From the IMG/VR virus record IMGVR_UViG_2974512537_000001, positions 1 through 64,000 of that record: a DNA stretch of 64,000 nt. One strand, 5' to 3'. The stretch is from a virus. Lineage: Duplodnaviria > Caudoviricetes. Position 1 is the stretch's first letter, and each line of letters opens with the position of its first letter. A program made the translations under genes and the position numbers. Under the pieces are notes generated by a model. That model did no database searches, was not told the origin of the DNA, and was given only the letters and a program-made list of their open reading frames with translations. Shown in pieces: positions 1-64,000 of the stretch.

Positions 1-5
1 GCTTT

Positions 6-39
6 GGGGGTGCCCGTACCCCCGCCACGGACGGCACCC
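6..39. other. GC-rich nested inverted repeats, candidate genome-end/packaging signal
   Basis: GGGGGT(6-11)/ACCCCC(18-23) and GGGTGCC(8-14)/GGCACCC(33-39) in an otherwise AT-rich genome; the terminus role is inferred. Confidence 0.3.
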
Positions 40-239
40 ACTAACTCACAGCCTTGCCACCGCCATCACTAATCTAAAACCATCACCAAACCACACCAAA
101 AATCGCCAAAATTAAAGCAGTCTTATACAAGAAACAAGTAAACTTTTTTCAAACTTTTTCTAAATTATGAAAATTTTTTTATTTTATAAGCATTCCAATC
201 AATTAGTGCGAACCGTTTTGATATTGGTGTTTGATTGCC

Positions 240-860
240 ATCATACCAAGACAAACAACACAACTTGACAACTCAACTCATCAACAACAACATAACTCAT
301 CAATAACTCAACACACACAACACAACATACACAACACACACAACATGCAAGATACAACACAACAACACAACAACACTAATACAACACTAGCACAACACTA
401 ACACTCAACATACAAGACACAGTTCACAGTTCGCAACACCAACACACAGCTCACAGTTAACAGCTCACAGAACACAGAACTAAACACACATGGTACACAC
501 ATGATTCACAATAACACACACGACCAATAACTCATAACCAATCACGAACTACACCACAGAACACGCTTCACAGCATTCAATAGTTGCAATCAATCCAAAC
601 ACAAACTAATAACTCACGAACACAACACTAAACACACAACACAATAACGCACAAAACAACACATGATATTCAACCATCATATCAGAATACTTGACTATCA
701 CACTACATAACACCACCACAATACGCACACAGTACCACATAAGACCATCAGCATGACCAACACACAGAACACAGCACAACATGATAACACCTTACACATG
801 CACACAACACCATCACACAGTAATACGTATGACCTCACAACCCTGACGCACAGACGTACC
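240..860 (+). repeat. CA-rich low-complexity tract (CAACACAAC/ACACA-type units), G-poor on + strand
   Basis: Directly visible; no credible ORF. Confidence 0.85.
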
Positions 861-1261
861 ACCAGCGAATACAGACGCCTAACACTTCACCCCCAGTTGT
901 GAACCGTGCTTTATATTGCGCCTATATAACATGTAAGGCCATCATATATGCACAGCCTATCTAACAGCCGCCAAACAATCCACATGTAATTGGTGGGGGT
1001 TAATACAATCACAACGCCATCACGGCGCGCAAACAACCACAACACAACTACACGGGGCAAATACTAATCCAATATAAAGCCCCTAACAGTTCGCCTAACG
1101 CTTTTTAACGGGCTATAATGTAGTTGCCTTGCATATACCATCGTGGCTTCTTATAGCTTCTCATGGCTTCTAACGGCGTTATCAAAGGTGGCCACACACA
1201 AAAACAACGCACAAAAAACGGCAACTGATTAACAGTGCCGTTCCTCGTCTGATTCAATTGT

Positions 1262-1627
1262 TTAGCCTTTATCTGCGAATAATCGTTCGCCAATTGTGAA
1301 CACCTCGTATGCTTCCGTATACACCAATGCTTGCACGTCTGGGGTGTTTGGTTTGTTTGGATAAAACTCTTGTAATGAAATGTCAATAAATTCATCGTCC
1401 GCAATGTCCGACTTGATGGCGTTAATAATATCGTCATCGGTTAACTTGCTAACTCTTGTAAACTTCTTTGTAGCGCCGTTGTAAGTACCCGGCGTTATTT
1501 CACCAGCCCAGCCATCAGCGCAATACTCTTGCCATTCGTCCCGCGTAATATCATCATGGTAACAACTGAAATCCTCAAAATCATCATACCGAGTTACATT
1601 GTTTAATACTGCGTCAATTAGTTTCAT
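1262..1627 (-). CDS. acidic hypothetical early protein
   Basis: ORF; ATG at 1627 after GAAAGG RBS. Confidence 0.8.
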   Translation of the reverse strand: MKLIDAVLNNVTRYDDFEDFSCYHDDITRDEWQEYCADGWAGEITPGTYNGATKKFTRVSKLTDDDIINAIKSDIADDEFIDISLQEFYPNKPNTPDVQALVYTEAYEVFTIGERLFADKG

Positions 1628-1670
1628 ATTTATCGACCTTTCTTTTTTTGTTATGACTTTCAATTGATGG

Positions 1671-2120
1671 TTATTCGATTCCGCCGGCCATCTTGTGTTT
1701 TGTCCATCTCATACCCTTCCAAGTATGTTTATGTTTAAGGGCGTGCATGGTTTGCTTGTTACTCATTCGGTAAACCGTTACCGTAAACTTACGAGGGAAC
1801 TTGCGGCGGTAAATGCTATTAACTTCATCTTTATTAGTTGTATATACTGGAACCGTTCCGCCGGGTTGAATAAAGTAGTTTTGCTTGATTGCCTTTTTTC
1901 CTTTTTCTTTTACAACCACATAAACCATTCTTGCACGGTGGCGGCTTGTGTTAGTGATTGCCACATTATCAAAAATATCATGACCGCCGTTTATTTGGTT
2001 GGTTGTTCTGGTTAACTTTATCCCTGTAATACTAAATGCTTTTGCATTGATTGTATTCAATGTAAACACCCCGATAACGCTAACTACCATCACTACCAAT
2101 AATCTAACTAACTTTTTCAT
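1671..2120 (-). CDS. basic secreted/membrane-anchored protein, paralog family A
   Basis: Signal peptide MKKLVRLLVVMVVSVIGVFTLNTINAKA; shares TGxxLTR, ITN, TVxxYTT, PxKFTVTxYRMS and WTKH motifs with 2198-2626. Confidence 0.85.
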   Translation of the reverse strand: MKKLVRLLVVMVVSVIGVFTLNTINAKAFSITGIKLTRTTNQINGGHDIFDNVAITNTSRHRARMVYVVVKEKGKKAIKQNYFIQPGGTVPVYTTNKDEVNSIYRRKFPRKFTVTVYRMSNKQTMHALKHKHTWKGMRWTKHKMAGGIE

Positions 2121-2197
2121 ATTTACAAATCCTTTCTTTTTTCTATGGTTATAATATAACATGCTTGTTAATAAATTGCAACCATTAATATTAATTT

Positions 2198-2626
2198 TTA
2201 TTTATTTTGGTTAGTAATTTGGTGCTTTGTCCATTTAATACCGGCGTCAACATATCCATGCTTTGTTTCTTGCTTGCTTTGTTTGGCGCTCATTCGGTAG
2301 GCCGTTACGGTAAACTTATTCGGAACTTTGTTCGTTAGTAGAATACCGCCGTTATTCCGTTTCGTTGTATATAGTTCAACCGTTTCACCCGCTGAAACAT
2401 GTGTGTTAAACTTGATTGCCTTTTGACCAGCCGGCTTTACAACAACGTGGTATTCCTGTGTTTTGTGCGTTGGATTCGTAATACCGATATTCGTTGCGTT
2501 GCCTTGATGGATTCTCGTTAATTGCACTCCTGTAACCCTGTGAGGCTTCTCACCCGTTGCACCTAATGCAACCAACCCGATAAACGCAATCACAACGACC
2601 ATCAATACTTTTTTAACTAACTTCAT
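2198..2626 (-). CDS. basic secreted/membrane-anchored protein, paralog family A
   Basis: N-terminal hydrophobic segment; clear paralog of 1671-2120. Confidence 0.85.
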   Translation of the reverse strand: MKLVKKVLMVVVIAFIGLVALGATGEKPHRVTGVQLTRIHQGNATNIGITNPTHKTQEYHVVVKPAGQKAIKFNTHVSAGETVELYTTKRNNGGILLTNKVPNKFTVTAYRMSAKQSKQETKHGYVDAGIKWTKHQITNQNK

Positions 2627-2813
2627 TTTGAAAACCCCTTTTCTTTTTGTTTGGTTATCTTTATTACATTATTATAGTAACATGGACTGGAAAACGTGTC
2701 AACAACTTTTTAAACTTTTTTCAATTGTTTTTAACTCGTTCGCCGTTCCTTTATTACACTATTATACTAACATGACCCCTTACCGATTGCAACCCCTAAA
2801 TTGAAAAATAAAT

Positions 2814-2841
2814 AAAAAACCAACCCACTAAGGGCTGGCTT
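2814..2841 (-). terminator. intrinsic terminator
   Basis: Minus strand GCCAGCCC-TTAGT-GGGTTGGT followed by a U run. Confidence 0.7.
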
Positions 2842-2853
2842 CTTAAACTATTT

Positions 2854-3372
2854 TTAGTGTGACCATAAAGTTTTCTCGGTGCTTCTGATTCCGAGCGGGA
2901 TATAATGATTCCGAGGGTCTGCGTTGCGCTTTTCATCAGCTTTAGAAACACGGCGAACCGTTACACAAAACAGACGGGGCTTCTTAATTGTCCATGTTTG
3001 GTGTGGATTCAAGGCCATGTAATAGCTAGTTGTGTGTTGGTACTCTTGAACCGCCACCCGGTAAAGGTTTTCGGTTCTACCCGTGTTCGTAAGGTTAATG
3101 ACGTGCCCCCGGCCTTGCGTTAAAATGTAAGCGTAATTCGGACGAGCGGCCTGTGGCTTGTTATAAGGCCGTTTAACTTGCTTCTTGGCTTTTACACGTT
3201 TAACTTGTTTCTTGACGGCTACGCGCTTTTTAGCGGTACGTTTCTTTGCGGTGCGCCTTACCCGTTTCGTGGTGCGAACATGTTTTGTCTGACTAGCTTT
3301 GACGGTGTTAACGGTGGCAACGGTCAAAGTCATTCCAGCAACTACGGCAACTAATACTTTAAATAACTTCAT
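2854..3372 (-). CDS. secreted Lys/Arg-rich protein, distant member of paralog family A
   Basis: Signal peptide ending VKA; K/R-rich linker; INLTNT...PRLFCVTVRRVSK aligns with ITN...PRKFTVTVYRMSNK. Confidence 0.8.
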   Translation of the reverse strand: MKLFKVLVAVVAGMTLTVATVNTVKASQTKHVRTTKRVRRTAKKRTAKKRVAVKKQVKRVKAKKQVKRPYNKPQAARPNYAYILTQGRGHVINLTNTGRTENLYRVAVQEYQHTTSYYMALNPHQTWTIKKPRLFCVTVRRVSKADEKRNADPRNHYIPLGIRSTEKTLWSH

Positions 3373-3400
3373 TTTAACTATCCCCTTTTTACAGTCCTTT

Positions 3401-3697
3401 TTACTCAACGCCTAAAGTATCGTTTAAAGTGTCCATATCAAGCTCGGCAACACCATCTTCATCATAAACAACGTAATCATCATCGGTGAACCCGATTAAA
3501 TCACCCAGCGCGATAACCGTTTGCTCGTAATCCACGCTAGTGGGGTCATCTTGCAAGTCCGCCAATTTAGAGATTAACCAGCGCCGTAGGTCATCAACAT
3601 TGACGATACCCCAAGCATGTAAGTTATCCAATTGCTCGTCAGTCAATTCATTGTTTGCCATCATTTCTACTAATTTTTCACTTGCTAACGTCTTCAT
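3401..3697 (-). CDS. acidic hypothetical early protein
   Basis: ORF behind promoter cassette; ATG at 3697. Confidence 0.8.
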   Translation of the reverse strand: MKTLASEKLVEMMANNELTDEQLDNLHAWGIVNVDDLRRWLISKLADLQDDPTSVDYEQTVIALGDLIGFTDDDYVVYDEDGVAELDMDTLNDTLGVE

Positions 3698-3719
3698 ATT
3701 TACCATTTCCTTTCCTTTT

Positions 3720-3794
3720 CTATGGTTTAATAATATCATATGTTTTTTTGGTTGTCAACAATTTTTTAAAATTTATTTTTTTAGTTTCTTTCAT
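3720..3794 (-). CDS. 24-aa micro-ORF MKETKKINFKKLLTTKKTYDIIKP spanning the next promoter
   Basis: Own promoter (3844) and AAGGAG RBS; read manually. Confidence 0.35.
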   Translation of the reverse strand: MKETKKINFKKLLTTKKTYDIIKP

Positions 3795-3857
3795 ATCTCA
3801 TCTCCTTTCTTGATGGTTATAATATATCATGTCTTTGTTATTCCGTCAAGCCTTTTT

Positions 3858-4112
3858 TTAAAATAATTCGTAATTATTTTGTTTAAGGTAGGCCATCAGT
3901 GTTTTATAGTCCTTATTAACCCCGTCTAAAACAACGTTGTTATTCGTGAGGGTGCTACATGGTTCAAAACTGCTTACTCTTCCTAGTGAATACAGCTTAC
4001 TAATCGGGCTAACCACAACCGACTTACTGAATCCATCTTTATCGGGTTGTGCAATGAAGCGAATTATTTTTCTATCAAGCAATATTTCTAATGTGTTTTT
4101 GTTGAGTTTCAT
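3858..4112 (-). CDS. hypothetical early protein
   Basis: ORF with promoter cassette and RBS. Confidence 0.8.
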   Translation of the reverse strand: MKLNKNTLEILLDRKIIRFIAQPDKDGFSKSVVVSPISKLYSLGRVSSFEPCSTLTNNNVVLDGVNKDYKTLMAYLKQNNYELF

Positions 4113-4186
4113 ATTTATTTCCCCTTTGTTTTTCTATGGTTATAATATAACATGTATGTTTATGTCCGTCAATACTTTTTTGAAAT

Positions 4187-4387
4187 TTATTTCAATTCAA
4201 AATCATAACGTTTGCCGTCAATGAAATAATGTGTCTTATTGGTGTTCGTCCAATCGTCTAACACTTTTTCAAGTTTCCGGCCAATATACTCGGTACTTGC
4301 ATGATACCACGGGCAAACGCCTTTTTCTTCTAGTAGGTCAAAAATGTTTTCGTAGTTGGTACGTTTTCCATTGATATAAATACTCAT
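4187..4387 (-). CDS. hypothetical early protein
   Basis: ORF with promoter cassette; ATG at 4387. Confidence 0.8.
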   Translation of the reverse strand: MSIYINGKRTNYENIFDLLEEKGVCPWYHASTEYIGRKLEKVLDDWTNTNKTHYFIDGKRYDFELK

Positions 4388-4471
4388 ATTTACCAATCCT
4401 TTTCCTTTTCTTGATGGTTTAATAATAAACCCTGTTCAATCGTATGTCAAGCACTTTTTTGAATTTTTTAA

Positions 4472-4834
4472 TTAATACGCCGTCAATTCGGTAACATATA
4501 GCCCGTAGGCTTTTGCGGCTTTAATAACTTTGTTGTAAGCCTTGAAAATGGTCTTTTGGTCTGCGCCGTCATAATAGCCGAGTTCCAAACTGCTTTCACC
4601 ATCAAGACACGGCAAGCGGCGGTCATTCGCTAGAACCGCAACGTTAAGTGTGATATACGTTTCGCCGCCTTTTGTTCCGAGTTCTGGAGTAATTACTAGC
4701 GTATAGTGGCGGTCAGTACGTGCTCGTTCGCCGTACACGTAACCATCTACAACAACCACGAGGTCAATATCTCTAACTTCATCAACCAACTTGTCAAAAT
4801 TTTTAGTGCTTTCACTTTTTGTGAATTTACTCAT
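4472..4834 (-). CDS. hypothetical early protein
   Basis: ORF with promoter cassette; ATG at 4834. Confidence 0.8.
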   Translation of the reverse strand: MSKFTKSESTKNFDKLVDEVRDIDLVVVVDGYVYGERARTDRHYTLVITPELGTKGGETYITLNVAVLANDRRLPCLDGESSLELGYYDGADQKTIFKAYNKVIKAAKAYGLYVTELTAY

Positions 4835-5170
4835 ATTTACCAATCCCTTTGTTTTTCTATGCTTTAATAATAACTCATGGTCAATCGCATGTCAACAACT
4901 TTTTAAAATTTATTTTTTGTTTCTTGCGATTGCCATGTCCTTTGCTTTTCTTGATGGTTTAATAATAACAAGGGGCAATCGGGTTGTCAACATAAAAATC
5001 AAAAATAATCGAATTTTTTTCGCATGTCCTTAAAAGCTATTTTAAGCTCATTTTAGGCGTTTCAAGCTAATCCAATATAAATAGCCACGGGTACGGCTAA
5101 AATTGAATCACTAGCACGCACGGGGCGTTAAAATCAAAATTAGGGCTTTTAATGCTATCAATTAAGGCAA

Positions 5171-5198
5171 TAAAAAAGCCGGCCATTAGGCCGGTTTT
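5171..5198. terminator. bidirectional intrinsic terminator
   Basis: AAAAAA-GCCGGCC-ATTA-GGCCGGT-TTT. Confidence 0.75.
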
Positions 5199-5202
5199 CT
5201 TG

Positions 5203-5451
5203 TTAGAATTGCGTAACGCCATCAAGTCCGCCATCTACGCAATCATATATCCCACTTTCAACCGCTTCATATAAATCTGAATAGTTCTCAAAGTCTTCTG
5301 GGTCAATGTTTAACTCGTCCAACACCGTTTCGGCGTCTGTTATCATCAACTGATATTCCGCTGTAACGTCACCGGCCAAGTCCGAGTAAAATGTTTCTTC
5401 CATGTCAAAAATATCGTTTTGTAATTGTTCTAATGCTTCTTCAAGTGTCAT
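5203..5451 (-). CDS. extremely acidic 82-aa protein, candidate DNA mimic
   Basis: 24 D/E and no K/R by manual count; own promoter. Confidence 0.8.
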   Translation of the reverse strand: MTLEEALEQLQNDIFDMEETFYSDLAGDVTAEYQLMITDAETVLDELNIDPEDFENYSDLYEAVESGIYDCVDGGLDGVTQF

Positions 5452-5527
5452 ATCTATCACCCTTCTTTTAATTATGTTTCAAGTATATATTCTACCTTTT
5501 AGATTGTCAAGACTTTTTTCAAATTTT

Positions 5528-5866
5528 TTAAAATGATTGAACAACTTTGCCATCTTCCAAAACTTGAAAGACTTCTTTTGATGGATAATAGTGCATTTCT
5601 GGGGCTTTGCCAGTTAGTTCGATTAAAAATGTTTGGATTGAGTCAAGGTCTGAACGACTTTGGCCCCAAACAACTTTGCCAATACCGTTTTTAACAGTTG
5701 CGGTCAATGTGTCGTAGTGGTATAAAGACCACTCGTTACCATTGTTAACCACTCGGTATTTTTCAGTTTTTTCACTGTTACCATACCAATCTGTATAGTA
5801 GGCGTTAATCTTTGCCATGCCTTTGCGTCCTGCTCGTTCAATTAAAGTTAAAACTGTTTTATTCAT
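5528..5866 (-). CDS. hypothetical early protein
   Basis: ORF with own promoter. Confidence 0.8.
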   Translation of the reverse strand: MNKTVLTLIERAGRKGMAKINAYYTDWYGNSEKTEKYRVVNNGNEWSLYHYDTLTATVKNGIGKVVWGQSRSDLDSIQTFLIELTGKAPEMHYYPSKEVFQVLEDGKVVQSF

Positions 5867-5936
5867 AATGTAAAACCCCTTTGCTTATTTAATGATTCAA
5901 GTATATACCACACAATCTAACTTGCCAAGCACTTAA

Positions 5937-6278
5937 TTAAAATAATTTTTCAATGTCGTCAACTGATTCTAAAATGTAAAGCGTTCCATTAATCTCAACG
6001 CTTACGGCTAGTTGTTCGGCTCGGGTAAAGATTGCATATACTAATTCGCTAAGAACTTTTACAGTATCGCTATCAAACTCATCACAATTGAATTGTACCA
6101 CGTTAACATTATCGGCATAAAGCTTACCGTTTTCAACCCAACTACCCCGAGCCGGGTAAGTAGTGGCGCCGCCAATAACATTAACCGCTCCCGAAACTTC
6201 AGAACTCAAATCGACTTTCACCCCGTCATTGTTAGTTACTGGTACAAAAACCTTAATGCTATTACTTAATTTAATCAT
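5937..6278 (-). CDS. hypothetical protein, possible PII-like/DUF3574-like fold
   Basis: GGATTYPARGSW..NGKL..D.V pattern, recognised from memory. Confidence 0.55.
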   Translation of the reverse strand: MIKLSNSIKVFVPVTNNDGVKVDLSSEVSGAVNVIGGATTYPARGSWVENGKLYADNVNVVQFNCDEFDSDTVKVLSELVYAIFTRAEQLAVSVEINGTLYILESVDDIEKLF

Positions 6279-6365
6279 AATGTATCACTCCTGTTTGTTT
6301 TTTTGTTATCTTTATTATGTCTTTATATTATCAAGTTTGTTTTAAGTTGTCAAGACTTTTTTAAA

Positions 6366-6617
6366 TTAAATTGCGAATGGCGTAACTTTTACCGCTTGCG
6401 ATAAATACATACGGCCTAGAATGCTGTTGAAATAAGGTTCGCCGGTACTGTGATTGTAGTGAATTTTACCGTACCGATTTCTGGGGGCTTCATCTTCATC
6501 TAACGTGCTGACGCAATATTTTACCCGTTCATCAATTCCAATTTGGTCAATATCTATAATAAGTAAAGCTGTGGTGTTAGTGATTCCAATGGTTGCGATT
6601 GCTTTGCGTTCGTTCAT
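6366..6617 (-). CDS. hypothetical early protein
   Basis: ATG at 6617 after AAGGAG. Confidence 0.8.
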   Translation of the reverse strand: MNERKAIATIGITNTTALLIIDIDQIGIDERVKYCVSTLDEDEAPRNRYGKIHYNHSTGEPYFNSILGRMYLSQAVKVTPFAI

Positions 6618-6693
6618 TTTGAACAACTCCTTTTCTTTTGATGGTTTAATAATAACGCCATTGTTCTGGGTTGTCAAGCCTTTTTTAAAAATT

Positions 6694-7218
6694 TTAGTCC
6701 ATCAACATGTAATAAATTCGGTTATTTTCACGGTTATAAAAACCGTCATCACCGTAAAGCGTGTTTAGCGCTTCAAATTCCTTCATGGCTTCAATCAAGT
6801 AATCATCTTCCATTGCGCCATCATATTGTGCTTGTGCGAACTCTACAAGGGCGTTCGCAACCTTTTCGGCGGCCTCGTCTAACTTGTCGTCATCTTCTGG
6901 GTCAAGTTCCGAGTTTTCGTAGTCGTCCATAGCCTTTTGCGCTTTTTCGGCCATTTCATCATCTAATAGGGCGTATTCCTTTTGTACTTCTGAAACACTT
7001 TGTAAGAAGCGATATGAATTGCGAACGCACATGTAATTGTATTGGCTAGAATCTGACAAACTATAATCGCCTAACCCGTCCAAAATATCTAACCAATCAT
7101 TAATCATTAGGCTAGTTTCTTCAGTAGTGAACCGAATCAGTTTATCAACTACGTTGTTATTATTCAAAAGTGCTTTGTAATCTACGTCCGTCATTTCGTT
7201 AAAGTTTACCTTAATCAT
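6694..7218 (-). CDS. acidic helical hypothetical early protein
   Basis: ORF with promoter cassette; ATG at 7218. Confidence 0.8.
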   Translation of the reverse strand: MIKVNFNEMTDVDYKALLNNNNVVDKLIRFTTEETSLMINDWLDILDGLGDYSLSDSSQYNYMCVRNSYRFLQSVSEVQKEYALLDDEMAEKAQKAMDDYENSELDPEDDDKLDEAAEKVANALVEFAQAQYDGAMEDDYLIEAMKEFEALNTLYGDDGFYNRENNRIYYMLMD

Positions 7219-7256
7219 ATTTACCAAACCTTTCTTTTTCTTTTGCTTTTCTATGT

Positions 7257-7322
7257 TTATAATATATCATGCGTTAAAATCTTTGTCAACAATTTTTTGA
7301 ATTTATTTTGATTTTCTTTCAT
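7257..7322 (-). CDS. 21-aa micro-ORF MKENQNKFKKLLTKILTHDIL spanning the next promoter
   Basis: Own promoter (7379); leader GATGAGATATG identical to that of 3720-3794. Confidence 0.3.
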   Translation of the reverse strand: MKENQNKFKKLLTKILTHDIL

Positions 7323-7413
7323 ATCTCATCTTCTTCCGTTTCTTTTGATGGTTTAATAATAAACCTTGCGTCATGTTTTGTCAACAACTTTTTAAATTTA
7401 TTTCTTTATTTTT

Positions 7414-7662
7414 TTATAGCAAATCATCGCAATCACAATAGCGGCCGGTTTTTTCTAACGTGTAAGGTTCGTCCATATCGTCCAGCGTGCTAATAATTTC
7501 CTCAGTATCTTCACTATTGTAAAATTCCAAAAACTCGTCTACGCTGGCATATTCGGTGCTATTTTTGATATAGTCAACTAACCAGTCACGGTCAAGTTGC
7601 AAGGTGTATTCCTCGGTAATATAATATTTCAAGTCATCACGGTATAATAATAATTCAATCAT
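7414..7662 (-). CDS. acidic hypothetical early protein
   Basis: About 24 D/E versus 6 K/R in 82 aa; own promoter. Confidence 0.8.
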   Translation of the reverse strand: MIELLLYRDDLKYYITEEYTLQLDRDWLVDYIKNSTEYASVDEFLEFYNSEDTEEIISTLDDMDEPYTLEKTGRYCDCDDLL

Positions 7663-7750
7663 ATTTACAAATCCTTTCTTTTTGCTTTCATTTTGATGGT
7701 CTTAATATAACATGTATTTTTGAGTTCGTCAACAACTTTTTTAAATTTTT

Positions 7751-7885
7751 TCACTTGAAAAATGACCTAAAAAACTTGTTATCCTTGATGGCCGGGAACG
7801 TTATAAAAAGCCCGTAAACCATACCAGCGACTGAGAATATCAACATGGCGATTAGGAACGCCTTTTCTGGTGTAATTACTAGCAT
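7751..7885 (-). CDS. 44-aa single-pass membrane peptide
   Basis: Manual translation MLVITPEKAFLIAMLIFSVAGMVYGLFITFPAIKDNKFFRSFFK; RBS AGGGGG. Confidence 0.6.
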   Translation of the reverse strand: MLVITPEKAFLIAMLIFSVAGMVYGLFITFPAIKDNKFFRSFFK

Positions 7886-7899
7886 TTTGTCATACCCCC

Positions 7900-8061
7900 T
7901 TACATTTCAGTGAAATAACCGTGTTCTGTTCGATAAACCTTTTTGCCTTGCAACAACAACGCAACAACTTCCGCGGCGTCTACTTCTGTAAAAAACTCGT
8001 AAGGTAAATATCCCTTATCGAATGCAATGTCGTTCAGTTCATTAATCGTTAGTTTAATCAT
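7900..8061 (-). CDS. 53-aa hypothetical protein
   Basis: Manual translation MIKLTINELNDIAFDKGYLPYEFF...; RBS AAGGGG; below the ORF-track cutoff. Confidence 0.7.
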   Translation of the reverse strand: MIKLTINELNDIAFDKGYLPYEFFTEVDAAEVVALLLQGKKVYRTEHGYFTEM

Positions 8062-8075
8062 GATTGTAGCCCCCT

Positions 8076-8321
8076 TTACAGTTCCTTGAATCCTTTTTCT
8101 TTGAGAATCGCAACGAATTGCCGCAATTCTTTTTTGACGGTGTTCGCAAGCACCACGTTATCGGTGGCCGTGCCCTGCCAGTTGCTTTTGACTAAATAGA
8201 TTTTGTCACGGGCGTTTACTTCAAGAATTTCACCGTTCCCGTATGCGTCTAATTCGCCTACCAACTCAAAATGTTCAGTTCCTCGTACCAACATATCGAC
8301 TAATTTTTTATTTACTCTCAT
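8076..8321 (-). CDS. hypothetical early protein
   Basis: ATG at 8321; promoter at 8376. Confidence 0.8.
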   Translation of the reverse strand: MRVNKKLVDMLVRGTEHFELVGELDAYGNGEILEVNARDKIYLVKSNWQGTATDNVVLANTVKKELRQFVAILKEKGFKEL

Positions 8322-8392
8322 GATATTTACCCCTTTTCTTTTGATTGTCTTAATCATAGCGCCTTGTTTCTGAATTGTCAACAGTTTTTTAT

Positions 8393-8599
8393 TTATTTTT
8401 CAAGAAAAAATTTTACGTCAATTCCGACCGTTGCCACGTATGTGTTCCCCGGCGTATGTTTAACGCCGTAGTATTGAATCGCCTCACGTGTTTTTGCAAC
8501 GCCCTGTGCCTTGAAATATTCCATGCGGTTGCCGGTCAGGAATGTAACCTTGAACCAGCTACCACGCTGAAAAATGCTGATTAGTTCACGTTCTGCCAT
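8393..8599 (-). CDS. hypothetical early protein
   Basis: ATG at 8599 after AAAGGAG; promoter at 8654. Confidence 0.8.
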   Translation of the reverse strand: MAERELISIFQRGSWFKVTFLTGNRMEYFKAQGVAKTREAIQYYGVKHTPGNTYVATVGIDVKFFLEK

Positions 8600-8771
8600 G
8601 TCGCTCACTCCTTTGCTATTTGATGGTTCAAGTATAACGCCGTTGATTCCGGCCGTCAAGGTTTTTTTATTTTTTTTTATTTTGCCTTGCGTTGCTTACC
8701 TCCTCGACTTGATGGCTCAAGTGTAATTGCTTGGTGCTAAAAAGTCAAGCCCTAAATTCAAAAAAGTTTAA

Positions 8772-8930
8772 TCTTTACAAAAAATCTTTTTGCATAACAT
8801 AGTAGAAAACTATCGTTTTTTGCACCTAAAAAGTACCGCAATCCTTACAGCGACAACGCCTAACGACATTTTTAAAATGACTTTTATACGCTTTACGAAA
8901 AAACGTTTTGCATAATATAGTAGAAAAACG
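8772..8930 (+). repeat. imperfect ~38-bp direct repeat pair
   Basis: CTTTACAAAAAATCTTTTTGCATAACATAGTAGAAAAC versus CTTTACGAAAAAACGTTTTGCATAATATAGTAGAAAAAC. Confidence 0.75.
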
Positions 8931-8949
8931 TCACTTTTTGCGTGTGTTA

Positions 8950-9560
8950 TACCCTCAAAATACCGTTGTGCGGGGTTTTCTACCCCTTATGTGTGCATGT
9001 ATTTTTTCGGGGTGTGGTGTGGTGCGTGGTGTATGCGTATCTTGCCTGCGTTCATGCGTGCCTGTGCGTGTTTTTTTCTGGCCCTGCCCCCTGTGTGTGC
9101 CTGTGTGCGTATGCGTGTTTGCGTGTGTTTCGTGGGGACATGGTTAGGCTCATGTGTGCGTTATACGTGTGTTTCGTAGGTTAGGCTCATACGTGTGTGT
9201 GCCTGTGTTTCGTAGAGTATATACGTGTATATACATATACTTCGTAGAAGTCATGTGTCATAGACGTATTCTGCGAGCGTTTACGGAACGCTATGTGACC
9301 ACTTGTGTGCTGACGACTGTTGTGCTACGTCTTGCAACACTTGGAAATGACATTTGTGTTAGGTGGGTTGTTTGTGTTTCCGCTTTTGTCAACGAGCTGG
9401 GGTAATGCCTCCTGTGCCAGTGTCTGGCATAGCGCTTGGCGATACTTGGCTGACCTTTTGGCGCGTTGGCGGTTCTGTCGGAGATTATGTGATGGTTGCG
9501 GACTGATAAGTGGATTCAGCGATGAAATTAACGACAAACCGGCAAATATTAGGGTGTTTT
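8950..9560 (+). repeat. GT-rich tract (mirror of 240-860) containing GTGTTTCGT and GGTTAGGCTCAT repeats
   Basis: Directly visible; ORFs here are low-complexity shadows. Confidence 0.8.
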
Positions 9561-9826
9561 AGGCTTATATTTCAAAACAAGCTGTGAGTAACGTTCTAAT
9601 CAAAGACATAGTTATCTGGCATAATTATACTTGAACTTCAACAGAACGTTTCTAATCGACCATGACAAGACTATTTTTCTGATGACGGCAAAAATCGGCG
9701 GTAAATTACACATGATAATGCACATCATACACATTGAAGAACTTTTTCTGGGTTTTTTAAGTGAAAATGTTAAAGCTAACTTATCTGGGGGTAGATATTG
9801 ATAAACTTTTTCTGATTTCTATACAC

Positions 9827-9857
9827 AAAAAAGCCCCAGCCAGTTTAGGCCGGGGTC
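9827..9857 (-). terminator. intrinsic terminator of the tdk operon
   Basis: Minus strand GACCCCGGCC-TAAACT-GGCTGGGGC followed by a U run. Confidence 0.8.
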
Positions 9858-9861
9858 GGTA

Positions 9862-10041
9862 TTATTTCGGAAACTTGTATAAGTTTTGGTGCCCACATTC
9901 TGTGCACTTATATCTGGCGGTTACATACTTACCAGTGATGACGGCTAGTGAGATTCGTTTAAATACTCTGTTCTCTTGACACTGGGAACAATAACAAAGC
10001 ATGTCATCACCGGCGATAGCTTGGTCTGCTGTATAACTCAT
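9862..10041 (-). CDS. 59-aa zinc-ribbon protein
   Basis: Manual translation with CSQC...CTEC; ATGA overlap with tdk stop; RBS GGGAGGG. Confidence 0.75.
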   Translation of the reverse strand: MSYTADQAIAGDDMLCYCSQCQENRVFKRISLAVITGKYVTARYKCTECGHQNLYKFPK

Positions 10042-10697
10042 TCGATTAATCCCTCCCCAGCAAGAACCTCCCGGTGCTCATCACAAAGGGCAATATAATC
10101 TTCACCAAAAACAATATTTGATTCGGGGATTCTTGCTTGTTTGGTTAAACAATTCCAGTTAGCTTTTTCTCGACACTTAATAAATTCACAAGGGCGCTCA
10201 ATACAAATAACTTCATCAGCTCCGTCTACTAATTCTCTGGCACTGCGGAACATTTCACCCCGGAAGTCGGTTAGTAGGCCGTAACAATCAAGTTTGGTTT
10301 CAGTGTCTTTACATGCTTGCACGAGTCCATAGGCGTCATCAACTGTCAAGAACTGGGCTTCGTCAACGACAACTTTATCAACTCGGTGATACCCCTTGTA
10401 CAGTAAGTCAAGTAGTTCGGCGGATTGTTCTTGGTGATGTTTACCAAAGATGATGTCTGGTAAAATGGTCGAATCTAAAGTGTAGGTGTCAGAGATTTTG
10501 ATTCCATCGGCACTGATGGTGCCGTTTGTATTAATTTCTGGGAGCACGAATACCACATTGCGGTCATAATCTAAGTTTGATTTTAATAACTTTGCTGTTT
10601 TGCCAGAATTAACAACTCCGTAGTAGAAACGTACGAGGGGTTCTGTTTCAATTGTAACACTAGACGGTGTGACAATTTCACCTAATTCTTTTAACAT
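10038..10697 (-). CDS. tdk: thymidine kinase
   Basis: YGVVNSGKT Walker A, VVDEAQF, YGLLTDF and C-terminal Zn-binding cysteines. Confidence 0.9.
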   Translation of the reverse strand: MLKELGEIVTPSSVTIETEPLVRFYYGVVNSGKTAKLLKSNLDYDRNVVFVLPEINTNGTISADGIKISDTYTLDSTILPDIIFGKHHQEQSAELLDLLYKGYHRVDKVVVDEAQFLTVDDAYGLVQACKDTETKLDCYGLLTDFRGEMFRSARELVDGADEVICIERPCEFIKCREKANWNCLTKQARIPESNIVFGEDYIALCDEHREVLAGEGLIE

Positions 10698-10698
10698 T

Positions 10699-11100
10699 TT
10701 ATTTTTCCTCCTTGCTTTCCTTAATTTCATCATCAATCTCTTGGATTCCTTGGTTTAAATCATCTCCGGCGTCCATTGCTAAAGTCTTCGGGTCATACGG
10801 GCGGGTTGCGTTTATCTCCCACGCATTGTGACAGTACGGACAACGGCAGAAATACAATTCCTTAATGAGTTTTTGGTGGTCGATTGTCACCATGTGCTGG
10901 TTATGGCCGTTTCCAACGATACGCTCAACGCCTTGCCAACGACACTTAGGGCATGTCACACGTAACTGAATCCAATTGTTAGGGTCTGTGTTGTGTGCTA
11001 AGTCCACATTGAACACCCAGATTTCTTGTGGGGTGTTCAAATAAACGTCCACTACCGGCAATAAGCTTTCTTTTCTAGTACGATATGGTTTTAGTGACAT
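10699..11100 (-). CDS. zinc-binding hypothetical protein
   Basis: CPKC...CPYC; perfect TTGACA-17-TATAAT promoter at 11161-11133. Confidence 0.8.
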   Translation of the reverse strand: MSLKPYRTRKESLLPVVDVYLNTPQEIWVFNVDLAHNTDPNNWIQLRVTCPKCRWQGVERIVGNGHNQHMVTIDHQKLIKELYFCRCPYCHNAWEINATRPYDPKTLAMDAGDDLNQGIQEIDDEIKESKEEK

Positions 11101-11201
11101 TTTTACCATTCCTCCTTTAACTTTACGAACTAATTATAGCACGAATTAACCATTGTGTCAATAAAAATAGAACACTTTTTCAAGTGTCCTTAGTTTATTT
11201 C

Positions 11202-11360
11202 TTAGTATTGTTCTTTACGGCGGATTAACTCCTTTTGTTTCTTGATAAATTCAGGGTATATCTCGTTATTTCTTTTAGTTAATTTTTCTCTCTTGCTATC
11301 AAAGATGTCCTTATTTTCCAGATATTTTTTCTTTAATACCTTAGTTATCTCGCTTAGCAC
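11202..11360 (-). CDS. 52-aa basic hypothetical protein
   Basis: Manual reading; GTG start after GAGG; open to TAA at 11202. Confidence 0.5.
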   Translation of the reverse strand: MLSEITKVLKKKYLENKDIFDSKREKLTKRNNEIYPEFIKKQKELIRRKEQY

Positions 11361-11806
11361 GTCCTCTGTTTAACCTCTTCTAACTTCACCTTATTCCAAT
11401 CCAGAGCAATATCTTCGCGTTGCTTTAACCGCTCAATTTCGTTCAGGGTGAAATTAGTCTTAAATTCTAAGCAGTCATCGCGTGTATTCATGCTTGGGTG
11501 ATTATTATTTGTTTCTATATTGAGATACATTCCTAATGCTTTTACTAGATACTTCTTTTCTTCAACTCGTTTATCTAGTGGAGTCATTGAAAGCTCTGAT
11601 AAAATCATATAAAGCTTATTACTAAATGGTAGCTTTGTAAAATATTTTTCAAACCAAACTGTAACTGAATACCGTTCATTAGTCCGAACATAAGCAACTT
11701 CTCCGTTTTTATAGTAAACATTAAAGGACTCCGTATCCATATCTTTATAAGCGCTATACTTACTTGATAACGTTTCAATCTCTTTTTTAGCTTCACTATA
11801 TTTCAT
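11354..11806 (-). CDS. MKYSEA-family hypothetical protein (paralog 3)
   Basis: Shares MKYSEA, KLPFSNKLYMIL and LDWxKV with the two neighbours. Confidence 0.85.
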   Translation of the reverse strand: MKYSEAKKEIETLSSKYSAYKDMDTESFNVYYKNGEVAYVRTNERYSVTVWFEKYFTKLPFSNKLYMILSELSMTPLDKRVEEKKYLVKALGMYLNIETNNNHPSMNTRDDCLEFKTNFTLNEIERLKQREDIALDWNKVKLEEVKQRTC

Positions 11807-11810
11807 TTTT

Positions 11811-12260
11811 CTATTCCTCCACGTCCCAGATACGGGCTTTGTCCCAGTCAATTGCGACATCATCTCTAGCCTTTAATTCTTCAATTTCTTTGTCTGTGAA
11901 CTTCGTCTTGAAAATACCCATCTCTTCACTGTTGTAAACGCTCATTGTGCCATTGTCGGTATTAATGTTTAAGAAGCCTACTGGCCCATCAAACACCTTG
12001 ACGTAATGTCGTTTCTTTCTCCCTCGTTCTTCAACAGGTGTGGCGGCAAGTTCTACTAAAATTTTGAATACCTCATCATTTTTCGGCACTTCCAGAAAAC
12101 TCGTAAAATCGGCGTGAACCCCAAACTCAACTGTCCCGTTCACATAAGCGACCTTATAATGGCCTTGATAAACAACATAGAAATCGTTATTATCGTTCAA
12201 TTCCACGCCTAGGTCATCAGATAACGCTTCAATTTTATCTCCAGCTTCACTATATTTCAT
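11811..12260 (-). CDS. MKYSEA-family hypothetical protein (paralog 2)
   Basis: Same motifs. Confidence 0.85.
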   Translation of the reverse strand: MKYSEAGDKIEALSDDLGVELNDNNDFYVVYQGHYKVAYVNGTVEFGVHADFTSFLEVPKNDEVFKILVELAATPVEERGRKKRHYVKVFDGPVGFLNINTDNGTMSVYNSEEMGIFKTKFTDKEIEELKARDDVAIDWDKARIWDVEE

Positions 12261-12703
12261 TATTGTTGAGCCTCCTCTAAGATTACTTTGTCCCAATCTA
12301 GTGGTACGTCATCACGTTGTTTTAGTTCTTCAATTTCTTTTAAAGTAAAACGCGTTTTGACTTTTTCTGTTTCGTCCCCATAGAATAAAAACGGGAGTAA
12401 ATCGTCTACTGGAACGTTAAGATAGTTTCCAAACACTTTTACCTGATATTTCTTTTCTTCCACCCGTTCATCTAGCGGGGTTATTGCAAGTTCTGCTAAT
12501 ATCATATAAAGTTTGTTGCTGAAAGGTAATTTATGGAAGTATTTTGAATCCCATACGCCAACACTGTATTCACCATCACTGCTAACAAAAGCAATTTCTA
12601 CGCCTTTATAGTTAATATTAAAATATCCAGAAAATTCGTCCATGTCAATACTATACTTACTTGATAATGCTTCAATTTTTTTATTTGCTTCACTATATTT
12701 CAT
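12260..12703 (-). CDS. MKYSEA-family hypothetical protein (paralog 1)
   Basis: Same motifs. Confidence 0.85.
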   Translation of the reverse strand: MKYSEANKKIEALSSKYSIDMDEFSGYFNINYKGVEIAFVSSDGEYSVGVWDSKYFHKLPFSNKLYMILAELAITPLDERVEEKKYQVKVFGNYLNVPVDDLLPFLFYGDETEKVKTRFTLKEIEELKQRDDVPLDWDKVILEEAQQ

Positions 12704-13167
12704 TTATCTTCCTCCACTTGATATCCGTCTAGCCATGCACGAGCAAAGGTTTCCGAATTATCTCCTATATACTCGTCAATGTCATCTTCCATAAGCCAAT
12801 GTTCTAAAAATCTACCTAAAGCGTCAATTAAATCTTTGCCCTCAGACTTCATAGCGGTGATATAATCAGCAACATACTGTGGAATCACTGGTAACTCGGC
12901 GTACGTCTTCTTGAATATTTCGTCCGTAATCGGCGAGCGCTTGCCATTAATGTCAGTTACAATCCAATCTCCAACAGATATTCCTTTAGCCAAGTCAAAT
13001 CTAGTAAGAAAATATCGAGCATAGGGTGCTGGGCCTGCTTCTGGCATACTATAATCCTCGGCATAATCTCCCTCGACCACTTCAATGTCATACTTATCAA
13101 CCATCTCAGCACTGCCGTCAAATTGTTCAGCCTTGATAGTAGCTGTTTTACGATAAGTTTTAATCAT
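12700..13167 (-). CDS. DUF1642-like phage protein
   Basis: ELPVIPQYVADYI...FARAWLDGY; N-terminal YRKTATIKAEQFDG domain. Confidence 0.75.
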   Translation of the reverse strand: MIKTYRKTATIKAEQFDGSAEMVDKYDIEVVEGDYAEDYSMPEAGPAPYARYFLTRFDLAKGISVGDWIVTDINGKRSPITDEIFKKTYAELPVIPQYVADYITAMKSEGKDLIDALGRFLEHWLMEDDIDEYIGDNSETFARAWLDGYQVEEDK

Positions 13168-13604
13168 TTCTCTTCCTCCGTTTGGAAACCGTCCAGCCAT
13201 GCACGAGCAAACAAATCTTGATTATCATATGGACGCAACCAACTTAGTATATCGTGAATCATATCAGGTGTTCTGGCATGACCAAACAACACGATATTGC
13301 CAGATAAAGATGTTCCTATGGTAGTATGGTCATGCTTACAGTCAACAAGATAATTTGCAACGTTTTTAGGAATCACCGGAAGTTCGGCATACGTCTTCTT
13401 AAATACGTCATCTGCAATCGCCCAGTGTTCTCCATTAACGCCAGTTGCAATCCAATATCCATTAGTAACAAGCATACTTCCTTCTAACGTTTCCAGATAC
13501 CAGCCACCGCGATATTTAAATAGCCCCAATTTATCTGCATTTTGTTTTGTTCCATCAAATTGTTCAGCCTTGATAGTGGCCGTTTTACGATAAACTTTAA
13601 TCAT
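13164..13604 (-). CDS. DUF1642-like phage protein (tandem paralog)
   Basis: Same N- and C-terminal motifs as 12700-13167. Confidence 0.75.
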   Translation of the reverse strand: MIKVYRKTATIKAEQFDGTKQNADKLGLFKYRGGWYLETLEGSMLVTNGYWIATGVNGEHWAIADDVFKKTYAELPVIPKNVANYLVDCKHDHTTIGTSLSGNIVLFGHARTPDMIHDILSWLRPYDNQDLFARAWLDGFQTEEEK

Positions 13605-13990
13605 TCGTCTTCCTCCAATAGCTCCGGGTTAGTGTGCACGTTGCCAATAACTTCATAATCCATAAATGCTTCACCAAAATCATAGCAAAACCTACTGCCA
13701 GAAAATTCAAATTTGGCTTTATCAAAGATAACTTTATATGGGTTGTCTAAATCATCAGCTAATCTAACTAAATCACCTTCATATATATCTTTGCCGTTCA
13801 TGTCTTTCAGGCCAGTAAATTGTTCAACAACATATCGTTCATTATTTAAGAAATCACCAAAACAAGGCTCATCATATTCAGCAATTTTGCCATCATCATA
13901 TTTCACAAGTCCCCACACCGTATCATGAGCGTCTTGAATATTGTAAAGATAGATTTCATTTTTCTTGTCCCATGCTCTAAACTTAATCAT
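13601..13990 (-). CDS. YopX family protein
   Basis: KFRAWDK...FTGLKDMNGKDIYEGD...EVIGNVHTNPELL. Confidence 0.9.
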   Translation of the reverse strand: MIKFRAWDKKNEIYLYNIQDAHDTVWGLVKYDDGKIAEYDEPCFGDFLNNERYVVEQFTGLKDMNGKDIYEGDLVRLADDLDNPYKVIFDKAKFEFSGSRFCYDFGEAFMDYEVIGNVHTNPELLEEDE

Positions 13991-14006
13991 AAGTTTTCCT
14001 CCTTAA

Positions 14007-14285
14007 TTAATTTATTGACCAATTTGGCTTTACTCCATACAGGGTAAAGCAGAACACATTAGTGATTGCTGTTCTTTGCTTTAGAGTAGGACGCCACCCA
14101 TTGCGCTTAATTCTTTTAGCAATTGTCCATGCCTTAAACCCTTTGATAGCATAGTCACAATCAATACCATTTTCAATGATATAGTCTAAGAAGTCTTCAT
14201 CTGACAGTAGCCATAATTCTTCTGCCTTACCATTTGAGTCGACTTGGGCAAGCACAGCGTCAGCATATTCAAAATCATCGTCCAT
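14007..14285 (-). CDS. hypothetical protein
   Basis: ORF in operon. Confidence 0.75.
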   Translation of the reverse strand: MDDDFEYADAVLAQVDSNGKAEELWLLSDEDFLDYIIENGIDCDYAIKGFKAWTIAKRIKRNGWRPTLKQRTAITNVFCFTLYGVKPNWSIN

Positions 14286-14287
14286 TT

Positions 14288-14833
14288 TTATTCCTCCCCC
14301 AATAGTTCCGGGTTCTCGATAATTCTTCGTTTAATAGTACCCCAATCACATTCATAGTGATGTGAAATCCAGTTAATACTTTTACCATCTTTTAAAAATT
14401 TCTTTAGTTCATCTAAAGGTATTTTAACTGTACGGCGAATTTTTATACCTTTTCGCTGACGATTCGCTTTTACAGTCATTTCTGCTTGCTTATCTGTTAC
14501 TACATGTCCTTTCATGTGATGGCTATTGTGTGCCCCTGCAACCATAATTGCCAAATTATCAATTGAATCATTCATCTTATTTCCATCAAGATGATGAATG
14601 CAGAACTCTCTGGGAATATCATTAAGCACCTCGTACTCCATTAATAGCCTATGCACATGTGTTTTTACTCCATCTATTGTTACTGCGGCATAGTTTCCAT
14701 ACTTATAAATGTGCTTAATAGATGTCATAGGCTTTTTAGATTTCCACAAAGAAGCCTTTGTTAGAAGAGATTCATCAACTTCACAATTACAATCATTAAT
14801 CCATTTTATTTTTCTTTGAATTTTAACTGTCAA
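14288..14833 (-). mobile_element. free-standing HNH homing endonuclease gene inserted in a YopX 3' end
   Basis: VHRL...IHHLDGNKMND..DNL...HN; C-terminus ENPELLGEE is the YopX tail. Confidence 0.8.
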
Positions 14834-15191
14834 CTAAATCACCGTCCGTATGCACGTTACCAACGACTTCTAAGGTGTCACTTTCGGAACCAGTTCGGCT
14901 GAAAGAATAAGAATCTAATTCGCTAACAATCCTAACTCGGCCATTTTCAACCTTAACCTGACCAGTTCGTTTATATCCATCGTGAGTTAATAAATGAACA
15001 ATGTCACCGTCAAAAATAATTTCTCCGTTCTTATCTTTAATGTTAGTTGATTGCTCTAAATCCGTTACACCCAAGCTGACCAGTCCTAGTGCTGTTTCTT
15101 GCTGTAACATCTGCTGAATTGTCATAGGGCTAACTTTGCCGCAAGTACCATCGGCCTTTCTAATCCAAGCACGAAACTTTAAATTATCCAT
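14823..15191 (-). CDS. YopX family protein with a replaced C-terminus
   Basis: KFRAW...DKNGEIIFDGDIV...EVVGNVHT then DGDLVDS. Confidence 0.8.
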   Translation of the reverse strand: MDNLKFRAWIRKADGTCGKVSPMTIQQMLQQETALGLVSLGVTDLEQSTNIKDKNGEIIFDGDIVHLLTHDGYKRTGQVKVENGRVRIVSELDSYSFSRTGSESDTLEVVGNVHTDGDLVDS

Positions 15192-15202
15192 TATTTCCTC
15201 CT

Positions 15203-15631
15203 TTAATCATGAGCCACAGCACCATTGGCCGTGAACGAGCCACTTTCAGTTTTGAAGCTATAAACAGTCTGTACTTCGTCTAGCTTCTTGACGTCCTTAA
15301 CTGGCCTCCATACAGGAGCACTATCACCTAAAATGCGTGTTATTACCAAGTCGCCAGCCATAATGTCTTTTGATGGAATCCATTCTGGCCGTGTGTAGTC
15401 TTCCTCCATTCTTTCCATTACATAATAGCGCTGATTTCCAGCAACCTTAGTGTCAGGCTGGAATAAAACTTTTAATTGGTAAATATCATCTGATTTCTCA
15501 CTTGCCACTTTCTGTACTTTTTGGATAGTGCCATCGAGAGTCACAACCTTATCTCTGGTTGCAATATCTTCAATGCTTTTTAACTTGTTATTGACAATCA
15601 CTTGTGTACCAGCCGCAAAACCAATATCCAT
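15203..15631 (-). CDS. stand-alone Hint (intein-like) domain with degenerate catalytic residues
   Basis: GFAAGTQV...KSIEDI..D.V, WIPSKDIMAGD, VYSFKTESGSFTANGAVAHD-stop; RBS AAAGGAGG; promoter TTGACA-17-TACGCT. Confidence 0.8.
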   Translation of the reverse strand: MDIGFAAGTQVIVNNKLKSIEDIATRDKVVTLDGTIQKVQKVASEKSDDIYQLKVLFQPDTKVAGNQRYYVMERMEEDYTRPEWIPSKDIMAGDLVITRILGDSAPVWRPVKDVKKLDEVQTVYSFKTESGSFTANGAVAHD

Positions 15632-15763
15632 ATCACATTCCTCCTTTATTATATGTACAGCGTACCAAATTGGCACGCTTTTGTCAACTATTTTTTTGAA
15701 TAAAATTACCATTTTACACACAATTTTTAATTGATGAGGGGCTAGAAAGTTGTGATTTCTTTG

Positions 15764-16075
15764 TCATTCGGTCTTTTTCAAATCCTCATCTTTGATAAAT
15801 ACTCCATTAACGGTTTTACCTTTTCGGCTTTTAATCGTTTCATAGGCTTCGTCAATGCACTCGTCCATATGCAAGCCGTTCTGTAAAGCGTAAATGGTCA
15901 GCACAACGAAAATGTCGCCTAAGCTATCAATCTGCTTATCACGCCAGCCTTTGTTATGAGCGGTGAAAAGCTCGCCGCATTCTTCACCTAATTTAATGAG
16001 CTGTTTGCTACTATCGGCCTTGTCTAATCCTCGTTCCTTAGCCCAGCCTTCGATTGCTTCAACCATATCCATCAT
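15764..16075 (-). CDS. mazG: MazG-like nucleotide pyrophosphohydrolase
   Basis: KLGEECGEL...IDSLGDIFV motif. Confidence 0.85.
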   Translation of the reverse strand: MMDMVEAIEGWAKERGLDKADSSKQLIKLGEECGELFTAHNKGWRDKQIDSLGDIFVVLTIYALQNGLHMDECIDEAYETIKSRKGKTVNGVFIKDEDLKKTE

Positions 16076-16470
16076 TATTTGTCCTCCGTTTTCTTTTCTC
16101 TTTTTAAGTTATAAGCGCCCAAAAATGTGTCTAAATCTTTTTTCTCAACATGTTGTGAGTAAACGCTCCAGTCAGTTACGTCAACAATGATATAACAATT
16201 ACTATCATCATTGCTAACTACCCGGCAGAACTTTTTATCACCATCTAAGGTAATATATGAAAGTAATGTGCCGGCTTCATTATCGTCAACTGCTGGCTGG
16301 TAGAGCTCCCAATCTGCTTCGTAATCATACTTATTAAATGTGTAGGGGAAGTCGTCTTCATCGACAACAGCGCCTCCCTGTCCAAGTTCAAGGTGATAGT
16401 CCACCTTCCAATCAACTCGTCTTACCAGCTCTCCAGCAAACAGTTTTTTAGTCATTTCAGTAAAGTTCAT
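16075..16470 (-). CDS. hypothetical protein
   Basis: ORF; RRxDW...ADWE motif seen in phage proteins. Confidence 0.75.
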   Translation of the reverse strand: MNFTEMTKKLFAGELVRRVDWKVDYHLELGQGGAVVDEDDFPYTFNKYDYEADWELYQPAVDDNEAGTLLSYITLDGDKKFCRVVSNDDSNCYIIVDVTDWSVYSQHVEKKDLDTFLGAYNLKREKKTEDK

Positions 16471-16484
16471 AATTGTTCCTCCCC

Positions 16485-16739
16485 TTAGGCAAATGGCATA
16501 TCATAAATCGTCAACTCATATTCGTCACTAGTTTTAGAAACGACAATCTCTTCATCAAGCGCCTCAATTAACTTCGGAAGGTCTTTAAAATCAAAATCTT
16601 CAATGTAAGTTGCTTTCTCGCCATCTTCGTCCAAACGATAGGTAACCTTGAATCCAAAATCACACAACTTGCTAGTATAAAATCGTTGTACCGCATATCC
16701 CTCATCTGACACCGCATATAATCTTGCTGTCTGTTTCAT
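16485..16739 (-). CDS. hypothetical protein
   Basis: ORF with RBS and own promoter. Confidence 0.8.
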   Translation of the reverse strand: MKQTARLYAVSDEGYAVQRFYTSKLCDFGFKVTYRLDEDGEKATYIEDFDFKDLPKLIEALDEEIVVSKTSDEYELTIYDMPFA

Positions 16740-16843
16740 ATCAATTTCCTCCTTTAATTTATAAACCTATTATAACTAATGACTGGCTAAATGTCAACAC
16801 TTTTTTCAAATTAATAAAAACCCCGAATTAACGGGGTCATCTC

Positions 16844-17287
16844 TTAATCAATAATATATCGGAAAACGTCCTTGTTATCCAAAATCCAGCTCAATTGTGA
16901 CTTCAATTTTTCAATGCCGTCCGAATCGTCTTTGTCAAATTCTTCTAGCATTGACCCGAATACGGCAATCATTGTGTTAAAATTCATATGGAACCTAAAA
17001 CTCATTAAGAACGGACAAATCCACGGAGCCTCAATGACTGCAAATTTGCTATCTAACTTTTCTTTTCGGATTACCTCATTGTCATCTGACCAATAGTCCT
17101 TGTTTTTGTCGAAAATTACAACGTCATCGGGGGACACATGCTTAAAACCAACGCTATCCAAATAATAAAATTCACCGTCCAGCTTTACAATCTTTCGGTT
17201 AAGTTCTGTTTCACCATAGAAAGCGAAGAAACTTTTAATGTCCACAACAGATAAAACCTTATTTCCTTTTCTTGTGTAACCAATCAT
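16844..17287 (-). CDS. hypothetical protein
   Basis: ATG at 17287 after GGAG. Confidence 0.75.
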   Translation of the reverse strand: MIGYTRKGNKVLSVVDIKSFFAFYGETELNRKIVKLDGEFYYLDSVGFKHVSPDDVVIFDKNKDYWSDDNEVIRKEKLDSKFAVIEAPWICPFLMSFRFHMNFNTMIAVFGSMLEEFDKDDSDGIEKLKSQLSWILDNKDVFRYIID

Positions 17288-17498
17288 TTTTTGTTCTCTC
17301 CTTATCCTTATAAAAAATCTGACGTGTTTCACCGACTTCTGTGATGGCATACTTCACGTCATCGCCGGCCTTAGCTTTCAATCCATCAATCGGATTATAA
17401 TTACAGCTTTTCCAATAATTAGTGTACCAAGTCAGTTGGTTTGTCTGTGCCCAAGCTTTTGATTCACCAAGTGTTTTGAATTTCTTTATTTCATTCAT
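17259..17498 (-). CDS. hypothetical protein
   Basis: ORF in operon. Confidence 0.7.
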   Translation of the reverse strand: MNEIKKFKTLGESKAWAQTNQLTWYTNYWKSCNYNPIDGLKAKAGDDVKYAITEVGETRQIFYKDKERTKNDWLHKKRK

Positions 17499-17823
17499 TA
17501 AATTCCACTACCCCAGTAATTAGGAATGCTGTTGCTACGATTGCTACTAACCAAGCGGCACCATTACTAAAACCTGCACCTGCACAGATAGCGAAACCAG
17601 CAACCCCAATTGCATAGAAAATCATGGCTGGAATGCTGAAAGTCAAACTGAACGTTTCTTTATTGATGGCCGACAACAAATACGTGTACAGTGTTGTCAA
17701 GACAATCATGAACACTGCGTGCTTAAATCCGGGGCCTTTTAGAATATCAGTATATTGGTATACAGTGTACAACACAATCCAGTAAGAAGCAAGTAGTGCA
17801 ATCATTTTTAATAGTTTATTCAT
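17491..17823 (-). CDS. multi-pass membrane protein
   Basis: About four hydrophobic segments. Confidence 0.75.
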   Translation of the reverse strand: MNKLLKMIALLASYWIVLYTVYQYTDILKGPGFKHAVFMIVLTTLYTYLLSAINKETFSLTFSIPAMIFYAIGVAGFAICAGAGFSNGAAWLVAIVATAFLITGVVEFNE

Positions 17824-18196
17824 GGTAATCACCTCGATAGATAGTCGTATTAACGTCATAGCCGTGGTCTAACAGCATTTTCTTACCTTCGTCTGACATT
17901 ACTGTGTAGCCACTGTTGATTTTGTGCGTGATGTAAAAGTAATTATAGAAAACCGAGGTTAACAAAATTCCCAAGATATTAATAAATGGATTAAAACCAG
18001 TAAAAACGTAAATCGCTAAAATTAATAGGAACCCTAGAAAATCACCTCGGAATAACGGAGCAATTGGCCCAAAGAATGTAACCGTGAAAGATAGCCCTGA
18101 TGGTGCCGATTTTGTCTTGCCTGTTCGTGGATTGAATAAATAAACTTTTCGGTTGGTATCATCAAATACCGTGCTTAGATACTTTTTAATCTTCAT
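17816..18196 (-). CDS. DUF2628-like membrane protein
   Basis: NPRTG...GLSFTVTFFGPIAPLFRGD...FYNYFY...GY pattern. Confidence 0.65.
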   Translation of the reverse strand: MKIKKYLSTVFDDTNRKVYLFNPRTGKTKSAPSGLSFTVTFFGPIAPLFRGDFLGFLLILAIYVFTGFNPFINILGILLTSVFYNYFYITHKINSGYTVMSDEGKKMLLDHGYDVNTTIYRGDYHE

Positions 18197-18208
18197 TTTC
18201 AATTCCTC

Positions 18209-18382
18209 CTATAAACGTGTTTTAGCTTCAATTTTGTCTACACAATCTTTCGGGACGTTCGTAACCTGACCACAGATAGAACAGTGCAAAACTGATAAAC
18301 CTCCGAATGTTTTTAGCCAAGGCTGGTCAGTTACCAAAACCCAATGGTGTTTGTGTAATTTTGTTGGTTTCCTAAATTTCAT
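18209..18382 (-). CDS. 57-aa putative Zn-binding protein
   Basis: Manual translation containing HKHHW and CSICG. Confidence 0.65.
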   Translation of the reverse strand: MKFRKPTKLHKHHWVLVTDQPWLKTFGGLSVLHCSICGQVTNVPKDCVDKIEAKTRL

Positions 18383-18385
18383 GAT

Positions 18386-18706
18386 TTATTTCCTCCAATC
18401 AACAGTTAAAAAGTGTTGTTCGCAAGGAATCCAAGCGGCCGGAAATAATTCGACCTTATAACCAAGTGATTTTAACCACTTTTTGATTTCCTTGTAGTTC
18501 TTCAACAGTAAATCTTCTGGCTCAAAATATCCTTGACAATCTTGGTTTTTGTAGACAGAAATTGTGACATCAAAACCAAAACCAGTCAGCGAAAGAATAT
18601 CTCTCATTACCTTTTGTTTATCATCGTCTAGGCTACCCAGATTGCTTTTAGTTGCTTTACTTCTAACAGATAATTCGTAAGCCTCTGCTTGTGTTAGCTC
18701 TCGCAT
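18386..18706 (-). CDS. hypothetical protein
   Basis: ATG at 18706 after AAGGAG; promoter at 18768. Confidence 0.8.
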   Translation of the reverse strand: MRELTQAEAYELSVRSKATKSNLGSLDDDKQKVMRDILSLTGFGFDVTISVYKNQDCQGYFEPEDLLLKNYKEIKKWLKSLGYKVELFPAAWIPCEQHFLTVDWRK

Positions 18707-18909
18707 TACTATCACTCCTTTTTTCTTATCACACTCTGTATTTTACCTGAATACATCGTCTATGTCAACCATTATTTAAAATAATCTTGATTTTTCATTC
18801 ATATTACCTCTTCCCTTTAATTTATGAATCAATTATACTGCGTATTCTACCAAATGTCAACACTTTTTAAAAAATGCAAAAATAAAAAAGAGCATTTCTG
18901 CTCTTAATT

Positions 18910-20652
18910 TTAGAAGATGAAGTTATCTTTATTAACCCCGACCTCAACACCATCACTTTTAACTAATTTCTCAACAGTCAATGTCGGAATCGGTCGTCCA
19001 GTCCAGAAATTAAACCCTGCCGAACAAATAAAACTAAAACATTTATCGCCGAAGCCAGACTCGACATATCGTTTGATTTCCTCATCAGCATTAAAGTCGT
19101 TAACTATAATATCCCCCAATGTGATTTTCAACCAATTATTCTTTAATGTGATATTTTGTTTCTCAACCTTTAGTCCAAGCACAGCTATAAGTGGCTCGTC
19201 TTTTGCGCCACGGAACGTTTTGGAACTTTGATAGATTGCTCTAATTTCTGCTACACTTGGCAATTCGTTAACTAACGCTTCATCAACACGATAAACATAA
19301 TCAGGAGCGTCATTGACGGCTATTCCAATCGCTTCTGAAACATCGTCAAACTGGTTAGCCTTAAAACCAACACCGAATGCCTGCTCATGACCTGCGGCGA
19401 AAGCATTAACGCCTTGTAACAGTTGCAATCCATTAATTGTCACTGGAAAGCGTCCAGAACCGTCTAGGCGCTCACCGTTGCGTTTTACTACCAATGTTGG
19501 TTGCTTAGTATTGCCGAGCATTTTGTTCGCGACTAAACCAGAAATCCCTTTGTCGTATTTCTTGTCTAATACAGCTACGTTGAAATCATCATTTCTGTTA
19601 GTGAGAAACTCAACGTCCCTTAGGGCCTTTTTAACAAGCCTATCTTGACGTCCTTTTACTTTATCCAGTGTTCGTTTTGCACGCTCGTATACGTCCATTT
19701 TGACGGTTTCTGTGTGGAATTTACCATCTTGTCCTTTATGACGAACACTCACGGGTTTTAATTCATCTTGGTCAATCAAAGCGTCAAAGATAAGTTCGCG
19801 GTCTTCGTGTTCACCAATTCGTGACACAGCATTGATACGGGGTATTAAACTAAATTGCAAGTGTTTAACCGTAAGAAGTTCTAGGTCATCTTCAAAGAAA
19901 GTCGTCAACATTTTGCTGTTCATATTCGCTAACCCTTTTTGAACAATTTCCCAAATGTCTTTATCGTCCAGATTACTCATATCTGCAATCTGTCCCAAGG
20001 CCGCCAAGTCATAATTAAGCTCAATATCGTACTTCTGCTTCCAGAGTTTAGTAACCAGTAATGCCATACCCGCACCAGTCAAGTTACGGTCTAATTCCGA
20101 ATCTTGATATTGATTGCTACAAATCAAGAACTTGTCGGGGTTATCCAATAGATACGATTCCTGTTCCAGAATATGATGGTCAATTACAATGCACTTTGTC
20201 CCATTCTTTTCCAGCTCTGCAATCGTGTGTAAATCGTTAGCTGAACTATCAGGCAAGAATAGATAATCATAATCTTTCTTGACCAAGTCAATGTTTGCTT
20301 TAATACCATGCAACTTAGCATTCGGAAGCAAAGTATCAATATCCAGCTTATTATTAATGGCTTTCAATGCCTTGTAAATAATTGCCGCAGAACAGAAACC
20401 ATCAACGTCCACGTCCACTAGGATAGCTGTTTTTAGGTCGTGTCCGTGCAAGTCATCGGCTATCTTGCCCAACTTGTCTTTGTATGGCAAATCCTCAACA
20501 TCAACAGAGCCATCGCTCGTGTTCCAGACGTTTTTCTTGCGGTATTCAATCGCTTGTTCAACAATATCGCCGACATTTTTAGGTATAATTTCAATATTGA
20601 AACCATCAATTTGGTCGTTTGCTAAATCTTCATCACTTTTTACAATTCTCAT
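18910..20652 (-). CDS. recJ: RecJ-like DHH single-stranded DNA exonuclease
   Basis: DVDVDG, DSS, VIDHH, GQIAD, PRINAVSR, GSGR and GHEQAFG motifs. Confidence 0.9.
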   Translation of the reverse strand: MRIVKSDEDLANDQIDGFNIEIIPKNVGDIVEQAIEYRKKNVWNTSDGSVDVEDLPYKDKLGKIADDLHGHDLKTAILVDVDVDGFCSAAIIYKALKAINNKLDIDTLLPNAKLHGIKANIDLVKKDYDYLFLPDSSANDLHTIAELEKNGTKCIVIDHHILEQESYLLDNPDKFLICSNQYQDSELDRNLTGAGMALLVTKLWKQKYDIELNYDLAALGQIADMSNLDDKDIWEIVQKGLANMNSKMLTTFFEDDLELLTVKHLQFSLIPRINAVSRIGEHEDRELIFDALIDQDELKPVSVRHKGQDGKFHTETVKMDVYERAKRTLDKVKGRQDRLVKKALRDVEFLTNRNDDFNVAVLDKKYDKGISGLVANKMLGNTKQPTLVVKRNGERLDGSGRFPVTINGLQLLQGVNAFAAGHEQAFGVGFKANQFDDVSEAIGIAVNDAPDYVYRVDEALVNELPSVAEIRAIYQSSKTFRGAKDEPLIAVLGLKVEKQNITLKNNWLKITLGDIIVNDFNADEEIKRYVESGFGDKCFSFICSAGFNFWTGRPIPTLTVEKLVKSDGVEVGVNKDNFIF

Positions 20653-21686
20653 AAACTCATTACCTTTCTAGTCTTCATTAGTTTTAAAAATGTTTCTTTC
20701 CCACAATCAGTGGGGCTGTCCTTGTAACCAAGTAAACCGTCCACATCATCAAAAATAACTGTCACGTTGAATCTAAGCAATAGTTTGCTAAACATCTTCA
20801 CAATCAAGTTGGCATGAATATTGTAGCCAACATCGTCTTTGTAGTCCTTATCAAGCCCGACAACTACTTCGTTGATGTCCAGCTTCATCAACTCGCTTAT
20901 CTGCCAATCAGAAATGCTTGACCCAGAAAGCGCTAAGCCATTACCGTGCCCGTTCATCATCGTATCTAACTGCATAACCGACTTTTCAGATTCAAAGATA
21001 ATCACCTGTTTTGTCCTCATGATTGTTTCCTTGTTCTGGAATAAACCATACCAGTTAAGGCTGGTCGGGAACGACAATGTCTTACCCCTAAATGTTACTG
21101 GCCGATACTTACCATACATTTCAACCTCATAATCATCTAAGCTTCGCCCACGAATCCCAATCAATTCACCATATTTATCGACTTGTGGGATTATCACTTT
21201 ATTATCAGGGATTGAGAACCGAATGCCGAACTTTGCTTGCGTTTCAGCACTAATCCCCTCATTCACCCAGCCCTCATAGGCATAATTGCTATAAGAACTT
21301 AAAATCTCAGCACTCAGCCTTTTTATGTCAGCAGAGCTTTTGTTCTCATGCCTCTTTTCAAGTTGCTTTGCTGGATTATATAGCTCCTGTGCCACAAAAC
21401 CAACTTGATGGCGCCTACCAACAATCATGTCAAGTTCATTCTGGGCTGTATGGTAATCGCAATTTTTGTAGTGCATAATTAATCCGACCAAGCTCATAGA
21501 ACCGCAACTTGAATAACAATAGAGATTAACGGAATCGTCATCATCAAAATAAGCATACAATTTAAAGTTACCACTCCCATCAGGGTGGTGGCAGTAAGTT
21601 CTCAATTGATAATTTCCGTTTCCCTCCCGATAATCAAGACCATAATAATCAATGACTTTGTTTAAATCACTCTTAAAATATTTCAT
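20649..21686 (-). CDS. dnaG: DNA primase (Zn-binding + TOPRIM)
   Basis: CHH...CYSSC; IFESEKSV; GLDKD. Confidence 0.85.
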   Translation of the reverse strand: MKYFKSDLNKVIDYYGLDYREGNGNYQLRTYCHHPDGSGNFKLYAYFDDDDSVNLYCYSSCGSMSLVGLIMHYKNCDYHTAQNELDMIVGRRHQVGFVAQELYNPAKQLEKRHENKSSADIKRLSAEILSSYSNYAYEGWVNEGISAETQAKFGIRFSIPDNKVIIPQVDKYGELIGIRGRSLDDYEVEMYGKYRPVTFRGKTLSFPTSLNWYGLFQNKETIMRTKQVIIFESEKSVMQLDTMMNGHGNGLALSGSSISDWQISELMKLDINEVVVGLDKDYKDDVGYNIHANLIVKMFSKLLLRFNVTVIFDDVDGLLGYKDSPTDCGKETFLKLMKTRKVMSL

Positions 21687-21697
21687 TTTTCATACCT

Positions 21698-23302
21698 CTA
21701 AAAGACTAAATCTTCATCGACACCGAACTTTCCATCACTACCAACTGTGATTTTAGTTCTCGGCACATCGACCAAGTTATAATTATAATCAGTCACGAAC
21801 AACGGATAGCTATATAGCGTACCTAGGTTTGTGTACGTCCAAATAACTACCGATTTCTTTCCAAGACGGTTCTTGTAGATAAAGTGTCCCATGTTTGGTT
21901 CTAAACCGTAAGGGTTAACGTCTGAATTATTAATCAGGTTTTCCAAATTCTTTAAGTCTTTTCCGTTTGCCTCTGCTGAAATTACGCCAACGTCAATCTT
22001 ATCAGCAATTGATTTGGAATCACGTAAGGCACGTTCTGTACGTGAGTATTCGTAATCCAGCTCACCAGATGGGCTAATCTGCGTTGCTGATTGAATAAAA
22101 ATATCGAGTTCCTTAGCCTTGGAACGAAGCTTGTCAGTCAAAGCTAACAAGATACGGTCGTCACGAATATCGCGTCCGCCGTAAAGTTCGGAACCAGTCC
22201 GCAATAGCTTAGGAACTGCTTGGATATAATCAAAGTTGACATATTTCACATCATAGTTAAAAACATATTCGTCAATAATTGACATGACATCGTCAATACT
22301 GAAATCTTGGATTTCCTTGAAGTGCATTGGCGAATCGTGCAAAACCTTAGCGGCATGAGCAATGGTCTTCTTGGTTATCGGGTCGTAGTTACCACGCCGA
22401 ATAACTTCTGGTGTTAAATTAGTGATTGCCGACAACAGAATCATTTGAATTTCATGTTTATCCAACTCTGTTGAGATAAATAAAGATGGCTCAACGTCAT
22501 CATTTTTAACCCACTTTTTAGTATGCCAATTGTATTGTTCTGTGATGGACACGTTAATCAGGTCTGTAAGCCCTAAACGGGTCTTCCCACCACCAGTTTT
22601 CATTGAACGCAAGAATAGCTTTCCGAGTTGCATACCACCCGTTAGAGAGTTCATGAAACCATCTTTAAAGCCGTAACCATATTGAGGGGCGTCATTGATA
22701 TGTTCAATAAAGTCCTCAATATCATCGCCAGCAGAGAAAGATGATGAATTATTTTGCCAATCTGAAACTTCATTTCTAATACCACTGACGATTTGAGTAA
22801 AGTGGTTGACAATGTCTTCCTCCGATAATTGACTAAGCCGTTTTTGTTGGTCTTCCAACAGCTTAACGTCCTCAGTGTGAATATCATAAATATCGCTAAT
22901 GTCGATACCTTTTTCTGCAAACTTACGAAGCACCGTCATCTTCTTTAGATAATGGTAGTTTGAGTTAAACGTACCAACGTTGGCGTTGTCTTTTGCCGAT
23001 TGAATGTAATCAATCCCCTTAGCAGAAGTAAAGATTGAATGATACTGTTCAAACTGCGTCAAGTACGTGTCAACGTCAATTGCTGATATTTCTTTTAAGT
23101 GTTGCGATTCTTTAATAATATTGTTGATTGCAAAGAAGATAATGCGGTGAACTTTGTTCTGAAAATCTTCTTTGTCCAAGCATACGTTATCTGAAAGTAA
23201 TTTTTCCGGGTTATTTAATAGGACACCCAAAACTCCAAAAATCTGGCTTTGTGGGATTAATGCCTTTAATTCGTTTTGGTTAATCAAATAAATCATCTCC
23301 AT
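21698..23302 (-). CDS. dnaB: DnaB-like replicative helicase (SPbeta YorI-like)
   Basis: GGGKTR Walker A, FISTE, FDYIQ, KSIADKID. Confidence 0.85.
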   Translation of the reverse strand: MEMIYLINQNELKALIPQSQIFGVLGVLLNNPEKLLSDNVCLDKEDFQNKVHRIIFFAINNIIKESQHLKEISAIDVDTYLTQFEQYHSIFTSAKGIDYIQSAKDNANVGTFNSNYHYLKKMTVLRKFAEKGIDISDIYDIHTEDVKLLEDQQKRLSQLSEEDIVNHFTQIVSGIRNEVSDWQNNSSSFSAGDDIEDFIEHINDAPQYGYGFKDGFMNSLTGGMQLGKLFLRSMKTGGGKTRLGLTDLINVSITEQYNWHTKKWVKNDDVEPSLFISTELDKHEIQMILLSAITNLTPEVIRRGNYDPITKKTIAHAAKVLHDSPMHFKEIQDFSIDDVMSIIDEYVFNYDVKYVNFDYIQAVPKLLRTGSELYGGRDIRDDRILLALTDKLRSKAKELDIFIQSATQISPSGELDYEYSRTERALRDSKSIADKIDVGVISAEANGKDLKNLENLINNSDVNPYGLEPNMGHFIYKNRLGKKSVVIWTYTNLGTLYSYPLFVTDYNYNLVDVPRTKITVGSDGKFGVDEDLVF

Positions 23303-23753
23303 TTATTTCCTTGATTTGCTTATGTCTGCGTTCTGGCTTAGCTATTACTACGACCGCTTCTCTCCCAGTTGCTTGATTGTCATTCTTGCTATCCTCTTTA
23401 TAGCTAGAACAACTGTCATAGTAATGCTTAATTAGGCCAATTCCGTATTTTCTTTCAAATACAATTCCTTTTTCCTTTTTAAGCCACGTTGCCGTGCGAT
23501 ACATGCCCTCATATGTCATACCAATTTTACGATATTTCTTGATTTGGTTCTCAACAATCGCTGGAAGATAAGGACTGCCCTTATAATCTCCTAGCAATAA
23601 TATTGTGAGTGACGTCCTGAACTCATAATCACTCATCACTTCATTTAAACATTTATCACAATAGTTTTTGCCGTGAAACTCTGTTAATTCGTCTTTAGGG
23701 TGTTTAATTCCTTGCTTGTAGCAATTAGGCCCGTAGCAAGTTATTAATCTCAT
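23280..23753 (-). CDS. Zn-finger replication-associated protein (SPbeta YorH-like position)
   Basis: CYGPNC...YCDKC, immediately upstream of the helicase. Confidence 0.6.
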   Translation of the reverse strand: MRLITCYGPNCYKQGIKHPKDELTEFHGKNYCDKCLNEVMSDYEFRTSLTILLLGDYKGSPYLPAIVENQIKKYRKIGMTYEGMYRTATWLKKEKGIVFERKYGIGLIKHYYDSCSSYKEDSKNDNQATGREAVVVIAKPERRHKQIKEINGDDLFD

Positions 23754-23837
23754 GTACCATCAATCCTTTCTTTTACTATACAAGTATTATAACACAAAAA
23801 AACACGCCTTGCAAGCGTGTTTTCAAACTTTTTAATT

Positions 23838-24038
23838 CTATTCGTCTGATGATGGTGAACAGAAAATCATTGGAGCCACAATCGACAGGATATAACCAGT
23901 GACTCCAGCTCGGAGTGCTAGAGCAAGCGAAACATTAAAGCCCCATAATGCGCCAAGAACTGCCGCTACGATACCGTAGAATACTACCATCAATGCCGCT
24001 ACCAATAAGAAAGTCAAAATATTAATTAAAGTGTCCAT
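23838..24038 (-). CDS. small membrane protein
   Basis: Two hydrophobic segments. Confidence 0.7.
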   Translation of the reverse strand: MDTLINILTFLLVAALMVVFYGIVAAVLGALWGFNVSLALALRAGVTGYILSIVAPMIFCSPSSDE

Positions 24039-24745
24039 TATTTTAAAACTCCTCGCTTCTCTCGTGTATTTTTAATTTCGTCAAATTCTGAATCAGTCAA
24101 GTAACCTAAATCAACTAACGTTTTTTCAATCGTGTCTAAAACAATAATCCTATCTTCGGTGCTGTTCACAAAGTCGTACTTGTTTCTGTCGATTCTAACA
24201 ATTGGTGCTTCGCTGTAAGAATCAGCCCAGTTCTTAAAACCATCATTAATTGAGTGGTAGTATTCAATCAGTGCCGGGTCAGTCGTTTCCATTGTACGAT
24301 TGCGTTCTAAGATACTCTTAATCTCATTCTCTGGGGAAATATCTAAGAACACATATAAGTCTGGATAATGTCCTTTTGGTTCCGCACTAACTGAATCTAA
24401 CATGTGGCGCAATAACTTCAAATATAAGAAATATTCTTGGTCTGTCGTTTCGCCACGGTCGTGAATAACTTTGTAGACAATCGAATCCGCAACCAAATTG
24501 GAGTCCATGACAGCACGGTCTTGCACGACAGCTTCTCGTAGTTGTGAGAAACGTTCATCGAGCCATGCGATTTGCAAAGGAAAACCATACTTCTTACGAG
24601 TTTCTTTACCACCAGAATAATAATCCTTTAGAATCGGAATAGCATATGGGTCTTCCAAATATTTTTTTGCACTCAAATCTTCGCCTAAAATTTTTACCAA
24701 CGAGCTCTTTCCAGCCCCGAATGCGGCCATAATATTGATTAACAA
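24038..24745 (-). CDS. deoxynucleoside kinase (dNK family)
   Basis: AAFGAGKSS P-loop, LQIAWLDERF, DSNLVADSI, YVFLDIS. Confidence 0.9.
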   Translation of the reverse strand: MLINIMAAFGAGKSSLVKILGEDLSAKKYLEDPYAIPILKDYYSGGKETRKKYGFPLQIAWLDERFSQLREAVVQDRAVMDSNLVADSIVYKVIHDRGETTDQEYFLYLKLLRHMLDSVSAEPKGHYPDLYVFLDISPENEIKSILERNRTMETTDPALIEYYHSINDGFKNWADSYSEAPIVRIDRNKYDFVNSTEDRIIVLDTIEKTLVDLGYLTDSEFDEIKNTREKRGVLK

Positions 24746-24763
24746 ATTGATTCCCTGTCCTTT

Positions 24764-25261
24764 CTATTTTCTGATTGAGATTTCCAAATTAACAAACTTA
24801 TCATTACTGCACGTGTTAAAGAACTTCATCAATTGCTTCTTAGAATAGCAAACAGGCTGGTCAGTGCAAACAATAAAGTTTAGTGAATTAATATATGCCG
24901 GAACGCCATCTAAGGTTAAACGACACGTATCACTATCTTGTACAGCCTCATCAACATACATGGCAATCTGCTGACCATCGTAATAACGTTGTTTGAATTG
25001 AAGCATACGGTCAAAACCATCTTGTTTTCTTAATGACTGTTCAAATTGCTTCCAGCGTTCAGCATACTGGGTAATTTTGTCAAGTTCTAAAATAATATCA
25101 TCTTTGCGTCCAGCTCTGGTAGCGTACTTCATAACGTTAAAACGGTAAGCGCCACGCATTTCGTCTTCTGGTAAGATATGTTCAAGGTGCGACAACAAGT
25201 CCTGACCATCTTTTTGATAGTGTGCTGGAACCGCACTTTCATTACTGAATTTTAATTTCAT
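24764..25261 (-). CDS. DUF3310-like domain protein
   Basis: PAHY...GAYRFNVMKYATRAGRKD...ELDKITQY. Confidence 0.75.
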   Translation of the reverse strand: MKLKFSNESAVPAHYQKDGQDLLSHLEHILPEDEMRGAYRFNVMKYATRAGRKDDIILELDKITQYAERWKQFEQSLRKQDGFDRMLQFKQRYYDGQQIAMYVDEAVQDSDTCRLTLDGVPAYINSLNFIVCTDQPVCYSKKQLMKFFNTCSNDKFVNLEISIRK

Positions 25262-25526
25262 AATCGTCCAACCCCATTTCTTTAGTTTGTCCATCTTCTT
25301 TAAATCCCTCTAGCGCAATTGCTTTACCACTACCATAGATAGTTGTCACTCGTTCGTAGCCCTCATCGACCAATTGCTTCGATAATACTATGGATAAAAT
25401 TGAAGTTTTATTCAGAATTACATCTTGTCCCTCTATCTTAAAAAGCGACATAAAGTATTCAAGACGGTTTGAATCAGCTTCTAATTCCTCATATTCGTCT
25501 GGACTCATAATGATTCGCTTTTCCAT
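25242..25526 (-). CDS. hypothetical protein
   Basis: ORF with RBS and divergent promoter. Confidence 0.75.
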   Translation of the reverse strand: MEKRIIMSPDEYEELEADSNRLEYFMSLFKIEGQDVILNKTSILSIVLSKQLVDEGYERVTTIYGSGKAIALEGFKEDGQTKEMGLDDYEIKIQ

Positions 25527-25693
25527 CGCTATTTCCTCCTTTTTTGAATGTGACTATATAATAGCATGATTCTAACACAAAGTCAATAGTAAATTGCAAA
25601 AAAAGATAAAAATATTTTTTAGTTGACAAGAAAAGACCGTTGTGATAAGGTGATACCGTAGCGCAAAAAAGTTTAAAAAGCTAGTAAAAACTC

Positions 25694-25722
25694 TTGACAA
25701 ACTTGAAAAAATGTGCTATTGT
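25694..25722 (+). promoter_or_regulatory. sigma-A promoter of the large ncRNA
   Basis: TTGACA-17-TATTGT with extended TG; a second tandem promoter at 25623. Confidence 0.8.
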
Positions 25723-25729
25723 ATAGACA

Positions 25730-26290
25730 TAAAATAAATGAAAACTTAATAAGCACCAGATATTCAGCGCAGAAAACCTACTGCGTTACTAACAAATAGG
25801 TAAGTGCCGGTATTGCTTTAGGAGATTTGAAGTAATACTGGTTGCGTCAAGGGGTAAAATTTCCGAAGCCTCTAATCGTATGATGAAAGCTAAGTCCTTA
25901 TGAAATGGATATGCTAAAGACGGAATGGAAAAGGGTCAGGGTTCGGCTGGCTTGTACGCAAATAGGCTCTGGTAGATATGAGTTCTACGAAGTTTCCTAC
26001 TAATCGGCAACAGCACTTAACTCACTCTGTAAGGCAAACTAGAATAATGCGAAAGCTAAGCTACTTGGACAGATGACGTAGTAGTAGAAAGCTAGTGATT
26101 AGTTGAAATACTAATCAAGGATAAATCTCCCGTGAGGCGACACTATCAGCGTTGCGAACAACTCACAGTCTTTTGTTTCTTAGTCAGTGTATTAGTCTAC
26201 ACTTTTTACATGAGCTAAGGCAAAGGACTGTTCAGCTCAACAAATCGCATTACAAACAGCGGTGAATCATAACTTGTTCTAACTAGAAAT
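25730..26290 (+). ncRNA. large structured ncRNA, probable ROOL RNA
   Basis: ORF-free; stems 25767-25786, 25807-25841 (12 bp), 25755-60/25968-73, 26097-26116, 26165-26231; size and motif order resemble ROOL as recalled, not searched. Confidence 0.7.
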
Positions 26291-26339
26291 TACATCAAAC
26301 AAATCAAACAACGTCAATCTAAATATTAATTGGTTTTGG

Positions 26340-26560
26340 GTTTTCGGGTTGGTGACACATATGTGTGTGTCACAGTTGGTGCTGGACTAATAACGCTTAT
26401 CATATACTAGCGTGACGTAGCCCGAAACACATTTTGAAAGCTGACTCTACGGCAGGAACGCTATTCAGTTGACATACACCAGACATGAGCGGTTTCTAAG
26501 CGAAAGCGTAGTGTACAATACTTAATAGAAAAGACACATGATTTTTAATACAATATGATA
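26340..26560 (+). ncRNA. additional multibranch structured RNA element downstream of the ROOL-like RNA
   Basis: TTTCGGGTT/AGCCCGAAA closing stem enclosing GTGACACA/TGTGTCAC and ACGCT/AGCGT hairpins. Confidence 0.4.
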
Positions 26561-26570
26561 CATAACTAAC

Positions 26571-26625
26571 CAGCATATCCATAGATACGAATATACAATC
26601 GTATTTTAAGGTATGCTGTTTTTTT
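26571..26625 (+). terminator. intrinsic terminator of the ncRNA unit
   Basis: CAGCATATC...GGTATGCTG followed by T7. Confidence 0.75.
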
Positions 26626-26724
26626 ATTATCACCTCAATAACATATTAACAGTAAAAAACACTTGCAATCTTATTTATTTTGTGCTACAATATATAATAT
26701 AGAAACGCAATAAATGATAAAGGA

Positions 26725-26916
26725 GTGATTATCTTGTTTTCTGTTGGTGATTTTGTTAAAGTTAAAAATACAGATATTTATGGAGTTGTAGTCGCACTAA
26801 TCAATGTATTCGATGTAGCTCAACATACAGACGATATGTTGGCTATTTCTATTACTGGTTCCACCGAAACAAAGTTATTTAATCGAAGCAGTGTAGAAAA
26901 AATCTTACCAGAATAA
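26725..26916 (+). CDS. small hypothetical protein (SH3/KOW-like)
   Basis: FSVGDFVKVK..GVVV pattern; promoter and RBS. Confidence 0.7.
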   Translation: MIILFSVGDFVKVKNTDIYGVVVALINVFDVAQHTDDMLAISITGSTETKLFNRSSVEKILPE

Positions 26917-26988
26917 TTTAAAAAATCTTGACATAAAAGTCACTTTTTGTTATAATGTATTTATAAATGATAAGGAGTTGGAAATTCA

Positions 26989-27231
26989 ATGAGAGAAATT
27001 AAGAATAATACTGTCAACATTGGTGGCAGAGAATTGTGTTTATCAGATTTGTGCCAGGTAGTATCAGTTAGTGATGATATGCCGCTTCTTATCACGCAAT
27101 GGTTCGACTTTATCGGAAGCCGTGATGAATGCTGGGATATGGTTAATACTACCGATGTTGTTCCACAGAAAGGTTCTCATCTGTCTGTCGTGACAAGTAA
27201 ATGGAGTACGGTAGAACGGGAGGATTGGTAA
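26989..27231 (+). CDS. hypothetical protein
   Basis: TTGACA-17-TATAAT promoter, AAGGAG RBS. Confidence 0.8.
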   Translation: MREIKNNTVNIGGRELCLSDLCQVVSVSDDMPLLITQWFDFIGSRDECWDMVNTTDVVPQKGSHLSVVTSKWSTVEREDW

Positions 27232-27232
27232 T

Positions 27233-27667
27233 TTGGGTTTACAACATTATGGTAATAAAATTAAAGAAAATGGTATTACGTTTGATTCTCAAAAAGAATA
27301 TGATTTCTATGATAGGTTTTTGAGGAACTCTGATGTTGAATCAATCACTATACATGAGAAGTTTAATTTATTAGAAAAGAACGTTATTAACGACAAAATC
27401 ACATTGCGTGGCATTACCTACCGACCAGATTTCGTGGTACGAGATAAAGGAATTATTAAACACGTATATGACGTAAAGAACGGATTCACACCTTATGCGA
27501 TTGACCGTGGAGCAGGAATTGTATTCAAACTATTCGCCAAGCAATATGGTATTCCTGTTGAAGTCGTTGTTGTAAGGAAACATGATTTTAAAACAAAGGT
27601 TCTTGGTACAACTAAAAAATATGATATTAAGATTCACGAAAATATAAAATACGACTGGAGCGAATAA
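27233..27667 (+). CDS. DUF1064-like PD-(D/E)xK endonuclease
   Basis: GITFDSQKE...ITYRPDF...DVKNG. Confidence 0.75.
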   Translation: MGLQHYGNKIKENGITFDSQKEYDFYDRFLRNSDVESITIHEKFNLLEKNVINDKITLRGITYRPDFVVRDKGIIKHVYDVKNGFTPYAIDRGAGIVFKLFAKQYGIPVEVVVVRKHDFKTKVLGTTKKYDIKIHENIKYDWSE

Positions 27668-27669
27668 AA

Positions 27670-27987
27670 ATGTTTAGACGATTTGAAGGGGCGTTAAACG
27701 GCGTCACTTTATTTGACTTAAAAAAGATTTTCTTTGAAAACTACTATGACCAAACGCACAATGCAGAACAGCGTGTTGCAGACTGCAAAAAGTTCCTTGA
27801 AGAACAAAGCAATGGATTTTTCGGTGAATATTTCAGCTCTCAATTCTTAGTGTCTACCCCTAAAGACCAAGTTGAGTCTGAAAACGACAATGTTTCTCAC
27901 TTCCTAGAGGTTGTAGCGACCTACGTTATCTTAGGTGATAGTGAAGATTATCCTTTGGATAAAGAATTATTTGCAAGAAATTTGTAA
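27670..27987 (+). CDS. hypothetical protein
   Basis: ORF in operon. Confidence 0.75.
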   Translation: MFRRFEGALNGVTLFDLKKIFFENYYDQTHNAEQRVADCKKFLEEQSNGFFGEYFSSQFLVSTPKDQVESENDNVSHFLEVVATYVILGDSEDYPLDKELFARNL

Positions 27988-28199
27988 AAATGGTTGACTT
28001 TTTAATAAGAAAGTGTTAATATATAATCGTAATAAGATAAATATAAGGAGTGATAATGATGGTTAAAGAACCTGTTGCTTAAAAGCTGGATAATCGGTTA
28101 GTCGAAAAATAAATTTAAAAAGTGCTTGACTTATGTTTTAATCAATGTTATAATTATGAAGTAAAGTTGAATAAGAAAAAATATTGGGAGGAATTTTAT

Positions 28200-29183
28200 A
28201 TGACTGAACTTAAAGAATTAAAGGGCAATCAACTTTCAGTAACTGGTACTTTAGCTGAAAAATCACTTGAATTATCAACTGACCGTGATGGTAATGAAAT
28301 TATTAAGGGATATATTCGTGTTCAAGTAGAACAAAACAATCGAGTAAACGTAGTTACTTTCAACGTATACAACCGCAAGTTCACTCGTAGTGGTTCTGAA
28401 AATAAATTGTTTGCTGGTTTTGTTACTGTTATGAATCAATACAAATCCTTACAGGACACTAACGGCAACAAAGACGAAGCAGACCGAGTTCAAATTATCG
28501 GTGATTTATCATACAACGTTTATTCATCTGATGGTGAAACCGTTCGTGAATCAAATCGTTTCCGTGCAACGACATGCCACCGTGTAAATGGTCAAGATTT
28601 AGAAGATGACACTTACGGTAGCATTCCGGCAGTTATTGAAAGCTATGACGAAGACCTTGACAAGGACGGAAATCCAACTGGTTTATGGAAAGTTAAAGCA
28701 TTCACTGTGGGTTATAATGGTCGAGTTGGTCGTGTAATGGACTTAAAGATTGCTAGTGAATTGGCGTCTGAAATGCAAGGTGCATTCCCAGAAGGAACTA
28801 CCGGCGTACTTTACTACAATATTTTGAACTATGTTGTCGTTAAGAAGCAAAATGTTGACAATGATGGCGGTGGTTCATTTGGTCAAATTCATGCAGTTGT
28901 TCAATCAAATTCTTATGTTCGTCAATTGTTAATCGTTGGTGGTGCACCGTTAGAAAATGATGAATTAGCACTTACGGAAGACCAAATCCAAAAGGCTCAC
29001 GAGGAATTACGCAAACAACGTACAGAAGCAATTTCACGTGCAAACAACAAGCCAACTGCCCCTGTTAAAAACACTCAACCAGTTCGTCAAGGCGGATTTG
29101 GTAGCGCAGTAAAGAACGAATCAAACCCGTTTGCTAACAGTGGTGCAGGATTAGAAATTTCTGACGATGACTTGCCATTCTAA
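28200..29183 (+). CDS. ssb: single-stranded DNA-binding protein (two OB-like folds)
   Basis: Acidic C-terminal tail ISDDDLPF; position before AAA ATPase as in SPbeta-like modules. Confidence 0.75.
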   Translation: MTELKELKGNQLSVTGTLAEKSLELSTDRDGNEIIKGYIRVQVEQNNRVNVVTFNVYNRKFTRSGSENKLFAGFVTVMNQYKSLQDTNGNKDEADRVQIIGDLSYNVYSSDGETVRESNRFRATTCHRVNGQDLEDDTYGSIPAVIESYDEDLDKDGNPTGLWKVKAFTVGYNGRVGRVMDLKIASELASEMQGAFPEGTTGVLYYNILNYVVVKKQNVDNDGGGSFGQIHAVVQSNSYVRQLLIVGGAPLENDELALTEDQIQKAHEELRKQRTEAISRANNKPTAPVKNTQPVRQGGFGSAVKNESNPFANSGAGLEISDDDLPF

Positions 29184-29243
29184 GATTTGATTGCGATGTT
29201 AATGTCCAAGCATAGTTTTTAAAAATAGGAGGAAAACACGATA

Positions 29244-30287
29244 ATGATTGATTTAACGAAGATTGAACCTAACAAAGTTTCTACTGACCCTTCAAGTTAC
29301 AGCTTATTGCTGTACGGGCCGTCTAAGATTGGTAAGACGACCTTTGTGCAAGAACTGTTCCCTAAAGTGCTTCATATCATGACTGAAAAGCGTTACGGCG
29401 CTTTAGATGGTGCGATGGTTCAATATGTGTCTAGCTGGAGTGAATTTAAACAAGTTCTATCGCAGTTAAAGCGTAAAGAAGTTCAAGAAATGTTTGACGC
29501 CATCTCAATTGACACAATCGAAAACCTGTACCGTTATGCAGATAAATTCACGGCTTCTCAATTTGACGAATTTAGTGTTGGTGATGGTAATGTTGGATAT
29601 GGGCGTGACCATACACGCCTAAACGAAGTTTGGTTCCGTGGTTTGAAAGAATTAGAATCATTACCTTACACGAATATCTTTGTTTCGCACTCAATTGAAA
29701 AGATTGTAAAAATGCCGTATATCAACTCTGCTGAATTTAATTCAATTCCTGACGCTGTCGTATCACAAGAAAGCGATGGAACAGAAATGGTTGAATTTAC
29801 AAAGATTGTTCCTGACTTGAAAGAAAAAGCATTGGGGCCGGTTACTAAGATGGTTGATAACGTATTGTACGCTGAAAACAACTTAGTAAACGGTAAAGAA
29901 CAACGGGTATTACACTTACGTGGAACGCTTCAATATGAAGCTGGTACAACATTCAAAGGTGTTAAACCGATTATTCCATTCACTGCCGAATCGTATAAAG
30001 AAGAAGTTAAACGGGTTCTCGGTGGCAACTATGAAAAGACAACTGACAAGAAAGTCTTACACGCTGACACCAAGGACGTTGAATATGACTTTGATGACTT
30101 GCTAGAAAAGACCAAAGAAGTCGCAATCTTGTTCCAAAAGAACAACGACATTAAGACTTTGACAACAATTGTTGAAAAGACCTTAGGTAAAGGTAACAAG
30201 GTTAACGATTTAAACGAGGGTCGTGTTGAAGACCTAGCAATCATCTTGGCAGACTTGACCGAAGCCGCAGAAAAGAAAGGATATTAA
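29244..30287 (+). CDS. Sak4-like/AAA_24 ATPase (recombination/annealing)
   Basis: LYGPSKIGKTT, ISIDTI, IFVSH. Confidence 0.8.
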   Translation: MIDLTKIEPNKVSTDPSSYSLLLYGPSKIGKTTFVQELFPKVLHIMTEKRYGALDGAMVQYVSSWSEFKQVLSQLKRKEVQEMFDAISIDTIENLYRYADKFTASQFDEFSVGDGNVGYGRDHTRLNEVWFRGLKELESLPYTNIFVSHSIEKIVKMPYINSAEFNSIPDAVVSQESDGTEMVEFTKIVPDLKEKALGPVTKMVDNVLYAENNLVNGKEQRVLHLRGTLQYEAGTTFKGVKPIIPFTAESYKEEVKRVLGGNYEKTTDKKVLHADTKDVEYDFDDLLEKTKEVAILFQKNNDIKTLTTIVEKTLGKGNKVNDLNEGRVEDLAIILADLTEAAEKKGY

Positions 30288-30293
30288 AAACTA

Positions 30294-31526
30294 ATGGCAA
30301 CTTACACAGACAACAAAGGCAAAACGCATGAAATTGACGATATTGGGCTGGAAACAGCCTCTCGGTATAAGACTGAATTACAACGTGAAAACGGACGGGC
30401 TAACTGGGGCAAAGTAGCCCGTTTGTTGCGACAAGATGGTTATGACGCAAAGCAATGCGAAGGGTTGCGACAACTGGTAAAGAAATATCAACGTAGAACT
30501 GGCGTATTAAAGTCATCTAAGGAACAGCGTTCCTTGGAATTAGACCACAAACGTAATGCTCTTGATAAAGAAATTGATGAAATGTTGCTGGAAAAGCGTG
30601 AATTACAATTAATGCGGCGTGAATTTAATAAGAGTCGCCGTGACTATGCTGATATGGAATTATTCAAGCGTGACGTAAAGCGGTCATTAAAAGATGGCAT
30701 TACAGTCGTTCCTAACGAACTGGATTACCCTGTTGTAAAACCGCTAAGTGACGGAAGCGTATTAATTGTTGCGTTGTCAGACCTCCATATTGGAGCTAAA
30801 GTTGATGTAGATGGTTACAAATATGATGAAGACATTGCTAAAGATAAATTATCTGAATATGCAGACAAGGTAATTCGATATGCTAGTTTTTCTAAGTTCG
30901 GTGCGATTTACATTGAGAACTTAGGCGATTCTATCGAAGGTGCCTACATGAGAAACAATCAATCATACGAAATTACGATGAAGCTGTCTGAACAAATTAA
31001 TACGGCGATTAAATTGGTTTCAGAATTTGTTGTCAATATCGCTAAGAACACTGGCATTCCAGTTATTTATTCGGGTATCTTAGGCAATCACGACCGTGCC
31101 AACGGTAATAAAAAGGATAACTTGCCTGATGATGGCTTTTCAACAGTGCTGAATGAGGCCATTAAGCTGATTGCAGAACAAACTTCTTATGATATTACCG
31201 TAAAAGAGCCTGATAAAGTTACCGAAGACCATTTGAGTGTCAATGGAAACAATATCAAGTTCGTACACGGCGACCTTCATAACCTTGCTAAAGCTGAAAC
31301 ATTGGCAACGTCTTCACAATTCGACAGCATGTTATATGACGCAATTTTAGGTGGACACTTCCACAGTATGTCGATACGTGAGGAATCTGGGCTAGTTATT
31401 CAATCTGGTAGCGTCATTGGCCCTACGAGTTATTCAGAACGACTGCACTATCGAGCCTCACGCTCACAAGTTATGTTAGATGTAAGTAGTGATGGAACGG
31501 TTACTCCGTTACCAGTTATTTTATAA
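30294..31526 (+). CDS. calcineurin-like metallophosphoesterase with N-terminal coiled coil
   Basis: SDLHIG, LGD, GNHDR, VHGD, GHFH. Confidence 0.85.
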   Translation: MATYTDNKGKTHEIDDIGLETASRYKTELQRENGRANWGKVARLLRQDGYDAKQCEGLRQLVKKYQRRTGVLKSSKEQRSLELDHKRNALDKEIDEMLLEKRELQLMRREFNKSRRDYADMELFKRDVKRSLKDGITVVPNELDYPVVKPLSDGSVLIVALSDLHIGAKVDVDGYKYDEDIAKDKLSEYADKVIRYASFSKFGAIYIENLGDSIEGAYMRNNQSYEITMKLSEQINTAIKLVSEFVVNIAKNTGIPVIYSGILGNHDRANGNKKDNLPDDGFSTVLNEAIKLIAEQTSYDITVKEPDKVTEDHLSVNGNNIKFVHGDLHNLAKAETLATSSQFDSMLYDAILGGHFHSMSIREESGLVIQSGSVIGPTSYSERLHYRASRSQVMLDVSSDGTVTPLPVIL

Positions 31527-31565
31527 AAACTGATAGAACACAAAATAGAAAGAGGTATAAAAACT

Positions 31566-32303
31566 TTGGAAAATAAAAATTTAAGTTACAATCCAGAATC
31601 TGTTAGTCGAGTATTTAATTGGCATTGGTACAAAGACCAGATGACCGGCTGGACAAAATCCAGCTATGTCTTGCTGGTAATTGGTTGGCTGTTCCTATTA
31701 TATGTTGGTCTTGGTCATGGAATTACTGGTTTGGGAGTAACTTCAACGATTGCCGGGTTGATTGGTTTTACTTGTACGTTAAGTATCACGAATGGACGTC
31801 CTATCAACGGTGTTCTGGGCTTCGTTTCTGCGGCTATGCTGATTTACGTGGCATTAAAGACAGGGAACTTCTCTGATATTGTTATGCAAGGCTTCTATAT
31901 CTTCCTGTTGGACTTGCCGGTGCTATTTAATAAGACTTGGAATAATGGTAAAGATTTAGAACCTCGTAAGATGAACTCCAAGTTCGCTTTGCAGACAGCA
32001 TTAACTTTCGTTGGTTTCTTTATCGTGACATACGGTCTTGATACGGTTATCTTAACGAGTCCTCGTCCGTTTATTGACGCATTTGCCGCTACTATCGGTC
32101 TTACTGGGGCAATCTTAACCGTTCGCCGTTTCCGTGCTTCTTACTACTTCTGGTTTGCACAAGGTCTTAGTTCAGTCGCATTGTGGTTGGTAACTGCTAT
32201 GCAAGGAGAAGCTGTTTGGGTTCTGTTCTTTACCTACATGCTATATATTATGAACGACCTTGTAGCGTTCTTTGACAGTAAGTGGTTTGCAAAGAAAAAA
32301 TAA
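31566..32303 (+). CDS. pnuC: PnuC-family nicotinamide riboside/nucleoside transporter
   Basis: About 7 TM segments; DAFAATIGLTGAILTVRRF..SYYFWF. Confidence 0.85.
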   Translation: MENKNLSYNPESVSRVFNWHWYKDQMTGWTKSSYVLLVIGWLFLLYVGLGHGITGLGVTSTIAGLIGFTCTLSITNGRPINGVLGFVSAAMLIYVALKTGNFSDIVMQGFYIFLLDLPVLFNKTWNNGKDLEPRKMNSKFALQTALTFVGFFIVTYGLDTVILTSPRPFIDAFAATIGLTGAILTVRRFRASYYFWFAQGLSSVALWLVTAMQGEAVWVLFFTYMLYIMNDLVAFFDSKWFAKKK

Positions 32304-32381
32304 AAATTGAATAATTGTGGTTGTAAAACCTCCTTATCTGATGTATAATATAGTTACATTAAAGATGAGGAGGTTTTTTGT

Positions 32382-32897
32382 ATGGAAAAAGAAGTTTGGA
32401 AGCCAATATTGGGTTATCCTAATTATGAAGTATCTAGCCTTGGTAGGGTTAGGTCAATTACTAGAAAAGTTAAAACAAGAGGAAACGGAACCAGAACCGT
32501 CAAGTCTAAAATAATCTCACAAGACACAACTGGAAGGTATCATATGGTGACGCTATACAAAAATGGCGTGCCAAAAAATGTATCTGTTCATAGACAAGTA
32601 GCTCTGGCTTTTATTGATAACCCAGACAATAAGGAAACTGTTGACCATATTGATAGAAATAAAGATAATAACAGGGCGTCCAATCTTAGGTGGGCGAGCA
32701 GGCTAGAACAAGAGAAAAACAAGACATTCCCACAAAGAGAAATATATGCAATCAAAGATAATAGAAAAATGAAATATTCTGGGGTTAATGATTGTGCAAG
32801 AAGACTTGGACTTAGCGCCTCAAAAATAAGTGCTTGTTTGAGAGGTAGAAGAAATACACATGGTGGGTATCACTTTTGCGAGTGCAACAAGAAATAA
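32382..32897 (+). mobile_element. NUMOD4-HNH homing endonuclease
   Basis: EVWKPILGYPNYEVSSLGRVRS; VHRQVALAF...VDHIDRNKDNN..SNLRW; C-terminal HTH. Confidence 0.9.
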
Positions 32898-32990
32898 AAA
32901 TAATTTAATTATGGGCTTGACTATAAGCACAAATCATGATATAATTACAGATGTAATAAGGATTTGAAAAAGAAAGGAAAAGTGATTGTG

Positions 32991-33332
32991 ATGGGTAATG
33001 AAGAAGAATATATTAGAGAGCTAGAACAACAGGTTGATGACCTTGAAGCTGAAAATGATTCACTTGGCACTGAGCTTGATAATAGCGAGATTGATAACCA
33101 AGAATTATCACGAGAATATGATTCTCTTGAACAAGACTATGATGATTTGTATAAGGAAAACGTCAAATTAAGAGAAAGGCTTGAAAACTCTAATGTACCT
33201 GAAATTATCAATGATATTCATTCCATGATTGGTAATGGTATTTCTTACACAGAATTTAAGAAGATTGCAGATATGTTGTCAATTAAGTATTCTATTAAGG
33301 AGCCAATATTTGGTTTAGATTATGGTGAATAA
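32991..33332 (+). CDS. acidic coiled-coil protein (paralog 1)
   Basis: Heptad repeats; tail IGNGI...FK.IADML...YSIK.PI.GLDY. Confidence 0.8.
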   Translation: MGNEEEYIRELEQQVDDLEAENDSLGTELDNSEIDNQELSREYDSLEQDYDDLYKENVKLRERLENSNVPEIINDIHSMIGNGISYTEFKKIADMLSIKYSIKEPIFGLDYGE

Positions 33333-33403
33333 TACAGACGTTAACCGTGTTAAAATGTATTCGCAATGAGGATAATGTTTGAAAAGAAAGGAAAGTGTTA
33401 AAA

Positions 33404-33754
33404 ATGACCGATAAAGAGCGAATTGTAAAGTTGGAACGCCAATTGGCTGACGCTACTGCTGACATTAAAATTTTAGAGGAAGAAAATGAAAGCCTCCAAA
33501 ACGAAGTTGAAGACGTTGAAAAAGACAATCAAGCGTTGAGCGTCTGTTATGAACTTCTGGGGCAAGACTATGACGACTTATACCGTGAATACGATGAATT
33601 AGCTAACGGTGATAATCGCACTGTACATGTAATTATTGATAAGATTCATGAACTAATTGGTAATGGTATTACGGCAGGTGATTTCAAACGTATTGCCGAT
33701 ATGCTGGCAACCGAATATTCTATTAAGGGGCCTATCTGCGGCCTAGATTATTAA
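33404..33754 (+). CDS. acidic coiled-coil protein (paralog 2)
   Basis: Same tail. Confidence 0.8.
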   Translation: MTDKERIVKLERQLADATADIKILEEENESLQNEVEDVEKDNQALSVCYELLGQDYDDLYREYDELANGDNRTVHVIIDKIHELIGNGITAGDFKRIADMLATEYSIKGPICGLDY

Positions 33755-33767
33755 AGAGGTGGCTGAC

Positions 33768-33926
33768 ATGGAAGACAGTAGGTTGGAATTAGCTCAACAG
33801 CTATGGTATTATCAAGACAGAGTTGCTGAACTAGAGGAACAATTAGATGAGCTTAAACTAGAAAACGATGACTTGCGTTATGAATTGTATGAATTAATGA
33901 AAGGTGATAAAAATGGAAAAAAATAA
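33768..33926 (+). CDS. 52-aa coiled-coil protein
   Basis: Manual translation MEDSRLELAQQLW...; RBS AGAGG. Confidence 0.65.
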   Translation: MEDSRLELAQQLWYYQDRVAELEEQLDELKLENDDLRYELYELMKGDKNGKK

Positions 33927-34230
33927 AAAACAGATTCGAGTAGATTTATATACTAAGAAAAACTGCGGTCAATGTCGAATGACAAAGAAACTTCTCGACC
34001 ACTACGATATTGCTTACTTTGAAACCGACATTTCAGCCTTGTCAGAAGATGAAATTAACAACTTAAAGGACGAGGGATTCTGGCAGGCTCCTATTGTTTC
34101 ATTTCGTTATTTGGAAACTGGCAAGAGTGCTCGGTGGTCACAGACTGGTATGTGGGGAGGCTTCCAACCAGACGCAATTAAAAAGTTAGCAGTCCTATAT
34201 GGTACTAAACGTAATAAGGCGGTGGAATAA
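33913..34230 (+). CDS. nrdH: NrdH-like glutaredoxin
   Basis: LYTKKNCGQC...TK...QAPIV...WGGFQPD. Confidence 0.85.
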   Translation: MEKNKKQIRVDLYTKKNCGQCRMTKKLLDHYDIAYFETDISALSEDEINNLKDEGFWQAPIVSFRYLETGKSARWSQTGMWGGFQPDAIKKLAVLYGTKRNKAVE

Positions 34231-34232
34231 TA

Positions 34233-34562
34233 ATGAGCGTGAAAGATTATTTGTTAGATAATTTTGATGATATTGCCGGCGATGGCGACTTTGTTGTTGT
34301 GTTAAACAAGCCGGGATATAACAAACTAATTTCTGTAATCATTGCCAAACAAGACGCCGATACGTTTATGAAAGACATTGAGGATTTTACAGACGATGAT
34401 TTGGTCTTCAATGATAATACGGCACTTCTGGCGATTGCACGGCTGACAGATGGTAGTTCGTCAGTTGATTCTATTACTGACGATTATCAAGATTTCATTG
34501 AATATGGAACGTTGCCATCAATTTACGCCTTGATGAAGTTCAGCGAAGATTTTGGAAATTGA
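34233..34562 (+). CDS. acidic hypothetical protein
   Basis: ORF in operon. Confidence 0.75.
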   Translation: MSVKDYLLDNFDDIAGDGDFVVVLNKPGYNKLISVIIAKQDADTFMKDIEDFTDDDLVFNDNTALLAIARLTDGSSSVDSITDDYQDFIEYGTLPSIYALMKFSEDFGN

Positions 34563-34581
34563 GATAAAATAGGGGGTAGCA

Positions 34582-35196
34582 ATGAATAAAAAGAAGTTAT
34601 TACTTGGAGCACTTATGATTTCGCTTGCAGTTGTTTTAGGAGGCTGTCAATTTGCAGATAGCTGGTTATCGGACTTTAAGCAACAAACCTATGGATTGCC
34701 TATGACGGTACAAACATATGACTACAATGCACAAAAAATTGACACTATACACGGGAAATCATTGTCGATTGCACGAGATAAAGAGTTTGACCAAGTAAAT
34801 GAAAATGGCGAAACATCTAAGGCTTCATCTGTGCTTAATATTACATTAGGCGGAAAACAAATCACTCACGTAGGCAGTAGTTTAATCGCCTACCAAGATG
34901 GATTGACTAACGTACTTGACAAATATCCAAAGCGATATAACGTTACTAACAATAATAGTTCAGTTCCGTTTATGAACCGCTTTGTAAACAAGTATCAGAA
35001 CTATTTTACAGGTTCTAGTAAGGTTGTTCTTATTCGCTCACAAGCCGGCCAGCCAATTGCTACTTTCGCTGGTGATACAGTTAGTTATAAGTCAACAGAG
35101 GTTCCTAGTAGCACGTCACTTTTGATTGATGGCAAGCGACTATTTATCTACCGTTGCGATTATACTATCTACACAACCAACACATTACTAAAGTAA
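34582..35196 (+). CDS. lipoprotein, DUF5052-like
   Basis: Lipobox LGGC; SSVLNIT.GGKQI.HVGSSLI; LLIDGKRLFIYRCDYTIY. Confidence 0.75.
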   Translation: MNKKKLLLGALMISLAVVLGGCQFADSWLSDFKQQTYGLPMTVQTYDYNAQKIDTIHGKSLSIARDKEFDQVNENGETSKASSVLNITLGGKQITHVGSSLIAYQDGLTNVLDKYPKRYNVTNNNSSVPFMNRFVNKYQNYFTGSSKVVLIRSQAGQPIATFAGDTVSYKSTEVPSSTSLLIDGKRLFIYRCDYTIYTTNTLLK

Positions 35197-35262
35197 CTGG
35201 TCATCAACAGGAATGCGAATAAGGCAGAACACGGACAAACTTAGTAAACAGGAGGAAATACA

Positions 35263-35457
35263 ATGTACCAATACAAAGATGGGCCTTTGGGTATCACGAT
35301 TATTTTAGGACACGTTACTAGTGTCTTCTATAATAAATTTGCAGATACATTTGATGTTTATTTAACGGATAATGACGAACCAAATGAAATTCCAAATAAG
35401 TTTTATGACGACTTTATGAATAATCTTAATTTATATATTCAAAGTCAGGTCAAGTAA
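35263..35457 (+). CDS. hypothetical protein
   Basis: RBS AGGAGG. Confidence 0.75.
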   Translation: MYQYKDGPLGITIILGHVTSVFYNKFADTFDVYLTDNDEPNEIPNKFYDDFMNNLNLYIQSQVK

Positions 35458-35476
35458 AAGGAAAGAGGCAATTAAT

Positions 35477-35716
35477 ATGGTTAATAAAGATGAAGCATGT
35501 ATGGCTATGCCGGACACCGAGCATTCAGACCGTGAAAAGTTAGCTCGTAGCCGTGAAATTAGACATAATAAACAAGACGAAGTTCTATCTAAGATGGGCT
35601 ACACTTGGAACTCGAACGTTAAGGCTTGGTGGTCAGACAACTTAGAGTCATTACCGCTACTTAAAGATAGCGAAGCACGTGCTCTAGCAGATGAAATTAT
35701 TGATTTTGTAATTTGA
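35477..35716 (+). CDS. hypothetical protein
   Basis: ORF with RBS. Confidence 0.7.
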   Translation: MVNKDEACMAMPDTEHSDREKLARSREIRHNKQDEVLSKMGYTWNSNVKAWWSDNLESLPLLKDSEARALADEIIDFVI

Positions 35717-35808
35717 TAACTATAAAGCTTGACAAAGCATATCAGAAATGGTATGCTTTTTACATAGAAAGAAGGAATAAAAATGAAAATGTTTGGTGGT
35801 TATGAACA

Positions 35809-35997
35809 GTGAACTGGTTTAATAGAAATAAAAAATGCCCGTATTGCACTCAAACAATGCCTTTCATGAATAGAAAAGGGGTTGAGTTGAGAATTGTATA
35901 TGGGAACAAACTATTTACAAGTGACGAAAGTAAGCAGGTTAATATCACTATTAACTATTGCCCGATGTGTGGCAGAAAGCTGAGAGGGGTTAAATGA
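35809..35997 (+). CDS. zinc-ribbon protein
   Basis: CPYC...CPMCGRKL. Confidence 0.7.
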   Translation: MNWFNRNKKCPYCTQTMPFMNRKGVELRIVYGNKLFTSDESKQVNITINYCPMCGRKLRGVK

Positions 35998-36003
35998 TGG
36001 AAA

Positions 36004-36264
36004 ATGAAATCTATATTTTGGATAGGAAGTGAAATCATGGAGCCGTTTACCACAGCATGGTATTTAGTGTTACTAGGAGTGTTTGTTGCATTCGTGTTGG
36101 TTGTCATTATTTCCATTGGAATTATGACATCGGAAACAGAAGACGGCGAGCCACTATTCCTAGCTGGGTATTTGTTATTGTTTAGCCTTGGAGCGATTTT
36201 GGGCTGGGGCGTAGCCGGAGGATTATTAGCTATGTTTGAACATTTTATACTACGCATGGTATAA
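36004..36264 (+). CDS. small membrane protein
   Basis: Two TM segments. Confidence 0.7.
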   Translation: MKSIFWIGSEIMEPFTTAWYLVLLGVFVAFVLVVIISIGIMTSETEDGEPLFLAGYLLLFSLGAILGWGVAGGLLAMFEHFILRMV

Positions 36265-36281
36265 AAAATGTATTTTTTAGC

Positions 36282-36310
36282 TTGACAAAAACTGTTTCTG
36301 GACGTATAAT
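36282..36310 (+). promoter_or_regulatory. perfect sigma-A promoter of the mazF operon
   Basis: TTGACA-17-TATAAT. Confidence 0.9.
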
Positions 36311-36343
36311 GTAATTACAAAATATCAAGGAGGAATTATTACG

Positions 36344-36706
36344 ATGTTAGTAAATAATGAGAGAATTGAACGAGGAAATGTATACTACGCAGATTTGGGC
36401 GAACGGCAAAACAGCCGTGACGCTGTACAGAGAGGACGCCGCCCCGTGTTGGTTGTGTCAAATAACTTGGCAAACAAATACTCACCAGCAATTACGATTG
36501 TGCCGTTGACTACTCGCAACAAGCACCATTTACCAACTCATGTCGAATTTGAATTACCAAATCACGGTGAAATGGTTTCAAACACGGCGCTTTGTGAGCA
36601 AGTTAGAACGATTAATGTTGACCAATTATATTTCAAGATTGGTGTTTTGGACGATGATATTATGAAAGAAGTCAATAAGTGTTTGGGGGTGGCATTATCG
36701 CTGTGA
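36344..36706 (+). CDS. mazF: MazF/PemK family endoribonuclease
   Basis: RGNVYYADLG...GRRPVLVVSN...VPLTT...LPTHVE...ALCEQVRTI; catalytic Arg and Thr retained. Confidence 0.92.
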   Translation: MLVNNERIERGNVYYADLGERQNSRDAVQRGRRPVLVVSNNLANKYSPAITIVPLTTRNKHHLPTHVEFELPNHGEMVSNTALCEQVRTINVDQLYFKIGVLDDDIMKEVNKCLGVALSL

Positions 36707-37032
36707 AAGTTTATCTTACTTATTATAAAGCAAGTGATGGTGTTAGAGTTGCATATGCCTGTGCGGGCGATTACTGGGTGAACTTCTATTTTCGGAGATT
36801 CGATAAGAGCAACACTGAAAAAGATGTCCTTAATTATATCATGAGCTTTGCAGACAAGAGTAATGAGAAAGTCTTCATCATCTCAAATAATCAAAAGATG
36901 ATTAGAATTATGCAGAAAATGGAAGATACAGACAACGTGTCATTCATTGGTAGATATGAAAGCGAACAGACGCGTGACATTTTCGTCAAGCTTCAAGTAG
37001 CACTGACAAAAAAGGAGAATTATAATGATTAA
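36703..37032 (+). CDS. hypothetical protein coupled to mazF (possible degenerate RNase H-like fold)
   Basis: GTGA overlap with mazF stop; KVFIISNNQ.MI pattern; fold call is weak. Confidence 0.6.
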   Translation: MKVYLTYYKASDGVRVAYACAGDYWVNFYFRRFDKSNTEKDVLNYIMSFADKSNEKVFIISNNQKMIRIMQKMEDTDNVSFIGRYESEQTRDIFVKLQVALTKKENYND

Positions 37033-37558
37033 TCGGAACGAAATCTTGGCTTATTCCAGAAGTGAGCATTTTAAGAAAAGAGCACGTCAGAGATTTGGGA
37101 TTTCCAAGTCGCTTATGCAACCTTGGTTGCTTAATATTGTTTCCCACGGTATTTTCAGCAAGACGAATCAAGACGGTATTTGGTTCTTAGACGTTGATGA
37201 AATTCGTGTCGTGGTTGACGTTCACAACAGAAGCGTAGTTACCACATACTCGCTTCACGATATTGTATGGATTTCTAAACGGGCCGGCGATGAGCTAATA
37301 AATAAGGGGGTGATTGATGAAGTCATTGATGGACTAACTGGGGCATTCGATGGTATGCTTCGTAAACAAAATAAGAAAATCAATAGTATCATTAAAGCAT
37401 TAGATGAACTTCAAGATGTTCATAATGTCACTAAGCGCAAAGATTATTACCTAGAGCAAGAAGATAAGATTTGTGAAATTGAAAAAGCATTAACTGCTGA
37501 ATTGAATAACAAGCGAGAATTAATTAAAATTCAAGCAAATGTACTTTGTAAAGAATAA
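37025..37558 (+). CDS. DUF4258/BECR-like N-terminal domain plus coiled coil
   Basis: SEHFKKRARQRFGI...IRVVVD...VVTTY. Confidence 0.55.
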   Translation: MINRNEILAYSRSEHFKKRARQRFGISKSLMQPWLLNIVSHGIFSKTNQDGIWFLDVDEIRVVVDVHNRSVVTTYSLHDIVWISKRAGDELINKGVIDEVIDGLTGAFDGMLRKQNKKINSIIKALDELQDVHNVTKRKDYYLEQEDKICEIEKALTAELNNKRELIKIQANVLCKE

Positions 37559-37635
37559 GTAATTCCGCTGTAACGGTTTTGAAACAATTATATGTTATAA
37601 TATGGTTATCAAATAAAGAAAGAGGTTTTTTATTT

Positions 37636-38325
37636 ATGAAAAAAGCATTGGTAGCAAGTTCAATGGTACTAGGTTTAGCATTCGGAGTTCAAGTGGCCAA
37701 CGCAGACACTTACACTGTCCAAGCTGGAGATACTGTTAGTAAAATTGCTTACCAGCACGGGACGACTGTTAATGATATTGTTGCACAGAACCAATTGAGC
37801 AACCCAAACTTGATTTATGTTGGCGACAAGTTGGAAATCAGCGCACCGGCAGTTAACTACCAAACTTATACGCAAGCACCTGTTAAGGAGCAGGCACAAA
37901 CGCCGGTCGAGCAACCTAAAGCGACACAGGTGCAACAACAGCAAACACAACCAGTTCAATCAGCACAACGACAAGTACAGAAGCCACAAGTGCAACAACC
38001 ACAGGAACAACAACAAGTACAACAACCACAAAGTAATCAGAGTTCTGTTATGTCTAAAACTTCTGGTCAGTTGAGTCAAGCGGAAATTAATCAAGTGGCA
38101 CAGGAAATGAGTTCACGTACTGGCGAATCGTCAGCAACATGGTCGATGATTATTAATCGTGAATCCCGTGGCAATGTCAATATTTCAAATTCGCAAGGGA
38201 GCGGAGCTTTTGGCTTATTCCAAAACATGCACATTAGTAGCGGTAACGTTGGTACACAGGTTGATAAAGCAGTTCAGCTCTATCATGCACAAGGAATCCA
38301 AGCTTGGCAACAAACAGCATATTAA
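37636..38325 (+). CDS. secreted LysM + Gln-rich linker + lytic transglycosylase-like protein
   Basis: Signal peptide ending ANA; YTVQAGDTVSKIA LysM; IINRESRG...GAFGLFQ...AW. Confidence 0.88.
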   Translation: MKKALVASSMVLGLAFGVQVANADTYTVQAGDTVSKIAYQHGTTVNDIVAQNQLSNPNLIYVGDKLEISAPAVNYQTYTQAPVKEQAQTPVEQPKATQVQQQQTQPVQSAQRQVQKPQVQQPQEQQQVQQPQSNQSSVMSKTSGQLSQAEINQVAQEMSSRTGESSATWSMIINRESRGNVNISNSQGSGAFGLFQNMHISSGNVGTQVDKAVQLYHAQGIQAWQQTAY

Positions 38326-38330
38326 AAATT

Positions 38331-38352
38331 AAGGCGCTTAGGCGCCTTTTTT
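38331..38352 (+). terminator. intrinsic terminator
   Basis: AAGGCGC-TTAG-GCGCCTT-TTTT. Confidence 0.8.
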
Positions 38353-38415
38353 ATTTGCATTTTGAAGCCGATTATGGTAGAATTAGGTTGTAAATTAAAA
38401 AAGGAATGATGGAAA

Positions 38416-38778
38416 ATGGAAAATGATTTGTTTACAGAATTACGTGGGTCGGCCAAAAGAACAATTGAAGAAAAAGGCAAGCCTGACTACTGGGACAAAC
38501 TGGTTGAATTTATGCGAAGCTCTGCAAAAAATGGTCATTATTGTTTGGAGCTTCAAGGGCGGTTGTATAATGACCAAGAACCGAGCGATAGTTCAGCAAA
38601 GTTATTGAAAGATATTCTCAAAAATCAAGAGTTGTATGCGGCCAACTTGCGAGAGAATAGACTGGAAATAGAGATAACTACGCAGGTCAATCTCTTGCCA
38701 TCTAGCCAATTTATTGACCGAGGCCATTATCTTACAGAAGTGCATTTGAAAATTGATTGGGGCGATGATAATGAGTGA
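38416..38778 (+). CDS. hypothetical protein
   Basis: ORF with promoter and RBS. Confidence 0.75.
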   Translation: MENDLFTELRGSAKRTIEEKGKPDYWDKLVEFMRSSAKNGHYCLELQGRLYNDQEPSDSSAKLLKDILKNQELYAANLRENRLEIEITTQVNLLPSSQFIDRGHYLTEVHLKIDWGDDNE

Positions 38779-39085
38779 ATTTATGAATGCTAAAGAGGCA
38801 CAGGAATTAGTTAAAAAGAATAAGCAGAAGCGTATTGAATATTATCTTGATAGAATTGGCCAAGACAGGAAAGCCAACATGATTAAAAGAGCGATTGAAA
38901 AAGCTGTGGTTGATGGAGAAAATTGTGCTTATGTAAAATTCCACACCAAAACAGACGATGATAGAATCACAGCTATTGAGGAATACTTTACTAAACTCGG
39001 TTACGACATTTTCTTTGATAGAAAGTGGTGTCGAGTCAAACTATTTAAAAGAAATTTCCCGAAGCCACCAAAAATTAGCCGCTAA
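38771..39085 (+). CDS. hypothetical protein
   Basis: Overlaps the previous stop. Confidence 0.75.
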   Translation: MSEFMNAKEAQELVKKNKQKRIEYYLDRIGQDRKANMIKRAIEKAVVDGENCAYVKFHTKTDDDRITAIEEYFTKLGYDIFFDRKWCRVKLFKRNFPKPPKISR

Positions 39086-39326
39086 AATAGTAATTCTGAA
39101 AAAATAGTCTTGTGAGAGTTCGTTAGAGTGATTTTAAAAAATCTCATGGCTTATTATACTAGGCACCCAGTAAAATCGCTTAGAATCCATCTGACAGGCG
39201 TATATTGGATTATAGCGATTATTTGGTCAAAAATGACGAGTAAAATCCCGATTTTATTCAAAAATTGTTGACTTTTGGATAAAAGGTGATATAATAGAAT
39301 CATAATAAGGAAATGGAGGAATGTAA

Positions 39327-39590
39327 ATGAAACGTTATTTGGCGAAAGTAAATTATAATACGCCAGATGGAAAGCATGTGACTACGTTGTACAAGTTGTT
39401 GGAGGCAGAGAACGAAATTGACGCTCAATTAAAAGTAATTTTCGACAAGACTTCTAGCGGTGAATTAAATCTTTACGACCAATACTTTGCAGATGGCATG
39501 TATGAAAAAGAGATTGTCGGGGTTTACGAAATTGATGAAAATGGCGAAGCCTTTGAAGATTGGCCTGAATCGAAAGTTGGTGATGAATAA
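39327..39590 (+). CDS. hypothetical protein
   Basis: TTGACT-17-TATAAT promoter; GGAGG RBS. Confidence 0.8.
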   Translation: MKRYLAKVNYNTPDGKHVTTLYKLLEAENEIDAQLKVIFDKTSSGELNLYDQYFADGMYEKEIVGVYEIDENGEAFEDWPESKVGDE

Positions 39591-39886
39591 TGGCTTTAGA
39601 AATTAAGCTATCGCCATCTTGGGTGATTATTGGTAACGATTATTCGCCAAGCGGAGTAATCTTGTTACACAAAGTAAGGTCAAAGAGCAGTTCAAAAGTT
39701 CGTGAAGAACGCACGTACCACTCGGATTTGGCATATGCGCTAAAGTATTATGCTAAAGTGGCGATTGCTAAGAAAGAGAAGAAAGTCAAAAGCATTAGAG
39801 ATTATATTGATGAATACGAAGTGATTTTCAATGAGGGAGTTGAACGAATTGAAGAAGCAATTAAAGCACAAGACACCGACAAATAA
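39590..39886 (+). CDS. hypothetical protein
   Basis: ORF coupled to the previous one. Confidence 0.75.
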   Translation: MALEIKLSPSWVIIGNDYSPSGVILLHKVRSKSSSKVREERTYHSDLAYALKYYAKVAIAKKEKKVKSIRDYIDEYEVIFNEGVERIEEAIKAQDTDK

Positions 39887-40190
39887 CATCTATAAACGGT
39901 ATTACGCCGTCTTTCACGGCGACCAGCCTCGTAGCCGCTGGAACCACGCCCACGGTAATCACAAGACTCCGACTGGCGAGAGCTTTGCCACGTTCTATAA
40001 TAGCCCTAAATTTAGTGCAATTGCCGTTGATTTAGGACAAGGATTTTCAGTTGCGGGTACGGGAACACCAGTTAAGTCTTACGCTGAAAAAGATGTCCTT
40101 GCCATTTATGCAGTATTACAAGCTGTCGGTTTCAATGATGATGAAGTCAGCCACATTATTGATGAACATATGAAGAAATTAAAATCATAA
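39831..40190 (+). CDS. hypothetical protein (start uncertain)
   Basis: ORF ends before the terminator. Confidence 0.6.
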   Translation: MRELNELKKQLKHKTPTNNIYKRYYAVFHGDQPRSRWNHAHGNHKTPTGESFATFYNSPKFSAIAVDLGQGFSVAGTGTPVKSYAEKDVLAIYAVLQAVGFNDDEVSHIIDEHMKKLKS

Positions 40191-40197
40191 TTATTAC

Positions 40198-40224
40198 AAA
40201 CAGTCGTTTTTACGACTGTTTTTT
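40198..40224 (+). terminator. intrinsic terminator
   Basis: AAACAGTCGT-TTTT-ACGACTGTTT-TTT. Confidence 0.8.
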
Positions 40225-40285
40225 ATTTAGGCTTGCAAAATTAAGCAACATGTGCTATTATAATAGTATCGAAGGAGGAATTATT

Positions 40286-41674
40286 ATGAACAAAGAGGAA
40301 TTAATTAAATACGGTTACGGGAATCTTCACGGCCACACAGACTTATCAAGTAACCTACGCCTGTTAGATAGTTCAATCACAGTTAAGGAAATGTTGGATT
40401 ACGCTAAAGAGATTGGATTAAAGGCGGTATCGTTCACAGGACACGAAGCATTGAGTGACCATATCAAGGCGGAACGCTATTACCATGCCAATAAAGATAA
40501 GTTCAAGGACGTTAAACTTGTTCTCGGTAACGAAATCTACTTGGTCAAAAAAGGCGATATGGAAAAGGCAGAGGAAGCTGGCGAACCTTTTAAGTTCAAC
40601 CATTTCCTGCTGAATGCCTTAGATAAGAAAGGCCACGAGTTCTTGCAGAAGCAAAGCTCATTGGCGTGGTCACATTACCACGTATATCACGGTATGGAAC
40701 GTGTTCCAAGCTTCTACGGCGAAATCGAAGCACTTATGAAAAGCGGTGATTACAAAGGCCATGTCATTGCCAGCACAGCTTGTCTTGGAGGATATGTAGC
40801 ACAGGAACTTCTCGCTTACGAAGATGATAATGACAAAATTCATCTCGACAAGGTAAAAGGCATGATTAACTGGTCGATTAAAGTGTTCGGTAAAGATAAC
40901 TTCTTTCTTGAACTCATGCCTAGCCATCACAAAGAACAGATTGTCGTCAACAACTGGTTGAAACGGATTAGTGAATCACTAGGCGTTCCGTTTATTATTA
41001 CAACCGATTCTCATTACTTGAATGAAGCTCAACGTCCAGTACACAGTGCTTTATTGCGCTCACGTAATCAAGACCGAGATTTATCAGTATACGATACAGC
41101 GCATTTGTTCAGTGTAGAGGAACTATTTGAGTTCTTTGATGATGATACATTGACAAAAGCGTTCACCGCACTACATTCGATTATTGACCGTGTTCAAGAT
41201 TATTCATTGGAACATACGCCAATTGTTCCAAAAGGACGTATTCCAGAGTTTGATAAGCCAACTTACGAAGACTTCTACCACGGTGAAGATTTACCAAACA
41301 TTAAGGTTATGGTTGAAAGTGAACACGAAACTGATGGCTATTTGATGAAGTTAGCTCTCGGTGGTCTTAAAAAACACGGGCTACTGGATAAAAATGATTA
41401 TCTAAAGCGCCTTGATTTGGAAGTTGGAGAACTTGTCAAAATCACTGAAAATATCGGCCAACCAATGAGCTCTTACTTTATTGCACAGCATGACTTTGTT
41501 GATATTATGTGGAGCCAAAGCTTAGTTGGCCCCGGCCGTGGTAGTTCATCGTGCTGGTTGTTAAACTATTTGATTGGATTGACACAAGTTGACGCTTTGA
41601 AGTACGACTTGCCGCACTACCGTTTCCTTTCAGCAGAACGGGTTACTGAAAATACTGCTTCTAACTATCCAGAT
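40286..41674 (+). CDS. dnaE: DNA polymerase III alpha subunit, exon 1 (PHP domain to ...NYPD)
   Basis: HGHT...GHE PHP motifs, STACLGG, VGPGRGS; 463 codons ending at the splice-site U. Confidence 0.92.
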
Positions 41675-42684
41675 GAACTTTAATCAACGTCTGGCTTGGT
41701 GGTGACACCTCGAAATAATTCCTAGTGAACGATTAACAATCGGTGTGAGAATAGCTTAAAATGTATCTGGTAGGAAATGACCAGTTAATATTCTTGCTAA
41801 CAGGGAAACCCTTAAAGGGCAATCGCTGTGCTAAATTTAATGTCGTGTGTATATCGTCTTATAGGAGGTAAGATATGAGAGGGATATATGCACATGTGAA
41901 TAAAATCAATGGGCGTGTGTTCTATGTTGGTCAACAAAGGGTCAACAATAACAGAGCATATGATTTTAAAACCCAGAGAAATGATGAGTATAAAAAGTAT
42001 GTTGAAAAAATTGGTGTTGAAAATGTCGATGTAGTTTGGCTATACGAGTCTGCTAACTATAACGAAAATCTTTTTACAGCAGAGTGGGTATACCAAAACA
42101 AATATTATCAAAACGGGTTCTTAAAAACAAAAGAGCTTATATTTAATGGTAAAAATAATCCAAATTATAATAACCATTGGAATGAAAAACAACGCAAGCT
42201 CATGTCTGAAAAGATGAAAAATCGTTATGATGGTAAGCGTAATCCAAACTACGGAAACAGATGGGACGATGAAAAGAGAGAAAAAGCTAGAGAAAGAGCT
42301 AAAAAACAGGGCGAGTTTTCTGGCACTCACAATCCTAAAGCTTCTCCATGTGTTCTTTATGGCCCAAATGGATTTGAAAAGAAATTTGAGCTATTAAAAG
42401 AAATGTCTAAATGGGTATCTGATAATATAATTCATGGAGAACTAAAGGATATTACGTCAATCAATCGTAGCCATCACATTAAAAAAGAGTATAAAGTATT
42501 AGATAATTGGAGCTACAAAACATACACACGACATTAATAAATGTGAAACGACCATCGAAAACACACATCAATGATGTGGAAGTGAGTAGAGTACACCTTA
42601 GCTTGCGGGCTATGTGTGGAAGCGCTAGGCTCTGACGAATAGTCAGATGAAGATATGGTCTACCCTCATGGCAACATGAGAGTG
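41675..42684 (+). mobile_element. group I intron (1010 nt) in dnaE
   Basis: P1 CCAGAU/GUCUGG with U.G at the splice site; P3 CCUAGUG/CGCUAGG; P7 GACCA/UGGUC with AAGAUAUGGUCU; P9 CUCAUG-GCAA-CAUGAG; terminal G at 42684; splicing restores PD-IDTD in frame. Confidence 0.92.
41875..42537 (+). CDS. intron-encoded GIY-YIG homing endonuclease with NUMOD3-like repeats
   Basis: GIY-(10)-FYVG, conserved R and E, two NPNY..W.E..R repeats; bracketed by a perfect 16-bp stem 41837-41852/42522-42537. Confidence 0.88.
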   Translation: MRGIYAHVNKINGRVFYVGQQRVNNNRAYDFKTQRNDEYKKYVEKIGVENVDVVWLYESANYNENLFTAEWVYQNKYYQNGFLKTKELIFNGKNNPNYNNHWNEKQRKLMSEKMKNRYDGKRNPNYGNRWDDEKREKARERAKKQGEFSGTHNPKASPCVLYGPNGFEKKFELLKEMSKWVSDNIIHGELKDITSINRSHHIKKEYKVLDNWSYKTYTRH

Positions 42685-45156
42685 ATTGATACAGATACAG
42701 AAGCCTCGAAGCGTGAAAAGATTATTAACAAAGTTAAAGAAGTATATGGAAAAGATAAGGTTCTCAACTTTGCAACTTTCACGACAATTGGCACACGTGC
42801 GGCCATTAAGTATGCTGGCCGTGGCTTAGGGATTGATAATAACGAAGTTAATTATATTGTTTCCTTGCTACCGGCAGACGGACATGACGAGTGGCCGATT
42901 ACTGACGCCTTGCTTGGTAACGATAAAAAAGACAGAAAACCATCTAATAAACTGTTGTCAGAAGTGAACAAGTACCCTAATATGAAAGAAACGATTCTTG
43001 GTTTGTTCGGATTGGTTGTCGGCCGTAGCGAACATGCTTCTGGTGTGTTGGTTGCTAACAATGGCTATACAGAACATAATGCCGCAATGTTCACACCAAA
43101 CGGAATTGCCGTTACTCAATTTGACGCTGACGACTCTGAATATGCCGGCATGATTAAGTTCGATTTCTTGTCATTATCAGCTCTGGATAAAGTTCATTGT
43201 GCAATTGATATGCTGATTAAAGATGGTCTAGTTGATGAACAAGGCACGTTGCGTGAAATCTACATGAAATATTTTGGCCCAGAAGCACTGGACATGACTA
43301 ATCATGAAATGTACAAAATGCTGTTTGACGGGAAGGTCATTGACGCTTTTGAATTTAGTTCGTCAGTTGGTTATAAGACGTTGCGTAAGCTAAACGCTCG
43401 TGATTATATGGCTTTGGTATCTGCCAATGGTCTTATGCGACTGACTGGTGGTGACAGCGATGAACTAGCGCTTGACCGTTTTATTCGCTATCAGAACAAC
43501 CCCGGCGACTGGGATAGGGACATGAACAATGCTGGACTTAATGACAACGAAAAGCAATTAATGCACGAACTGCTTGATGATTATAAAGGGGTCAACAACT
43601 CACAGGAACGCTTAATGCAAATGGTGTTAAAGATTGCTGACTACTCATTACAAGAGGCAAACAAGTTGCGAAAGTCAATTGCTAAAAAGGACAAAAAGAA
43701 GCAAGAGGAACAACACGTATTCTTTTTGAAAAAAGCTAAGGAACACGGTCTTAGAGATGAGTTTGCAAAATACGTCTGGGACGAACAAATTGCTATTCAA
43801 TCGGGGTACGCGTTTAGCGTCAGCCACTCATTGCCATATACGTTGATTTTGATGGTTGAAATGAATATCTGCTACCGATTCGACCCAATTTATTGGCAAA
43901 CCGCTGTATTATCGGTCAATGCCAAGACGTATGGTGATGAAATGGCAAATCCAGACTACAATAAACTCGCAACAGCGATTGGTCAACTTCCAAAAGGATT
44001 AGTGACCTATCCAGATATTAACCGTAGCGAAGTAGGGTTCGTCCCTAAGATTACCGAACAGTCTAAAAATATTCTGCTGGGACTGAATGCCATTTCTGGT
44101 ATCGGTACTAATGAAATTGAAAGTATTATGAACAATCGCCCTTATAGTTCATTAGATGATTTCATGGAAAAGAATAAAGAAGTCTTCTCAATTAAGAAGA
44201 TGATTCTCTTAATTAAATCCGGGGCGTTCAATTGCTTTGAAAGTGACCGCAGAAAGCTCATGATTGATTATATTTCCAAAGTAACAGAACCAAAAGCAAA
44301 ACTAACCACGGTTCAGATTAAAAAGATTAAAGATAAGATTCCAGATGAATATGAGCTACAAAAGAATGCTTATCTAATGAAAAAGCATGTCAAGGACAAT
44401 GACGTTAAACTTGATAGTCCGATTGGTCGCTGGTTCCTCAATACCGTTGAACCTTTAATCGTAGAATACGAGAGCGGATTAAAGAAGACCCCAGAGGATA
44501 GCTTATGGAGCATTGATGATGAGCGTCTTGTCATTGATACAAAGCGTTATAACAAATGGTTTAATGTGTTTGCAAAACCATTAAAAGAGTGGCTGAAAAC
44601 TCCAGAGGCGGTTGAAATTGAGCGGAAAAAACGTTGTGCTGAATTATGGACTAAGGAATGCAAAGGGAATCCAGAACACTGGGCTTTTGAGGCGTTAAAC
44701 TTCTACCCTGAAAAGCATGAACTTGAAGTGTCAACGCTTGGAACAATGCTCAATTATCAGGCGTTTAACGATTTAGAACCAGAACCAAAAGTCATTAAAG
44801 AAGTGACTAGCCGGAACGGACGCAAGTTCTCAATCTATGAAAACCATATTATTGCAGGAACTATTGTAGCAAAGAATAATATTAAATCAACGGTTAGCCT
44901 ATTAACACCAGATGGGTTAGCAATTGTGTCCTTAGGACGTCAATTGTACGCAAAACTTGGTAAAAAAGAAATGGTCGGCCAAGGTAAGAATCGTCATTGT
45001 GTTTCAGACAGTTGGCTGGAAAGAGGTAATAAGTTGGTAGTAACCGGCTATCGTCAGCAAGATTCGTTTAGATTAAGACGCGACCATAACCTTAGCACAA
45101 CGGCAATGTTGATTAACGGATATGGCAGTAAAGTAAGATTGGTTTTCGACAAATAA
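42685..45156 (+). CDS. dnaE: DNA polymerase III alpha subunit, exon 2
   Basis: IDTD, SEHASGV, KFDFLSL, YAFSVSH, HhH and OB regions; spliced product 1286 aa. Confidence 0.92.
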   Translation: MDTDTEASKREKIINKVKEVYGKDKVLNFATFTTIGTRAAIKYAGRGLGIDNNEVNYIVSLLPADGHDEWPITDALLGNDKKDRKPSNKLLSEVNKYPNMKETILGLFGLVVGRSEHASGVLVANNGYTEHNAAMFTPNGIAVTQFDADDSEYAGMIKFDFLSLSALDKVHCAIDMLIKDGLVDEQGTLREIYMKYFGPEALDMTNHEMYKMLFDGKVIDAFEFSSSVGYKTLRKLNARDYMALVSANGLMRLTGGDSDELALDRFIRYQNNPGDWDRDMNNAGLNDNEKQLMHELLDDYKGVNNSQERLMQMVLKIADYSLQEANKLRKSIAKKDKKKQEEQHVFFLKKAKEHGLRDEFAKYVWDEQIAIQSGYAFSVSHSLPYTLILMVEMNICYRFDPIYWQTAVLSVNAKTYGDEMANPDYNKLATAIGQLPKGLVTYPDINRSEVGFVPKITEQSKNILLGLNAISGIGTNEIESIMNNRPYSSLDDFMEKNKEVFSIKKMILLIKSGAFNCFESDRRKLMIDYISKVTEPKAKLTTVQIKKIKDKIPDEYELQKNAYLMKKHVKDNDVKLDSPIGRWFLNTVEPLIVEYESGLKKTPEDSLWSIDDERLVIDTKRYNKWFNVFAKPLKEWLKTPEAVEIERKKRCAELWTKECKGNPEHWAFEALNFYPEKHELEVSTLGTMLNYQAFNDLEPEPKVIKEVTSRNGRKFSIYENHIIAGTIVAKNNIKSTVSLLTPDGLAIVSLGRQLYAKLGKKEMVGQGKNRHCVSDSWLERGNKLVVTGYRQQDSFRLRRDHNLSTTAMLINGYGSKVRLVFDK

Positions 45157-45186
45157 AAAAGGACACCCAATTTCGGGTGCCCTTTT
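45156..45186. terminator. bidirectional terminator between convergent arms
   Basis: AAAAAAGGACACCC-AATTTC-GGGTGCCCTTTTT. Confidence 0.8.
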
Positions 45187-45193
45187 TGTTTGA

Positions 45194-45442
45194 TTATTTT
45201 ACTAGATAACCGATTTTTACGCCATAATAATCATATTCAGTAATATCCATCTTTTTAACCATTGCGTTGTATTTTCGCTTATTAATCTTATTGTCATCTT
45301 TGTTGGCTTTATAGTATAGTAATTCAAGGTAGTCGTCCAAGTCACGCTTCGCGAGGAATGCTGACATACCTTTCGCTCGGCAATCGAATAGGACTGCCCG
45401 TGTTAAAGTTGCTTCGCCATCTTGTACTTCTACTGTATTCAT
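45194..45442 (-). CDS. hypothetical protein
   Basis: ORF with RBS. Confidence 0.75.
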   Translation of the reverse strand: MNTVEVQDGEATLTRAVLFDCRAKGMSAFLAKRDLDDYLELLYYKANKDDNKINKRKYNAMVKKMDITEYDYYGVKIGYLVK

Positions 45443-45459
45443 AATTTAAAACCCCTTTA

Positions 45460-46431
45460 TTAAATTTCAATTCCGAATGCGTCACTCAATTTGTCATCAT
45501 CATGGTCTTGTAGATAACCTTGCGTGGTTTCAGAACTTGAATGATGAGCAACCAGTTTCAGCACTTCCAAAGGTAATGCGTCCTTATCTGCTTCCTTTAA
45601 TACGTGATGAACACCAGTAGAGTAGTTTTCAAGACCAGTACGTCTGAAATCGTGAGGGTGAACAGTAACTTCATGGCCGGTGAGTTTTGTTAAAATACGA
45701 CCGAATTGGTTGCACCATTCATAGAATACGGAGTAGTTAATTGCGTGGCGTTCGTCACCGTAGTCTGAAATCCATAAACTATCAATGTCATCATCGCCCC
45801 GTTGCTTTAAATAAAGGTCAGCGATTTGTTGAGTGCGCTTGAAGTAGATTAATTTAAAGCGTTTTGCACGCTTACCAATAACGGTGTTTGTTTGATTTGA
45901 TTCTACGAATTTATCCTTTTTAACTTGTAGAATTTCATTTCGCCGACCACATGACTCATAAGCAAGGCTGACAAATAAAGCCTTTTCGTATTTCTTACGG
46001 CGAATTAAATAATCTAGCAACATGTTAACTTCGCCATCTGTTAAATAGGTGTGTGTTTTAACAGGTTCTTTGATAAGACCCTTAATGGCGTGCATTTGGT
46101 TTACTTCGTAATCGTAGTCTTCGCTGATTGTCAGATATTCCAAAAAGTTTCTAAGACTACTTTGAAAGCGATTGATACGCGCATGGCTGGTTCCGTCACG
46201 TTGCATTAATAAAAAGAAATTACGGAAGTCTTTACGCTTTAATTGCGTTACGGTCTTCTTAGGATATTTCTGATTTGAATAGCACAAAAATCCACGAATA
46301 TCAGCTTTGTATTGGTAACGGGTCTTAACAGCACGACCGTTAGCTTCCAATTCCAATAAGTAATCTTCTAGGGCTTCTTTGTCTTCGTCTTTCACTTTCG
46401 TGTCCCAAATTTCTTGATTAAACAGTTCCAT
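45460..46431 (-). CDS. tyrosine recombinase (XerD/integrase family)
   Basis: SAM-like N-terminus; GRRNEI, HPHDFRR, HHSS.ETT..Y catalytic set. Confidence 0.9.
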   Translation of the reverse strand: MELFNQEIWDTKVKDEDKEALEDYLLELEANGRAVKTRYQYKADIRGFLCYSNQKYPKKTVTQLKRKDFRNFFLLMQRDGTSHARINRFQSSLRNFLEYLTISEDYDYEVNQMHAIKGLIKEPVKTHTYLTDGEVNMLLDYLIRRKKYEKALFVSLAYESCGRRNEILQVKKDKFVESNQTNTVIGKRAKRFKLIYFKRTQQIADLYLKQRGDDDIDSLWISDYGDERHAINYSVFYEWCNQFGRILTKLTGHEVTVHPHDFRRTGLENYSTGVHHVLKEADKDALPLEVLKLVAHHSSSETTQGYLQDHDDDKLSDAFGIEI

Positions 46432-46494
46432 TGTTTCTCACCATTCCTTTTTATTGTTTTTGATATGTACCCCACACAATGTGTGGGTTGTTAA

Positions 46495-46965
46495 CTAATT
46501 CTTGTCGATAGGTGCTTGTGAAGCAACGGGTGCTTCCGAACTAGCACTTGCTTGTGAGGTTACAGGAGCGCTCGAACTAGCGCTCTCTGGTAACTTATCA
46601 GCCGGTTGTGATTCGTTAACGTGCTTCTTTGCTTCTTCTAGCGTTTTTTGAGCCTCAACCAATTTATTCAACAGGTCTTGTTCGCTCTTTGTTAGGCTAT
46701 CAGAGTTGCTCTTAATATCGTTACCGACATGTTCAAGGATAGAGTTATCCGTGACAGTACCGACAAATGTAAGCACAGAACCAACAATGGTGAATACCAT
46801 CAATACTTCACTATTGTCAATTTTCAATCCAAAGAATGCCGAACCAACAGCTAAGCCAATGATAAAGATAGAACCAATGACTTGTAACCAGTAGCTAGGC
46901 TTGTCCTTGTTAGCTTCATACGTTTTTACGAACTGTGAAATAAAGTTGTTAAATGCAGTTTTCAT
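46495..46965 (-). CDS. holin
   Basis: Two TM segments plus a low-complexity S/A tail, in the lysis cassette. Confidence 0.65.
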   Translation of the reverse strand: MKTAFNNFISQFVKTYEANKDKPSYWLQVIGSIFIIGLAVGSAFFGLKIDNSEVLMVFTIVGSVLTFVGTVTDNSILEHVGNDIKSNSDSLTKSEQDLLNKLVEAQKTLEEAKKHVNESQPADKLPESASSSAPVTSQASASSEAPVASQAPIDKN

Positions 46966-47291
46966 TTTTTGTTTTGCCCCTTCCATAGTGACCGTAACTC
47001 TTCATCATGTCTTGCGATTGTGACTTTGATTTCACCAATCTCTTCTGAGTGTTCTTTCAACGCGTTTGTAAACATTGTAGAACTTTCTTGTTGTGACGCC
47101 GATAATCGGTTAATTGTTTCACCTAAGTCGCTGATTTTATCCATCAACGGGTCAACGATGACTCGTTTAAACAACCAAGATATTAATGATACAAAAGCGC
47201 TTATGATGGCAATTAATTCCACCCACTCGTTTAAATTATATCCGAGGATAACATGTGGAGGAACCGTAGCAATAATGTTACCTAACAGCAT
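46962..47291 (-). CDS. membrane-anchored coiled-coil lysis accessory (holin-like/XhlA-like)
   Basis: One TM segment plus coiled coil, between lysin and holin. Confidence 0.55.
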   Translation of the reverse strand: MLLGNIIATVPPHVILGYNLNEWVELIAIISAFVSLISWLFKRVIVDPLMDKISDLGETINRLSASQQESSTMFTNALKEHSEEIGEIKVTIARHDEELRSLWKGQNKK

Positions 47292-47306
47292 AGTGTTCCT
47301 CCTCCA

Positions 47307-48701
47307 TTATTTGATAATCAGTCTTTGGCCGGGATAAATCGTGCTATACATTGAAATTCCGTTTAGGCTAGTGATGTTGCTGATAGTAGTTCCGTGGTTG
47401 TTGGCAATCTTCCATAGGCTATCACCAGACTTAACTGTGTAATAGGTATGAGAAGCACCAACAACACGCTTGCCGTAGCTTTGACCACCGTTTACGCCTA
47501 ATGCGATATAACCATAACGGCCGTTAGAACGTGAATATCTCGCCCAGACATAATCAGACTTGATAATCACTTGATTGTACTTAACACTTTCACCCTTGTA
47601 ATAGGTCGCTACCTTAGCGTAGTTAGTACCGGCACCTGTACGGACGTTTAAAGTCGTGTTAGGATAGAACGTACCATTTTGGTTGTAGGTTTGGCTAGTA
47701 GCCTTGTGGCTGTTAGCTGGTTTAGCGTGTGAGCTAACATTTTGTTTTGCAACGTATTCAGCTAACGTCCAGCCAATGACGGTTTTGCCGTTCTTTAATA
47801 ATACCATTTGGTTAGATTTACCTTGCGTTACTTGCTTGATTTGACCAACGGTGTAGGTCTTCTTTAAAGCAGAACTAGCAACTGAAACCTTAGAATCGCC
47901 AACGTTCCATTTAGCTCCACTGGACTTAATCTTGACCTTATCGCCAACCTTAAATCCACCAACGTAATATTTCTTTACGTTTTGTTGACTCGCGGAACCA
48001 GAACCAATCCACCATTTAACAGGGTGCTTAGCTGTGATGACCTTGCTGGTATCTACGCCTCGTCCAAGACTGGTTGAGTAACCAGAATCCGTGTACTGCC
48101 ACATGGAAGTGTTGCCGTTGAGGTAGCGGTTACTATAATTGGCTTCCCAGAAAGCGTCATAGTTGGCCATGCTTCTAATATAGCTGTTGTAGAAGTAGCT
48201 ACCAGAATACAGGATAACTGGACGACTCGTTAAACGTTGCATTTCTGCGCCCCAAGACTTAACGGCACTGGCATAGGAACCACTGGTAGTAGTATATTCT
48301 TCGGCGTCATTAACAAAGAATTTGGCGTGCTTAGCACGGTTATAAAGGTCACGGGCTTCTTGCTTGGCGTCAGAAGCGTTCACATACCGTGAGTATGAAT
48401 AAACGCCATATGGCGTCCCAGCCTTTTCTAGGTTAGCGATTGTGTTCTGGTATTGAACATCTTTATAATTAGAGCCATACTGAACACGCACAATCACAAA
48501 TGACGTTTCAGACTTCAAGGCTAAGGCTTTTTGGTAGCTTACATAGCCTTGCCATTCTGAAATATCAATGACCTTTTTAACAACAGCGCCGTGACTGGTG
48601 TTAGCGGCACTAGCGTTTTGTGGACTGACAGCAGAGGCAGATAATCCTAACGATAATGCCAAAGCAGTACCACATAACAAATGCTTTAGTTGTTTTTTCA
48701 T
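47307..48701 (-). CDS. endolysin: signal peptide + GH25 muramidase + SH3 + LysM
   Basis: Signal peptide ending NASAA; IDISEWQG, DAEE, WQYTD; C-terminal YTVKSGDSLWKIA. Confidence 0.92.
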   Translation of the reverse strand: MKKQLKHLLCGTALALSLGLSASAVSPQNASAANTSHGAVVKKVIDISEWQGYVSYQKALALKSETSFVIVRVQYGSNYKDVQYQNTIANLEKAGTPYGVYSYSRYVNASDAKQEARDLYNRAKHAKFFVNDAEEYTTTSGSYASAVKSWGAEMQRLTSRPVILYSGSYFYNSYIRSMANYDAFWEANYSNRYLNGNTSMWQYTDSGYSTSLGRGVDTSKVITAKHPVKWWIGSGSASQQNVKKYYVGGFKVGDKVKIKSSGAKWNVGDSKVSVASSALKKTYTVGQIKQVTQGKSNQMVLLKNGKTVIGWTLAEYVAKQNVSSHAKPANSHKATSQTYNQNGTFYPNTTLNVRTGAGTNYAKVATYYKGESVKYNQVIIKSDYVWARYSRSNGRYGYIALGVNGGQSYGKRVVGASHTYYTVKSGDSLWKIANNHGTTISNITSLNGISMYSTIYPGQRLIIK

Positions 48702-48822
48702 TTTGTCGTCCCCTTTTGTGTTTTTGTGTTTTTGTTTATTGATAGTTTTAAAAATAAAATTCAAATTTTATTCTAAATTAAGATGAGTGCCTTTAACTTG
48801 TGCTTATTCAATTGTCTACCTC

Positions 48823-49335
48823 CTATTTTAATATGTCTTCTGGTGCCAGTGAGTATGGCGTTGCAGTGGTTCCTTTCTCTAATTTCAAGAACCTAACATA
48901 TACGTCCATTGTTCCATAAAAATCAAAAGCATATCCTTTGCTATTAAATGAAGTCGTTCTTGAAACCCGTTGCCAATCATTAGTTGGAGTCATGCTGGCC
49001 ATCTGTTCGGGGTCTTCCCAATTTTCCCAGCCTAGTCTGCTAACTATACCGGTTCCTTTAACCTCGGCCGAGATAACATACTTTCCGGTTGTTGGAAAAT
49101 TAAACCACCTATAAAATCCTGAACTATTGCTAGTGCCAATGACATGTAGCGCTACTTCACCACTGTCCATTGTGACTTTCTGGATTGTACCGCCCGAGTT
49201 ATTAGTAATGCCACCAAATGAAAAATCATATGAACCACTAATCAGATTTCGCCCGTAAACTTGCTTGCCATTGCTGAAAACCTTGTCAACTGCCTTGCCA
49301 TCTTTAATCCATGCACCATGTGTTATATCTGCCAT
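48823..49335 (-). CDS. carbohydrate-binding-like baseplate/receptor accessory protein
   Basis: GRNLISGS...KLEKGTTATPYS jelly-roll signature. Confidence 0.7.
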   Translation of the reverse strand: MADITHGAWIKDGKAVDKVFSNGKQVYGRNLISGSYDFSFGGITNNSGGTIQKVTMDSGEVALHVIGTSNSSGFYRWFNFPTTGKYVISAEVKGTGIVSRLGWENWEDPEQMASMTPTNDWQRVSRTTSFNSKGYAFDFYGTMDVYVRFLKLEKGTTATPYSLAPEDILK

Positions 49336-49340
49336 TTAAA

Positions 49341-49847
49341 TCACCCCTGAATCACGTATAAACCAGTTTTGTCGGTTAATGAATCATACTGTTCTTGGGT
49401 AACGATTTTAACAGTATTGGCAACAATAGTATTAAATTTATTAACAAAATCATCAAAAGAAATCGTAGTAATCGTGCTACCATTAGCGCTCTGAATGTTA
49501 TTATTGATTGTGAACCCTGTTAAAGCACCACTAGGGTAGATAGCGACCCCACTATCATAAGTTACCCAAACCTCTAACAAGTAAGAACCTGCTGGAAGCC
49601 CACTCATAAAATCAGAGTCAAACTTAATGACTACTTTACCAGACAATGGGTCTTGAATATTATCAGATGTAATTGTTTGCGATTTTAGGTAGCCCGTGCT
49701 GTTACCTAGCTTGGCAACAATGCTCTTTGCGTTAGTGAGGTCAACAGGATTGCTATCTTCACCCAATACCATCACAAAACTGGTAGTCGTGTCGCCAATT
49801 TTTACGGTTTGAGCGGAAGTGTCAGTAAATTCTAATGTTTTTGCCAA
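49341..49847 (-). CDS. BppU-like upper baseplate protein
   Basis: KIGDTTTSF...DLTNA...LPAGSYLLEVWV...IYPS. Confidence 0.7.
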   Translation of the reverse strand: MAKTLEFTDTSAQTVKIGDTTTSFVMVLGEDSNPVDLTNAKSIVAKLGNSTGYLKSQTITSDNIQDPLSGKVVIKFDSDFMSGLPAGSYLLEVWVTYDSGVAIYPSGALTGFTINNNIQSANGSTITTISFDDFVNKFNTIVANTVKIVTQEQYDSLTDKTGLYVIQG

Positions 49848-49863
49848 ACTAAATCATTCCTTT

Positions 49864-50286
49864 CTACCGCTTGTCAAAGTCAACGTCTAACGCTTCACAT
49901 AACGCGTCATAACACATTGCTTCATCACCAGACACGTTAATGTCGGCATGTAACAAAAAGTCTTGACAGTCTTCTTTATGGTGTGAATAAGTGGCCTTTT
50001 CAATTTCGCCGTTTTCCATCATCAGTTCAAAATAAGCATTTTTGAAGGCTTCCCCGTTTTCCGGGGTAAATTGATATTGGTCGTTTTTGACAATCAATTC
50101 GCCATTGTCATCTTTTGAAGCGTATTCCTTAATCATGTCGGCTTGAAGACCGGCAATTTCCTCGTTTTTGTCGGCCAACATTTTAATCAGTCGTGTTCGA
50201 GCGATTGATTGATAACCAGCAAGTGGCAACCGTTTTAAAAATTCAATTGATGGTGCAACGAATTGATTTTGTAATTCAAATTTCAT
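49864..50286 (-). CDS. DUF1617-like tail-associated protein
   Basis: SIARTRLIK...KDDNGE...YDALCEAL; position after the tail fibre. Confidence 0.65.
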   Translation of the reverse strand: MKFELQNQFVAPSIEFLKRLPLAGYQSIARTRLIKMLADKNEEIAGLQADMIKEYASKDDNGELIVKNDQYQFTPENGEAFKNAYFELMMENGEIEKATYSHHKEDCQDFLLHADINVSGDEAMCYDALCEALDVDFDKR

Positions 50287-50299
50287 AATTTAAACCCTC

Positions 50300-50521
50300 C
50301 TATTTTGCTTCATCGGTCGGTCTTAATGCTGTTAAACTGTCAATTAATGTGTTCAACACTTTTAGTTTAACATTATCAACACCACCCACAATAGCAGTAT
50401 TAAACTCGTCCATGGCAATGCTTACTTGTGAACTGATTGCTAGACTATTAATCTGAATACTAATGGTCATGATATTGTTCGTATAATCTGGTTTATAGTT
50501 CGTAATCAAAATGTTATCCAT
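50300..50521 (-). CDS. small tail-associated protein
   Basis: Coupled to the tail fibre stop. Confidence 0.7.
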   Translation of the reverse strand: MDNILITNYKPDYTNNIMTISIQINSLAISSQVSIAMDEFNTAIVGGVDNVKLKVLNTLIDSLTALRPTDEAK

Positions 50522-53500
50522 TTAATTTTGCCTCCAATTCTAATAAATGTCCGTTTAGCTTATCAATTTCCTTTTGTTGTTCTTGTATAGTTGCTAACAT
50601 AGCATTTTGAAGTACGATATTCTCAATACCGGATAGCTTTCCATCTTCATCACGTGCAACAAAGATGTCTGGTAGATTCCATTGCTTGTCCTCGTTAACA
50701 TCATCAACAATCCCTGATAGTCTAAGGTTGCTGGTATTATCATCATCTTTATACTGGTAGGTTGCTAGGTCGATTGAGTTAACTAACTGCGCCCAATAAG
50801 CTGTATCAGTCTTTTTAACGCCCTTCTTCTCAGATAACAGCGATTTAGATACAGACCCCTGATAGTTTAGACTAGCTACATTTAAGTCAGCTCTTCCACC
50901 TTTACCTGAGTTGATATAAAGTCCCTTACCATCTTGCATAGTAATAGAATGAGCGGTGTTAATACCAATATTACCAACCTGTATATTACGTTTAAATTCA
51001 GTGTAGTTTGAACCAGCCTTGTCAATACCAAAGTTAATAATCTGATTGCCGTTAACGTCACCAATCCGCCACCAAGCAGAATCAGATTGTCCACGTATGT
51101 TACCATACGCGTCCATAGTCATTCCGTTGCTACCAATATTACCGGATTTACCAGCGAAGTTTATTTGTTGTGTTGGCCCATATAGATAGATTCCTGTGGC
51201 TGGCGTCACATCAACATAACCCGTGATTGTTTGCGGCTTATTGAAGTCTGAATCCTTAGATGTTGTATATCCAGACTGTGAGTGGAATCCTTGACCGTCC
51301 AATGCCGAATTATAAGCGGTGAAGTGTCCGTCACTACCGGCTACCATTGAGCGGAACTTGTGTTGCAACCCCCCAGATTCGATGATTGATTGTAACCCAA
51401 CCATCTGGTCGTAGAACGTTGTCTTGTATGTTCCGTTAGACTCAATGGTCATTGGATAAAAATGAGAAGTGTTGTGTTGGTTATTGATAACGTCCCCACC
51501 GTGGAAAGTTGCACCGTTGATGGTTACGCCGGTAATTGTACCGGCATTTATTGTTGGCGAATACAATTTACCGCCGTTAAGCGTCATATCCTTAGCCGTT
51601 ATCGCACCATTTTGGCTTACCGTAAAAGTTCCATTGTTGGTCGTGAAAGTGTTAGCCGCAATATCAGCCGCTGTCAATTTTTTGCCAACAAGGAGCGTGT
51701 CGATATTAGCACTTTTCATAATAACGGGGTTAGCACTATCAAGGAAAACGCTATTGGCAGACAATGTCAGTTGACCACTAGATGAAATCAAAGTTTTACC
51801 AGCTTGAAGATTAATCTGGTCAAGCAAACCATCTTTAGTAACTCTAAGATTAATATTATCAGACATCTGAGAAATCATTGAATCTTGACCACCATATACA
51901 TAAGGTGTCGCAGTGTCACCGGGTTCCATCTTTAGTTCAGTAAAGAACAAACCAGAAGAAGCTCCGTTATTAGAACCTATATTATCGACCCTGATATAAC
52001 CTTCATTATCATTGGCCCCAGTTGTAAATGTAACTGTGTACTGGTCAATGTGCGATGGAGAAGTCACTAAACTCGTGAATAGTCCGTGAACGGTGTCGTA
52101 GTCTTTAGTAGAACCATAAGCACGTGATAAGAAATATACATTAGCTCCAACAACGTTAGACGAGGCAAATGCTTTAAATTGGAACGTATATTTAGTGTTT
52201 GGTAATACTGAAAAGCGCAATGAACCAGCGGCAGAAGTTGCATTTTGTGCTGTATAGAGTTGTAATAGCTTTCCAGTTCCATTTTGATAGAAGTTATGGG
52301 TCACTGCTAATAGTTGCTTATCAGTTGCGCCCCACGCCATTAACTGCCAACCTTCTAATGAATCTGAAAAATTACTAGAGTAAGGTATTAAATTAACATT
52401 GTTAGCGTCTTTCTTAGAAACCTTGCTTAAAATCGCGTTATCAGTTTGCGATTTATATGAATTAAAGTCCGTAGATGTAACTTTCGAGGCAATCTGTTGA
52501 GCAGTTGTAGTTTGATAAGCCTCAAAGTCTTTGGTAGCTACCTTTTGAGAAATTAAATCAGCCGTTTGTGATTTGTAAGTTGAAAAATCGCCGTTACTTA
52601 CTTTTTCGGCAATTAATTTATCCGTCTGTGTCTTATAGGTATTAAAGGCGCCATTGCTTACCTTATCTGCAATTTGGTTAGCGGTTTGCGTCTTATCTGA
52701 TTGATAAGTGCCATTATCGACCTTAGAATCAATCAATTTATCAGTCTGCGTTTGATAAGTCTTGAAGTCATCGGAGGACACTTTAGAAGCGATAGCGTTA
52801 GCCGTCTGTGTTTTATCGGATTGATAAGTTCCATTATCGACTTTAGACGCAATCAATTCTGCGGTTTGATTTTGGTAAGTCTTAAAAGCACCATTATCAA
52901 CTTTCTGTCCGATTAACTCATCGGTTTGAGTTTTGTAAGAATTAAAGTCGCCGCTACTTACTTTTTGGTCTATCTGACCACTCAACTGTGTGATTTGAGA
53001 GTTAGTAGCTTGGTCTTCGGGGTTGACCGAATAATCAGTAGCTACACTACCTTTTTCAAACTTAGCTTTAAAATCATTATATTTTCTAAAAGATACTCTA
53101 ACATATGCCGTGGCAGAAGTGGTGGTTAAAGTTTTAGATACATGTTCTGTTGTATCCGCAGATTGCGTAGCCCCAGCTCCAGAAGGCCGTGAAATAAATT
53201 TTTTGTCAGAGTCGTATTGTCCAATGCCATACCAGTAGTAGTTTCCTTTCGGAGTAGTGCCCCACATTTGAAAAGTGTAGGCAGAACTAGCACTCACCGG
53301 AATATAATCAGACGCTATTTCATTCTGGAAAGAAGAAGCTGGGTCAACATTTCCAGTTCCACTATCTATATACCCAGATGTAGCCGTTGATTGCGAAAAC
53401 AGGTTGGTTCCAACTGTGCTATTATTCACCTGTGTTTGCAATGTTTGAAAATCCTTAGATTCAACCTTACTAATAATTGCTTTATCAGTTTGTGACTTAT

Positions 53501-54953
53501 ATGAATTAAAGTCGGCAGAAGATACTTTTGAGGCAATTTGGTTTGCTGTCTGTGTCTTATCTGACTGATAGGTGCCATTATCAACCTTTGAGTTAATTAA
53601 TTCGGCAGTTTGTGTCTGATAGGTCTTAAAATCGCCATTATCGACCTTGCTTCCAATTAACTCGTCAGTTTGTGTTTTATATGTTGAGAACTCGCCATTG
53701 CTTACTTTGTCTGCAATTTGACTGGCGGTTTGTTCTCTGTCAGATTTGTAATCGGAACTCGAAACTTTGCTTGAAAGTGCCTTATCAGTTTGGGCTTGAT
53801 AAGTTTCAAACTCACCAGAGGAAACCTTAGAAGCAATAGCTTCGGCAGTTTGTGTTTTATCAGTTTGATAGGTTCCGTTGTCAACCTTGGATTCAATTAA
53901 CTCGCTGGTTTGAGTTTGGTAAGTTTTAAAGTCGGCTTCCTTAACCGTTTGAGCAAACTGACTGGCGGTTTGTGTTTGATATGAATCGAACGTGTCATTA
54001 GAAACCTTTGTGCCCAAACCATCTTCTAGTTGTGCAATGGTTACGGTTGAGCCGCCCCTTAACTTCACAATTTCAGCGTTAGCACCGTTAGCCGTGTCAA
54101 GAGCACTGTTGGCTTTTGATGAAGCTTCGGCGGCAGTTTTAGAAACTTCTGACACAGCACTTGCCTGTGAAGCAATCTGTTCATCGGTGTAATCAGCGGC
54201 TGATTGTGCTTTATCAAGAGCACTGGTAGCCGCTTCCTGTGCTTTAGCAGTGGCCGCAGATTGTTTAGCGATTTCAGCGCTAGTCTTGCCGTCAACCTCT
54301 TCGGCCTTAGCAAGAGCGCTATCGGCCGCACTTTGAGCTTTAGCGGTAGCTGTGGACTGCGCGGCTATTGCTGAATCGGCTTGACTACCAATCACTTGGG
54401 CTTGGCTAAATGCGCCGTCAGCGGCACTTTGAGCCTTAGCAGTAGCTGTTGATTGTACAGCTATCTCTGAATTGGCATAAGTGTAGGCACTATCTGCGGC
54501 TGATTTAGCAACATTAGCTGTTGAGGCCGCTTGACTTATGGCACTCGCGGCACTGGTGAATTTATCGTTTGTGTTATTTTGTAAAGCGTTTTGAAGCTTT
54601 GCTAATTCTTCATTGTAAGCGTCTTGATACTTTTTGTATCTTGCACGGTCAATATCACTAGCATGGTCAGGGTCTGCCAGAATATCGGCCATAAATATGT
54701 TTAAATTGTTATATGCCGTAGTTACGGCGGTTATATCAATTCCCTCATCTTTAGCGTTCTGAACGAGAACGTTATATTGAGATGTTAAACCGGCGAATTG
54801 TACGATATTGTTTTGTTTTTCAATGACGTTCATCATATTAGGGTCATTTAAGTTTTCAACGCCCCTAACCGCCTTGTCGGCAGTATCCTGTGAATCTTGC
54901 GCTAGTCTAGTAGGGTTGGTGATATTAACTTCAACGAATGCGCTTCGTGACAT
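50514..54953 (-). CDS. tail fibre/host-specificity protein with 20-aa repeats, two CBM-like domains and a C-terminal intramolecular chaperone (S74-like)
   Basis: Repeat blocks; TNLF..S/NLIPYSS...EKG..AT domains; SLLSEKKGVK...LATYQYK...SGIVDD C-terminus. Confidence 0.85.
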   Translation of the reverse strand: MSRSAFVEVNITNPTRLAQDSQDTADKAVRGVENLNDPNMMNVIEKQNNIVQFAGLTSQYNVLVQNAKDEGIDITAVTTAYNNLNIFMADILADPDHASDIDRARYKKYQDAYNEELAKLQNALQNNTNDKFTSAASAISQAASTANVAKSAADSAYTYANSEIAVQSTATAKAQSAADGAFSQAQVIGSQADSAIAAQSTATAKAQSAADSALAKAEEVDGKTSAEIAKQSAATAKAQEAATSALDKAQSAADYTDEQIASQASAVSEVSKTAAEASSKANSALDTANGANAEIVKLRGGSTVTIAQLEDGLGTKVSNDTFDSYQTQTASQFAQTVKEADFKTYQTQTSELIESKVDNGTYQTDKTQTAEAIASKVSSGEFETYQAQTDKALSSKVSSSDYKSDREQTASQIADKVSNGEFSTYKTQTDELIGSKVDNGDFKTYQTQTAELINSKVDNGTYQSDKTQTANQIASKVSSADFNSYKSQTDKAIISKVESKDFQTLQTQVNNSTVGTNLFSQSTATSGYIDSGTGNVDPASSFQNEIASDYIPVSASSAYTFQMWGTTPKGNYYWYGIGQYDSDKKFISRPSGAGATQSADTTEHVSKTLTTTSATAYVRVSFRKYNDFKAKFEKGSVATDYSVNPEDQATNSQITQLSGQIDQKVSSGDFNSYKTQTDELIGQKVDNGAFKTYQNQTAELIASKVDNGTYQSDKTQTANAIASKVSSDDFKTYQTQTDKLIDSKVDNGTYQSDKTQTANQIADKVSNGAFNTYKTQTDKLIAEKVSNGDFSTYKSQTADLISQKVATKDFEAYQTTTAQQIASKVTSTDFNSYKSQTDNAILSKVSKKDANNVNLIPYSSNFSDSLEGWQLMAWGATDKQLLAVTHNFYQNGTGKLLQLYTAQNATSAAGSLRFSVLPNTKYTFQFKAFASSNVVGANVYFLSRAYGSTKDYDTVHGLFTSLVTSPSHIDQYTVTFTTGANDNEGYIRVDNIGSNNGASSGLFFTELKMEPGDTATPYVYGGQDSMISQMSDNINLRVTKDGLLDQINLQAGKTLISSSGQLTLSANSVFLDSANPVIMKSANIDTLLVGKKLTAADIAANTFTTNNGTFTVSQNGAITAKDMTLNGGKLYSPTINAGTITGVTINGATFHGGDVINNQHNTSHFYPMTIESNGTYKTTFYDQMVGLQSIIESGGLQHKFRSMVAGSDGHFTAYNSALDGQGFHSQSGYTTSKDSDFNKPQTITGYVDVTPATGIYLYGPTQQINFAGKSGNIGSNGMTMDAYGNIRGQSDSAWWRIGDVNGNQIINFGIDKAGSNYTEFKRNIQVGNIGINTAHSITMQDGKGLYINSGKGGRADLNVASLNYQGSVSKSLLSEKKGVKKTDTAYWAQLVNSIDLATYQYKDDDNTSNLRLSGIVDDVNEDKQWNLPDIFVARDEDGKLSGIENIVLQNAMLATIQEQQKEIDKLNGHLLELEAKLNG
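52422..52964 (-). repeat. tail fibre repeat block 2: nine 60-bp (20-aa) units plus a partial unit
   Basis: KV(S/D)NG(D/T)(F/Y)..YxxQTxxxIxS period. Confidence 0.9.
53409..54008 (-). repeat. tail fibre repeat block 1: ten 60-bp (20-aa) units
   Basis: Same period. Confidence 0.9.
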
Positions 54954-54965
54954 TTAAAAACCTCC

Positions 54966-57353
54966 TTAGTCGTTATCTGTGCCATCATCACCATCACCGC
55001 CACCACTGATAACTGGCATTTCTGGCCGGTAAATAATGTCCGTAACATATTGCATTTGTCGCTTCGGTGGCTGACTGTTTGATGGAGTGACGCTAAATGA
55101 ATGAACTAAAGTTCTTTTACCGTTAATTGTTGCGAATGATAGACTTTCTGGTTCAATTATTTTGTCAGTTGGCAATCCTAGACCGATTAACGGGTCGTAA
55201 TACGGGTGAATAACTTCGCCACGGTGTAAAATGTTTACACAGTAGAAAGAACATGTTTTGGCTAGATATTGGTTACCAACGCTCCAATAAACGTATGGAA
55301 AATCTAATGCTTGTCCCTGAAAAATATCGGAGTCACCGTTAAAATCATAATCAAGCATGTCGATTGAATACAGAACTGTTTTAACGCCGGATAATAGGTC
55401 GCCTACGTCCAATATAAAGAACTTGTAACCACCACTACTGTAACCCATCATATTATGAGCTCGGTCAAAACTAACACGAGGATAGCCACCGGGAGTTAAT
55501 AAGTGTTCTGTGTCGTTAATGTCTAGCGTCTTGCCAGCTTTAAATTGGAATCTAACAATATCCCAGTTACCTTGACTGTTTCTTTGGTTAGTAATAATCC
55601 ACGGTTCACCATTTTGATACATGACGCCAAACGAAGTGCCGTGTCCGCCACCTTTTAAAACCATTTTATCAATGAGCTTAAAGTCTTTATCACGGTGCAT
55701 ATAATTGCAATCATCACCGGAAGTTGCGGCTGACACGTACCAAGTACCATCGTCCAACTGTTCGAGGTGTTGTGCAATACGGTGAACGTCACTATCATAC
55801 GGGTCAAACTCCCCAATCTTCTTGTAACCATTCGGGTCAACCGTTAACTCTGGTTCGTCCGAGATATAGTCACCATCAATATACGCTCTAATGTTACCCA
55901 TCAAAGATGGTGTCACACTAACTAGATTACCAGTTGCTTCCCAGTTCGGGTCGATTGAACCGTCTGTGTTAATGTGTCGCCATGCAAAACCTTTTTTGTC
56001 AACATATGTGCTGATGTTTTGCTTTCCGACAAATGCACTTAATAATAGACGTTTTGAAGTTTCGCCCTGTGCAAAGTCAAGGCCATCTGGGTGTGACAAT
56101 ACTGGGGTAATAGCCGTAGCGTCATTGATAGCCTTAGCAACAGCGTCCGATAATGCTGATTGATAATTAGTCAACCATGCTGGGGTAGCTACTGGAACGG
56201 TTACGAACTCACCAAAGGCAATGGAACTTGAATATGGCGATGAGAAGCTGATTGTTCTTTGAATAACTCGTCCAGTGGCGTTTAACGCTGGTGTAATGTG
56301 TTCGTCTTTAAAACGAATCGTAGCACCTAATGGCGGTAAAAATCCGGGGACAACATTGACTTCGTAATAAGTTCTAGGGTGGTTGAATAGTTTCAACATC
56401 TGTTTAGCCCAAGACTTTAACCCAGCGTTATCATTAATCTGGTTCGCAGAAATAACACCCTCTAGGTATTTGCCCTCTAATGACCCCTCATAATTATATT
56501 TTTCATTAGCGTCATCATCAACAATATAGGTAGCTCCATTGTTGTTAGGAGCCATTGTTGAACCGTTTGAACCATAAGCGTATAGTTTAGTAATAGGAGC
56601 TGAAACCGTAACACGTTTAATGTTTGTAATGTTTGTGCCAAATACGGCCTCTTGGTAAACAATACCAGAAGACAATTCGTCTGCTACTTCTACTACTTTT
56701 TCTACGATTTTACCTTGTGTGTTGATTTCAACATAAGCGTCAATTTCAACGTCAAACATTTGTAGTGCATTTTGTAGTAGAACAGTACCTTTTGTTTTAC
56801 CGTCAAAAGAATCTGAATCTACTAAGGACACGCTATTTGTATTATACTTTACTTGCCAACCAGAATTTTGAAAGACCTTACTAAAAACTTGTTGTACATT
56901 CTGCTTTGTGACTGTTGCTTTTAATGGAACTGTAAAAGCCAAATCTCTTAACATCATATTGCATACATACGCAACTGTGTTTACAGAAGTTGTTGCGGTT
57001 GATTCTTCCGATGTTGAATAAATGTACATAACGTACCAGCGGTTAAGGTAGTCGTCATGATATGCTAAATAGTTACCAGATACTACTTTATCACTGTCTG
57101 GTTGTCCTTGTGGAACCGTAATAGTACCGCTGTGGTCATATTTCTTTGATTGTGCGTTAAGGTTGGTCTTGCCATCAAAACTATCTTGCGTACCAACACT
57201 AACGTCATCATCATATTGTGTATTTTGTTGGTCTGAATCCGCCAACTGCATAGTAATGGAGTCGTTAGTAAATTTTGTAGCTCCATCAACAGTCAATAGG
57301 CCGACATTGTTAAAATGTGAATCCAAAATGAGATATTGATTACCTAATGACAT
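54966..57353 (-). CDS. Tal/baseplate hub protein with a C-terminal beta-propeller-like domain
   Basis: Position after Dit; ITKLYAYG, GATIRFKD; GGGHGTSFG propeller-type motif. Confidence 0.75.
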   Translation of the reverse strand: MSLGNQYLILDSHFNNVGLLTVDGATKFTNDSITMQLADSDQQNTQYDDDVSVGTQDSFDGKTNLNAQSKKYDHSGTITVPQGQPDSDKVVSGNYLAYHDDYLNRWYVMYIYSTSEESTATTSVNTVAYVCNMMLRDLAFTVPLKATVTKQNVQQVFSKVFQNSGWQVKYNTNSVSLVDSDSFDGKTKGTVLLQNALQMFDVEIDAYVEINTQGKIVEKVVEVADELSSGIVYQEAVFGTNITNIKRVTVSAPITKLYAYGSNGSTMAPNNNGATYIVDDDANEKYNYEGSLEGKYLEGVISANQINDNAGLKSWAKQMLKLFNHPRTYYEVNVVPGFLPPLGATIRFKDEHITPALNATGRVIQRTISFSSPYSSSIAFGEFVTVPVATPAWLTNYQSALSDAVAKAINDATAITPVLSHPDGLDFAQGETSKRLLLSAFVGKQNISTYVDKKGFAWRHINTDGSIDPNWEATGNLVSVTPSLMGNIRAYIDGDYISDEPELTVDPNGYKKIGEFDPYDSDVHRIAQHLEQLDDGTWYVSAATSGDDCNYMHRDKDFKLIDKMVLKGGGHGTSFGVMYQNGEPWIITNQRNSQGNWDIVRFQFKAGKTLDINDTEHLLTPGGYPRVSFDRAHNMMGYSSGGYKFFILDVGDLLSGVKTVLYSIDMLDYDFNGDSDIFQGQALDFPYVYWSVGNQYLAKTCSFYCVNILHRGEVIHPYYDPLIGLGLPTDKIIEPESLSFATINGKRTLVHSFSVTPSNSQPPKRQMQYVTDIIYRPEMPVISGGGDGDDGTDND

Positions 57354-57405
57354 TCCATTACCTCCAAATCGTTATTTTATGTACCGAGGGTTTCCCCTCG
57401 TGAAA

Positions 57406-59184
57406 TTAAAGTTTTCGTGGTAGATATTTTAATACCATCTTGGAATCTTCCAAGTCACCAACCATGTTAAGTGAGTTAACACCCGGCTTTAATTTAGGAT
57501 AGCTGGTAGACCAAACTGGATAAGCGATTCTACCACCAATTGTTGTCCGTTGCGCTTCTGAATCCATGACAATTTCAGAACCAGCACTAGCGACATATGT
57601 TGGTGTTGATGAGCTTGGTACGTCATTGTGCTTCCATAAGTCAATGCTAGTCAAGGATAAATAAGGCGCCCGATACTTAATGTTTTTATCGTCCTCGGTG
57701 ATAGAGTGCTTTAAGAACATGACCCCAAAACCACCCAATGCTGTTTGGTACTTATCGCCAGTATTAATTGGTTGTTGTGAATGAGCAATCAAATATTTGT
57801 TAGGGTTGGTATATGGTTGTCCGTTGTCAAGGTTATATTGGACAACTGACCAGCTCCATGTATTACCGACATGTTGTAAATCCATTTTAATCCAGCCGTC
57901 AGTCAAAGCACCAGTTTCTTGACGGTTCCACACAGTAACATAAGTGTCTACCTTTTGGTTGATAGTTTTCTTTGTTACCTTACCATTTCTTGAACGAGTT
58001 CTGATTGTTTTCCTAACCGTCTTAGTACCAGTTTTAATCTTAATTGCCATATCTCTCTTATTTGTAAAAGCTCCGCTAGGCCCAGTTGTGGTTAATAAAT
58101 CACGATGTTTTCCATCGTGAGGAGCGAACGTTGAACCCGGCTGACAAATTTGTAACCGGCACCGCGGCCGACCGCCACCTCCGGGGTCAACGATACAGAA
58201 GTTACCGATTGTCTTACCGTTAGTATCAGTCCATTGGAACTGAACCGCACCCATAGCACGTTGGTCGTGTGTGCTGTTATAGCGTCCGTGATGAATACCG
58301 ACTTTTAAGCGCCAATCAGTAAGTGATTGTGTTAAACCAGTATACCTTAAAGCTGGGCCATACCAACCTGATTGATGAGTCCCGAATTGTTGATTGTAAC
58401 CACCGGGGTCACGCTTAACTGTCATGGCGGAAGTATCACTCTTAATCATCGCTTCTCCTTGGAATACGGTATAGTCACCGCCATTAGGCCCAACCAAACC
58501 ACCAATAGCACTTGCATCATTCGTCCACATTGCCATTGTTTCAACAGGGTCGCCCAACACCTTTTCCCACTCTTGAACAGCCTGTTCTTGTTCCATCGGG
58601 TCTTCTGGGCCGATACCGTAGTTACCACCATTAAGAGTGTAGCCCACGTATCTTAGTGCCCTCTTAGGGATAATCTGAATGACTGGCTCTGTTTGTGCTG
58701 TACCGTCAACCGTGATAACATTTAGCCCCGGCTTTAAGTCAACCTCAACTTGCGGTAAAGTCGCTCGTGGGTCAGACATTACGAACGTAATCGTAGAAGT
58801 AGAATCCCAAGTGCCCTCTTGCGTTACTTGCGGGTCGCTAATTGCGGTGATATGTCCCCAATAAGTTAAATCTGGTTGGAAGCCAAAGACCAACGGAATT
58901 TCTTGGTCATTGTCTGGTTCATCTGTTAATAACAGTCCAGCCAAAGTTTGTGCATATTCAACGTATGATTTCGAGTTATGTGGTGCCATAATTGTAATTG
59001 GAATATTAATTGTTTTTGTGGTATAATCAATACCACCGAAATGAACCCCGTATTTTGCCGGAATGTCGGTTGATAGTTCCGACATTGTCGGCGCAATCGG
59101 TGGGAGCACCATTCCCATGATAACATGTAAGTCTGTGCGACTGTTAAGGCCGCCCAAGCTAAATTCATCTTCTTTTAATGCCAA
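57406..59184 (-). CDS. distal tail protein (evolved Dit with a large insertion)
   Basis: FSLGG...PGVNSL termini; follows the tape measure. Confidence 0.8.
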   Translation of the reverse strand: MALKEDEFSLGGLNSRTDLHVIMGMVLPPIAPTMSELSTDIPAKYGVHFGGIDYTTKTINIPITIMAPHNSKSYVEYAQTLAGLLLTDEPDNDQEIPLVFGFQPDLTYWGHITAISDPQVTQEGTWDSTSTITFVMSDPRATLPQVEVDLKPGLNVITVDGTAQTEPVIQIIPKRALRYVGYTLNGGNYGIGPEDPMEQEQAVQEWEKVLGDPVETMAMWTNDASAIGGLVGPNGGDYTVFQGEAMIKSDTSAMTVKRDPGGYNQQFGTHQSGWYGPALRYTGLTQSLTDWRLKVGIHHGRYNSTHDQRAMGAVQFQWTDTNGKTIGNFCIVDPGGGGRPRCRLQICQPGSTFAPHDGKHRDLLTTTGPSGAFTNKRDMAIKIKTGTKTVRKTIRTRSRNGKVTKKTINQKVDTYVTVWNRQETGALTDGWIKMDLQHVGNTWSWSVVQYNLDNGQPYTNPNKYLIAHSQQPINTGDKYQTALGGFGVMFLKHSITEDDKNIKYRAPYLSLTSIDLWKHNDVPSSSTPTYVASAGSEIVMDSEAQRTTIGGRIAYPVWSTSYPKLKPGVNSLNMVGDLEDSKMVLKYLPRKL

Positions 59185-59252
59185 TGGTCAAACCCCCTAT
59201 AAAATGTGTTTTTTATTGCGAATATGTACACGAGGGTTGCCCCTCGTATAAC

Positions 59253-62200
59253 CTAGTTAATCAAGTTGTTGTATCTTGCTTTAGCTAGGCGTTGTGCTTC
59301 AACAGCGTCTACGACACTTTGAGAAGCAACGTAAGCAACGTTTGGCGTATTGTTTGATGACAAGATAGCTTGCAATAATGCGTTCGTTTGCTGGATAGCG
59401 ACCGCAATCTGGTCGAGCTTTTCGCTATCAGCAGACTTTACATTTTGAGTATCTACGGTAGTAGCAACGTTCCCGCTTTCGAGATAACTAATTGATTGCT
59501 TCAATTGACGAATTGCGGCGTCTTTGTTGGTCAAAGACACAACCATTTCTGGTTTGTTGTGTTCCGCAATGTTAATCATTTGAGCTTTGTCAACAAGTCC
59601 GCCATGTTCCATACCCTTAATGTAGCGGTATACAGCAGAGGCGTTCCGCAGACGAGCACCACCAGAAGCGTCCATGTTACCACCGGATTCCCAAGTTGCA
59701 AAGAATCTTTGAGCGGCGGCAGTAGGATTTGTCATTCTCAATACGGATTTTAACATGCCGTTTGCGCCGGGTTCATTTAAGGCATAGCCAATCTGACCAG
59801 CGGCAGAGTTCCATGCGTAGCCATGTCTTCTTAACCAGTTACGTAGCCCAGTTTCACGAGTGAACGTCCACTGACCCAAACCAGTACCGTGGTCACTGGC
59901 GTTGACGGCGGAAGGGTTCAAGTTGGATTCTTGAATCCAGTTACCTAAGATACCGGCAATACCACCGTTATTTGAAGCTGGATAAGCCTTTTTGAACGCT
60001 TTAGCTAACGCCCGTGCGCGTGAAGCAACGCTACCACCGAGCTTGACGTTACCGACAAGTTGTTCATCTTGGCCTGCTTTTAACATCTTTTTGAACCAGC
60101 TAGTAAGGGAGTGGATAACAATATCACCAGTCATACCAACAGCTTTAGCGGCGATACCACCACCCTTTGCCAGAGCGTTTAATGGTGAGGCAATCATAGC
60201 TGATAAATACTTAGCAGGTGATTTAATCATCTTACCTAAGTTATCAATAAGTTTAGAAGCTTTAGTTTTAACTCCAGAGAACCAGTTACCAACGCCATGA
60301 ACGGCGCCGCCAATAGCGCTACCAATACCATCTAACCAACCAGTTGCAGAAGCGAATGCTGGGATTTTACCACCATTGTGTTCAAGGTAAGGCTGGATTA
60401 CTCTAGCGTCTTCACCTTTGGCGATTTCCGTACCTTTTGGCAAGTTTACAATGATATTGCGCTTGTTAGGGAACATACCCATGCGGCCATCTGGTAGCTT
60501 ATAAGCTTCACGCCAGTAACGTGACTTGGCGTCATTTACTAACGCTGGGCCTCCCGGCGTACCTTTAGCGTAGGTGCTTAGCTTAGCCGAACCGTAACTA
60601 GCTGTGCTAAGTCTAAAGCTCTTGCCAACACCGATTTTCTTTTCGACACCGTTAATGGCTCCGGCAACGGCATTCCAACCTTTAACAACAGGGTGAATAA
60701 CACCATTGTTAACAATTCCGGCCATTGCGTTCCAGATACCATGCCATGCACCTTTTAGTGCGCCGGAAATCCGACCCGGCAACTTCTTAAAGAAACTTGC
60801 CATGTTATTACCGAATTTAGAGATATTTTTCCAAATACCCTTAATCCAGCCGCCGATGGTGTTAGATACATTTTTCCATGCTTTGGCAACCGGTGATAGC
60901 AAGTTTCTGAACCACTTAGTCACATTTTTGTAGATTTTTTGAGCCCAACTACCAATCGCATTAGAGATAGATTTCCACCATCTACCAGCAGTTTTGGAAA
61001 TTGATTGCCAAGCCTTAGCTACGGGGCTTAACAGCCTTCCGACCCACTTAGTAGCAGTTTTGTAGAGATTATGAACCCAGCGACCAACAGTTCCTGATAT
61101 GTTCTTCCACCATTTTTCAGCAGTTTTAGAGATGGAATGCCAAGTTTTAGCCAATGGACTTACTAATTTTCCAATCCATTTAGTGGCGGTGTGGTACATA
61201 TCCTTAACAAATTTTGTGACAGTTTTTAAAGCGCCACTCCATGCCTTAGAAATGCCTTTACCGATTTTACCCATCGTTTTTTGAATTGGTTTGACCATAT
61301 TGTCAATGGTCTTACGAACGTCCTTGGCCCATCTTCCAATTGTCTTGCCGACCTTAGAGAAGATTTTGCCCATGCTTCCGAGAGCCTTACCAATTCCCTT
61401 AAATAACTTGACTAAACCGATTGCGGCTAACTTTCCGGCAATTGCTCCTAGGGCGGCAATAAACTTGCCAATACCCTTAACCACACCGGCAATATCCTTG
61501 CCAATCGTTACAATTGACTTACCAACTGGGCTGGTCTTAAACCACTTACCAATTTTCTTAAAAGGTGTTTGAATTGCCTTAACTGCTGGAGCAAAGAACT
61601 TACCAATCCCCTTAGCCCAGCCTGACATGGTTTTACCGACACCGGCCAGCATTTTAGAGATTGATTTTCCGATACCTGTTTTGCCAAGACCAGAGAACAT
61701 CTTACTAAATGCTGAACTGATTGATTTGCCAAGACTACTTAAACTAGGCATTTTAAGCCCTTTGAACAATCCGCTAAACCACTTACCAATTCCACTAATT
61801 TTAGGCAGTTTAAAGTTCTTAAACATTTTGCCAAAGTTAGGCATTTTAAAGCCTTTGAACATTTTATCAAAGTGAATACTTGGTAGCTTTAGCTTACTAA
61901 TCCACTTACCAATGCCACCAAACCAATCACCGATTGATTTTTTAATAGTGGACATTTTAGGCATTTTGAAGTGTTTCATGGACTTCTGGATTTTTTTACC
62001 TAGTTTTCCGCCCCAGTCGCCACCTTTGTCACCACCGATAAAGTTACCGGCAAGTCCACCAACGGTAGAACCAATCTTAGCACCGGCTACTGTCCCTGCC
62101 GGGCCAAAGAAAGTACCAAGTCCACCACCGACTAGACCACCAACACCAGTACCGATAGCACCAGCGCCGACTGAACCGGCCAATTGGCCAACAGTAGAAC

Positions 62201-64000
62201 CAATCTTTTCGCCAGAATTATGTTTATTCATACCGATGAGGTTAGTTGCGGCAAAGGCAGTTTGGAGCCAAGGAACACGTTTAAGGAGGCCGCCAGTACC
62301 CCGTGCTAGTTTACCAAGCTTGGAGCCGGTAGTACCAATCCTACCAACTCTTGATGAGATAGATTCGGCGTCTTCTGTGGTCGTTTGACCTTTAGCCATA
62401 CGCTTTAGGACAGACAATTTAGACCGAGATTTCTTGGCCGCCTTGTATTCCTCACGGGTTCCAACAGATTCTATCGTGGAACCACCTTTTCCGCCCCGTC
62501 CTTTAGAACCGCCACCGACACCAGCTCCGGCTTCTGACGCTTCTGCTCCAGCGGCTTCTCCGGCCTCGCCCCAAGCCGCCGCAAGAGCTTTAACAGCGGC
62601 CGTTTGTTCGTTAATTGCGGCTATGGCAGATTTACTTGAACTGGCAGTTTCAATCTTAGACTTGCTGAATAGTTTAGAAATAACGGTAGCGATTGTTCCT
62701 GAATTACGAATGAAAGCGGCAATTACACCAGTAACAGCACTAATTGCTGGAACCAATAGAAGCGTTGCTCCGGCGGCTTTTTTAGCGGAAGGACTTAGCT
62801 TATCAAACTTATCCATTAATCCGGTCAGCGCCTTAGCGCCTTTGGTTAAATATGGAAGTAATACGTTTGCAAACTCAATCTCTAAAGCTTGAAAAGTGAC
62901 CTTAAACTTGTTAAACTGGTTTTGCGCAGTTTCCATGTTCTTTGCAGATAGACCACCAATGTAGTCATTTTTTGCAGACCTAGCAACCTCGTCATTAAGT
63001 TTTCCAAGTGATTTATAATTATCAGTTAAGATACCACCGGCTTGTTGACCAGTCGTACCAAAGATTGCATGGAACACGTCAGTACGGTCATGACCAGATA
63101 AGCCCTTCATGTGACGGTTCAAAATGCCGAAGATTTCCGACATTGACTTCATCTTACCGTTCTTATCTGTAAAACTACTTGTTGATAATCCTAATTTCTT
63201 CAAAGCGCCAGTAGCGTTATCAGTAGGAGATACCAATGAGTTAATCGTCTTACGTAATCCAGTACCAGCCTTGTCAGATTCCAAACCGTTGTTGGATAAA
63301 ATACCCATGGCACTAGCAGTTTCGGAAATACTAAATCCAGCTTGGTGAGCTGTGTTACCAACGTATTCCATACCTTTACCTAAACTCTGGAAGTCGGTAG
63401 CCGTCATATCAGCGGCGTAGGCCATTTCATTAACGACCTTAGCCGTATTCTTAGCCATTTTACCGGTGGTATTCGCTCTTAGACCGAATGATTCCAAAGT
63501 CTGCGTAGAAACGGCTGTGACGTCATTAAAGTCATCACCAGTGGCGATAGCACCTTTAACCAACGTCTTCATCGCGCCTACCGCCTGTGATGAACTATAA
63601 CCACGTTTGATTAAGTCTTGATAGCCATCAGCAATTTGTTTTTGCGTCAAACCATATTCCTTAGAATAAGCTTTGGCGTTTTCTTTCATTTTAGCGAGGT
63701 TACGATTAATCTCTTTGGTTCCTTCTGTGTTAGACTGAACGATTAAGTTCTTAGTCTTTGTAAAAGAAGCCTGTAATGAGGTTGCCATCGTAACGCCTTG
63801 CTTAGTCACAGCGGCAAGCCCTAAGGTTGCATAACCAGTACCACGAGAAACAGCAGACATCGCAGTGGCAACGCCAGAATATTTTTTCTGCATACCACCA
63901 ATTTTGTCGCTGAATGAGTTTATCGCTGTACCAGATAGGCCAACACGCTTGTTTAAAGAACGGATTTTTGATTCCGTTGCCCCAATTTTCGCACCTAGTT
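59253..64000 (-). CDS. tape measure protein (5'-truncated) with a C-terminal tail-lysozyme domain
   Basis: TMP core, Trp-periodic repeats, GILGNWIQES...GLGQWT; frame stays open to the window edge. Confidence 0.93.
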   Translation of the reverse strand, partial: LGAKIGATESKIRSLNKRVGLSGTAINSFSDKIGGMQKKYSGVATAMSAVSRGTGYATLGLAAVTKQGVTMATSLQASFTKTKNLIVQSNTEGTKEINRNLAKMKENAKAYSKEYGLTQKQIADGYQDLIKRGYSSSQAVGAMKTLVKGAIATGDDFNDVTAVSTQTLESFGLRANTTGKMAKNTAKVVNEMAYAADMTATDFQSLGKGMEYVGNTAHQAGFSISETASAMGILSNNGLESDKAGTGLRKTINSLVSPTDNATGALKKLGLSTSSFTDKNGKMKSMSEIFGILNRHMKGLSGHDRTDVFHAIFGTTGQQAGGILTDNYKSLGKLNDEVARSAKNDYIGGLSAKNMETAQNQFNKFKVTFQALEIEFANVLLPYLTKGAKALTGLMDKFDKLSPSAKKAAGATLLLVPAISAVTGVIAAFIRNSGTIATVISKLFSKSKIETASSSKSAIAAINEQTAAVKALAAAWGEAGEAAGAEASEAGAGVGGGSKGRGGKGGSTIESVGTREEYKAAKKSRSKLSVLKRMAKGQTTTEDAESISSRVGRIGTTGSKLGKLARGTGGLLKRVPWLQTAFAATNLIGMNKHNSGEKIGSTVGQLAGSVGAGAIGTGVGGLVGGGLGTFFGPAGTVAGAKIGSTVGGLAGNFIGGDKGGDWGGKLGKKIQKSMKHFKMPKMSTIKKSIGDWFGGIGKWISKLKLPSIHFDKMFKGFKMPNFGKMFKNFKLPKISGIGKWFSGLFKGLKMPSLSSLGKSISSAFSKMFSGLGKTGIGKSISKMLAGVGKTMSGWAKGIGKFFAPAVKAIQTPFKKIGKWFKTSPVGKSIVTIGKDIAGVVKGIGKFIAALGAIAGKLAAIGLVKLFKGIGKALGSMGKIFSKVGKTIGRWAKDVRKTIDNMVKPIQKTMGKIGKGISKAWSGALKTVTKFVKDMYHTATKWIGKLVSPLAKTWHSISKTAEKWWKNISGTVGRWVHNLYKTATKWVGRLLSPVAKAWQSISKTAGRWWKSISNAIGSWAQKIYKNVTKWFRNLLSPVAKAWKNVSNTIGGWIKGIWKNISKFGNNMASFFKKLPGRISGALKGAWHGIWNAMAGIVNNGVIHPVVKGWNAVAGAINGVEKKIGVGKSFRLSTASYGSAKLSTYAKGTPGGPALVNDAKSRYWREAYKLPDGRMGMFPNKRNIIVNLPKGTEIAKGEDARVIQPYLEHNGGKIPAFASATGWLDGIGSAIGGAVHGVGNWFSGVKTKASKLIDNLGKMIKSPAKYLSAMIASPLNALAKGGGIAAKAVGMTGDIVIHSLTSWFKKMLKAGQDEQLVGNVKLGGSVASRARALAKAFKKAYPASNNGGIAGILGNWIQESNLNPSAVNASDHGTGLGQWTFTRETGLRNWLRRHGYAWNSAAGQIGYALNEPGANGMLKSVLRMTNPTAAAQRFFATWESGGNMDASGGARLRNASAVYRYIKGMEHGGLVDKAQMINIAEHNKPEMVVSLTNKDAAIRQLKQSISYLESGNVATTVDTQNVKSADSEKLDQIAVAIQQTNALLQAILSSNNTPNVAYVASQSVVDAVEAQRLAKARYNNLIN

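Follow-up and report, generated by a model that had tools for sequence, protein, structure and literature searches.

Inteins are usually seen as selfish elements, whose fates are splicing, homing or decay. To our knowledge there is one well-studied domestication of an intein, that of yeast HO, and in this case the endonuclease was kept rather than the splicing fold. HO and WHO are independently expressed intein derivatives without exteins that do not splice; they carry an active LAGLIDADG endonuclease between the two Hint lobes as well as a C-terminal zinc finger, and they cleave DNA (PMC7282813). Another relevant case is the Arth_1007 intein of Arthrobacter sp. FB24, which is of phage origin, has almost no exteins and does not splice; among the key catalytic residues missing from it is the His of block B (PMC3196547). 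Hint folds are also used beyond canonical splicing, in the BIL and Hedgehog/Hog domains, and they occur as mini-inteins in phage C5-cytosine DNA methyltransferases (Dcm), such as those of Lactobacillus phage Nyseid (gp072) and of the metagenome contig L005.

The window analyzed here is a stretch of 64,000 nt and part of an 81-kb virus record. The phage is akin to the L. plantarum phages P1 and P2 (Tybeckvirinae, Maenadvirus), and the gene of interest sits in an arm of small early/middle genes of this virulent L. plantarum phage. The gene and its downstream neighbor are as follows:

15206-15631, minus strand: coding sequence of a free-standing mini-intein (Hint fold, predicted to be non-splicing) of 142 aa, assigned from the ORF, intein homology, fold and purifying selection; ATG at 15631, last codon 15206-15208
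15203-15205, minus strand: TAA stop codon of this gene
14823-15202, minus strand: YopX-family gene downstream of the Hint gene (PF09643, E 2e-11), with its CDS at 14823-15191

An earlier note on this DNA had described a 142-aa ORF without exteins or endonuclease. The ORF is real, and the range of 15203-15690 given for it takes in the ribosome binding site (RBS) and the promoter too. Exteins are absent: three residues, Met-Asp-Ile (MDI), precede Gly4, which occupies intein position 1, and none follow the terminal residue. There is no endonuclease insert either, the Hint fold being contiguous over the 142 aa. The protein is acidic (pI 5.2) and has no signal peptide, no cysteine and no extra domain. 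It is thus free-standing and extein-less like HO and WHO, but these keep an endonuclease and a zinc finger, whereas here nothing is inserted in the Hint fold and there is no Cys. The phage P1 homolog is annotated from the identical MDIG start. A GTG frame of 172 aa and a database annotation of 169 aa would provide longer versions of the gene; we consider both starts unlikely because they run across the conserved promoter described below.

The gene order, MazG-like pyrophosphatase gene, Hint gene, YopX gene, is common to the window, phage P1 and the metagenome contig L004. The RBS of YopX (AGGAGG, 15193-15202) starts immediately past the stop codon of the Hint gene, so the two genes are probably co-transcribed. 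Beyond YopX, between it and the next ORF, lies an HNH_3 endonuclease gene (14288-14833, minus strand) that shows a presence/absence polymorphism: it is absent from the same position in P1 and L004, and a 22-kb silage-metagenome contig skips 14298-14857 and has 234 other letters there instead. This gene is probably a free-standing homing endonuclease insertion. The same arm holds tandem paralogs of DUF1642 (12700-13200 and 13164-13604) and of YopX (13601-13990 and 14823-15191).

The protein was proposed to follow the Hint template from end to end, and both sequence and structure comparisons agree with this. Four Hint families of Pfam were matched, each falling short of its gathering score (Hom_end_hint 4.5e-6, Hint_2 3.6e-5, Intein_splicing 6.6e-4, PT-HINT 0.017), while NCBIfam gave no match and a sequence search of the PDB yielded chance matches only. 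An exhaustive phmmer search over 1.84 billion representatives returned 153 matches at E<=1e-3, nearly all of which are inteins embedded in long proteins. The best match to a true intein (E 1.3e-27, 34% identity over residues 5-142) is a 134-residue mini-intein within a radical-SAM-like protein of 1072 aa. We regard this homology as decisive for the Hint assignment on its own, without the structure model. Radical-SAM-like proteins of 700-1070 aa (P0006, P0007, P0015 and P0017) contain two to three inteins each, some of them near-identical within one protein. No fused form of the window protein was found by a word-based search for longer proteins, and the exhaustive search of the representatives found just embedded inteins at an identity of <=34%.

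The AlphaFold2 model is all-beta with a mean pLDDT of 95.6 and a pTM of 0.88; it was built from an alignment of 24 relatives that are largely real inteins and is therefore biased towards the Hint fold. The top Foldseek matches in the PDB are exclusively Hint domains of inteins, BIL and Hedgehog proteins (>40 structures, TM 0.72-0.82). They include the gp41-1, RadA, Prp8, RecA, DnaB, GyrA and VMA inteins, the C. thermocellum BIL domain 2lwy, Tetrahymena BIL2 and Hedgehog 1at0. BIL and Hog domains are the best structural matches (2lwy, 6y75 and 1at0, TM 0.73-0.77). Unlike the window protein, which has Gly1 and Gln67 and stands alone, they retain Cys1 and the His of block B, are fused to a cargo or secreted protein as part of a larger product, and perform cleavage or conjugation. 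We conclude with high confidence that the protein is a complete, intein-derived member of the HINT (Hedgehog/intein) superfamily, whose fold is a pseudo-two-fold, all-beta horseshoe. BFVD and the ESM Atlas, the latter queried with the 99%-identical protein P0002, list further short viral proteins of Hint fold (130-170 aa), which we treat as leads only, and we found no description of such short free-standing viral Hint proteins in the literature.

A profile of the family was built, and all matches were aligned to it in order to count the residues at the catalytic positions. The positions that differ are:

15620-15622, minus strand: codon of Gly4, at the position of the nucleophilic Cys1 of inteins (150/154 related inteins have Cys there, every family member has Gly)
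15431-15442, minus strand: codons 64-67, Ala-Gly-Asn-Gln, at block B (TxxH; Thr in 150/160 and His in 147/159 relatives; Gln67 invariant in the family)
15257-15259, minus strand: codon of Ser125 in block F (VYS; Asn in 85/99 and Asp in 14/99 relatives, Ser in all family representatives)
15203-15211, minus strand: His141-Asp142-stop in place of His-Asn and a +1 Cys (His-Asn in 89/93 and +1 Cys in 84/93 relatives)

The substitutions of Cys1 by Gly in block A, of TxxH by AGNQ in block B and of the terminal His-Asn by His-Asp-stop, all three claimed in the earlier note, are thus borne out by the residue counts. The block F change was described there as Asp to Ser; the Ser is present, but the ancestral residue in the nearest active inteins is mostly Asn rather than Asp, and the substitution is better described as Asn/Asp to Ser. 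Gly4, Gln67, Ser125 and Asp142 do not vary across five family sequences with identities of 51-99%. Position 64 is Ala or Thr within the family, and position 141 alternates between His and Asp (Asp-Asp in P0004), the terminal Asp being invariant. Within cluster 1 there is one S125G variant and there are two H141D variants.

None of the features of class 1 and class 2 inteins is present, that is, a nucleophile at position 1, TxxH, His-Asn with a Cys/Ser/Thr at +1, and an in-frame insertion in a host protein. Nor is the protein a class 3 intein. The signature of this class, Trp(B:12)-Cys(F:4)-Thr(G:5) in the block numbering, is replaced by Tyr69, Ser125 and Ala140, with Gln in place of the His of block B. 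Judged from its residues, the protein would have none of the features that define a functional intein, whichever the class, and is predicted to have lost splicing, and thioester chemistry is impossible since the protein contains no cysteine at all.

Chemistry of another kind could have been retained or newly acquired, in the form of a Ser125/His141/Asp142-type hydrolytic center or of class-3-like autoprocessing that removes the MDI leader. Ser125 occupies the fourth position of block F, which is that of the nucleophilic Cys in class 3 inteins; in the fold it adjoins the His-Asp pair, and both it and Asp142 belong to the invariant residues. Yet the His of block B, which is required in all intein classes, is Gln, the W-C-T signature reads Y-S-A, and no C-extein is available for release. 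His141, moreover, is Asp in P0004 and in the two variants of cluster 1, and Ser125 is Gly in one. We therefore hold such chemistry to be highly improbable.

Stand-alone homologs of 142-144 aa were found with identities of 99% (P0002), 96% (L004), 82% (P0003), 59% (P1 gp14), 56% (P0004) and 51-52% (P0005). They all begin 3-5 residues ahead of the Gly and finish on the terminal Asp. The window protein belongs to a cluster of 20 members, of which those listed are 142 aa long, save one that is annotated as 169 aa. The gene is present in silage, landfill, compost and bioreactor metagenomes from about 15 studies. In a tree calculated after removal of long-branch rows the stand-alone family forms one clade (SH-aLRT 97.8). 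The family is small, with about four lineages that apparently all reside in L. plantarum phages, and contig scans of the viral and genome sets with A1, P0005, P0130 and P0137 gave phage P1 as the sole match.

Selection on the gene was evaluated from three alleles. Relative to P1, dN is 0.29 and dS is saturated, so that the omega of about 0.1 or less is an approximate ratio; relative to L004, omega is 0.18-0.31, based on a pair with just 12 nucleotide differences. Similar values apply to the neighboring MazG, YopX and orf131 genes (omega 0.02-0.34). Differences between the window and P1 are distributed over codon positions 1/2/3 as 38/33/77 (p=8e-6). The other two frames of the same DNA contain 9 and 13 stops while the coding frame is open, and alleles that are 59% identical are separated by only one codon-length indel. 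The gene is maintained by purifying selection. This is what had been expected of an intact, kept gene: homologs at 51-96% identity share the substitutions, dN/dS among the three alleles is about 0.1-0.3, and neither a fold other than Hint nor frameshifted, neutrally evolving homologs were found.

These data bear directly on whether the gene is a neutral relic, i.e., the dead mini-intein of a selfish element that has stayed open by chance or by hitch-hiking. Inteins usually cycle through invasion, loss of the endonuclease and decay, a course into which a relic would fit, and the narrowness of the family is what one would expect of it. Arth_1007 also provides a precedent, as this nearly extein-less, inactive intein was described as a pseudogene (PMC3196547). 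Arth_1007 is a single case, however, whereas the window gene belongs to a family of selected alleles with a conserved promoter. Given the low dN/dS, the strong third-position bias, and the conservation of length, of promoter and RBS and of the replaced catalytic residues, a neutral, decaying relic is very unlikely.

The region upstream of the gene contains the following features:

15640-15646, minus strand: RBS AAGGAGG, 8 nt upstream of the ATG, read from the sequence and identical in L004 and phage P1
15648-15687, minus strand: promoter region, from a consensus scan and near-invariance between the window, L004 and P1
15682-15687 and 15659-15664, minus strand: first promoter candidate, TTGACA and TACGCT with a 17-nt spacer
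15671-15676 and 15648-15653, minus strand: second, overlapping promoter candidate, GTGCCA and TATAAT with a 17-nt spacer, the pair picked up by the consensus scan
15660-15678, minus strand: imperfect palindrome GCGTGCCAA-T-TTGGTACGC in the promoter spacer, unique in the window (0 expected by chance), with half-sites conserved in P1

Over the 85 nt upstream of the Hint gene, the window, L004 and P1 barely differ, whereas the coding bodies of the window and P1 genes are 65% identical. By count, promoter-like hexamers are not enriched in the region (4 found vs 5.3 expected). Hence, of the promoter and strong RBS that the gene had been credited with, AAGGAGG and the near-perfect conservation in L004 and P1 stand in their favor, but the hexamer count does not exceed chance. 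The palindrome may be an operator for a regulator. Parts of the gene are covered by short contigs from two metatranscriptomes, in which DNA carry-over is possible and stretches without coverage carry no meaning. Selection and the conserved promoter speak indirectly for expression of the gene, and these contigs give a direct but weak hint of it.

The comparison with P1 (window 15190-15770, P1 3890-4445 in L001) revealed a mosaic in which the promoter and both ends of the gene (the first 26 and the last ∼45 nt) hardly differ, and the flanking YopX gene is 91% identical. The conserved end extends from the last 45 nt of the gene into the YopX RBS. Such conserved ends around a divergent body suggest that old alleles have been swapped via the conserved flanks.

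With respect to the origin of the gene, most close matches are inteins inserted at the catalytic motif of C5-cytosine DNA methyltransferases (GSPC/intein/CQxFS). The nearest active intein is the LAGLIDADG-bearing Dcm intein on contig L005, in which 43% of the N-lobe and 40% of the C-lobe residues match the window protein. The exteins around it hardly differ from Nyseid gp072 (Lenusvirus), a protein from a phage of the same subfamily and host. Comparing L005 (601-2058) with Nyseid (4773-6893 in L008), near-identical exteins enclose two distinct LAGLIDADG inteins at one and the same Pro-Cys site; the inteins start with CFVSGT and CSPAGT, respectively, apparently as a result of intein allele replacement. 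The phage Dcm mini-inteins and the window protein have homologous sequences, the Hint fold and the order of blocks A, B, F and G in common, and their phages share L. plantarum as host and Tybeckvirinae as subfamily. They differ in that the Dcm mini-inteins lie in frame in a methyltransferase, with Cys1, TxxH, a terminal His-Asn followed by Cys, and often LAGLIDADG, none of which the window protein has.

One could imagine that the gene is what remains of a methyltransferase that decayed in place, but we rejected this candidate. Searches with PF00145 and with the Nyseid Dcm found no Dcm gene or fragment in the 81-kb genome. In Nyseid, Dcm is flanked by the exonuclease and MazF genes, and the syntenic region of the window is at 31.5-36.3 kb in the plus-strand arm, whereas the Hint gene is at 15.2-15.6 kb in the minus-strand arm. 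The Hint gene is thus an ectopic, independent copy of an intein-coding segment and not the remnant of a host gene.

The relationship to the Dcm inteins raises the most interesting of the alternatives, in which the protein serves as a weapon between phages. As a dead Hint it would block splicing of the Dcm intein in competing Lenusvirus-type phages by lobe or domain swapping, leaving these without methylation, or it would block homing. Ancestry and a shared host suggest this: the closest active relative is that Dcm intein, carried by phages of a sister genus in the same host, and the window phage itself has no Dcm. Mini-inteins are able to form domain-swapped dimers (PMC8175363). However, the identity to the Dcm intein is just 40-43%, and cis-inteins, which fold while being translated, are hard to inhibit in trans. 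To block homing, the protein would need an endonuclease or a DNA-recognition domain, and it has neither. We consider interference with Dcm inteins unlikely.

The target might also lie in the host, as in the earlier proposal of a decoy or inhibitor of Hint-containing or protein-conjugation defenses. The location of the gene among early genes of unknown function would suit such a role, as would the likeness of the fold to BIL domains, some of which conjugate proteins (2lwy and 6y75 being top Foldseek matches). We searched 301 sampled Lactobacillaceae genomes for potential partners. PT-HINT and the profile of the family itself were both found in 0/301 genomes, and Intein_splicing was found in 5/301, the two strongest matches containing in-frame stops. 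Hint domains are thus rare in these genomes and an obvious host Hint target is lacking. The proposal is therefore not supported, and we give it only the faintest chance.

Binding to nucleic acids or a regulatory function would be another use of a Hint domain. In large inteins and in HO, Hint domains take part in recognizing DNA. HO and WHO act on DNA as free-standing intein derivatives (PMC7282813). P0130, a free-standing relative of the window protein, is a basic protein (pI 9.5) that has retained a LAGLIDADG-like domain. The window protein, by contrast, is acidic and has no endonuclease or DNA-recognition insert, and even in P0130 the LAGLIDADG motif is without its acidic residue (WLLGKYLIKNY). 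A function of this kind appears highly improbable as well.

The conserved remodeled residues, the possible operator and the probable co-transcription with YopX lead us to favor a non-enzymatic binding role. Thus, our preferred reading is that the gene encodes a domesticated, free-standing mini-intein that is kept by selection and acts as a non-catalytic binding module through the former extein cleft, and to this reading as a whole we give about an even chance. The ancestor would have been an intein interrupting a phage C5-cytosine DNA methyltransferase at the catalytic Pro-Cys motif. All residues needed for splicing have been lost along with the exteins and the homing endonuclease, and the Hint beta-fold has been kept complete. 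A conserved sigma-A-type promoter of its own would drive the gene and probably YopX with it, and the product would act stoichiometrically. The former extein-binding and active-site cleft would have been rebuilt with Gly1, Gln67, Ser125 and the free C-terminal Asp carboxylate, and it would hold a peptide, a protein or a small ligand. Our confidence in the mechanism, i.e., in binding rather than catalysis and in the cleft as the binding site, is low.

In order to place the family among related proteins we compared it with other free-standing forms. P0130 has 325 aa, starts with METK-GFMRGT, has HGNQ at block B and retains the LAGLIDADG-like insert; its cluster has 24 members on contigs of up to 85 kb. 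P0137 has 218 aa, starts with M-GFIAST and has TSTQ at block B. Both share the replacement of Cys1 by Gly and of the block B His by Gln with the window protein, and in all three forms Met and 0-3 further residues precede the Gly. In the free tree P0130 and P0137 are placed beside different Dcm inteins, and P0130 shares an insertion of roughly 10 residues with one intein subgroup. A tree in which all Gly1 forms were forced together was not rejected (p-AU 0.65, with 94 columns and long branches).

A database cluster already exists for the window protein, PHROG 21587 (function unknown), which it matches at E 7.5e-49 and P0005 at E 2.2e-26. The match spans only positions 572-703 of the 706 in the profile; the first ∼570 positions may stem from a long protein whose C-terminal part is a Hint domain, or else be an artifact of the alignment. 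The 706-aa Dcm of Nyseid was rejected as a core member of this cluster, as it matches only at E 7e-7 and via its intein.

It is conceivable, though rather unlikely, that phages have repeatedly domesticated methyltransferase inteins into chemically silenced Hint proteins, with at least three forms of 142, 218 and 325 aa. These would then constitute an unrecognized class of effectors with a possible anti-intein or ligand-binding role in phage competition. That the same Gly1/Gln pair recurs in P0130 and P0137 suggests that the disarming of inteins may follow a rule. The window protein is also a potential natural, stable, cysteine-free and splice-dead mini-intein for structural and engineering work. 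The Hint gene is a bare splicing fold without chemistry or host protein, yet it is under selection and has its own promoter. If it is functional, phages would be able to reuse the Hint fold as a scaffold.
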